From contig NW_019029008.1 of assembly GCF_002105155.1 (NCBI RefSeq), positions 434,001 through 490,187 on the forward strand: 56,187 bases of DNA. The letters are read 5' to 3'. Made by a program: the position numbers and the translations under genes. Source of the DNA: Lobosporangium transversale (lineage: Eukaryota). A model generated the notes under the pieces. The model saw only the letters and a program-made list of their open reading frames with translations. It was not told the DNA's origin and did no database searches. Positions 1-56,187 of this stretch are shown one piece after another; position 1 is the first letter of the stretch, and every line of letters starts with the position of its first letter.

Positions 1-977
1 TGATGGCGGTACAAGGAATGTTGGAGGAGGCTCATTCCTGCAAACATGCTATGACGACCAACCATGCTAGCGATGACAGCCAACGGAGCCAGGTTTCTCT
101 TTTTTGTTACGAAGAAGCGACATATTCGATTTGATGTGGCCATAAAGGCGTACGGGTGCCTGAAGCGAGGTGGTCCCATTGGAAGCATTATTATGAAGTC
201 CTCCTCTTGGCTTTAGCATGGTCGAAGTTCCTTCATAATAGAAACATATTTAAAAGGGTTGGGCGTGTTGGGTTATTTCACAAGTGAGTGCATGTATGCC
301 CAGAGATCCTGGTCCTGCTCTCGCTCCTGGCCCTGGCTTTTCTCGCAATGAAGAAATAGCATATTTTAATCTTTGCTTCGCACTGAAGGATCAAAAATAA
401 TATGTCGAATTTGAACAAGTACAATAAATACGGCACAGCTCGATTGTGCGATAAAGTGGTAGATAGAAGATCGCGTTCCAGAGCTTGTTGGCTAGGCAAG
501 CTATTGTTGACTGTGGTTCAGTGGTGAGCTGAGTAAGGTAAGAAAGGAGTACTAGGATTTGCTTTTTTGAAAAAAGCTTAAGAAATAAAATTAAAAAGTA
601 AAGATGACGCGAATATTTGCGTTCAAAGGATTTCACATGACTTATGACCTTGTTTCGCCACCAAAAAAAGGTGCATAAAAAGCTTTTTTTTTTTTCCTTT
701 TTCTCTTTTCTTCTTTCTTTTTCTCTCCCAACGCACTCCACCTTTTCCCATCCACAGGAGCAGGAGCCAACTCTATTCAAGGCCCAAAGCTAAGTCGAAA
801 AGAAAAGTATTATTGAGATTCTTTTTTTTTTTATTTTATTTTACTTTATTATTTTATTCGCTCTCTCACTCGCATTCTGTGTTCACTTCAAGAGTGTTGA
901 TTTTACGACAGCCTCTACTCCTTATGCGCTTTGTGTCCGTTAGAACTTTGTCGGCGGATTGTGCAGAGCTATATAAC

Positions 978-1207
978 ATGATGAATGCAAAGAGGGTTGG
1001 ATGCTTACTCCTCCCTTATTCTGACCAGCACCTTTACCATTTGCCACGAATATATTTTAGCCGCATATAGTTGCTAGCTCAAACCCAGTATATATTGTAG
1101 CCTTATATAACTTTGGCAAATACCGCTTGCAGCTACGCATTTATTGGGGGAAAACATACTCATGGTCAAATGGCATAGGGCTGGAATGATGAGAAAACGC
1201 GTTCTGA
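978..1207 (+). ncRNA. Putative box C/D-like structured RNA, copy 1 of 3 (most diverged)
   Basis: ATGATGA (978-984), CTGA (1021-1024), ATGATGA (1186-1192), CTGA (1204-1207) in C-D'-C'-D order; internal stems TTTGCCA/TGGCAAA and AATATAT/ATATATT. Confidence 0.5.
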
Positions 1208-1307
1208 GCAAGGGCCACTTGGCTCTTTTATTTTTTTTTATTTTAACTTTTTTATCCTTCAGTTCTCCCCTTATCTTTTATTCTTTAGGACTAGCGTTGG
1301 GCTCTAA

Positions 1308-1536
1308 ATGATGAATACACAGACGGGTAACCCGCAGTTGCCGTCACTCTGACCATAAGCCTCGCCGTTTGCCACGAATATGTTTTAGCCGCATATAATT
1401 GCTAGCTCAAACCCAGTACATATTATAGCCTCATATAACTTTGGCAAATACCGCTTGCAGCTACACAATTACCGGGGAAAAACATACTCGCGACCAAATG
1501 ACATAGGACTGGGGATGATGAGACAATGCATTCTGA
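1308..1536 (+). ncRNA. Putative box C/D-like structured RNA, copy 2 of 3
   Basis: ATGATGA 1308-1314, CTGA 1349-1352, ATGATGA 1515-1521, CTGA 1533-1536; flanking GCTC/GAGC complementarity; stem AATATGT/ACATATT covaries with copy 1. Confidence 0.55.
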
Positions 1537-1600
1537 GCAAGGCCCCACCTGGTTTTTTTTATTTTTTTATTTTCTCTTTTATTATTCTTTTATTATTTAT

Positions 1601-1675
1601 TTTTGTTTTTCTTTTGTTTTTTCTTTTGTTTTTCTTTTGTTTTTCTTTTGTTTTTCTTTTGTTTTTCTTTTGTTT
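1601..1675. repeat. Simple tandem repeat (TTTTGTTTTTC)n in the spacer between RNA-like copies 2 and 3
   Basis: About 6-7 copies of an 11-mer visible directly. Confidence 0.85.
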
Positions 1676-1804
1676 TTTTTTTCTTTTTCTTTTGTTTTTC
1701 TTTTTCTTTTCTTTTCTTTTCTCTCTTTTTTTTCTTTAATTTTATTTTTTATTTTTAAACCCCTTTAACTTTTTCATTCTTTAGGTCTAGCATTGGGCTC
1801 TAAA

Positions 1805-2032
1805 ATGATGAATACCAGACGGATAACCCGCAGTTACCGTCACTCTGACCATAAGCCTCGCTATTTGCCACGAATATGTTTTAGCCGTATATAATTGCTA
1901 GCTCAAACCCAGTACATATTGTAACCTCATATAACTTTGGCAAATACCGCTTGCAGCTACACAATTATCGGGGAAAAACATATTCGCGACCAAATGGCAT
2001 AGGACTGGGGATGATGAGACAATGCATTCTGA
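1805..2032 (+). ncRNA. Putative box C/D-like structured RNA, copy 3 of 3
   Basis: ATGATGA 1805-1811, CTGA 1845-1848, ATGATGA 2011-2017, CTGA 2029-2032; GGCTC upstream pairs with GAGCC at the 3' end; near-identical to copy 2. Confidence 0.55.
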
Positions 2033-2369
2033 GCCAAAACCCATTGCGATTACCTGTTTGTTATTCTTACTACCTTTATTCCTTTTATTCTATTTACCAT
2101 GCACCTAATATCGAAGTACAAATAGCTCTAAAGATCGTCTTTCTTCTTCTTCTTTTTCTAATTAGCGCAAGCAAGCAGAGTAGTGTTGCTTCAAGTAGTC
2201 ATGTTGCTATTATTTATGAAATAAAACTAATGTTACTCTACTTTGAAGATGGTGATACTAACGTTAATATCAACTTTAGAAGAATAAGCCCTTGCAGATG
2301 CCCTTAAATGAATAGGATGTTGGAAACTGCAAGGTACTCTGGATAGCCACGGACTAAGGACAGAGCATG

Positions 2370-2642
2370 TTCTGGACTGAAGCAAGCTGACCCTTGTTAA
2401 AGTAAATGTAGTGCTGAAACTGTGCATGTACAAGCTACAAGGTCAATGACATATCTAAGGCCTGTGGCCCTTACTCATAATAAATTCAGTACAAAGCCTT
2501 GATGAGCCTACCGTGATTCTATCGCGATTGGCTAGGTTGAGCGCATATTAAAAAGGGATGTGTGGACGCGTCTGCAAATTATGGCTTCGCCACGCGTAAA
2601 TTCTGAGCGCTTCATTGTAGTGTAACAGTTGGCAAAAAAAAA
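2370..2642 (+). repeat. Dispersed ~270-bp non-coding repeat, copy A (inverted relative to copy B at 45068-45367)
   Basis: Shared blocks TTCTGGACTGAAGCAAGCTGA, CTGAAACTGTGCATGTAC, AAGGCCTGTGGCCCTTACTCATA, CCTACCGTGATTCTATCG, GTGTAACAGTTGG followed by an A tract. Confidence 0.85.
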
Positions 2643-3393
2643 CATGACGAAGATGAGGATCGGAAATAAACGTTTGTCGGGTGCGTGTGTGCGCATGGAG
2701 TAAGAAGTTTATGTGTGAGAAAAAATGAAAGAATAATTGAGACGAGTCAACGAAGGAATGAAAGAATGGAAAAAGAATAATTTCTATTAGTGTGTCACCT
2801 TGCATAACTTGTTTTATCGAGGGCTTAAGGAAGTAAAGAGAGTGACAAGCTTGGCTGGCCCATTCTTCAACATTAAAGTGCTATGATAGTTTTTTTCATT
2901 CATTGTCTATGACTTCTTGCCTCATAGCTGACTGTGTCATGGAGAAGGTCATTGAAGGAGTGGCCCAAATGGTACTTACTACCTGACCATGTGATAATAT
3001 GAGTTGAGCATGATCGAGCTGGAAAAAAACGAAGTAAAAGAATTCGGTATCATGGTTCCACCCGCTTACTTTGCACCACATGAATTATTTCTGCTACGAG
3101 CGCAACCACACAAACCCAGGTCTTCAACTTGTCACATGACAACCTTTCACTGTCCTGCACTTTTGGAGAAACTTTCCCGGCTGGGACAAATTTGCGATTC
3201 TAAAATGGTGGCAACGCTCCATTGTCATGGCTGTGGCTACAGCCTCCTCCGTCCTCTCTCTTTTTTCTTTTTCTTTCTTTATGCCTTAAACTCGTCCTTG
3301 CCTAGGATTATTACCGTCATATCTTACCGGCCACTGAGTATTCATTAATCTTCAAATGATAATGAACACTATAGAATTAGAGGACGAAGTGGA

Positions 3394-3521
3394 GTGTCAA
3401 ATAACAGCTTTGAGGATCCTTGTCAATAAAAAAAAGGGTTGTCAAATAACACCGGGCTCAGTGTTGTCAATATTTTACTATTTGACAGCCCGAGTTGTCA
3501 AATAGGTTAATTCCACCCCTT
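3394..3521. repeat. Cluster of six TGTCAA motifs ending in TTAATTCCACCCCT; possible DNA-transposon terminus with subterminal repeats
   Basis: TGTCAA(ATA) five times forward and once inverted (TTGACA) within ~110 bp. Confidence 0.45.
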
Positions 3522-5007
3522 TGATCTGTGGTGGACGATTCTTTTTCGGACTCATCAATCAGCTGCTTAGGAGAGGCGTTTAGTGCTGTAGTAGTATTTA
3601 TTGTATTATCTAAAAAATCATCCGCATGTTTCTCTATATGCATATTTTCTAAAAGGCTTGTTCTCGCCTACGTCAGGAGGAGAAGCTCTGCCATCACATA
3701 GCAACAGTATTGACAATAGACTGTTTTGCCGGCATAAAATGTCTCCATCTCGATGATGCCGTTGACAACCTCGTGAAAACGCTTACGACTCGCTGTCTCT
3801 TTCACCACAGCGGTTGCACTGATAGGTACCAGTAGTGGGTCGCGCCGATTCTTTGATCGGTTTTCTAGGCAGAAAATCGTTTGTTTCGATTATTCTTATT
3901 TTTGTTAGCTGATTAGCGATTACTTTCCTTCTCAACACGAGGCTCTTGTGCTTGGACAGGAGCTATTCAGCAAGTCTTCGTCACTGATGGGAGCCGCAAA
4001 GACAGCTTGTTCCTCTTGGAGTAACTTATCAATCTCCATATATTGCTCAATGTCGCCTAGGGCATAATCACCATACCGCGATTCATGGCCGGTGAGACTG
4101 GGCTGACTTGCGACCGTATTGCTTGCAGACGCCTGGTGGATTTGTTGGGAGGAGAAGACAGGGTTGTTTCTGTTTTTGTTTTATGGATCTGTAATACTGC
4201 GAAGAAACTTCACTTAAAAAAATGGAAGATAAATGAGAACAGTGTGGATCGCAGCATAGTGGCATTTCCTTTTGTACATGTACGTTCGTACGTGTGATCG
4301 AATATGCAATTAGACGAAATATGCAACCTTATCCAAGGGGTTTTTTTTCGTGAGAAAGCAATGAAGGCATCTTATTTTAGGCATGTGCATATACAAAATT
4401 GATATGTGTTTGAATGTGTATTATCCATTCTGTAGCTGTGTGTAATCAATCTTTTATTGATGCTCGAGATTTTAGAATAAATGGTGAATGATGTCTGGGG
4501 TCTGGGGTAGCAGAGCACTTGGTCAAGTAGGCTGCTGAACCAGCATATTGAATAAATAAACCCACACGTGCTTTTGTTCACAAAATCGCTGGATAAAAGC
4601 CCCACGTGATGGGGCCTATGATATGATTACCCTTAATAGACATGGTAACTCCATTGTCTTTCATTTATTGGAAGACCCAAACACCACCACATATCAAGGG
4701 ACACAGACACAAGAATTACTTTCTCATCTATTAATTGCTTCATGAACATCTTTCTCACACATACTTTCACACTCGTACATTCACATTCCTCTCCTCCTCT
4801 CTCTTTCTCCTTTTTCTTCCATCCGTGCACGCATTATAAACATTACGCACATTAAAGAAATTCTTTGCGTTTATTTTACCATTATACATCGCTTATTTTT
4901 TCATTTTATTATTTTTTTTTATTTTATTATTATTACTTTTTTTTTTTTTTTCTTTATTATTTTTTTGTTTCCAAATAATTCATTGCAAAAGTTGATTTTC
5001 TCTCTCC

Positions 5008-6892
5008 ATGGTTGGTTGGAATCCAAAGGGGGTTTATACGGTTCATCGAGGCGCTTCTTTGAGCAATCGTAATGGTGATGGTAACAGTAATGAGTTCTTT
5101 CAGTTCAAATGTAAGACATTCCCTCCTTAAAATAAAAAAAAAAGCCTTTTTAAAATATTGTAATGAATGATTTGTTTTCATAGAGATCTAAAAAAGAAGC
5201 CAATAATTGTTTTTTTTATATAGATAATTTTACACCCGAATCCGTAGATAAATCTAAACCTGGAGTATTGATCGGGAACGGTGAAGGATTTGAACTTGAG
5301 TTTGCAGGCAATAATGGAGGTGGTAATGGTGCCGGGGGAGGACCTAATGCAGATCACACGACTGTAAATGGCGTAGGTAGTGTGGGAAGTGAGACAATTG
5401 CATGGACTTCTCCTGCAGAACGACCGGGGCGTGCTGTCGATTGTTTATTAATTTTTGATGAGGAGACTCAGGTAAAAAAAGAAAAAATTAAGATTTATAT
5501 TTTTATCTGTGGGTTGATCTTTTGGCGTTGATATCAAGCGCCGTAAGACAATCAACGGAGAATACGAGTAATTGTCAAAATCACCCTTTTTTTAATTTTT
5601 ATGGTATGATGCTACTAGACATTCACATTAGAAAGGCAACACGCCGCATTCTCCTTCCTCCACCGCAGAGGTGGTGGCGGAGCCAAGCCTCAGATGATTC
5701 ATTTGCCCAATAGTACCAATACCGCAACTGCGGTATCATCTCCAGTGATTACTCCCACAGTGACAACCCCCGTGTTGAATAACAAACAGAGTAATGGACG
5801 AATAGACAGCAACAATAGTACAAATACCATAAAGCCACGTGCAGGTGTTCAAAAGTCTACAGCGGTTGCCCCTACAATATCGACCCCTGCAACTTCTTTG
5901 AATCGTTCAGCTGCTCAAAATAATGAGGGCATAGGATCAGCAACAACAGCATCTGCACCGGCAGTACCGACAGGCGGCGATGCAGATCAGGATCCAGATG
6001 ATGATACGCTCGACATGTTGATGGACATTGAAAATGCGATGAATGATATTGGTGACGAGGATATGAATGATGGTGATGAAGGTGATGATGAAGACGAGGA
6101 AATGGAGGAAGTCACACCTGTAATCCCAGCGGTTCCAACATCTGTGCCTTTACCAACACTTCCAGCTGCACCAAACAGGCCAGCTACAACATCAATATCA
6201 ACACCCGGTGCCACAAAGCCTACCTCCACTGGCAAACCAAAAGGACGGCCGCGTGTCAACATGCCACCACCACCATCTGCTCGTGTTAATGCCAATGCCA
6301 ATGCAGCAGCAGCAAAGCCGGCATCTATAGCAGGTGCATCATCACCAGCTCAGCCCATATCACTGTCTGCAATGTCAGCAGGGTTAGCAAAGCCGCCTCG
6401 ACAACGTAAGGTTTCGACATCTGGAAGTGATTCAGATTCAGGGTCATCGTCGTCTGGTTCTGGCTCTGGATCTAGTTCCGGTAGCTCTTCAGGAAGTTCG
6501 AGTTCAGGATCAGGATCGGATTCTGGTTCAGGTTCTGGCTCCGGATCGGATTCAGATTCAGGAGATGACCGAAGGAATAAACGCCCACGAGTACCTAGAG
6601 CAGGAGGACCTGTGCAGCCACAACATCGTGGAGCAATTGGTCTTGGTCTGTCAACACCTGTTGGTGACGCAAATTTTGGCGGAGGAGTAGGAGTAGGGAT
6701 GGGAGTAGGAGGGCCTGTAACTGGCTCGGTGTCATTGAATTCAACACCAAAGCTGCCAAGTGCAACACGGATGCCAAAACCTAGTGCTTCGGTAGGAAAT
6801 ACACCAAGAACTGGGACAGGGAAACTGAATTTGCCAACTCTTGTGTCTCCACAAGAACGCTTGCTGAAACAACAGCAGCAACAGCAGCTACT

Positions 6893-6965
<73 letters not shown>

Positions 6966-7130
6966 AGGCAAAAGAACCCAAGTTCACCAACAGATGCATT
7001 AAGTGAGGAAGAGGATCTCGTCAATTTCCTTGAAGAGAATATCAAGGTGAGTTTAACACCAAAAAAAAATATTGCTTTTTACGGTTAGTTGGATTACGGA
7101 TCTGAGTCACTACCTGAGGCATGCGTTTCT

Positions 7131-7161
<31 letters not shown>

Positions 7162-7315
7162 GTCCATTATGTCTATATAGGAGGACAAGCCGACGTCAAC
7201 CGAACCTGTCAAGCCTAGAGGACCTATCTCTTTGAACGCGTACACGGAGACGGTGGCTGGAGGACAGTTCATCAATGATGATGAAGGTGGCATCACCAGT
7301 AGCGATGAAGACTGA
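5008..7315 (+). CDS. EAF1: ELL-associated factor (EAF) family RNA polymerase II elongation factor with long disordered C-terminus; 4 exons (5008-5110, 5224-5471, 5619-7046, 7181-7315)
   Basis: Spliced translation gives FKYNFTPESVDKSKPGVL...VDCLLIFDEETQTFTLER, matching the EAF domain pattern; GT-AG introns in compatible phase; acidic, Ser/Gly and poly-Q tracts downstream. Confidence 0.8.
6870..6965 (+). repeat. Coding CAG/CAA repeat (poly-Q) in the EAF gene
   Basis: (CAGCAA)n then (CAA)n in frame. Confidence 0.95.
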
Positions 7316-7354
7316 ACAAGTTTTTTTTTTCTCTTTTTTTCTCTTTTTTTTCTA

Positions 7355-7387
<33 letters not shown>

Positions 7388-10300
7388 TTCTTGCCACATG
7401 GAGAATAGGATTCAGAACTATTCGACCATACATGTATATTAGAATAAATAAACTTTAACCAAACAATGCAAAGAAAAAAAAAAAACTAAGCATTTAAAGA
7501 AAAGGAGAAAGGCGGGAAATTAAAATTAAAAAAAAAAAAGGCGCATTGGCATGTTTGTTCTGACTTATTTTTTTGTTCAATAGAGGTTCGATCGATCTTT
7601 TTAAACTTTTTTCATTTTTAATTTCTTTGTATCAACCAAGAAATATATTCAAACTTTGGCATGTAGCATATATACTCTCCACAAAGTATATGTTTGTCAA
7701 ATAGAGGAGCAATGAACCATATAAAAAGATACATGCCTGTGTGGAAAACCCTTCCTTATATGTTTGCATGTGTGGACTGATTGTCTTCCATATTTATACA
7801 TTTGCATGTCCTGAACATGATGCACAGTAGTGCACAAGTAAGCCGCAGTTCTTTTTTTTTTTTTTTTTTTTTTTGACCTAGTAATGCAATATCCTAGTAA
7901 GGAGAAAAGATCATTATAATTTGAGGCACAGGAAGAGAGACAAAGAGAAAGAGAAGAACAAGTCGATCAAAATCAGCAAGGACATTGGAGGAAAGAGATG
8001 AATGGATATACAGTATATGATATCTAATGGTAATTATGATGGGCTGTTGAGACCAAATGTTTTCAGAGCGCAGCTCGTATTTACATGTTTACATTTTCCT
8101 GTACATTTTTACATATACGCAGTACACTTAAATGTCTACATACCCTAAGCATTTAGCCTTTATAAACATTCATATAATTGTGTGTACTGTGTATACCTTT
8201 CCATTTATACACAGTCTTCATAATTTGTATATACAGTATATTAGCGTTGAAACTAGAGCAAGGATACATGAACAGTGTTGATCGGAGCTGGGAGAGATCT
8301 GATTTATTTAGAAAGTGCAAAAGTATGGACTACAAGATTAGACTAGCAAATTGGACGCGAAGGATATGAAAAATAGAAGTGGAGATATAGACAAAAACTA
8401 CATTCAACATTATCCATAGCATATACTATACATATTTAAACATATATATTTACGACTAAAAGAGATAAAAGGCGACAAGAGATGGAGATGGAGGAGATGG
8501 TTTTAGACCAATGGATAGACAGAACGGAGTAGTTCAGGGGGGAGTTAATGTATAGTTTCCTATTTGTTTGCTCTACTGTTGTACCATTGCCATTGAACCA
8601 CTATAGCGGATAAATGACATTCGTTGCAATGTCGCGATTTTTCTTGTTTATTTGTTTTGATCCAAATATTGTTATAAGTATTATTGTTATTATTATTTTA
8701 TTTGTTCCGGTTTATTCGTACCCTTCTTAAAAAAGGATTGGTTAGATGAACAAAGCGTTGACCGTTGTAAAGCTTATTTTAGTGGAAGCATCGCATCTCT
8801 TAATCTGTTTCTCTCCAAGGCGTAACTGAGCACGATTTTTTTTTTTTTTTTTTTTTTTTTTTTGTTACTTCTATTGTTACTCCGTTTTTTTTTGCATTGT
8901 TTGAGTATGCTATCCTACAAAAGATCTTTCTAATTGTTACTGTTGTTGTTATTTCTAAATTCGCTACTGCCGTCTACAGTTAATTCTTTCAATATCCGAT
9001 TGGATAGGTGAATAAACCGATTTTACTTACCTCAGTTCAGTTCGGTGAGCCTCTTTTCTTTTTTTAGCCCTAACCTGTCCTTTTTGTAGATATATACCTC
9101 CATTACCTAGTCAGCCTGTCCACGTTTCTCAAAAGTCTCATCAGCATCACCATAGTCATCCTGTCCTCCCCTAATGCCCGATACCATCATTATTTTTTAT
9201 TATAAATGCATGCTGTTCTTTTTTTTTTTTTTTTTTCATTTTGCTCTCTTTTACTGTTTGCTAAGCACAGGTGAATAAAAAATAAAAAATAAAAAATAAA
9301 AAAATTGCTGTGGGATGATCAAGTACAAGAACAAATATACAACGAAATACAAAAAAGACAAAAACCAATGCCTCATTATGCATGCCAAAGGACCGAACGA
9401 TCGCATTCAAATCCCTCACATGTACAGTAGTCATATAAATATACATATTTTAAAATACGTATACGCATTTATTTATTTACCAAAGATATATAAAATACAT
9501 TTCACAAATAAACATTTTCATTTTCAATGCAGTACGCTTGGGCAATGCAATGCAAAAAAAAAAAAATAACCAGAGCCAGTCCAACCCAGCCCATCCAAAT
9601 ACATTCCTCTTATTCAAAAAAAACTCAATCTCTTTTTTGCACAGACACTATGTAACACATCCAAAATGTGTGAACACAAAAACACAAAAGTAGGACACAG
9701 ACTTTGAAACAAAGGGACGTTGCGAAAAAAAGGGGGTGAAGAAGGGGGGGGGGGGAAGCAAGAACAGGGTCACTTCTTGCTGTTGTCTATGGGTCATGAT
9801 GATCAGCATTAAACATCCATCATCACTACTTTAACAATAGTTTCCTTATCAGTAACATGTCTAAAATCAATAGAGAGTTAGGAAAAAAATAAGTAAATCA
9901 TCGAGGAGAAGGGACGATGATAGATCAAACTTGCAAAAGGGTACATGCATACGAATGCGAATGCAAAAGAGCAAAGCAGAATCCATTGAGCTCGCTCTGT
10001 GTTTTTTTTCCTGATCTCCATCTTTACTTTTTTTATTCACCTCTGTCGGGATAGGAATTACAAGACTGATCAATAGCCATTGACCATTGGTCATGAAGTG
10101 TGGACTATGGAGAAATGCTGTACTTCTGTGCATGTTTTGCATGTTTTGAATATTTGAATGTATTATATATATTTATATAAATATTTTTGTCAAATGCATA
10201 TCCTTGTATTACTTGAATTTTCCGCAGACGTTTCATCTTTTTTATTTCTCTTTTGTCTCCTCTCTTTTTTTCTTTTTTCCTTTCTCTTCTAAGCTATTCA

Positions 10301-10492
10301 TCAACTATCAATTCCTTTAAATATTCCTCTTTCTTTCTCTCTTTCCTTTTCCTTTTTTTTAATTCCTTGATAGCATTTTATTTTTCTTTTTTACTGTTTA
10401 TTGTCCTTCTTACCGTCTCTCCGTCTTTTTCTACCTTCCCGTACATCTTCATACCCTCTCGGATCAAATAATACACAAACAAACAAAAAAAA

Positions 10493-13400
10493 ATGTCAAC
10501 TATCATCAGAGCAAGGACTTGGTTCAAGTCTAAGAAACAACACAAGAACCAACAGAAACGACATCCTCAGCATTCATCTACATATTCCGCCCCATCCATC
10601 TCATCTCCCTCGCCTGCTGCATCCACACTTTCGCCTCCATCTTCAGCCTCGGCCTCTGCCACTTCTGACTCCCCCTCTTTGAGCTATTCTCATCCTCATC
10701 CTCATTCCCATTCCCGCTCTTGTTTAGGGTCAGAATCACGGTCAGGATCAGGGTCAGGGTCAGGGTCAGGGTCAGGGTCAGGGTCAGGGTCAGGGTCAGG
10801 GTCAGAGTCAGGGACTGGTCCAGTTCTTGAAGATCCACAACAATCAGCCTATATGACCACAGCATCTAAAGCCATGCCACACTATTTCTCCACTTGTTCT
10901 TTTCCTTCTTCCCCTTCATTTCCAACCACCTCCTTGAATCCACCTGTGAACACCACCACTGATACCACTGAAAACAACACCGAAATGTTCAATAGCGAGT
11001 CTCTAATAGAGAGCGTAAAAGCTACAACAAAAACAACTGCAGTTACTGCAACTGCAACACCAAATTCAACAGCAACTAGAAAATCAATGAATTCCACTTT
11101 TTATCCTACTACAACTACTTCCTCTCCATCACCTACTTCTTCTTTTGCACGTAACTATAACAGCTATAACAATTACAACTACAACTACAATTACATCTAC
11201 ACCAATAATAATAACAGCCTCTTCATGTCAGCTGACACTCAACCAATATCTACAACGTTTCCAAATGAGAGACAAGTGTTTCATCACTCATTGCCACCAC
11301 ATCAACAAATAGAGTATCAATCCCAACTTCAATATAAACAGCAATATGAACAACAGCGGTTTGTAGAACCAATGGAGCTGTTTACAGAAATGAATTCCCA
11401 TTATCGGAAAAGTCCACCGATGCCACCGATCTCGATTAAAATCCCTGGTCAACAAGCTCCCTTGCAGATCCGAGGAAGTCTTGCCATCTCTAGTCTCCAA
11501 CGGCAACAACAGCAAATTCAACAACAGCAACAACGATTAAAAGCAAAAGAAAAAGAAAAAGAAAGACTTCAGCAACAACAGTCATTATTAAAGCCCGACT
11601 CGAATAAATATTTCATAAGAGGAGGTGTAACAGCATCTTCGGCTTCAACTTCAAGATCAAGCTCTATGATCGGATATAGGTTACTCAGAGGTCTTTCAAC
11701 ACGATTCCATCCTCATCAAGATCATTCAACAACAGAACCCATTCCTGTTGTAGAGACTGTGGTAAGCATATATTTTATATTTTTATCTTTTTTTTTTTTT
11801 TTTTTTTTTTTTTTCTTTGCCCTCTCATTTTTGACTATTAGACGATAGACTATGATAATTTGCATTATTTGCATTCATATTATCTGAGTAATATAAAGGG
11901 ATGGGAAATACAAAAAGAAAGAAGAGGGGGGGAGATGTGCAACTTTTGGAGGGATTGCGATACTGCCATTCATGATGTGGCATGGCATAGGAAGGTTGAA
12001 ATTTGAATTTATTTAAAGCTGTGTGGGTTATATTGTTGATTTCGTAATTTACTTTGGTCTGGAAGGTTTACTGGCAAAATTGCAGAAAAAGGGTGTACTT
12101 TTGATGTTTATATTTACGTTCATGTTTGATTGCGATTGAAGGAGAAAAGGAAACCAGGGGTGTTGACAGAAAGAAAGCGAGTGAGTGAGTGTCCGGTGAC
12201 GATGACTATGATGACGATCAAACACGATAAGAAGCATAATGACGATATGTGGGTGTGAATAACTACTGGCTAGTAGAGGAGATAACAGGTAGGAATTTGT
12301 GGCAACTGACTCTGTTCGACTTATTTAGTAGCTCGGAAATAAGGGAAGGAGGTGATCGGGGATATAGGTACAGAGAGGGAAGCAACCTCAAGTTTGTATG
12401 TGTTCGTCAATGTGCAGGAGAAGAGGGAGAAAGCAGAGGGGGGAATCTTGGGGGCGAAGGAAAAATAAAAAATAAAAAAAAGAGCCTTATGGGTGAGTGT
12501 TGCAGGGGACACGGTTCACAGGTTCGTAAGTTCAAAGCGCTGCATGCACATGCACATTTTTTTTTTCTTTCCACATTGGGAGGAGGTAACTTTTGTCGAG
12601 AGAAAGGGGGGCCAGGTAGAAAGCGCGCGCAAAAACAATTGTACACTTTGTGTCACCCTGGACTATCACAGACAAGGAAGCAAAGCAAGGGATTGAAGTG
12701 GGACGTGGAAGGATAGGAGGGTCAAAGGGAGAAGAGGAACCATGGAAGAAAAGAGGCAAAAGGGAAAAAAGGGGGGTGGGGAAGGAAGGATGGGTGAGGG
12801 AAGGAGAAAGGGGAGAAGAGGGGTGCAGGCAAAAGGGATTCTGTTGGATCGGTGGGTGGATCTTTCTGTTTCATCTTCCACCACTTTTGAAGAAAACAGT
12901 GCTCGAAGCTGTGTACGCTAGAGCCATGTTCATGATCCATCTCTCTCACTTTCTCTTTCTTCGTCCCGCTTTTTCTTTTGTTTCTTGGTCCTCTTTCCGA
13001 TTATTCTTGATATCGTCATTGTACACCTCCTTGTTCCTTTTTGCTCTCTTTTTTTCTTTTTTTTTCTTTTTTGTTTTTTGCTTTCTTTTTGTTTTTGCTA
13101 CAAACAAACTCAATCTCTTACGCTTTTTATTTTCTCTCGTTTGTTATTGGATAACCGATGATCTTCCAGGCCCAAGAATATGCAAGAACCATCAAGTCCC
13201 TGTGGCAGATGGTTGAAGACGAAGAGCTCGCCTATCAGATTGATGCAGCTGCAACGGCGGCTCGTCAACAACAACTACGGATAGAGCAACAATGTCAGGC
13301 TCAGATGGCAACAGCCTCTTCGTTGACTACATCTGCCAAGACTCGTCATAACTTCATCTCCTTCCCTTTGCATCCACTGCACTCTTCAAAGCCAGAACTC

Positions 13401-14501
13401 CTTACATCTGTATCTTCATCTCCATTCTTTCCTTCTTCCATTCCCTCTTCTCGTTCCTCTTCTTCCACTTCGTCTCCAATCTCATCTAACCATTCCTCCC
13501 CTCGCCCACATCCTGATCGTGTCAATACCCAAGACAGTGACAACGACAAAGCCTCAACAATTGATCCCGAAAGACGAATCTGTCGCGAACCTTGCTGTAT
13601 TCTAACCAAGCCTAACAGTGATATCAATAGTGGTAACAAGACGCTGTCAAGTCCTTTACAGAGACAAAGACAGACAATGCAGCCACAGCTCGACTCGACC
13701 AGTGATGACTATCCTTCCTGGTCATGGAATCGACCTTCGCCTCTGATTCATGCCTCCAACATTAGCAACTATGACGCTACTTCATACCTCCCTGGCGCCG
13801 GTGATGGTGGTGACAGTGATGATGAGTCCAACTCTGATGAAGGCCGTGAACGTAAGAGACGCGAGCTTGAAGAATTGGAACGTGAGCTCATGGTCCTGGG
13901 TCTCCAGGGCTATCAAGATGCGTCTGATGGTTTTGAGCTAGAGGTGCAGCAGGCGCAGCACGCACCACAATTGCCAGGAGCTTCCCCTGCACAACAACAA
14001 CAGCAACAACAACAGCAACAACAACAGCAACAACAGCAACAACAGACAACCGCTGCAGTATCAAAGTCAGTCTCCCAGGCACAGTCGTCTATGCAGCGGC
14101 CATATCAACGCCGACGACAGAATAGCCTTACATACGAGGAGCGCCGTCTTCAACAAGATACCCGCTGGCAACAGCAGATTACCAAACCGATGTCTCCTAC
14201 TTCATATAAGGGTCCAAAGACAATTAATTACCTTGACGGGATTGAATTGGATGAAGACTCTGACGAGAACGAAGACACTGTTGTTCTAGCTGTAGCTCAC
14301 CGAGTCTCTGTCCGTCACCATGCAGACTGGTCCCTGCAGCAGATGGGGGAGCGCCAGCAGGTGGCCTCGTGGGATGTGACCCGAGGTGTTTCCTGGACGC
14401 CCATGCCACGAACTCAACCACAGCTACAGCAGCAACAGAGAAAATTAGCTCCCAAGTACTCTGAGGGACCCATCACTTCGGGTATGATTAGTGCACGCTA
14501 A
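10493..14501 (+). CDS. Hypothetical low-complexity (S/T/Q-rich) protein, ~866 aa; two exons 10493-11761 and 13170-14501
   Basis: ORFs 10493.. and 13158.. join in phase 0 via donor GTAAGC at 11762 and acceptor CAG at 13167-13169 after a long polypyrimidine tract (ETV|AQEYARTIKSLWQMVEDEE); no domain recognised. Confidence 0.7.
10742..10812 (+). repeat. Coding hexamer repeat (TCAGGG)n encoding Ser-Gly
   Basis: About 10 tandem TCAGGG units in frame. Confidence 0.95.
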
Positions 14502-15158
14502 TCTACCCTGGCTCTCTTTTTATTTTCTTTCTTTCCCTTCCACATGTACTTTCTCACTTGTTCATTAGTTCATTTGTGTATAATTTCCCTCTTCCCCCCC
14601 CTTCTTTCGTTTATTACAACGAAAACGACAAAAAAAAAAAAAAAAAAAAAAAAAAAAACAAAAGACAAAAAATATCTTCACGAAAAAAAGGCCAATCAAT
14701 TTCTTTTACATTTACATGCTATTCAATTGTATTTTATGTTCTTATGTCAACAACATTTTTAACGACCTCCCCACTCCTTCTCAACCTAACGAAACTCTAT
14801 TGAAGTTTATGGTTATGTTAATAAAGAAAAAGAAAAAAAATGAATTACTTTAATGCATCCCTTATTTTGAGAAAGAAAAAAAATAAGTTCAAAGCATAAA
14901 TACGCCGTTAATGTTGATGTGTTGATGGCTTTTAAATCCTAACGACTAGTTAAAGACACGACTTGTTGGGTTGTTTTTCCACAAACCCTAACGTCACGTG
15001 CGTAATTGACACAACCTCTTTTTAAAATGATCATGCTCTCATCTCTTGACTCTTTCGAATGTATTTGAGGGTAGAGAGTACTACTTCAGAAGGTACACAT
15101 TCTATTGGAAAGCTTCTTTCTCCTTTGAACAATTATAAAGAGTCATTCCTCTCTATTT

Positions 15159-15192
<34 letters not shown>

Positions 15193-15402
15193 CCTCATTA
15201 CATGAAGAAACATAAGACATTAGGCAAGTATTACAAATAGTAATAGGGGTAGTAAGCGAGCGTATATGTTTGATAAATCTAGTGTTCTTTTTTGTGAATA
15301 GTTTTTTCGTCTTTATTAAAAGGAACTTTTGCAAAAGTTCTAATTATCGAAATAAAATCTGTACAATTTTGGACTAGAAGACTCCTTCCCCTCCTTTTTT
15401 TT

Positions 15403-16665
15403 TTAACCAGACTGGTAGAGAGCAGGGCCTGCAACGATATGCTGGTTCAACTCGGTCAAATTGGCGGGTGTGACAAAGACATCTTCATCAACAAGTGCAA
15501 CAAATACAGTTCCGTTGATGATTGGATGACCCTCAGTGGTGAGACCGGGGTACAATTCTGGGACATAGGGCTGCTTTGTAGTGGCCTTTCCGACCTTGAA
15601 CTCATCACCGTTAGGCTCCGACCATTCGACATCGTCCAGTGGTGTGTAGGTAACATTCAATTGACTGATCCATGCAGCAAACTTGGGCTGTCCAGCGTTG
15701 GTGCTAGTCGTGTATTGGTCATCAGGTCCGATCTTCTTGCCAGGCTTCTCAAACTCAAACTCGACTACACGACCACCCTCACTCAAAGGTGGGCGGTCAG
15801 TTGAGATTGCAGGGCCAAATCTTGGGTCTGTGCTGTTGGGGTTATTGGTAATGAACAATCCAGGGAAGACTTGCCAGATCAGAGGGTGCTTATTATTAAT
15901 TTCGGGGCAAGAGACAATGTAGGGAACTTGAAGGGTCCATTGCATACTCTGGGTGATACCGGTTTGGAACCAGACTGGCATTGGGAAGAGACCCTCGAAC
16001 TGGCGGAAAACCATCTGCTGACGTGCTTCTGTAGTAACTGTTTGCAACAGCAGCTGTGCTGATGGACGCGAATTCAAGTGTTCGATAAAGCCAATGACAC
16101 CAGCCTCACCAATACGTGTCACCAACTTGCTGAAGCGGACAAACTCCTTGACAGTCTCGAACGGCCATTTGTAGGTGCAGGGCTTGGCCGCAGCAGGGCC
16201 GAGCATGTTGTAGATGTTAGTAGCGTGGCCGACCTCTTGATCTGCCATGTAAGCGACAAGTTCTCGATCAGCCTTGCTCAATCCCGCATCCTCAAAATCT
16301 TTGAGCGAGAACTTCTCTAGCGCGTACCGGAACAAATCAAGCTCAATCCATTCAGTGTAAAGAGCAATGCTGAGTGACTGGTAGTCAAAATCTGAGAGTG
16401 GATGGTACACAGGGGGCTCATCCAACCCGAGACCGCCGGCAGGAGTGTGAGGCTTTGGGGGCTCCTCATGAAGCTCACCATTGGAGACATAGCCCTTGTT
16501 TTCAGGGTATGGCGCAGTGATGTTGTTGGCATCAATTGGCTTCTCGTGAATGGACCTATTAGGGGCTTCTGGTGGGACGTCAGACCTAAAGACGCTCATA
16601 GGAGCGGCATTGATAAAGCTTAGGGCCAAGAGGGCGAGTGGAATAAGGTTGAACTTCGACCTCAT
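15403..16665 (-). CDS. Secreted Rds1-like stress protein, ferritin-like domain, ~420 aa, intronless
   Basis: Signal peptide MRSKFNLIPLALLALSFINAAP; motifs DFDYQSLSIALYTEWIELDLF, ADQEVGHA, TTEARQQMVFRQFEGLFPMPVWF typical of fungal Rds1/Ferritin_2; TATATAA on minus strand at ~16784-16790 favours the ATG at 16665. Confidence 0.85.
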   Translation of the reverse strand: MRSKFNLIPLALLALSFINAAPMSVFRSDVPPEAPNRSIHEKPIDANNITAPYPENKGYVSNGELHEEPPKPHTPAGGLGLDEPPVYHPLSDFDYQSLSIALYTEWIELDLFRYALEKFSLKDFEDAGLSKADRELVAYMADQEVGHATNIYNMLGPAAAKPCTYKWPFETVKEFVRFSKLVTRIGEAGVIGFIEHLNSRPSAQLLLQTVTTEARQQMVFRQFEGLFPMPVWFQTGITQSMQWTLQVPYIVSCPEINNKHPLIWQVFPGLFITNNPNSTDPRFGPAISTDRPPLSEGGRVVEFEFEKPGKKIGPDDQYTTSTNAGQPKFAAWISQLNVTYTPLDDVEWSEPNGDEFKVGKATTKQPYVPELYPGLTTEGHPIINGTVFVALVDEDVFVTPANLTELNQHIVAGPALYQSG

Positions 16666-19307
16666 GTTGGTAGATCTGGAGTTCGAGGGGATAGGAGGGG
16701 GTAGGCAAATGCTAGATGTAATGTGAATGATGAAGAGTAAAAAAAAAAAAAAAAAACTCTTTGGGAAGGGCAAGTTACTACCCTTATATAGGATATACAA
16801 GGTGTCTACCTCCTACCTACTTTCTCAATCATTTGCAATCAGTGTGGCATCACCACTATGAAAGATTCACACGTCACCCCTGTTCCTGAAATAAACTCCA
16901 CCCTTTAGCAAAGCAAGCATCCATGGTCACTCTTTCTGCACAAACTATCCAGATTTCTTTATCGCTTGCGTGCATCGCATGGTACCATGCGCGTAAGGGT
17001 TGTGGTCAAAGTTAATCTTAATACCCGAGCCTATCTTGGGACGCCAATCTGAGTTTGAACAAAGTCTCAATAGCGATATTTAGTATCATAGTAATCAAAG
17101 ATATTTTTATATGAGACATGGCGACGTATAGCGCGAGCCAGAATGTTTTATTTTTTTATTCTAAAGTGTCAACGTTTTCTATAAATTGCGGAATGAGTGC
17201 ATGGATACTTACATCAGTACCGTGCGATAAAATGCTCACTAAACTTCCCCAGTATAGCATTTGAAATGCGTTACTGACCTGCATAGACCCTATACTGATC
17301 AGTTTGCAATTATGACATCAACTTGATGTTCCACACTTGCTCTCACAGCGGTTTTCCCTTTCTCTCTTTTTTTAAAAAGTGAGCATGATGAAAAGTTGCG
17401 CAGGTTATAATGAATATGAATACATATAACGTTAGAAGGAATAGGCGTGAGAAGAGGGATAATGCATGCGCGATCGAAATCTAAAAAGAAGTACCAATAG
17501 AATGCCTTATAAATGATGTCTGATCTACGTGATTGTCACTTTTTTTTTAGTCTACAGCCTATTCGCATAATATGTAATAAAATAGACCGGTCGGTCAATT
17601 AAAACTAGTGTTTGTATATATATTACTTTTATGTTGTAAAATACTGTTCAATCTCGTTTGGTGCCATGTATGATGTTTTGAGATTGGAGCGACATAAATA
17701 GGAGATCCCTTATCATTCCTTTTTGAGGACATGAAAGGAGCACTTTATTGACTGCTCATAGTTTTTCCTAAAATAGCCTTTCAGGGTTCAGAATCTTACT
17801 GTCCAAATTTCACTACTCTTTTGTTCGGGAACACCTCAGATAGTATAGTCAGTATTTAATAGTAGTGACAATAATAACATTAATCATAATGTTATTTGTA
17901 AAAGAGAACGATTGCATCCTAAATTTGAAAATAAGATGTCATATAGCATAATTCCCTATTGATGATTTTTACAGTGGACCAAAGTATACAAGAAAAAGAG
18001 GAGTACAGTCTGTGGATCACTGGCAAAAATTGTTCACGTCGTTGTAACGTAATCTAATCGGTGGTAATACAAATATTTTTGCCGGAAATATTTGCTAGTC
18101 ACAATCCAAACAGACCTTCTATAAATATATAAATATATCATCACCCTAGGAATGCAGACGCGTTTCTCTCAAGCCTTCGAAGTGAGAGGTTACCCTAGGC
18201 TCGTAACCAACCTAAGATTATCCTCTTTTCATTATTCCAAAAAAAGAAAAAAACAGTAGCAGGCATTGGTGGGCAATGAGGCAAGGAGTGTTTGGAGGTT
18301 AGAGATTGAACCAATTGTGGTCTGCACAGAGGTCAATGCAGACTAAAAAAAAAAAACTTTCGAATGATAGACATTGCAACATCACTTTACAAGCTACTTG
18401 ACAAGCAATCGTAGTGGGCGAGCTTGGACAGCAAGTAGAATATTCATGTTAATAAAACGATTCCAACTCCCTTATGTTTCTTTCAAAGTTTACGCATCCA
18501 CACCCTTTTATTTCCATTATCTTACTAAGGCCTATCGCTCTCAGCAGATTACTTTAATAATACTGTAATATATAATAATAATAATAAAAGTATCTGAAGC
18601 ATAGGAAAGGGTTCGATCAAAGGTTTGGATGCCTCATCTAATAATCAGTCCCGTGCTTTACAAACTTAGAATACCTGCAAGTTTTAAAGTTGTGGAGTGG
18701 ATGGCACCCAGCAGCAGCCAAGTTTACACAGAGAATAACATCAATATCGAGCTGCACTTAGTCGGGTACACAGGAAAATATTGTTTCCGGAGGTTCACAT
18801 GCCAGAATAACTAATTTTGTACCATGAAGGGATAGGATATTCAAATCTTTAATAGAAGTCTTTTGTTGATGATTTATGATCGGTGCTCTTGTTTTTTATA
18901 GTTCATGATGCTTCATTATATTCTCTAGATCAATATCTTTTTCTCCATCCGCATCTTTTTTATTGCACTGTATATAAAATCATGACCACCAACGTTTCTT
19001 TTTGACAAAAAAAAAAAAGCTTCAGCATAATGTAAGACTTACATAGCAGTGATTCTTTTCGAAATAAATGGAAGATTTTAAGGATTCAGTCAACGTATCT
19101 AGTCCATGAAAGTCCACTTATAGCAAAGTTTGATACAGACGTATACGCTTTTTTTGAATTAAATTAGTGGCTGATTCACTTGCAAGCAAGCAAGCTAATA
19201 GGCTGCCAGTAAACAGTACATGAAACGGGCCATTACAACCACAGCCACCACAGCACTCAGTTGTTTCACGAAGTGTACGTACATAATGTTGACGTTTTGT
19301 TTTCAGC

Positions 19308-19316
19308 AATATAAAG
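19308..19316 (+). promoter_or_regulatory. Candidate TATA box for the 19429 gene
   Basis: AATATAAAG ~115 bp upstream of the ATG, followed by a pyrimidine-rich leader and A at -3 (AAACCAAG-ATG). Confidence 0.45.
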
Positions 19317-19428
19317 ACGAGCCTTCGAAAGGAATTGATCAGCTCTTGTACCAACTTTTTCATACCACCAACCCAAACTTATCTCTTGCTTTTTCCCTTC
19401 ATTTTCACTTTAATTCATTTAAACCAAG

Positions 19429-19773
19429 ATGTCTCATACTCTTACGATTGACGGCAGAACCTCGATTCAATTTGAATCTGTCTCTGGGCTGGACGCTTCT
19501 GCACTCGAGACAAAGCCATACATCCACTTACACAAAGGTCGCGGCACCGCCACCTCTGAGCTTCTCGAATGGATGGCGTCGGATACTGTCAAGGCTACAC
19601 CAAAGAACGTCACCATCAGCTCTCCTAACCAGTTGACCGGAGGCCAGCAGGTATGGACACTTACGGAGGCCAAGCCAGTCCTTGTTTCGGGCCAGGGTGT
19701 CAATCAGAATACGAATGAATTCGCAGTTGAAGATCTGAGACTGTCTGTTGCGGATATGAAGCCTCAGCAATAA
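19429..19773 (+). CDS. Phage/contractile-injection-system tail tube-like protein (T4 gp19/Afp1/Afp5 family), 114 aa, intronless
   Basis: Collinear motifs IDG...F.SVSGL, I.L.KG....ELLEW, KNVTI, W.L.EA.P...SG...N..TNE.AVE.L.L match the gp19-family pattern IDG...F.E.SGL, ITLKRG....ELW.W, RK..SI, W....AWP...GP.LNA.SNEVAIE.L.L. Confidence 0.8.
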   Translation: MSHTLTIDGRTSIQFESVSGLDASALETKPYIHLHKGRGTATSELLEWMASDTVKATPKNVTISSPNQLTGGQQVWTLTEAKPVLVSGQGVNQNTNEFAVEDLRLSVADMKPQQ

Positions 19774-20305
19774 GCATAAAAAAAAAGCCAAGAAATGATG
19801 GAAGGAGGAAGAGAGAAAGAGGGATCCTCATTTTTTCTCCCTCTATTTCATAAGGCATGTACATATACATACGAACCTCGAGTCTTTCTTCATGGATCAA
19901 GATCTCGAAGTTGTCATCTATTCATTGAAAAAAATAAAAAATAAAAAATAAATAAAAAAAATAATTAAACAAAAATTAGTACAGGTCTGTTTTGAGTTTT
20001 TTTTTTATTCTGATGTATGATCCTTCTAAAACTGGTGGAGTGGAGTAGAGTGAGGCCAGGTGTTGGTAGGTAGGGGTTATAGGATAGGGCTCAAGGGAGG
20101 TAATTTCATCCCAATAGACACTTTTCGAAGCCCCCCGTTTTTCCTTCGAGACCTGCTAACAACCCTTATCGAAGAAAAGTTAAAAGTTTGACCTTTGACC
20201 TTTTACGTTTTTGCGTTTTGGAAAAAAAGCATAGATTTATTTGTTACACAACTAAACTAAATTCAGTTCACAGAGAGAAATGATCTTTAGCTTTTGCCCT
20301 TTCCG

Positions 20306-20341
<36 letters not shown>

Positions 20342-20349
20342 GACGCAGA

Positions 20350-20880
20350 GACCCAAGGATTCGGCTCATTTTTTTTTGATGTTTGCATCAGATTTGTGAG
20401 GTGGAGCCAGAAGCGCTTGAAATCCAAATAATACAGTTTCATTCTCTTTCTTGCAGTAGCTTGGACTCCATGAACCAATACACCTTTGAGGAAAGGGAGT
20501 TCACAGCCATCTTTTGTCAACGCTTTGATATTATAAGTCCATATGTCTTTCAGATCATGCACCAGCTTGTAGTGATTGAGGAATGGTTTATTGGCATCTT
20601 TTATGCCAGGTTAGCATACTCAAACGAGACAAGCTGTAATTTTCCACGGGATACAATAAGCATCAGCTTGGTGATTATATTGGCTTTTCTATCACAGATG
20701 CTCTGTTGATGTTTTTTCTTCACTAGAGTCTTTGCGACACCTGATACTTGGAGCTTGGTAGGATGCTGATCAACACCATTCTATAGACCCATTTTCTAGC
20801 CCTTCTTGTCCTCAATGAAATAGTGAGTCAGCCAACGCTCAAGTACCGCCGTCTGTGCCAGGTTCAGTTAATTGAAAGCA
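20350..20880 (-). pseudogene. Decayed fragment of a PD-(D/E)XK/REase-like gene of the type expanded in early-diverging fungi
   Basis: Interrupted translation ...DRKANIITKLMLIVSRGKLQLVSFEYA...KLVHDLKDIWTYN...VHGVQAT.RMKLYYLDF with several stops/frameshifts. Confidence 0.3.
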
Positions 20881-20929
20881 TCCCTTGGTCGAAGTTAGTT
20901 CAATTATCCGTAGACACAGAATCGTAGAC

Positions 20930-21301
20930 CGTTGTCGCCTTCTGCCGCTCCACTCAATGTCGGTATTTGAGGCTAGGCTAGTGCACTGCTTTCTGATTGA
21001 CAACCAAGTTGTAAAACTTTGACCGTCTGGGTCGCCGTATTAGTGCGCTCATTACTTGGCAACAACGCGCTCTCTCCGACGTACGAAAGGCTGTCCCAAA
21101 TCTAGACTTAAAGCCTTGAATTATTCTGACTCACAGTTCCAAAGGTCAGTGATATCTCGTTTAGTTCTCACAACGTTCTTTATCTCGGTCAAGTAATAAT
21201 CTGTACCACCAAGAGTAGAGTTGATTCTGGAAGGTAACCGTCAACTGCGGCCGTGTAATATCCAGAGCGGTGAGTACGTCTGCAAGCTTGTACACCAAAA
21301 T
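20930..21301 (-). pseudogene. Fragment of a Fanzor/TnpB-like nuclease gene (Mortierella-type), RuvC-I region
   Basis: Minus-strand translation ILVYKLADV..RLPSRINSTLGGTDYYLTEIKNVVRTKRDITDLW..*FKALSLDLGQPFV..FYNLVVNQKAVH*PSLKYRH*VERQK; multiple stops and frameshifts. Confidence 0.6.
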
Positions 21302-21485
21302 GCGGTCTCTCGAGATAGGACGTCAAATCGTTGAGATGCTCTTGTTTGCGAACGTATCGCTGTCTCGAAACATAACTACATCCTCTATCCAGTCAACTAA
21401 ATAAAGTTCAAATACATATGGGAAACTTTTTCTTCAATCTCTTTCTTTTCCGTTTTCCACATATAAACAGCTAGAGTAAACCACC

Positions 21486-35288: not shown

Positions 35289-38200
35289 TTATGCCATGGC
35301 CAGGTACCGACCAGACTGAACCTGCAGCCTAATTGATCCTAGCGCACTGTCTTCTTTTTCTTTCTCCTGTTTCTGTCCTCCTTGTTCTTGTTCTTGTTCT
35401 TGTTCTTGTCCCTGTTCTAAAGGCGCTCTTGTCAGATGAACTTTCACATCCGATAACAGCCTGCCTTGTACTCTAAACTTGACAGCTGCCGGGTTCGGCT
35501 GGCTTGCTGCCCCTGATGGATTCATCTCAAATCTTGCCATCAACTTGTGAGGCTCCAGCGATGTACTACTCATCACAATATTATCCACATCCCACAACAT
35601 CTTCCCTGAATCCTTATTCCAAATACCTCCTGGCCTAGATTGTGCATTCAATACCTCCCCTGTCACTGGTACCAAGAATGAAAGCTCACTCAATTGAGCT
35701 GGAGTATTGTTGTCATTGTTATTGCTGTTATTACTATTATCTCCAGTTCCTTCCTGCTCTTCTAATGATGGTAATGGTGTAGGTTGGATCAATCTGCATT
35801 GCATATTAACCTTATAATTGACCAATAGTGAAGTCTGTTTTGGCTCAATCCTCCATGCTGGTTGTACTATTAATGGAATCATCGTCCTGGCTTCCTCCTC
35901 TGTGGTCCGGACTTGGTATTTTAACACTGCAACCCCTTGTCCCTGCACAAGTGCCTGCGTTAATGCCTCTAAGTCGACCCAGAACGATCCTTCAGCCCCC
36001 TCTACAGCTGTCAGGTACGTCTGATTAGGAATGTATCTCTCCAATGTCTGCAAATGATCGAGTCGTAACAATGCCTTTGTGGGTTGTCCCTCATTGACTT
36101 CAGTGCCTTCTTGATTCAAAATCACCTCTCCTGTTACCAAAATCTTCACTACTTCTCCTGCTTGAGTATGGGCATGCACTTTCTCAACCACAGAGACTAT
36201 CCATGTCCGTTCTTGACCAGCTCCTGGCACCGACCCCCCATTCGCATGCGTTGCTGCGATTGGTGATGTAGGCGCAGAGGTCCCCATAGGATGGAAGGAC
36301 TCTTGGTCACTTGTAGGAGGCTGTTGTCCAGTCCCTGAAGATGTTACTGGAGCTAGTGATGATGGCACTACCAATCCAGATCCATTAATGAGTGGCAACG
36401 GAGGCGTAGGTGGAATAGAACTGTTATTATTTAATCCTGATGACAGGCTCAATGTGTTTGCGCGCGACATTCCTGGAGTGAAAGCAGCACTTGGTTGAAG
36501 ATGCGATGAAGATGAATTGAACAAGACTCGTGATGATGGCGAGCTCAAGGAGTGGGGCGTGGATGAACCATCTCGATCGGATGCGAACGCGCCTGACAGA
36601 GGTGGGGATTGAAACGAATTGTTCAGGCCAGAGAGCGAGTCCTCTGACTGGTACATGCTCCTGACCTCTCTTCTTCCTGGATGTCGTCGGACAACAGTCT
36701 TGCTCTGCTTCAGAGTAGAGGTGACTCTTTCGAGAGCAGCACGAACCTCGTCATTGCTCTCGTTGACAGTATCATGCTTAATTTCCATCTGCATCCTGGG
36801 TCCTTGTGAAAAACTAATTGAGTGGAGCAAAAACAAGATAAAGGCCGTTTCTTTAAGTTTAGAATGATCTTTTTAACCCTTTTAGACATGCTTTCATTCA
36901 CTTTTAAACACTCTGATTTTTTTTTTCTTCGAACCTGCTAGTTTCAGAGCGTTCATCATCACAGTTACTGCTCATGCCTGCATCCGACCAAGGCCCATGA
37001 TCTGGAGGAGGGATAGAGAATCCCTCCGAGTCTACCTGAGGCTGAGATTGACGTGATCACGTTAGATTTGTTGAGTCCATTTCTTCTCAATATGACTCAT
37101 CACATTATTATATGATGGACGTTTAATTAATTGACACTTACAGCTTCACCTGTGCTTCCGAGAATATTGGATCCTGTGCGTGTATGTTCCTGAATGTCGA
37201 CCATGCTGGCAGCCTTTGACTTTGGTACTGAGATATCTGTAGAAAACGATACATTACTCAATTGGCTGCCTCCTGTCATGCCCCGCTTATGCGTTCCATT
37301 GGATCGACGTGGTTCGATGCTTGAAGCTAAAGAAAATGAAAGGGAAAAATAACAGTAATAATTATTATTAGGCCGTATCGTTCTTTCGTCGTTCATCAAG
37401 ATTTTTTTTTTAAAAAAAAAATTCACAAAAGATTCGCTTCTTACCATCGCCATTGCCTGGATATGAAATGCCAGAGGTGATAGATCCACCATCACGTACA
37501 GAAAGTGCTACACTCATCAAAAGAAAATAAATAGATTTCTGTCAACTCATGTCCATTTTCGGTTTTTCCTGTCAGTTTTTTTTTTAAGCTTTCTCTTCCA
37601 TTTTCCTTACAATGCATGTTGGAAGAGGCTTCAGATGAAAAGAGTTCCATATCCATGACTGGCTCAAACTCTGCAACCGATGTTGATGTGCGTCCAGACA
37701 TCTAAGGAGGAGTAGGATTTAAAAATGTCTTTTTTCGTTTAGTACTGGACAATTAATAAAAAAAAAAAATCCATGAAAAAGGTGTATCCTGTCCATCAGA
37801 TCTCGTCCTGAGATATATCTCAAATCTTACTTCTGCAATCTGAAGAACAATTTCTGTCTGGATGGCCTCAAATGCAGAGACCATCTGCTTCAAATGCTCT
37901 AACCGACTCTGATCCACTGATTGGCATTTCTAATTGAAAGAAAAAAAAAAAGTGAGTGCGTAGTCAGGATGTTGTAAAGGAAACAAATAACAAGGCATTA
38001 TGTGAATCATGGTGACATTAAAAAAAAATATGTATATAATATATTTCCATACCTGTAAAAGCTCGGGACCTTCCATACGCCATGCAGTCTTTGTGCTTTC
38101 GAGTTGCATACTGTACTCTATTAACTTTTGCTCTATAAAAAAAATAAAAAATAAAAAGCTCTCATTAACACAAACATTCGCCCATCATTAAACCTGTTAT

Positions 38201-39845
38201 TCCAGTTTACATTGGAAAATAAAACAAAATAAAAATAAAAAAAAAGAGAAAGAGAGAGAGATAGCTTTTTTTTTTTTTTACTTCTTTGTCTTTTTTTTTT
38301 TTTTTTTTTTCCTTTCTTCTTGATCTTTCTTATCGTTCTTTAATTGCTCTTTCTTTCTTTCTTTCTTTCATTATTGTTACACGGATAATCTGATCGTAAT
38401 AAGGAATCATCCAGTCATTGTTATTATTGTCATTGTTGTTGTAGTTGTTGATGTTGATATTGATGTGAATAAATAAAAAATAAAAATAAATGATCACTCA
38501 CCTGCGGCCTCTCCTTTCTTTCCAGAGACCTTTTCAAGAGTCTTTTTGTACTTTGCAACCTTGGCTTGCTTCTCATCAAATTCTTTTGCGATCCGCATGC
38601 AACTTGCTTCAGCCTTGATTTGATAATAATAATAATAATATTGTTATTAATATTATTATAAATTCAGACGATTAGAGTTAATGACAAATATATACTAAAA
38701 TTAATTAAAAAAATGATTATTAAAGAATTAAAAATAAAAATAAAAAAGCCGTTACCATAGTCAAATGCTGCCATTCTGAATGGGTCTTTGTGAATTCTCG
38801 CAGTGGCCGTTCAATCTCATTTGTGATTCGGAGCGAGAATTGATTATGCAAACTGGCTAGCTCCGAAGTCTCTGCATTTAACTTTTCCCAAGGTGCAGTG
38901 AACGTTCTAGATAAGATAAAAAATATCCCCCAAAAGGTCTTTGCTTTAATTTCCCGCTCTTTCTTTTTCCCTGGTCTGCATGCTAGAAAATAGACGGAGC
39001 AGAATTACGTTACCCTAGTGCCTGAGTGTCGGTGACAAAATGTTTTTGGAATGCTTTCGTGATATTTTTGGCATACATGTCCTCAATGTGCGCGCTTTGA
39101 AGATATATAAAAGGTATCGCAATTCAAGTATAATGTGGTACGTACACATAGTAAAAAGTACGATAATAATGGTAAATAGTAAACTGGCATGAGCAATGAC
39201 AATTATGGGGGTTTCTCTTCTTTATGCATACTGACAGGAGTAAGTCAGGGTTACAGAGTAAAAAAATATATATATTCGTGTGCACAATTGCATAATTGCA
39301 TAATTTGAGGGTGGAAAACTCTCCTTCCTTACCGTTCCTTGAAGTAATTGGCAAGTTGTTCATGTAGTGCTTTGGCCCGTCGAAGACGTGTTTGCACTGC
39401 TTCCAGACCATCCTGTGGTCTTTCAGTCTATCCAAGTGAAAGCGAAAGAAAGGAAGGACGGAAGCAAAGGAAGGAAGAGAACGAGAAAAGGCACTTTAAT
39501 ATTTTGTTTTTTAAAATAAAATATATGAAAATAAAGCAAAGTAAAAGGCACAGACATGGGTAAAAATAAAAAGTAAACAGTGCGAGTCGTTCCAAGGTTT
39601 GTCATATTATGCCGTTATGCCAAAGGGGATTGGGCAGAATGCATTAACGGTGTGTCAAGTGGTCATGGTCATAGTCGTAGTCGTGCAAATAAGCATTTTA
39701 TGTATTATCGGTGTGAGTGAGACTGAAAAGTTGTTGTGTGAGGTTATTAATAAAAGTAAAAAAGATGTCTCATCAGGAACATGTCCATTTGTAAATGCAA
39801 GAAATGTATCCTGTGGGCCTTATTTTGCTGCTATTTCTATTTCCA

Positions 39846-39890
<45 letters not shown>

Positions 39891-40040
39891 TCAGTTCAAG
39901 AAAAGATTCCAGTTTTTTTTTTTTTTTTTTTTGGTAATTGATTTATTCTCTCAAGCAATGAATCTGTGTCTTTTTTTAAATTGTATTCCTCTATAAATGT
40001 TTTCTGTTTTCATTACCAAAAAGGCCTCTGCATAACCCAT
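35289..40040 (-). CDS. SYP1: Muniscin Syp1/FCHO-like endocytic adaptor (F-BAR + mu-homology domain), many exons
   Basis: MGYAEAFL|TERPQDGLEAVQTRLRRAKALHEQLANYFKER (F-BAR start); C-terminal muHD VVEKVHA...VTGEV...LKYQV...PLIVQPAWRIE...SGRYLA; GT-AG introns. Confidence 0.88.
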
Positions 40041-40625
40041 TGGTAAGATAAAAAGGTAAAAAAGGCAGTTGTAATAGAAAGGGTCAAGAGAGTAAAAGAT
40101 AAAAACGTTAAAAGAAGTAAAAAAAAAAAAAAAAAAAAAAAAAACTGTTCAACAAGAGCAAGAGTGAAAAGAGAATGCGGCAGAAAAAGTATGTATTGTA
40201 AGCGTAAGATGGAATGAATGAATGAAGCAAGTAAGCTAAGAGTGGATATTAAGCCCGCCAAAAGAAAAGAAGAGTGAGCATGCAAAAAAAGAGAAAAGAG
40301 AGAGATTGGACTTCTTTACTGAGCATTAAACATTTTCATGTATTCTGCCCAATGTTGATGTCGGACAAGGCATAATTGCAAACAGAATAAGGTTGAATTG
40401 ATCACGTGCTATTGCAACTCTCCACACAGGTCATATCATCACGATCCATGCTGTGCATCTGTTCTCACCTACCTTATTCTTTTCTTCTTATTTATGTAAT
40501 AGCGACAAGCTTTTTGTATAGCGCGGCTAAAACGCGCATTTTGGTTTACCCCTGATTTTTTTAAAAAAAAATAATAATAACATGCTCTACGAGGTAATCT
40601 TTTTTAAAAAAAATGAGCCGGAGGC

Positions 40626-40657
<32 letters not shown>

Positions 40658-41019
40658 GAAAAAAGAGAAAGACGCGTTTAGAACTATAAGCACGTGGATT
40701 TTTTCGCCAGGCACAGACATATCGATGTATTTTTTTATACTGACAATCTCTCAGTAATATAAAAATTTACTAAACGTGAGGAGAGTGAAGAGCAAAACTC
40801 TTTTATATTCTTCTTGTTCATGATCCCTGGTTGCAAGCTAAAGTTCACAAAGCAAGGTGGCCAATGTCAAGCCATAGCTCCCTCCACCCCCCTATCAGTG
40901 GTTTTCGTTGCATTACGATGATTATCACTACATAACATGCTATTTTTAGTTTTATTATTATTATTTCGAACCGAACAATATCCTTAATTACTCCAATATT
41001 ACATCGATGATAAAAGCAA

Positions 41020-44000
41020 TCAAGATGGAGTCAAGGCCTTGCTAGGCTTGAACGCCTCCGACAACGTCAGCGCCGTTTCATACCCAATCGAGTTGCCTGT
41101 AAAATTCAAGGAGCTCAAAGTCGTGTTAAACTTCCGTGCCTCCAACAGTGCAAGGGCTCCTTCACTCCCAATGGAGTTTCCTCCCAAGCCCAAAGCAGTC
41201 AACGCCATGTTAGTCTTGAGTGCCTCTGACAGTGAAAAAGCTCCCTCGATTCCAATTGAATTGTGCGCCAACTCCAAAGTCGTCAAGGTTTCGTTTACCT
41301 TGAGTGCCAATGAGAGTGCATAAGCTCCCTCATTTCCAATTGAATTGGATTCCAAGTCCAAAGTGGTCAGAACCGTCTTCGTCTTGAGTGCCTCTGACAG
41401 TGCAAGAGCCCCCTTCTTCTCAATCGAATTACCCTTCAAGTTCAACGTGGCCAAAGTTGTGTTTCTCGCAAGTGCCTCTGACAGCGCGAGAGCTCCTTCA
41501 TCCCCAACTGAATTGCCCTCCAAGCACAAAGCGGTCAAAGCCGTGTTACCCTTGAGCGCATTTGATAATGAAAGAGCTCCCTCCATTCCAATTGAATTGT
41601 ACGCCAATTCTAAAGCGGTCAATGTTGTATTACTCTTGAGTGCCTTTGATAGTGCACGAGCTCCTTCATTGCCAATTGAGTTCCATTTCAACTCTAAAGT
41701 AGTCAAAGCCTTGTTCTCCTTGAGCGCCTCTGACAGTGCCTGAGCTCCTTCCTTCCCAATTGAGTTATCCCACAAGCTCAAAGTAGCCAAAGCCTTGTTG
41801 GTCTTGAGTGCCTTTGATAGTACAAGGGCCCCTTCCTTCCCAATTGAGTTCCATCCTAGATTCAAAGTGGTCAACATAGTGTTTGTCTTGAGCGCCTCTG
41901 ACAGCGCAGCAGCTCTTTCCTTCTCAATCGAGCTGCCTCCCAAATCTAAAGTGATTAAAGCTGGGTTGGTCCCCAGTGAGTTTGCAAACACTTTAAAGTC
42001 ATTAGCTTCCATTAATCCAGGTTTCATCGAAAAAGATAATTTGTGAAGATGCAACGGCCTTTTGGGCTGCAAACTGGAAAGCTTTATAAGGTCCGGGGAT
42101 AGAACAATATGAATCGTCTTCATCTTGCTCAGTCCCATGATCCGAACCAGGGTTTCATACCGCGTGGATATTGGAAGAAATTTCTCGGTAGTGCTTTCTT
42201 GAGACCTTCCGAGATCAAGTCGAAGGATCGATACACTTGACTTCTTTAGTGCTTCCTCGAATGCAACAAGGTCAGCTCTTGTCCACTCCCAGCCGAATGT
42301 AATATCCAACTCGTAAACACGCCTTGCATTAGCTAGCACATTGAAGAATTCTCCAGGTTTGCTTTTGGGATACAGGGCGATAATCACTTTGCCAAGATAC
42401 GGGTCATATTTGCCTCCATTATTTTCCACTGCACCAGCAAACTCTTTCTGTTCTTTTTCTCTATATGTCGAATGATAGTGGTCGAGACAACCCATTTTAC
42501 GTGACCTGTTTCCGTCGTGATCCTGTACAAGTTGCCAAATTCCCTGTCTTCATCCCTTATTCGAAGAAATGTGCCCAGTTGTCGGAGATCTGCCCCTTCG
42601 AGTGCCTCATGCTCATCGATTGTATTGATGTTTTTCAACACCGGGTACTCAATAGAGAGCTTTTCCATGTATTCGATTGAGTAATTGATAGCAGCAGTCA
42701 AGTTTGGGATTGGTGCTAGACAAGCAGCTATGGGCGCTCCCACCCTGAGGCAATGTAAAATGATGAGCATGTGCCTTCCATACTTGCGAAAAAACTTTGT
42801 GCTGTCACGGACTTCATATCCATCATGCTTAGCAAGGTGGATTTGGTTTTGGCTGCTCTTGCTTATCTCCGCAGTGAGCTCTCCGCATTCACAGAGGAAA
42901 TGAAGGCGGAACTTATTTCCCAGGACATTCCTTGGGTCCCACTTGGAGGTGTCGACAGGTAAGATGATAAACAGCCGTGGGATTGGATACTCGTGTAGCT
43001 CAAAGTTTTGGACTAGGATAGCATTGGCATGTTTTTGTAGTGTGGCGAGCTTATCGAGCGCTTTATTTTGCAACTCAAGCATTTGATCGTCTCTATCCTT
43101 AGCCTCCAGTTGCAGTGCAAGTACCATGTCCCCTTTCTCTCTGACCTCTAATTGCAGCTGATGTATTTCCGATTGGAAAGCTAGTATCTTGTCATTTTTT
43201 TCTATGGCCTCTAACTGTAGCTGAAACATATCCGATTGTACTCTACCCATCGCCGATTGCAGTTCAAGCATTTGTCTATCTTTCTCTTCGGCCTCCAATT
43301 GCAGTTGAATCATATCTGATTGATTTATATGTCATATCTGATTGATTTATATGCATCGCCGATTGCCGTCGAAGCATTTCGTCACTCCCCATACTGATGC
43401 CTTGCAGCAGCTCCATAGCCCTTTCTATATTAGAGTTGACCATCTCAGTTCGTCTATTATTGCGCGTAACGAGGGATGAATTGGAAGACCGTGCCAAATA
43501 TGATAATGGTAAATGGTCCTGAGTAGCTAGATTTGTCGATCTTTTTGATCCAGGCAAATGGGTGGCGACGTTGTTGACGCCCTTGCTACTACTGTTGCTG
43601 TTATCATTGTTGTTGCTCTTGCTGTTGCCGTTGCCGTTGCTGGCGCTCTTGCTGTTACCGTGATTGTTGTTGGAAATACGGCCGCCGTTATTATTGTTGC
43701 TATTGCCGCTACCATTGACACCGGTGTCTCTGCTGCTACTACCAGGCTGCAGTCTTTTTGTAACGACATCCAAGGCCTTGTCAGGGTAAAACGCGATGCG
43801 TGGAGGCTCGATCCTAATAGGCGGCCTAAAGAAAGAAAGAAAGAAAACGTGTTAAAATTGAGCTCTCTCTTCTCTTTCTGCCACTCTTAGGGTAATTGAT
43901 AAGGTAAAATAAAGTAGCCAATGGGAAACATTAGTACCTGTTGCATTAGTGTCCAAGAGGAATCGAATGGGGATCCCATCCAATTCGAATCCCGACGCAT

Positions 44001-44141
44001 CCGGGAATACTTCTAGGATGTCTTCCAGGTGTGCAGAGTATAACGGATTCTCATTACTCGCGGAAGAGTTTTCGATCCTTACACAGACTTTTTTTTAACA
44101 ATGCCTGCTTTTCGAAATTGCTGGTATGAGAGTTTTGTCAT
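41020..44141 (-). pseudogene. Frameshifted gene: N-terminal Crinkler-like header, Asn-rich linker, coiled coil, FELHEYPIPRLF domain and 11 x 28-aa RNI-like LRRs
   Basis: ATG at 44141 (MTKLSYQQFR), intron from ~43938; three frame breaks at ~44090 (A8 run), 43310-43353 (22-bp duplication) and ~42490 (VKWV/CLDHY). Confidence 0.75.
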
Positions 44142-44293
44142 TTCAATGATGACTTGGAGATTGACAAGAATGACAAGATGAAAAGTTTCTCATTTCTCAT
44201 TTTTTTTTAAAGCAACGGTCAGTCTTAATTCTGCTTCGCCATCATTTTGGAGCATAAATTAAGTTTGTCCAATAAGTAATCAGTATTTCAGGG

Positions 44294-44899
44294 CGAGTGC
44301 ATACTGACACTGATACTGAAGTTGAGTGAAAGTTTTGCGGCTGAATTGTGTTGATGCACAGACACAACATGAACAAACAAACAAACATGCACTTGTTACT
44401 GACACAAGGACTAACCTGCACACGCACAAAATCCATGTAAAGTGATACTAAAATTCTTCCGTGATACTAATATTTTGGCCCGTACAAATCTATTGTCCTT
44501 ATCTTTTACATGATAAAAATCCGTTTTAATCAAGAAATACAAGGATCTGTACTATCATGCTAAGAGTCTTGTACATATACTGCACACAGGCTAGTATTGC
44601 AAAGAGGACAAGCTTCCTTTACATGGAATTTCTGCAGGCTTACTGTACGAATCAAACTATTATATCATGAAAGCGATTTTAGTATCATTTATGGGTTTTG
44701 TGGGGTCAGTTCTCGTGTTAGTATCGGTGTATATTTATCTGCGAACATCGGTTTTTTGTGTTAGTACCAGTGTATATTTGCTTGTTTATGGAGTACACCT
44801 GTGCACCATACCCTACTAAAGTCTGTGCAGCAGTAAATTTTTCTAATTTTAGTACTCAACTCCAGTATCAGTCCTGAGAAACTAAAATCTGTACACTCG
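44294..44899. mobile_element. Degenerate ~600-bp foldback/MITE-like element
   Basis: Nested inverted pairs: CTGATACTGAAGTTGAGT (44310-44327)/ACTCAACTCCAGTATCAG (44854-44871); CACAAAATCCAT (44425-44436)/ATGGGTTTTGTG (44691-44702); TGATACTAAAAT (44443-44454)/ATTTTAGTATCA (44676-44687). Confidence 0.65.
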
Positions 44900-45067
44900 T
44901 AAAATATTAGGCCCCGATCCCACTGCCAATCCTGAATAAAATGATACTATTAATGGTACGAAACTTGACGGACTAGAACAAGTCTCGCGCCGGCGTGAGG
45001 TGAGATTTGTATAACAAGAGGATGTGAAGTATTGTGTAGGATATCCACTCAATTTGCCAACCTAAAC

Positions 45068-45367
45068 TTTTTTTATTTTTATTTTTATTTTTATTTTTTA
45101 CCAACTGTTACACAATAATGAACCACTCAGATTTTACACGTGGCGAAGTCGTAATGCGCAGACGCGTGCACACACCCCTTTTTAATATGTGCTCAACCAA
45201 TCACGATAGAATCACGGTAGGTTCATCAAGGCGTCAATCCCTTTGTACTTGGTTTAATATGAGTAAGGGCCACAGGCCTTGGAGATGTCATTGGTCTTGC
45301 AGCTCGTACATGCACAGTTTCAGTACTACAATTACCTCAACAAGAGTCAGCTTGCTTCAGTCCAGAA
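45068..45367 (-). repeat. Dispersed repeat copy B (reverse complement of 2370-2642) with (AAAAAT)n tail
   Basis: Blocks listed for copy A are present in reverse complement. Confidence 0.85.
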
Positions 45368-45536
45368 GTTGTCGATTTTGTTTGTAGTTTTTAAAATAAT
45401 AAAAAAGACCCAGTCAATAAAAAAGTTATGCAAAGATACTATTCGTTATATATATGGTAACGCTTTTTATTTTTAAAACCAATCGTTGCACTACGCTTTA
45501 TTTTTTCTTCATGAAATTTCTAACGAGGCAAGAGCT

Positions 45537-45577
45537 GGCCGTGGCGAAGCCACGGTCTCCGGCCCGTATTAACTAAT
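45537..45577 (+). mobile_element. Helitron-like 3' terminus (GC-rich hairpin then CTRR|T)
   Basis: CCGTGGC-GAA-GCCACGG at 45539-45555 then CTAA|T at 45573-45577; spacer somewhat longer than canonical. Confidence 0.4.
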
Positions 45578-46362
45578 GTGGGAACTTTTGAGAGCATTGA
45601 TATGGTTTTTGTTCATGGAGCTGTGAGCGATAAACATGAACCAAACTGCTGGGAAATATTTCTCCAAATTACATGTGAAGTGATATTATGCAGTTTTCTC
45701 CAGGAGAAGAGGAAAAAAAAAAAAAAAAAAAAAATGGAAGCACGGAAGCTGCTGCGGTAGCTCCTCCTCAACTTGACCGAGCTCTGAGGTGTATAGATAG
45801 TATGTGGTATATAGTATATGGTATAGAGCCTCATTTCCACACTGACAGCTCTAATTAGCTTCACTTGAATAAAGTATCCTCCTAATCAATACCTTGGATT
45901 CTTACTTTTGGGTCTTTCAATTTTGACATTTCATGTAGTGATAGATGTAGAGAGAGACTGTGTGTGTGTGTGTGTGAATGAATGGGTGAGAGAGAGGAGC
46001 CACTGACATCGATTTCCGTCAAGTGAAGTAAAGGCGACTGCACCGCTTGGTATGATGAGGTATTTGTCTACCAGAGTGGGTATCAGCCTCCAGGACTATT
46101 AGCTTGAATAAGAAAAAAGCTGCTGTGTGATCTGCATGTGCAAGAGTCCCGATAGCCACACACTGCGTGGCTTGCTGCATTACGCAACCAATTTCCTTTG
46201 ATGTTTGATTGATTACATAATCAAATAAAATAAAAAAACAAATGCATCCTATCCGTTTTTACATGACAATGATCAAGAAAATGGCATGTGATTGATTTTC
46301 TCACGGTCTTGAATTAAGGAACTCAACTTCCTTTTTCGTTTATTCCAAGCCTTCGTTCATCA

Positions 46363-46427
46363 CCTTTCCTTTCCTTTCCTTTCCTCTCCTTTCCTTTCCT
46401 TTCCTTTCCTTTCCTTTCCTTTCCTTT
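46363..46427. repeat. (CCTTT)n pentanucleotide microsatellite upstream of the Crinkler gene
   Basis: About 12-13 units of pure pyrimidine repeat. Confidence 0.95.
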
Positions 46428-46495
46428 TGCCTTACTCGTTTTTCATTTTCTCCCAGCATTTCAACCATACTCAGTCTTACTTATCTTTATTAACA

Positions 46496-48967
46496 ATGGT
46501 CGCCACAAGGAGTTCAACACAAAAAAACATAGCTGCAAATGATTCCACAAGGAGCCAAGCACAAATAAAAATGACTGCAAATAAGCCTGAGGATGCCTCC
46601 ACACTCAATAAACGAAAAAGAGAAAACCAACACCCACAACGAAAAAAGCGCGCCATCTCACCGCTGCTGGAGCTGAACTGCGTTGTCGAGGGAGAAGCAA
46701 CGCCGTTCCCAGTAGAGATTTTCTGCGATAAATCGGTCAGGATGCTCAAGGAGGTTATCAAAGCAAAGAAAGCCAATGCATTGAATAATATCGGCGCTGA
46801 CCAGCTTACCCTCTACAAGGTTTCCATCCCTGACAAAGGCGAGGCCATCTTTGAATCAGAAATCAAGTCAAAAAAGGCTCTTACAGTCGCGTCAAAGGAG
46901 CTTGGGAACATATTCAATTCTGAACTTCCAAGGAAAACTATTCATGTTTTTGTCAAGCCACCACAGCGAGGTATATCTTTGGCTCTTGATGGACTGATTG
47001 TTGATATTTCCAGCTGATGAAGCTTGGTTTATATCTTAAACGGCCATGTGCATGATATCACCATTTGGTTTGTGCCTTGATAACTCAACGTTCTTTCTAA
47101 TTATTCGCTTTTGATACTTAGCTCAGAAAAGAAAACAGGATGGAGATTCTGGTGAGTGCTTTTGGCTGAGAACCTGGTTATTGATCATTCTAGAGTGATG
47201 TGCAATAAATCAAAAATATTAATTTTGATCACTCTATCTCTTTTATCAGAGTCACCCTCTAAAAAAGCTCGTTCAAGCATGAGTAGCAGAGGTGATCTTA
47301 TGGATGCGATTACAGAAGCAGGGCTTGTAACGAAAGAGATAGTGGATGGTGGCCCTACCCTCTCGCCTCTCAACTCCAAAGAGAGGGTCAAGGTGCTTTC
47401 GTACATGGGGGAGGCATCGGTAGATAGTATTTACTACAGTATTATTAGCGTGGCTCGCGAGCTCCGAAATTCTGGTGAAGCTATCAAGGATTCCAAAATA
47501 TTGACTGCCCCTGAGGGTCGTACCTTCCCTATTGTTGATACACGGCATCTTTATATCAGAGAAGAATATAAAGAGCTTTATGACCATATTACAGCCAAAC
47601 TCACTACTCCTCCCAAAGTATATTGTTTGAATCGACTCTTTGTCACTGGAACACCTGGAATTGGGAAGTCAGCCTTTTTGGTCTATTTTGCCATCCGCCT
47701 CATTGCCGAACACGATGAGGAAAACCCACCGATTATTATTTTCCAAGAGAAGAAGAGTACTAGATGCTATGCTTATGGAGGAACAACTTGCCAACGTTAT
47801 GGGCATATAGGAACATTCCAAGATTTCCTTGCTCGGCCTGAAACGTGGTACTTAGTTGATAGTGGTGATAATCCTCAACCAGATCACGCCAGGACGATAT
47901 TTTCGGCATCACCAAGAACTCTCAGTGGACAGTACGATGAATTCGCCAAGGAAACTAGACCATATAGCTACTATCACATGTCAATATGGACTTTGGACGA
48001 GCTTAAGGAATGTAGAGCCAATGTAGAGCATTATCATCGAATGGATGAAGAATTTTTGGAGGAGCTTTTTTGCAACTTGGGGGGTGTGCCAAGACAGGTC
48101 CTACAGGGTCCATCTGATGTACTATGCAGAGATCAAAAAGATATTGACGGTGCTAGAGAGACTGCGTTTCAGTGTGTCAATGATGCCATTGGCCTACTCC
48201 AGTCCCCAGGAGATCTTTTTGACCTCTTTATTCCAGGAGATAAAGCGGGTAGTCATTTACTCCATAGAGTCCCCACTTCTGACCACCTCCGCTTCCACCT
48301 GGTATGGGCATCTCCTTATGTTCGATCAAGGATCATCATGGAATTAGATCAGACTTGGATCGACGCGTTGAAGCGACTTGCCAATTCTGACAGTGAAATA
48401 AAAAAAGGACCTTCGTTTGAACTCTATGTTCACTATTTAATTCGATGTGGTGGACTTCGGTTTCCATTTAAGGATCTTCAGTCAGACGAAACAGGATTCT
48501 TTGATCTTCCGAGGGAATCGGAAGCATTATTTACCAGGACTACAGCAGATTTTTCAACATTCTCCAAAACAACAGACAAGTTGTTTCTACCATCTATACC
48601 CAACTTTCCGTGCATCGATTTTGCATTGGGACCCAACAAGCTATTTCAGGTCACAGTATCAGAGAATCATCCGATCAAGCAAGCACCATTTAAGGAGATA
48701 ATTGATTATATTACTGGACCCTGCCCGAAGGGAAACCGATCAGATTCGAAAGGAAACCGATCAAAGTCGAGTGGAAGTGATGATACCATTTTCCTCTACT
48801 TTGTGGTACCAGGATACATATATGACAATTTTAAGGCTCAGAGGTTTGTTATAAACGATGATCAGGATACCAAGACAATACCTGGATGCTTGAAACATGT
48901 AAGACAGCGTGTCATAAAAATCGACATCAATGTTGTATATTCAGGCGGTACGAACCTGAAGAATTAA
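46496..48967 (+). CDS. Crinkler (CRN)-family protein: ubiquitin-like header + P-loop NTPase + C-terminal REase-fold nuclease, ~740 aa; exons 46496-46970, 47122-47151, 47250-48967
   Basis: Header LNCVVEGEATPFPVEI...LKEVIK...ADQLTLYKV...IHVFVKPP; Walker A GTPGIGKS, Walker B WYLVD, GGVPR; PNFPCIDF...LFQVTVSENHPIK; phase-1 introns join in frame. Confidence 0.9.
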
Positions 48968-50001
48968 ATCGAATACCAATTAAGTGGATGAAATTTGTCA
49001 TGTAAAAGAAAAGCATTATACCTGTTCCTTGAGGGTTTTTTACAATAGTACATCCTTTATGAATGAAGCCATCATTATCCACTTACCTTTTAGACGAATA
49101 GATAGTGTGGTTTAATCAGTCCTCCCTTCTACTGGGGCATTTAGGACTTTATAAAGCTTCCTGTGATCATCATGCGATCTTGTGTGCAAGAAAGGGCGGA
49201 ATTTTGTGATACTATTACCAAAGAGTTTTGTAAGAACGGATAGAGATGAAGGATCCTGTGGAGAACCCAGTGAGAGTCTGATGATGAGACCCAAAATCAT
49301 ATTATTATCACCAGGACAGCTGGCATAGGAAATTATCCTTTCTCATATGCTTTGTCATCTGGATGCTTACCACTTGCGGAAGCCCCATCAATTATCATCA
49401 TCCAAGGCGCCAGAACGTTTACCGGGAGCTAGGATGACAGCTCCGCTCTAAAGACATAAATGTCGTTTTAGCCCCATGGTGCGTGCACGGGATGGCAATC
49501 TGCGACCAATGAGATCATATTAGTTGTATGGTCGGCCAATTCAGTGTCAGTATGTGAAGGCGGCGCGTCTAGAATCTCTAGGCGTCCAGGGACATGAAAT
49601 AAAAAAAACATCAAGAATTTGGCCCAAGGCTGCCACGAACTTGACCAGTAAAATGTGATACAATATTGGATTGTGTCGTCGTCAATAGATTAATAGTTCT
49701 CGGTATATTAATGCTACATGCTGTTGAGGGCATCAATCAATCTCACCAGAATCATTTCCTCTCACATCAATTACCTTGGGAGCTATGCTAGATGGATGGG
49801 AGATTAGGAGGAAAAGGTCCTTGATGTCTGGGATATCCACGCTTGTTTATAATCTCACCAAATGTTCTGTGTCTTGCGTTCATAGGCGGTTAATCGCAAT
49901 TTGGTTTTCGTATACCCCTTGAAGAACGCAAACAAAAATGCCTTTATGTTTATACTCGTCAATTTACCCTTTTTACTGACTTGTGTATTTCAAATACTCA
50001 T

Positions 50002-51731
50002 AGTCAATAAACGGTTTAACAACAATGAGAAAGAATTTTATTCTAAGGATTGGTCTGAGTTTATCAAGGCTTATATTTATGGCAACGTTAAATTACCAGT
50101 AACAGACGGCGCAATGTCAGGCTTCCCAGATGCTTGGCGTCGATTTCAGTCAGAAAAAAGAGAGGCGACACATAGACCGTCACTCCTGTTCTTTGACCCT
50201 CCTGGTTTGGATGGCTCTTATATGAGCTGCGACTCTAATAACAAGGCAAAAGAGATCTTCGTACATACTTCGTCGCATAGTCTCAGCTTTTGTCCACTTT
50301 TTGGAGCATCTGGCTGTGGAAAGACTCGAACAGTTATGGACACACTCTCGCAAAACTGGGGATTTTATTTTAATGCTGGTCGAGATGATCGCGGACCAGA
50401 TGATGTCTGGTCTTTGATTACTTCTGTCAATCTTGGGGCTGGTGTTAACTTATCGGTAAACACTAATATTGCTATGTCGACCACTACCTGCCTGCTCCTT
50501 GTTCGTGTGTCTATCCTGTTATGTTGTTTGAGTTTGTCCGAAGGTAGAATGATGCCTAGCCAATGGATGCTATTGCAAGTGTGTCCACAGGTTCTTGGAG
50601 AAGTTCATTGAGGAAACTCGGTTCCATCCAGGACACTTCAAGGCACTTGTACGATATTTGGAAAAACAAAGTTCCTCAAGCTCTGCATCAAAGCTGAGAG
50701 GCCACTTTAATGATCAAGCAATCGAGATGCTATATGCCTGGTCCTGTGGTCGTCTCCGTCCAATGATCACTATAATAGAAAACCTCATTGGGCGTGCCGA
50801 TGCTGGCCTTGGGAAGCAAGAAATCAAGGGCCTGGTGTCGTCGCTCACTGATCCAGGATATAAAGAATCTGGTAACCTATGCCATGAATAATCTAGAATT
50901 CTGAAGCGTATTAACAAAGGGGATGCAGGAATTAAAAGCAGTGTCGAGATTAGGAAAATCTTCAGTCGAGCCGTAAAGAATGGATTACTCTATGGTAAAG
51001 ACCTGATATTGGAGTACAAAGAGCCTGTTCCGGTCGAGGCTTCGTTTGTTCGAATTGTCGTTAATCAAAGGAAGAAGGAGTTTACAACTATCGTTGAGCC
51101 AATTGCATTTATAGCAGCGATTAACTTGTTTGAAATGGATGACCCTGAATTGGTTAAATTGGTTAATAGTGTGTTGTTAGACGCCCCTACGTCTGGCACA
51201 AAGGGCACACATTTTGAGTATTTCAGTCCCGCTTTGTTAATTCCAATCTTCCAGAACTATAACAATGAACGAATTCTTGGATACTCACTGTAACAAAGAC
51301 TCAATACATGAATCCAAGTTAATCTCGAATACCTCTCATCACCGTCCTCTCTACCCGGCTTTGCTCGAATGACATATCCTTATTGCTGTTGCTTAGGCCT
51401 TACTTATCGCGTTGCCTTATCATGTTGTCTTATCATGTTTTCTTATCATATTGTCTTAACATGAACAGGGTGATTATTCAGTAGCTAAAGTCAAAGAAGT
51501 TCCTGCCATCAAAGACAAACGAATAGAAACGACGTGCTTAAAATTAGCTTGTTGAACTTCCTTGAAAGCGCAAGGGAGTCCCTCGAGAAGTCAGAGTTGA
51601 CTCGAGTTATGGAGGATGAGGGAGAAGGAAGCAAGCGCAAAGAACTACAGGCAAGGAGGACATCAAAGAGAATTGTCGATAAAGCTCAAGCTATGGAGAA
51701 TAAGGAAGAGTTGAGCAAACCCAGCGGATGA
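50002..51731 (+). pseudogene. Decayed Crinkler-type P-loop gene of a second subfamily
   Basis: KLPVTDG..GFPDAWRR..RPSLLF, PLFGASGCGKTRTVMDTLSQNWGFYFNA, GRLRP, PVEASF, IVEP; broken into several ORFs by frameshift and stops; no header exon seen. Confidence 0.7.
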
Positions 51732-51979
51732 AATAAAAGAAAAAAATGAGTCGACTCAAGCGGAGGACGACAATCCTAATAGGCCAAGCAGGGATAAGGG
51801 ACCAAGGAAAAGGTAGCGATCGTTTCTTTTACTTCTTTTTACTCGCCATTGTTTATGACAATGGCGTAGACACAATTTTGTAATATAACACTAATAAATA
51901 AATTAAAATATCGCTATTCAGTAAACCTAAGCAAGGAGAAGTGAGCACGCCAAGCGGATTGCCGCAGCTGCATCATCGG

Positions 51980-52312
51980 AATTTTCTCAAGCAAGTAGCA
52001 AGTTGTTTCTATTGTCTATTCCTATCTTCCCACCCATATGTTTTGTGTTGGGGCCCGACAAGCCATTCCAGGTCACATCAGAGGAGCATCCGATCAAGCA
52101 AGTATCATTCAAGGAGATAATCGATAATATTACTGGATCCTGCTTGAAGAGAAGCCGATCAAACCTCGGAGAAAAGTGACAATATCACATTCCTCCGTTC
52201 CATGGTCCCAGGCGACATACACGTCAAGCTTAAGGTTTAGAAGCTCGTTATCAACAACGATCAGAATGCTAAGGCAACACCTAGATATTTAAAACATGCG
52301 GGACAGCATGTC
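51980..52312 (+). pseudogene. Diverged duplicate of the 3' (nuclease) end of the 46496-48967 Crinkler gene, cut by the LTR element
   Basis: CAAGTTGTTTCTA, CAGGTCACA, CATCCGATCAAGCAAG, AAGGAGATAAT, TATTACTGGA are collinear with 48550-48912; in-frame stop and indels. Confidence 0.85.
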
Positions 52313-52477
52313 TGTTACGTCCTGAGGCTAGGGAGTGTACCCAAATGGAGCACTCCCCTTTTTATTCATAGATCAGAGCAATTAGTGACGGCTATGTTGG
52401 AGCCTATATAAGGCTCCGACCTAGCTAAAATAATAAACAACTTTTGATCTCCTTGACTTCCGATTTACCATAAAACA
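52313..52477 (+). repeat. 5' LTR (~165 bp) of the Ty3/gypsy element
   Basis: Starts TGTTAC exactly where Crinkler homology breaks, ends AAACA; internal TATATAA (52405) and AATAAA (52432); second LTR is outside the window. Confidence 0.65.
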
Positions 52478-52577
52478 TATCATTTTTTCAAGGATCTACA
52501 TAGAGTTACATCCATCCATTTTATCAATCCATCCAACCATTTTTTTTTTCCATAATTTCAATCCCTTTATTTCAATC

Positions 52578-55500
52578 ATGTCTAATATTAATAAAGTACC
52601 AATTAACGAAGATGTTGATATGGAAATCTCTTCACCAGAGAATGGCTCAGGCTTGACACCTGTCGAGCAGTTGAACTTATTGGTGGCTAGCCTGGTCGTA
52701 GATACGACGGAGAGTGTAGTCGAGTTCGGCAGTGATGCTGTTCCCGATATCGAGAATGTTACGATGCTTCTTCGAAGTTATAGACTTCAGAAGGAGGAGA
52801 CACTCAGAAAGAAGGCATTGCTGTTCCTTAGGTACAATGATGCCAAATCAAAGTTAAGAAAAATTGACATTGATGAAAAGACACTTACCAAGGCCTTAGG
52901 CGATCTCGCTCAACAGAAGGCAGACATCTTGAAGGTCTTAGTAAGACAAACTGAAGACTTGAATAGTTCTATTGAACATATGGAGGAGGTCAGAAATGGC
53001 TTATCTTCAAGCGAGGACGTTTCGATTGATAGATCGAGTGTGTCTGAAGCAGATAGTCACCGTATAACGGTGAAATGGGATCCTGCTAATCCCGAACATG
53101 ACGCACTTCATCGAATCTTCAAAGAAGAGAACATTCCTTTGATGGAAGATTCAGAAGAGGTAGACTATACCAAGGTCAAGAAGAAAACGTTTGCGGATGC
53201 GCCTATGCTTGATTTAGACGTGTCCAAGGTTCCCGGCAAGAATATGGTCAAGGAAATAGCAATCAGGGTTGTCACTTTCCGTGATGACTTTGAGAGGATA
53301 TTCCGTCGTAACCTTTCTGATGTTCTTTTCGACAAACTAGCATGGGATTACTTATCCCTCTGCGTTTCCAAAGTGTCCGGCCTGGCGCGAGACTATGACG
53401 ATCTCATCAAGAAAGTGCCTCTTCAAGACAGGACCTGGTCTCGGGCAGTTACATGCTTGAATAAAGCTCTAAAGTTTGACATTCTAGGGGCTTACATCGC
53501 TGATATGGCGCTAGTTATGAGGCCTGAGAAGAATGACACTATTAGGTCGTTCGCGCAACGATTGCTACCACTGGTTGAGGCAGCTGGAATCCCAGATGAT
53601 GGCTGCTATATGCTCATCAAAGCTTTATGCAATCATCTGTCCGACGTAGGATTTCAGGCTGTCATCAAGGAATTCGGCTCAGTGAAAAGTGTTAGCTCTT
53701 TGAAGGAGTTTCTAGAGTTCCTAGAAAAGACACCAGGTGCCTTAGGTGAGAAACGAACCGATGACGCCCATTGGTTTATCCAGAAGTATGGAGGAGACGC
53801 TGGAGAACAGTATTTGCGATCCATCAAGTCCAGATCGGAATACACTCCTAGAGAGGTTCCGAGATCTAGTCATAAAAGATCTCGACTTAATGCCAATCCG
53901 TCAAGTGATAGAGAAGCCAAGAAGGCTAAACCATTCAAGGTCTGGTGTAAGGGAACGGAGAAGTGTAGGTCGAATCCGTACAAACATGCCCCGGAGGACT
54001 GTCGGTATGCTAAGGATCAAGTCAGAGATCATTCTAAGGATAAGCCCAAGGACGTCAAGAGAACTGATGTGCGCAAGCCGCTTGCCTCAGTCAGTGCTTT
54101 TAAGAGGATTAGTGATAGTGCGCTCATAAGAGACATAATTCCGAATAAAGAATCCTTCTTTTCCTCGTACTCAATTGTTGAGAAAGCTTGTATCAAGCAC
54201 CTAGGGGCTTTCAAAGGTCCCGCTCCTGGTGATAATAGAATAGCTGTGCCTATATTTATAAACGGGCAACAATATACAGCATTGTTAGATCCAGGCGCCA
54301 CAACTTCTTTGCTCAGTAAGGAAGTAGCCATAGAGCAAGGTATTCGCTATGGTCGAGTACCAGGAGAATCTATAGCAATGATAGAAAAAGGGACTAGCAC
54401 GGATAATGCCATTACTTGTGATAAAGTCCAATTGGTCTGCAACAATAGATCTGGAGAATATCAATTGTCGGTCATGGACATTGAGTATTATGACTTCGTG
54501 TTGGGAATGGATCTCTTCGCTAGACTCGGCTTTTCCATCACGGGAATAGCCATGCCGGAGATACGAGAGGAGGAATCCCTATGGGTCCCATATGATGAAA
54601 AACCTCAAGTCATTCCGTCACAAACTCCAGAAAGAGAAAACAATGCTGAATTCAAAGCATTGAAAGAAAAGTTCCTGTTAGCACTGGAGCCTTATTTACA
54701 GGCGAATGAAGCCATCTCGCCAAATTCATTTTGCAATCTTGATACAATGAAGGTCCAGCTAAAGGTTAAACCCACCTGTATCATCCAGGAAAGATCTCGC
54801 CCATTCCATTCGCAAATTGAAAAAGAAGAAGTGGAAAAGACCATCCAGAAGTGGCAAGAAACGGGTGTTATCGTTCCAGCACCTAAGGGGTGTCCGTATA
54901 ATAACTCCCTGACAATGGCAGCACGCCGTGACCTGGATGCTAATATTCTGAAATATAGAGTATGCCTTGATCCAAGAATGTTGAATCGTCAACTAGAGGA
55001 TACTGATGTCTTCCTCTACCATTAATCACTGATATCCAGCAGAGGGTAGCAGGGCATCTGTATTTCACCGCAATTGATCTGTCTCAGGCGTATCATCGCA
55101 TGCCTGTAGAGAAATCAAGCCAACCACTAACTGCATTTACGTACGGTGGTAAGCAATATATGTTTGCTAGAGCACCTTTTGGTTTAAAACCCCTCACGAG
55201 TATCTTCCAAAGAGGAATGTCACAACTCTTAGATGATCTGCACTTTGCTGACAATTATGTGGATGACATTATTGTCTATTCGCACACAGCAGAGGATCAT
55301 ATTCTTCATGTCAGCATTGTCATAGAAAGGCTTACAGCTGCAAAGTTGATAATCAATAGAGAAAAGAGTAAATTCCTTAGTACAGAAGTGCTACTACTGG
55401 GGTTCATAATCAACAAAGAAGGACGCAAAATAGATATCAACAAGGTTGCTAATGTGCATTCATGGACACCACCTACCAATAAGAAGATGGTTCAACGCTA

Positions 55501-56187
55501 TTTAGGCCTCTTCAATTATTTTAGGGAGTATATACCCTTGTACAGCTCGCTCACAGCACCTCTAAGATGCCCTGCGCAATGCCAAAGGCACTTTTGATCT
55601 TAATAAGGAGCAAATGCGAAGCTTTAACAGCATCAGATCGCTTATAGCCCAAGCTCCAGCCTTATCGTTCCCTGATTTTACTCAGCAATTCTTTGTAGCC
55701 ACCAGATGCCTCTAACGTAGGCATAGGAGCTGTCCTATATCAGCTACCGGGTGGCAAGGAAGATGAAACCAAGGTCAACTACATATCCTTTCAAGCCAGA
55801 GCATTGCATAAGCATGAGAAAAATTACCCAGCTTACAAGAAGGAACTCTTAGCAATTATTTTTGCACTAATGAAATTTCACCATTACCTTTGGGGAAGAA
55901 GATTTACATTATATACTGATCACAGACCTCTGACGTACATTCATGAACAGAAGGAGTTGCCACAAATAATCCTGAATTGGAAGGCCACTCTGCTCAACTA
56001 TGATTTTGAATGTATTTATCGTCCAGGCCTGCTGAACATTATTCCAGACGCATTATCTCGCGCATTTCCTGAGGAATTGTGGAAGTCTCCTAAAGAAGAA
56101 CAAGCTACATGTTCTACGAGTCGGCAGATTGCTTCTATGAGGCGAGGAACAGAGACTACCGAGAATGTTCAGGCAGCTCCACAGTTC
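52578..56187 (+). CDS. Gag-Pol polyprotein with three single-base frameshifts (~55013, ~55565, ~55703); partial at 3' end
   Basis: 815-aa ORF followed by RT/RNase H motifs in shifted frames (FPLPLI, PLDALR, ATDAS each restored by a 1-nt correction). Confidence 0.85.

Follow-up and report, generated by a model that had tools for sequence, protein, structure and literature searches.

We found that a unit repeated in tandem at positions 978-2032 is best read as a new family of long, orphan box C/D RNAs that probably do not methylate; its copies are candidate plus-strand genes, and its long internal rod would act as a scaffold or chaperone; judging from the sequence, we put the probability of this reading at about 0.5. 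Here, the window means the whole 56,187-nt stretch of DNA that was analysed, and all positions refer to it. We favored an orphan large C/D family because the boxes are constrained, the geometry fits two kink-turns, no Rfam family matches, and no guide to the stand-in rRNA rises above chance. The earlier note on this DNA had likewise proposed an orphan, unusually large C/D family, and on the boxes, geometry, Rfam and guides that proposal stands; however, the covariation that it described is absent from the predicted fold, and the rod is predicted to be the more stable when read from the minus strand. We regard the three-copy family as a well-supported candidate rather than a discovery.

Three tandem units with four invariant boxes

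The three copies (n = 3) measure 230, 229, and 228 nt (978-1207, 1308-1536, and 1805-2032), as expected from the tandem ~230-nt copies noticed beforehand, and each carries, in order, ATGATGA, CTGA, ATGATGA, and CTGA, with no additional RTGATGA or CTGA inside a copy. The boxes are spaced by 33-36 nt (C-D'), 161-162 nt (D'-C'), and 11 nt (C'-D). On the plus strand, copy 1 comprises box C (978-984), a small hairpin (992-1017), D' (1021-1024), the rod (1025-1185), C' (1186-1192), an 11-nt slot (1193-1203), and D (1204-1207). The same order on the same strand holds for copy 2 (box C 1308-1314, small hairpin 1322-1345, D' 1349-1352, rod 1353-1514, C' 1515-1521, and D 1533-1536) and for copy 3 (box C 1805-1811, small hairpin 1818-1841, D' 1845-1848, rod 1849-2010, C' 2011-2017, and D 2029-2032). 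Two plus-strand blocks within the rod are invariant among the copies, namely a 20-nt block in the 5' arm near the top (1071-1090, 1399-1418, and 1895-1914 in copies 1, 2, and 3) and a 32-nt block spanning the loop and the 3' arm near the rod top (1105-1136, 1433-1464, and 1929-1960); these are the two longest invariant blocks, they lie opposed near the loop, and they are predicted to pair in part with each other.

Identity is 80-81% between copy 1 and each of the other two, and 95% between copies 2 and 3. Variable columns (53/231 overall) are distributed unevenly, with 0/22 in the boxes, 21/36 in the C-D' segment, 29/162 in the D'-C' rod, and 3/11 in the C'-D slot, the last bearing out the observation that the 11-nt segment before D differs between copies. 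The perfect conservation of all four boxes, which had been noted by eye, is unlikely to be accidental (hypergeometric p = 0.002) and indicates that the boxes are under constraint. The four-box layout matched four times in the window and arose in 5/300 block shuffles of it, and a looser box pattern returned the three copies plus one match within an open reading frame at 13702. When a profile built from the three copies was searched through the 56-kb window, neither an extra copy nor an extra rod was found.

The boundaries of similarity largely coincide with the boxes. Upstream of box C, copy 1 is only 47% alike to the others, so that similarity begins at box C, and past box D, copy 3 is 50-56% alike to the others, so that similarity stops just beyond D. 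To this extent the strong divergence claimed for the spacers held; it did not hold for copies 2 and 3 over the upstream 40 nt (79% alike), nor for copies 1 and 2 over the downstream 40 nt (78%). The spacer between copies 2 and 3 is enlarged by a tandem expansion of an 11-nt T-rich repeat (1586-1680).

The flanks contain several elements of the kind found around processed RNAs or introns. A plus-strand hairpin (923-973; -17.2 kcal/mol on the plus vs. -6.1 on the minus strand) is predicted directly 5' of copy 1, and it is possible that it serves as a processing signal. Downstream of the copy 1 box D lie, on the plus strand, a short hairpin, a T-rich tract, and a branch-like motif with AG (1210-1262, the last at 1243-1262); comparable plus-strand elements occur downstream of copy 2 (1539-1556 and 1765-1784), and a branch-like motif with AG follows copy 3 (2105-2125). 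Hosting of the copies in introns is possible, given the branch-like motif and AG after each copy, but a strong donor is missing directly before copies 2 and 3.

The stretch is wholly or partly present in six DNA sequencing runs from four studies. In two of the runs (two studies), copy 3 is intact in several contig pieces, and contigs of the same runs also show the junction between copies 1 and 2 (both among the best 20 of 57 pieces, none covering the whole stretch). A further copy-1-like variant, either an extra copy or an allele, is present in these two runs; by eye, its small C-D' hairpin appears to survive, since each change is in the loop, lies beyond the stem, or displaces a bulge by one base. 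A palindrome in the D slot, considered as a conserved feature, is lost in this variant and was discarded. The 20 substitution rows and one insertion row listed from four runs include none within a box. We rejected one run as a divergent strain: G>A and C>T account for 7/7 of the changes listed for it, and where its contigs end loosely they read as copy 3 with T in place of each C. It behaves like a bisulfite-type library and carries no covariation information. Judged from that bisulfite-type run alone, with no methylated control, this hints that the DNA of the locus is unmethylated. No RNA run was among those listed as containing the stretch, and one run that may be of RNA gave 0 contigs at copy 3; neither result bears on expression.

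No homologue was found beyond the source organism in a metagenome scan with one pattern (the 11-nt core followed by C' and D); it returned 22 loci, of which 0/22 had C and D' upstream and none was homologous. Pattern scans of viral contigs gave no match or chance matches only (for the boxes-only pattern, among the matches listed). The case for the RNA consequently rests on the paralogues.

The remainder of the window is varied. Upstream of copy 1, the interval 524-910 may be the first intron of a non-coding host transcript, since it combines strong donor-like sites (524, 533, and 538) with T tracts and, near 910, an AG. At 3395-3501, six TGTCAA/TTGACA motifs occur within ~100 bases (58 across the window) together with a 13-nt inverted repeat (3436-3448/3479-3491), possibly a factor-binding array or the end of an element. 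Broken open reading frames at 21480-22053 and 27763-28194 resemble, by eye, pieces of a Tc1/mariner-type transposase, and at 52437-56187 a long open reading frame is followed by frame-shifted pieces in which, again by eye, a fungal LTR retrotransposon can be made out from its protease, reverse transcriptase, and RNase H. A C-5 cytosine methyltransferase gene (24660-26854, minus strand; Pfam DNA_methylase) is Dnmt2-like by eye, and a minus-strand open reading frame with a long leucine-rich repeat run (41020-43331), preceded by a coiled-coil open reading frame, resembles by eye a fungal NLR-like gene. The window also encodes an Rds1-family protein (0.97 vs. eukaryotic clusters), by which the DNA is recognisable as fungal, and further Pfam domains (synoviolin, Rpn13, and muniscin).

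The predicted fold and the strand of the rod

The C-D' segment is predicted to form a small hairpin in 3/3 copies despite its differing sequence (21/36 columns variable), as had been proposed, and this hairpin is maintained through two two-sided changes; two-sided changes are confined to the short hairpins, mainly to this one. Positions -12 to -4 before D' are predicted to be nearly all paired in 3/3 copies, and because the hairpin leaves only 3 nt free ahead of D', we predict that no guide is accessible there. The D slot is predicted to be mostly unpaired. As read from the sequence, D' and C' come together through a short stem and a bulge; the stem, of 2-4 bp, adjoins D' and ends 1 nt ahead of C'. 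The geometry of C'/D' fits a kink-turn, and that of the whole unit would fit two.

The D'-C' domain is predicted to fold as one long rod with D' and C' at its foot. The claim that this domain covaries did not survive: none of the 52 plus-strand rod pairs is changed on both sides (0/52), and the minus strand is likewise free of two-sided changes. The specific replacement of AATATAT/ATATATT in copy 1 by AATATGT/ACATATT in copies 2 and 3 is real, but its interpretation as compensatory had to be given up, with a helix pairing probability of 0.000 in 3/3 copies and its one double change reached by 165/500 shuffles. We also dropped, as structural evidence, the tendency of variable sites to avoid paired positions (p = 0.03), since many of the 'unpaired' sites are A.C mismatches in register.

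The missing compensation raises the possibility that the rod is a passenger, i.e. that the locus is a decaying or untranscribed DNA repeat in which an ordinary small snoRNA gene acquired a fold-back sequence between D' and C' before it was duplicated. The unit minus its rod would be ~70 nt, the size of a small fungal snoRNA, the rod substitutions are uncompensated and mostly transitions (25 transitions vs. 4 transversions), and the plus-strand rod of copy 2, the weakest of the three, folds no better than shuffles, unlike those of copies 1 and 3 (z about -3.5, -0.8, and -2.9 for copies 1, 2, and 3; -3.5, -0.6, and -2.6 in a second run). Against this, the rod is better conserved than the C-D' segment (18% vs. 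58% variable) and includes the invariant runs of 20 and 32 nt, the window holds no other copy of it, the rod-less remnant has no guide on the stand-in rRNA described below, and no terminal inverted repeat lies at the unit ends among the best 25 of 33 inverted repeats. We consider a passenger rod very doubtful.

A more substantial difficulty for a plus-strand RNA is that the minus-strand rod is the more stable in 3/3 copies (z of -6.0, -3.3, and -3.8). The minus-strand rod has 60 pairs, of which 6-11 are G.U, and its longest helix is 15 bp in all copies vs. 7, 8, and 12 bp on the plus strand. Read antisense, the rod of copy 1 (1025-1185, minus strand) is predicted to form a more continuous hairpin and is a candidate antisense hairpin transcript; a fold-back of milRNA type with a near-perfect duplex of ~20 bp is predicted on the minus strand and is weaker on the plus strand. 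When the palindrome is read in register, 19 pairs vary: 13 show A.C on the plus and G.U on the minus strand, 5 show the reverse, and 1 is of another kind; 13 one-sided changes are kept on the minus strand vs. 4 in the plus-strand consensus; and a strand-neutral alignment of arm to arm gives 16 A.C vs. 3 G.U on the plus strand, although the copies are not independent.

These observations would suit a rod that is a small-RNA precursor, either as a minus-strand hairpin across a snoRNA-like gene or as a Dicer substrate within a C/D RNA, with the opposed 20- and 32-nt blocks forming the duplex. The asymmetry is nevertheless modest by independent events (13 vs. 5 of 18 transition-type variable pairs, p = 0.096), a strand energy gap equal to that of the rod (at least 11 kcal/mol) is reached in 32/150 random windows, and the two strands fold alike once G.U pairs are excluded. 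Moreover, a minus-only reading leaves the four perfect, invariant boxes unaccounted for, the copies have no match among Rfam miRNA families, and the fungal milRNA hairpins that have good support are short in the available text of PMC9757828. A small-RNA precursor is on balance unlikely.

All features beyond the rod favor the plus strand, comprising the boxes, 5/6 of the short hairpins outside the rod (more stable on the plus strand), the T tracts, and the branch-like motif with AG after each copy. We prefer to resolve the strand conflict in favor of a C/D RNA made from the plus strand, whose rod is interrupted. We also considered editing of the A.C mismatches. A combined model seems to us quite improbable; in it, a long box C/D RNP would come from the plus strand, and the rod, either read from the minus strand or excised from the C/D RNA, would double as a Dicer-type hairpin in which the 20- and 32-nt invariant blocks form the small-RNA duplex. 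Such use of both strands, if true, would be surprising, and the tandem cluster would then be a fungal locus that links a snoRNP scaffold with the making of small RNAs from a hairpin.

Guide potential and a proposed mode of action

We searched for targets in stand-in 18S, 5.8S, and LSU rRNA of ascomycete type rather than in the rRNA of the source organism; the stand-in was drawn from eukaryotic (fungal) rDNA contigs that contaminate several bacterial genome records, lacks ~10 LSU bases at a contig join, and includes no ETS. Under the D+5 rule, all six D and D' slots (6/6) were matched by 40-99 of 100 shuffles against this stand-in rRNA, in keeping with the failure to find a convincing rRNA guide by eye. 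On the stand-in rRNA, then, the copies appear to offer no antisense element of 10-21 nt before D or D' that obeys D+5, as a canonical rRNA methylation guide would. We set aside a copy-1 D' duplex with the stand-in rRNA (50/100 shuffles equal), an 11-bp helix of an invariant block with the stand-in 18S near 942 (77/200 shuffles equal), a 9-bp helix with the stand-in LSU, and acetylation pairings at 18S helices 34 and 45, which are short or rich in G.U and whose 5' guide is not common to the copies.

The open D slot could still direct methylation elsewhere. By this account, the 11-nt slot would guide methylation of a tRNA, of a spliceosomal RNA, or of an rRNA site peculiar to the lineage, and the rod would serve localisation, as the hairpins of vertebrate C/D scaRNAs do. 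In addition to being mostly unpaired, the slot varies at three positions, two of which (A/G and C/T changes) would be tolerable by G.U pairing to one target; guides of 7-8 bp can be functional, according to the available text of PMC5464676; and mgU2-47 and U90 join C/D boxes to long apical hairpins (PMC4041459, in its available part). Yet the best D-slot duplexes with the stand-in rRNA are of 6-8 bp and are equalled by 81-99 of 100 shuffles, and the rods of 3/3 copies are free of a GU/UG repeat, a GU/UG wobble stem, a CAB motif, and a fly CAB-like motif. We know of nothing in the conserved U1, U2, U4, U5, and U6 sequence that fits the D+5 rule. The D slot is also more variable than the rod, whereas a functioning guide is usually the most conserved part of its RNA. 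A methylation guide is unlikely.

We return to the long orphan C/D RNA, which is likely to be a guide-less scaffold if the candidate RNA is made. Long C/D RNAs that lack a methylation guide have repeatedly been found in other roles, such as pre-rRNA chaperoning and cytidine acetylation. We reasoned that each tandem unit, as a candidate plus-strand gene, could yield a product that assembles the usual snoRNP proteins and probably does not serve ordinary rRNA methylation. By analogy with established C/D biology, Snu13 would sit on both motifs, a longer precursor would be trimmed by exonucleases, and the ends would be protected by Nop56/58 and Nop1. The small hairpin is predicted to close the D' guide slot, while the D slot would be open, short, and different among the copies. 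The working surface would be the rod, chiefly the 20- and 32-nt blocks that do not vary; like the long non-methylating C/D RNAs, it would chaperone other RNA or offer a scaffold to which proteins bind, and the A.C mismatches of the rod may keep its plus-strand helices short.

Relation to known RNA families

The copies share the hallmarks of the box C/D class, with boxes C (RUGAUGA) and D (CUGA) terminal and C'/D' internal, perfect in 3/3 copies. The Rfam scan proposed in the earlier note (Rfam 15, gathering threshold), which took in U3, U14, snR190, snR4, snR45, SRP, and miRNA families among others, gave 0 matches across the window, and the best sub-threshold score at the copies (E = 0.28) covers boxes and T tract only. 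We rejected U3, telomerase RNA, and SRP, for which there is no Rfam score and no 5' domain or template, as well as a composite C/D-H/ACA scaRNA of the U85 type: H-like and ACA motifs are present, but a forced H/ACA fold is 11-16 kcal/mol worse and neither of its hairpins is better than shuffles. The literature searched, which lay outside the CD_53 family alignments in the supplements of PMC5824354, yielded no published description of the three-copy family.

Canonical fungal C/D methylation guides share with our units the order C, D', C', D, and commonly occur in tandem clusters and in non-coding hosts (PMC2780460, available text). Unlike the units, 90% of fungal box C/D RNAs are 80-135 nt long and their C'/D' boxes are usually degenerate, as given in the available part of the fungal survey (PMC5824354); here the unit is of 230 nt, the D' slot is predicted to be shut, and rRNA duplexes are at chance level.

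The vertebrate C/D scaRNAs mgU2-47 (189 nt) and U90 (330 nt) resemble the units in joining a C/D core to a long apical hairpin, but, within the accessible text of PMC4041459, they have a conserved snRNA guide and require a GU/UG wobble stem at the hairpin tip, which is missing here.

Another structural parallel is offered by snR4, snR45, and SNORD13, in which a long, helical D'-C' bridge occurs without a conventional methylation guide (PMC5464676 and PMC9226516, in the parts available), as with the predicted 161-162-nt rod; in snR4 and snR45 the bridge makes up the bulk of the RNA and the guide is bipartite (PMC5464676). These RNAs depend on two guides that flank a CCG of 18S helix 34 or 45, one conserved and placed 5' of box C, the other in a loop after C'. 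Our units differ in that the sequence before box C is not common to all copies, only 11 nt separate C' and D, and D' is canonical, and the three-copy RNA, as its sequence reads, does not fit the SNORD13 role. As far as the available text of PMC9226516 reaches, no SNORD13 counterpart was found in fungi outside the budding yeasts.

Among the closest counterparts is the Nc CD53 family, which is likewise fungal, intergenic, orphan, and of similar size (PMC2780460 and PMC5824354, available parts), so that orphan long C/D RNAs of such size are already known in fungi. In Neurospora crassa, Nc CD53 is a 212-nt intergenic orphan (PMC2780460), and in the Pezizomycotina the family (Nc_CD_53) spans 200-300 nt (PMC5824354). 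By eye, short 5' and 3' parts of the published Nc CD53 sequence likewise enclose a large closed domain, and near the foot of that domain one 8-mer is in common with copy 1, as many as chance would give. Unlike the single rod and the four perfect boxes described here, the domain of Nc CD53 appears by eye to be multi-branched, with hairpins of UUCG type, and its internal boxes are non-canonical. Since the available part of the fungal survey, a homology-driven one, gives this still-orphan family as its sole exception in size (PMC5824354), a new multi-copy family with four perfect boxes would address a concrete gap.

Follow-up and report, generated by a model that had tools for sequence, protein, structure and literature searches.

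The locus and its chromosomal setting

The window (the whole stretch of Lobosporangium transversale DNA analysed here, 56,187 nucleotides) contains, at positions 19429 to 19773 of the forward strand, an open reading frame (ORF) whose product, here called P0001, has the family signature and fold of a contractile-tail tube protein. Phages, bacteria and archaea are the sources from which such proteins have been described. The features of the locus are as follows:

15403 to 16665, reverse strand: divergent neighbour, a fungal gene with a Ferritin_2 domain (Pfam), used as a linkage anchor with no claim of functional kinship to the ORF
19310 to 19315, forward strand: TATAAA, at -119 (the TATA of the transcribed neighbour is at -125)
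19359 to 19428, forward strand: pyrimidine-rich leader (0.75 at -70 to -11) and start context ACCAAG-ATG (neighbour: 0.72, ACCAAC-ATG)
19429 to 19773, forward strand: P0001, gp19/Afp1/Cis1-family tube-fold protein of 114 amino acids, without N-terminal arm and with a shortened hairpin
19492 to 19518, forward strand: residues 22-30 of P0001, a connector of about 9 residues in place of a β2-β3 hairpin of about 27 residues (alignment, models)
19525 to 19533, forward strand: His33-Leu-His35, where the family has Thr (96%) and Lys (84%); candidate binding face (alignment)
19933 to 19960, forward strand: AATAAA-rich stretch, putative 3'-end signal, recognised by eye

The ORF is physically integrated in the host chromosome. 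In run X1 a single unitig of 4,787 bases spans positions 15202 to 19926 at a depth of 107 and carries the ORF and the Ferritin_2 gene together; run X2 agrees, joining the ORF to its fungal neighbour at a depth like that of the flanks. Unitigs from two further studies, X3 (16768 to 19926) and X4 (16768 to 20014), show 0 differences over 3.2 kb, and pieces of X5 and X6, which are C>T/G>A-converted DNA and not RNA, also map to the ORF. The unitigs of X1 and X2 join the ORF to the fungal gene, and X3 and X4 agree with them, which upholds the fungal location given in a preliminary description of this DNA, where a misassembled bacterial contaminant had been named as a refuting outcome. An artefact of that kind could still be argued from the fact that the four runs containing the stretch, X1 to X4, all carry a flag that the assembly may have been made from them. 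Because the ORF shares one unitig with a neighbouring fungal gene at host depth, and with a promoter layout that is eukaryotic, we consider this reading already largely refuted and scarcely credible.

The rest of the window is eukaryotic, with genes for an Hrd1-like ligase, a muniscin, an F-box protein and a Crinkler, a Ty3-like element, and GT..AG introns in RNA contigs. The family named in the preliminary description, Mortierellaceae, would fit the motifs present. A spliced gene lies at 22857-24394 (a 2,815-base RNA contig, three GT..AG introns listed), followed at 25011-26809 (reverse strand) by a gene with a C5 cytosine methyltransferase domain, which we take to be Dnmt2-like. Two overlapping ORFs at 41020-43313 (reverse strand), comprising a coiled-coil-like part and an LRR_6 array, are probably one NLR-like gene, either split by an intron or frameshifted; a Crinkler N-terminal domain followed by P-loop-like ORFs occupies 46496-50611 (forward strand), and the Ty3/Gypsy-like element, with its aspartyl protease and reverse transcriptase on separate ORFs, 52578-55597 (forward strand). 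A broken Tc1/mariner-like element lies at 21486-22461, 1.7 kb downstream of the ORF; it is multicopy, with a summed depth of 2,600-3,500 in X2 at 82% likeness, and a second such remnant is found at 27763-28170.

Around the ORF itself no mobile-element ends were found, and no bacterial gene remnant lies beside it. Queried with 406 ORFs taken out of 8 bacterial loci, most of which are eCIS, the window gave only 5 matches, all of them tube proteins falling on the P0001 ORF; within these 56 kb there is no sheath, spike or baseplate gene, as the preliminary description had also reported. The Ferritin_2 neighbour is covered by an RNA contig. Contigs of the RNA-type run X7 cover that neighbour and the spliced gene at 22857-24394 and leave the ORF uncovered, and since such contigs drop weak transcripts this was not used as evidence; no RNA run is listed as containing the ORF stretch.

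The transcription and translation signals are of the host type. The TATA box, the pyrimidine-rich leader, the A at -3 of the start codon and the downstream AATAAA-rich stretch, all listed in the preliminary description, are present, and the first three occur jointly at 0 of 372 intergenic ATGs (singly at 59, 9 and 122 of them). As was also claimed there, no Shine-Dalgarno motif is visible by eye before the ORF. The GC3s of P0001 is 0.52, where 0.355 would be expected from intergenic composition (P 0.00035), and its codon score lies within the range of host chunks, a range reached by 0 of 70 chunks of the G052/G085 loci (small Burkholderiaceae genomes, see below) and 1 of 39 of the Mycetohabitans locus. 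The host codon model is fitted equally well by 44 of 322 bacterial tubes, the top scorers being AT-rich, and by 0 of the 89 with similar GC3s; because the model rests on 12 host ORFs, we treat the codon evidence as moderate. Promoter layout and codon use thus both appear host-like, the latter with moderate confidence.

Family, fold and missing assembly elements

The four motif blocks named in the preliminary description (TIDG...FESVSGL; IHLHKG..TSELLEW; KNVTI...VWTLTEAKP; SG...) are all present in the 114-residue translation, and the assignment to the gp19/Afp1 family made there is sound: P0001 scores 34.2 bits against Pfam PF06841 (Phage_T4_gp19; cut-off 28.2, E 2.6e-8) and 50.6 bits (E 2e-14) with a profile made exclusively of bacterial tubes, for which the four other six-frame matches in the window reach at most 5.3 bits. 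Against TIGR02241, a phage tail region subfamily, it scores 31.2 bits, under the cut-off of 62.4, and it has no PHROG match; among solved structures the one closest in sequence is Pvc1 (E 5e-4). The length of the ORF is by itself weak evidence, since an ATG-initiated ORF at least as long arises in 19 of 300 shuffles of positions 16901-21300. The single-exon reading agrees with an identical record in NCBI/UniRef/eukprot (no RNA lies over the ORF). An upstream exon that might supply an arm was considered and rejected; visual inspection offered one GT..AG pair, 19275/19428, which does not keep the frame, and the profile is silent upstream.

The preliminary description had made its case depend on a gp19/Hcp fold, and the β-sandwich and helix of the tube and Hcp proteins are indeed recovered. 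A model in the ESM Atlas, independent of our own alignment, matches a PF06841 cluster with a TM of 0.84; an AlphaFold2 model (pLDDT 88, from a 51-row alignment drawn from the tube family) predicts all core strands and the helix; Foldseek places AlgoCIS, PVC and Hcp chains in its top ranks; and in a wide structural search Hcp proteins and eCIS tubes rank within about 1 Z of each other. The likeness to Hcp/TssD is structural, there being no Hcp/TssD profile row for P0001 in Pfam or NCBIfam.

The preliminary description overlooked the loss of the N-terminal arm and of most of the β2-β3 hairpin, and this is the main new point about P0001. In a model of the full-length tube P0010 these elements comprise residues 1-16 and 38-64, respectively. 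In the model of P0001 the first strand begins at residue 3, with no arm before it, and the YP/WP-x-P arm motif that is seen in 7adz and in most alignment rows has no counterpart, the profile finding nothing upstream. Measured between the conserved Phe and the conserved Gly, the hairpin region of P0001 has a span of 23 residues, as against 40-43 in 243 of the 258 bacterial tube ORFs measured (7 additional ORFs gave no measurable span). The ORF, then, is intact in that its frame is open, as had been stated, and yet both the arm and the long hairpin of a functional CIS inner tube are missing from its product.

It is therefore predicted that P0001 does not build tubes, and we hold this to be quite probable, arguing by analogy from other tube proteins in which such elements were deleted. 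In T5 pb6, deletion of the long loops or of the N-terminus impairs tube formation, and changes to the long loop abolish it in the lambda, SPP1 and T6SS tubes, according to PMC5717097 and the work cited in it; the SPP1 loop makes ring-to-ring contacts (PMC7666168). One might suppose instead that the subunit stacks by bare ring-to-ring contact to give a fungal nanotube or scaffold, given that the core strands and helix are predicted to be present and that the near-invariant residues F15, G20, L21, G37, W48, W76, P83, N96, A99 and E101 are retained. The absence of both assembly elements speaks against this, as do the failure of other tubes' deletion mutants to polymerise (PMC5717097) and the observation that, among 206 tube ORFs lying within CIS clusters, none has a span under 32, and we judge such stacking very unlikely.

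Conserved polar residues have also been swapped in P0001 (T33H, K35H, N80E, K85L, D90G, E104R and E108A), and three acids conserved in the tube family are missing. From the alternation of residues along the strands, as opposed to coordinates, we infer that these residues face the lumen, which in the AlgoCIS tube is negatively charged (PMC8894135). The fold has been kept and the assembly surfaces have not. Ancestry and fold make P0001 a genuine gp19/eCIS tube-family protein; by its defining features it is not a functional CIS tube.

Bacterial relatives and the donor

In our locus survey, bacteria themselves often carry tube genes that stand alone. The hairpin-shortened tubes (span of at most 37) comprise 8 lone genes, 5 of unknown context and 2 in a CIS cluster, and the full-length tubes 22, 17 and 204, respectively; these counts cover loci L003-L082 and L128-L207, obtained with a query rich in short forms, among kin that are not independent, and 6 of these 15 short entries are questionable, being overlaps or fragments (L149, L201_810, L142, L155, L154 and L190). 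Spans of 23-25 occur in six bacterial tubes (L143, L161, L189, L197, L135 and L150), four of them lone and two of unknown context, and the neighbours of the lone short tubes are unrelated enzymes and transporters. A cut hairpin, with spans of 23-32 and no CIS gene nearby where flanks exist, is seen in L143:5971-6372, L189:3905-4351, L135, L150, L197:1456-1842, L161, L145 and L128. A tree built without the hairpin columns calls for 5 changes (bootstrap 4-5; the starred branches force 2), which suggests about four to five separate hairpin losses among the lone bacterial tubes. The sequence sets do not include locus L114, and the unpublished genomes G539, G439 and G412 support no claim made here. 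Since lone, hairpin-shortened tubes exist in bacteria, part of the remodelling of P0001 may predate its transfer.

A full HMMER scan of 1.84 billion representatives returned three matches: P0001 itself, a repeat artefact (P0003, rejected as a relative) and P0004, a metagenomic tube of 128 amino acids with 34-36% identity to P0001, so that the best relative is bacterial. The 90% cluster of P0001 has one member. A word search found no orthologue among 6 candidates other than P0001, longer forms were found in 0 of 274 candidates, and scans of metagenome and viral DNA gave 0 of 131 and 0 of 61 stretches, respectively, with no phage record either. There is no orthologue in any other fungus among annotated proteins or, for unannotated DNA, in the one metagenome scan; the relatives found come from prokaryotic or metagenomic sources and none is marked eukprot. 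Where the preliminary description had seen a candidate for an undescribed system, we find one orphan gene with neither orthologue nor partner. The literature searched, with most subscription journals outside its coverage, gave no fungal or other eukaryotic member of the tube family, judging by titles and the openings of abstracts. The text and two supplementary files of PMC11291939, a survey of horizontal gene transfer in early-diverging fungi whose set of 44 may not include L. transversale, list no gp19, PF06841 or tail-tube xenolog and one phage tail lysozyme, and a term search of PMC12696581 gave 0 matches.

The absence of a fungal orthologue, together with the bacterial tubes of span 23-25 and a lone, strongly diverged tube in genome G052, where a sheath was not found, lends some weight to the view that the remodelling took place in a bacterial lineage of lone, hairpin-shortened tubes and that what the fungus carries is a copy without function, acquired fairly recently. 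Against it, nothing bacterial exceeds 36% identity among the 1.84 billion representatives; nor is the ORF flanked by any remnant of a bacterial gene, and its host-like codon use and a promoter triad that matches the neighbour's layout and is absent from all 372 intergenic ATGs are further points against a passenger. We regard this view as rather doubtful.

That the gene was transferred from a bacterium is highly probable, and the horizontal origin proposed earlier is supported by the match to the bacterial-tube profile combined with linkage in a fungal chromosome. An eCIS is a likelier donor than a phage, because phage tubes match P0001 by fold at only 6-16% identity and there is no PHROG, phage or viral match. 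Endofungal bacteria have genome sizes such as 1.9-2.8 Mb, and six Burkholderiaceae genomes of this size from one genus were examined, tubes being found in 4. A sheath is present in G085, G069 and G112, three of the four genomes of that genus tested, and was not found in G052, the 2.8-Mb genome that carries the lone tube (L121:1477-1923, reverse strand; G052:C1:1552539-1552880; 39 bits; context L208). The surroundings of this tube are housekeeping, WD40, LRR and IS genes, three congeners have a full eCIS, and direct BLAST against P0001 gives E 0.04. A full eCIS is also encoded by the endofungal Mycetohabitans endofungorum, and the tube of that locus shares 28% identity with P0001 (E 0.05). Across the Burkholderiaceae, 37 of 396 genomes match P0001, at 17-24 bits only, and 5 more are unscored. 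According to PMC11291939, Burkholderiales endosymbionts are the main gene donors to the Mortierellomycota.

Phylogeny leaves the donor group wide, and the donor may or may not have been an endohyphal bacterium. In three trees P0001 falls next to Afp1-type tubes, each time on a branch that lacks a support star; AU tests on quick, non-converged trees reject none of three alternative groupings; and on a fixed tree 86 of 111 placements are not rejected, the best adjoining L121 at a point where two long branches meet. The summed placement weights are 0.42 for the Afp1-type tubes, 0.20 for the P0004 group, 0.23 for others and 0.09 for the last group, and the motifs are mixed.

Constraint, proposed role and comparison with known systems

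The end branch of P0001 is long: it amounts to 1.9-2.1 changes per column, where the medians are 0.23-0.28. Even so, 10 of the 14 near-invariant columns are retained, as are 59 of the 68 columns of the polar/hydrophobic pattern. In neutral simulations (10 bacterial tube genes, substitutions only, no indels), the open frame, the invariants and the pattern were jointly preserved in 0 of 15,000 runs at 33% identity and 0 of 15,000 at 40%, and in 0.06% and 1.1% of runs at 50% and 60%. Since neutral decay from a typical tube never reproduces P0001 at 33-40% identity, the branch has been constrained; the constraint may have acted within the fungus or already in a donor outside the sample. The gene is probably maintained, with selection supported indirectly by this constraint, the promoter layout and the codon use, and its present-day expression and selection seem likely.

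We consider the transfer from bacterium to fungus genuine and P0001 most likely to be, today, a non-polymerising, Hcp-like binding protein. In the scheme that we propose, the inner-tube gene of a bacterial injection system became a fungal nuclear gene; the loss of the arm and hairpin would have ended tube building and left a stand-alone, Hcp-like ring or monomer in the cytosol; and a new binding face around His33, His35, Asp102 and Arg104 would bind a new ligand. A cytosolic location is suggested by the lack of a signal peptide by eye, the side on which these residues lie by strand alternation in place of coordinates, and the ligand by the identity of the residues, a first and weak guess being either a divalent metal or some small acidic partner. 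The full reading, of an expressed ring or monomer with a rebuilt binding face, we put forward tentatively. The lack of a fungal orthologue counts against it, because a useful gene long kept might also occur in relatives.

A more pointed role has been weighed, in which P0001 mimics an eCIS tube in the cytosol and would either soak up the tube-loaded cargo or cap the tube ends of bacteria that inhabit or attack the hyphae. The complete eCIS loci of M. endofungorum and of three of the four G085-genus genomes tested would provide the occasion, as would the record of Burkholderiales as donors and the placement of P0001 beside Afp1-type tubes; a toxin associated with the Mycetohabitans eCIS is toxic to yeast (PMC11297309). 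Yet the charged residues that a mimic should retain are those that have been replaced, the tree placement is one among the 86 unrejected, with long branches meeting, and eCIS assemble inside the bacterium (PMC8894135), beyond the reach of a cytosolic fungal protein. We think such mimicry unlikely. That a domesticated tube, with its polymerisation parts cut away, acts as a cytosolic ring intercepting or sensing the injection cargo of hyphal bacteria is more speculative and decidedly improbable; if true, the fungus would have turned the weapon itself into its own defence.

Returning to the non-polymerising, Hcp-like protein that we favour, the closest known systems are the eCIS tubes Pvc1, Afp1 and Alg1/Cis1 (PF06841; PDB 6j0b, 6rao, 7adz), with which P0001 shares its family, the β-sandwich and helix, and the near-invariant residues. 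It differs from them in length (114 amino acids against 142-156), in having no arm motif, a cut hairpin and replaced polar residues, in falling below the TIGR02241 cut-off, and in lying on a eukaryotic chromosome behind a eukaryotic promoter, in a window from which sheath, spike and baseplate genes are absent. The top structural rows belong to the T6SS proteins Hcp/TssD (Bacteroides Hcp5, 7yw0, and Flavobacterium Hcp1, 6bdc; Z 9.6, rmsd 4.3, 101 residues aligned), with Pvc5 (6j0n, Z 8.6) within about 1 Z of them, and Hcp and P0001 are both compact. Identity to Hcp/TssD is 11-19%, with no Hcp/TssD Pfam match, and the ancestry of P0001 is gp19/eCIS, with no T6SS. Hcp is a ring-shaped receptor for cargo and provides a functional analogy for P0001.

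The bacterial xenologs of early-diverging fungi (PMC11291939) are of bacterial origin and, like P0001, intronless in over half of cases; unlike P0001 they are mostly metabolic. The lone short gp19 genes of uncultured bacteria (P0004, the P0044-P0059 group, L143, L161, L189 and L197) and L121 are solitary where flanks exist, as P0001 is. The lone bacterial tubes keep more of the family signature (70-88 bits against PF06841, with 39 for L121 and 34 for P0001), and the end-points of the deletions differ between them and P0001, which may or may not descend from one of them (86 of 111 placements are not rejected). Being a single orphan gene, P0001 carries less weight; if expressed, it offers a small protein, simple to purify, on which to study the tube fold without its machine. 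Hairpin loss is common to P0001 and the lone short bacterial genes, though not to L121, and this suggests a recurrent use of the fold for purposes other than tubes, for which one assay could inform both.

Follow-up and report, generated by a model that had tools for sequence, protein, structure and literature searches.

A gene of the fungus Lobosporangium transversale encodes a gp19/Pvc1-type tube protein in which two assembly elements, the N-terminal arm (N-arm) and the beta2-beta3 stacking hairpin, are both deleted. The gene lies in a window of 56,187 nucleotides (the whole stretch of DNA that was analysed) and is an open reading frame (ORF) of 114 open codons (Table 1). Its start ATG at 19429 is closely preceded by an in-frame TAA (19420-19422), its stop codon occupies 19771-19773, and the frame stays open between them, as the first-pass annotation of this DNA had said. 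NCBI, UniRef, nr, and eukprot all list the exact 114-amino-acid protein (one cluster member, two contigs). A hidden upstream exon encoding the N-arm was considered and rejected, since the deposited protein is identical to the single-exon ORF. Judged from its sequence, the protein belongs to a known tube family and its shortened form is real.

Table 1. Positions of the tube gene, its parts, and other features of the window
Feature	Position	Strand	Basis
Tube-fold gene, intron-free ORF, 114 aa; without N-arm and without beta2-beta3 hairpin	19429..19773	+	
Residues 1-14, direct start at strand 1; N-arm of 11-17 further residues missing	19429..19470	+	homologue alignment, model
10-residue linker DASALETKPY instead of a 27-30-residue stacking hairpin; modelled as short helix	19492..19521	+	alignment, model
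Core kept: strand IHLHKG, helix with W48, strands with W76, P83, and the N96-E-x-A-x-E motif	19522..19746	+	alignment, model
TATAAA, 119 bases before the ATG, with a pyrimidine-rich leader after it; weak candidate for a fungal promoter (the DNA is AT-rich)	19310..19315	+	sequence
AATAAA repeated in an A-rich tract 3' of the gene; possible polyadenylation signal, weak	19933..19958	+	sequence
Ferritin-like gene (PF13668), intron-free, whose start resembles a signal peptide; lies 2.8 kb from the tube gene in divergent orientation	15403-16662	-	
Tc1/mariner-like transposase remains, broken, first copy; present in many copies in run X4 (depth about 200-250)	21420-22500		
Tc1/mariner-like transposase remains, broken, second copy	27766-28194		
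Coiled-coil plus LRR_6 repeat gene; reading frame differs across about 42400-42550 (intron or frameshift)	41023-43851	-	
Crinkler N-terminal domain (PF20147), then P-loop-like ORFs, partly in pieces	46313-51290	+	
LTR-retrotransposon-like gag-pol with reverse transcriptase (PF00078), frame changes	52437-56187	+	

Family, fold, and missing elements

The homology of the fungal ORF to tube proteins is greater than chance. The protein passed the gathering cutoff of PF06841 (Phage_T4_gp19; 34.2 bits against 28.2, residues 31-110), which was the only entry in a Pfam listing up to E 10, with no match to an Hcp family. Its scores lay below the cutoffs for the Pvc1/Afp1 inner tube family TIGR02241 (31.2 against 62.4 bits) and for the CIS5 tube adaptor NF053770 (16.1 against 260 bits). 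Pvc1 was the top match in a sequence comparison with the PDB (E 5e-4), the ESM Atlas agreed in returning eCIS tubes as the best solved relatives, and PHROG and phage records yielded no match.

An AlphaFold2 model built from a 91-row alignment (pLDDT 88, pTM 0.81) predicted an intact fold, the beta-sandwich plus helix of eCIS tubes, with the helix and all core strands kept. Foldseek matched this model to both eCIS tubes and Hcp (E about 1e-4), the eCIS tubes 7adz, 6j0b, and 6rao falling at E 1e-4 to 1e-3. The top VIA matches were Hcp chains (Z 9.8-9.0, rmsd 3.2-4.2, 86-103 aligned), among them 7yw0 (Z 9.8, rmsd 4.0, 101 aligned), in keeping with an Hcp-like fold without the N-loop; the eCIS tube Pvc5 scored Z 8.6, which leaves Hcp and eCIS tubes tied within about 1 Z, and the Hcp scores may gain from loops unresolved in the crystals. 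The eCIS tubes Pvc1 (6j0b), Afp1 (6rao), and AlgoCIS (7adz) are of the same family and fold (PF06841/TIGR02241) and share the conserved F15, G20-L21, G37, W48, W76, P83, N96, and A99, whereas the fungal protein lacks the N-loop, has 10 residues in place of a hairpin of 27 to 30, is about 30% identical at best, and comes from a eukaryotic host.

Both deletions fall within positions 19429-19530, which encode residues 1-34. The linker of about 10 residues recorded at first reading proved to be exactly 10, from SGL (residues 19-21) to IHLHKG (32-37), and the family length of roughly 30 was likewise borne out: among 120 aligned bacterial homologues, the same linker had 30 residues in 111, 31 in one, 19 in five, and 17 in one, the remaining two, N-terminally partial, having 25 and 27. 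In the Pvc1/Afp1-type tubes of Mycoavidus and Mycetohabitans it had 27 residues. The model placed a short helix (residues 23-27) of lower confidence (block pLDDT 67) at the hairpin position. At the N terminus, the description of a protein that starts directly at its first strand also stood: the modelled strand begins at residue 3, and the conserved Phe of the second strand is preceded by 14 residues, versus 25 to 31 in most homologues.

Linkage to fungal DNA

The gene is linked to fungal DNA. Contamination of the assembly, or bacterial DNA joined to it in a chimera, would suit a bacterial-family gene without introns, and a survey of horizontal transfer in early-diverging fungi includes a section on contamination being commoner than transfer; for this gene, however, such an origin is hardly credible. 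A single 3218-base contig of DNA run X4 spanned 16768-19926 with 0 differences, running from the fungal flank through the gene at a depth of 10.9, like that of its neighbours (7.8-8.1), although X4 is possibly the source of the window's DNA and hence not fully independent evidence. Words from 19200-20000 were 99 to 100% present in four DNA runs from three studies, all of them possible sources of this DNA. The flanks are AT-rich fungal intergenic DNA (35-37% GC), and third-position GC (GC3) is 0.54 in the tube gene versus 0.55 in the neighbouring ferritin-like gene. A tblastn search with the ORFs of 82 eCIS loci matched the tube gene and nothing else across the 56 kb of the window, neither sheath nor baseplate nor any further eCIS gene.

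The neighbours in the window are eukaryotic (the ferritin-like gene, Rpn13, a C-5 DNA methylase, synoviolin, a Crinkler-domain gene, and transposon remains), and several of them are spliced at GT..AG. No RNA run was listed among those containing the words of the gene region. Contigs of run X7, guessed to be RNA, covered neighbouring genes and left out the tube gene, which says nothing about expression. Capture by a transposon was rejected because, of 50 inverted pairs, none of the 25 longest forms terminal inverted repeats around the gene.

Origin and constraint

The gene was probably acquired from a bacterium. The fungal protein was about equally distant from all tubes (best 33% over aligned columns); its best-scoring bacterial match, P0003, was 36% identical, has a 17-residue linker, and pairs in the tree with a full-length sister protein. 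This absence of a close donor suggests long residence in the fungus or an unsampled donor. The fungal branch was very long (1.4-2.0 substitutions per site), and its position differed between trees: FastTree (set dereplicated at 72%, 286 to 89) put it outside all clades, and IQ-TREE (set dereplicated at 68%, 210 to 83) put it inside the Pvc1 clade; L003_3971 was also left out of the trees. In an AU placement test, 98 of 161 positions were not rejected, including those beside short bacterial forms (by the L094/L108 clade, delta lnL 0.8, p-AU 0.79; by P0003, p-AU 0.58) and beside Mycetohabitans, while placement next to P0191 was rejected. Given the conflict between the trees and the many placements retained, we claim no donor. 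The trees are compatible with loss of the hairpin before or after the transfer.

Going by its gene content, the host fungus is presumably of Mortierellaceae type and would then belong to a family that hosts Mycoavidus. All five Mycoavidus/Mycetohabitans genomes searched encode tubes, every one with a full-length linker, so that endofungal bacteria are plausible as the source of the gene or as its target. Mycoavidus was nevertheless rejected as a named donor, since identity to its tubes (24-31%) was no better than to those of other bacteria, the two trees disagree, and so many placements stay open. Mycoavidus genomes (L005, L009, L011, L069, L163-L182; G001-G005) carry up to seven PF06841 genes, of PVC-like and other CIS types; a literature search found no paper on contractile injection in Mycoavidus.

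No fungal relative was found by a word search of 5.8 billion clusters (one of six candidates was the query itself), by a full HMMER search of 1.84 billion representatives (three matches: the protein itself, the repetitive false match P0002, and bacterial P0003), or by a pattern scan of JGI metagenome contigs (0 of 131 stretches). The fungal protein kept 11 of 17 columns conserved in bacteria at at least 80% and 7 of 19 at 60-80%, along with 5 of 23 at 40-60% and 9 of 54 below 40%. Under simulated neutral decay to 30-50% identity, with indels left out, the 114-codon ORF was still open in only 18 to 39 of 1000 runs. With conserved columns preferentially kept and the frame so rarely open under neutral decay, the sequence pattern indicates that the gene diverged under constraint. 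That pattern could stem from the bacterial donor, ahead of a recent transfer; the gene is a single copy in one species, and the constraint may have acted either in the fungus or in the donor.

Lone hairpin-less tube genes in bacteria

Shortened linkers also occur in soil bacteria. In 80 soil-metagenome loci with a total of 99 tube ORFs, nine of the ORFs had linkers of 10 to 23 residues, five of these 10 to 12. A profile built from the short forms, and so biased toward them, retrieved 7963 proteins; the best 120 listed include 114 new ones, with linkers of 10-12 residues in 100 and of at most 22 in 108. Those with a taxon name were Acidobacteriota, and short forms were placed in at least three separate parts of the tree. 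On these sequences, deletion of the loop is not a fungal invention. That the closest bacterial homologues might already be shortened had been named at the outset as a finding that would count against the ring-forming fungal protein then proposed. It applies insofar as P0003 has a linker of 17 and a large class has one of 10 to 12, but the placements do not establish descent from them.

The short forms stand alone. Five short-form loci were scanned, three covering 15 kb and two 7-9 kb. In each of them the short gene was the sole ORF with a match to an injection-system family, and the neighbours were housekeeping genes (lepA, murJ, galactose, and regulatory genes); in two genomes the short gene adjoins lepA downstream, facing it. 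All three genomes with lone short genes that were checked encode a sheath and a full-length tube elsewhere. Such genes lie at L217:7278-7661, L218:7383-7772, L219:7497-7886, L103:3941-4348, and L093:1322-1708 and in L085, L094, and L108 (further proteins, P0126-P0238). A second shortened type, with a linker of 22-23 residues, directly follows a full-length tube gene (L088:442-809, L089:273-695, L196:1064-1500, L198:1938-2378). A literature search found no report of lone hairpin-less bacterial tube genes. Their presence in several bacterial lineages indicates that such a product can be maintained.

The lone bacterial genes resemble the fungal gene in linker length, in having no injection-system neighbours, and in predicted fold (short form P0174 was modelled with the same core, pLDDT 82). 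They differ in being only about 20% identical, in being mostly basic (median net charge +3, versus -3 in the fungal protein), and in keeping the N-arm: 110 sequences with linkers of at most 15 had a minimum of 25 and a median of 27 residues before the Phe. At least the arm was therefore probably lost separately.

Oligomeric state

Published experiments on the two missing elements bear on what the fungal protein might assemble into. The loop is given as 25 to 28 residues long in Hcp1, gp19, pyocin, and diffocin tubes and is described as passing, in contractile tubes, under the neighbour in the same ring to the next ring (PMC6088184); stacking of Hcp1 is reported to depend on it (PMC4650826). 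The first-pass statement that Hcp has the hairpin reduced thus does not hold: it is the N-loop that is described as missing from T6SS tubes (PMC8718954). Hcp/TssD resembles the fungal protein in fold and in having no N-loop; it differs in retaining the stacking loop L2,3, where the fungal linker has 10 residues, and in sequence (5-19% identity in structural alignments). Deletion of the loop is reported to block tubes in T5 and SPP1, the SPP1 mutant being a folded monomer (PMC8718954), and P74-26 without Loop1 to form almost no tubes (PMC10034513). For YSD1, removal of the hairpin is reported to give hexamers, removal of the N terminus monomers, and removal of both primarily monomers (PMC7385642).

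By analogy with T5, SPP1, YSD1, and P74-26, in all of which loop deletion reportedly abolishes or nearly abolishes tubes, the earlier expectation that the fungal protein does not form long tubes is very likely correct. The Hcp-like rings proposed along with it fared worse, since in YSD1 rings formed only where the N terminus was kept. By analogy with the YSD1 mutants, the nearest experiment, the fungal protein is likely a monomer rather than a ring, and the bacterial short class is predicted to form free rings. The YSD1_22 mutant without N terminus and hairpin has the same two elements gone from the same fold, yet it is artificial, comes from a three-domain siphophage protein, and had only eight N-terminal residues removed. 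The YSD1 and SPP1 proteins are both from siphophages and less than about 5% identical to the fungal protein in structural alignments, so that the analogy is loose. A complex prediction with four copies of the fungal protein scored 0.00 (alignment unused, outside the tool's calibration) and favours neither state.

Candidate functions

Our tentative preference is for a transferred, folded, non-polymerising, and probably monomeric subunit that would act as a binder or chain stopper, a reading favoured by a core that was kept while both assembly elements were lost. A stand-alone tube-fold gene would have been acquired from a bacterium, and its product would fold without polymerising and stay mostly monomeric in the fungal cytosol (no signal peptide was seen by eye). 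The retained sheet edges would dock on tube-fold partners, and a docked subunit, offering neither hairpin nor arm, would stop further growth. The best-guess partners are injection-system tube subunits of endofungal bacteria such as Mycoavidus. The partner is also the weak step, because eCIS tubes are assembled inside the bacterium and a fungal cytosolic protein would have no obvious access to them. The occurrence of a single copy in one species also speaks against this reading. Minor Hcps are reported to enter mixed rings (PMC13213661), so that a variant subunit acting via its partners would have a precedent. A bolder version is quite improbable: a fungal anti-weapon, in which the stripped monomer joins the tubes that endofungal bacteria build for their contractile injection systems and stops or senses them. 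The fungal protein would then be the eukaryotic counterpart of lone hairpin-less "tube stoppers" in soil bacteria, all of them belonging to one convergent and undescribed class.

Two other readings were weighed against a binder or stopper. Free hexameric rings like those of Hcp, serving as cargo carrier or scaffold, would draw on the inner-sheet strands of the 24-stranded barrel, which are kept, on the Hcp chains at the head of the VIA matches, and on the hexamers reported for YSD1 lacking the hairpin alone (PMC7385642); Hcp, moreover, is described as forming rings without an N-loop (PMC4650826, PMC8718954), which also speaks against a monomer. Rings are nonetheless unlikely, in that the loop deleted here is one that Hcp keeps (PMC6088184, PMC4650826), the hairpin is reported also to contact the same-ring neighbour in contractile tubes (PMC6088184), the YSD1 double deletion was primarily monomeric (PMC7385642), and the Hcp matches lie so close to those of eCIS tubes, with no Hcp Pfam match. 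The gene may instead be a transferred relic, the lone tube gene of the donor bacterium having already been shortened and now drifting in the fungus, intact but jobless. Its singleton status in all collections searched, its very long branch, and the Tc1-like transposon remains in the region would fit, as would the existence of lone hairpin-less genes in bacteria, beside which attachment was among the best-scoring placements. Set against this are an open frame whose start and stop are intact, a GC3 like that of the host, flanks that look fungal and carry TATA-like and AATAAA motifs, the lack of a close bacterial donor, and the N-arm retained by the bacterial short class, and we regard a relic as somewhat doubtful.

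Implications

As far as a literature search found, no fungal eCIS tube gene has been reported, and neither PF06841 nor gp19 turned up in the text searched from the survey of transfer in early-diverging fungi (PMC11291939). If the fungal gene is functional, a eukaryote reuses part of a bacterial injection machine; as a relic, it would be a small curiosity. The numerous lone genes of soil bacteria, hairpin-less and with the N-arm kept, may matter more than the fungal gene. Together, the bacterial short forms and the fungal protein are nature's equivalents of the YSD1 mutants lacking one or both elements, and comparing them offers a simple way to tell which arm determines whether a ring, a monomer, or a tube results.
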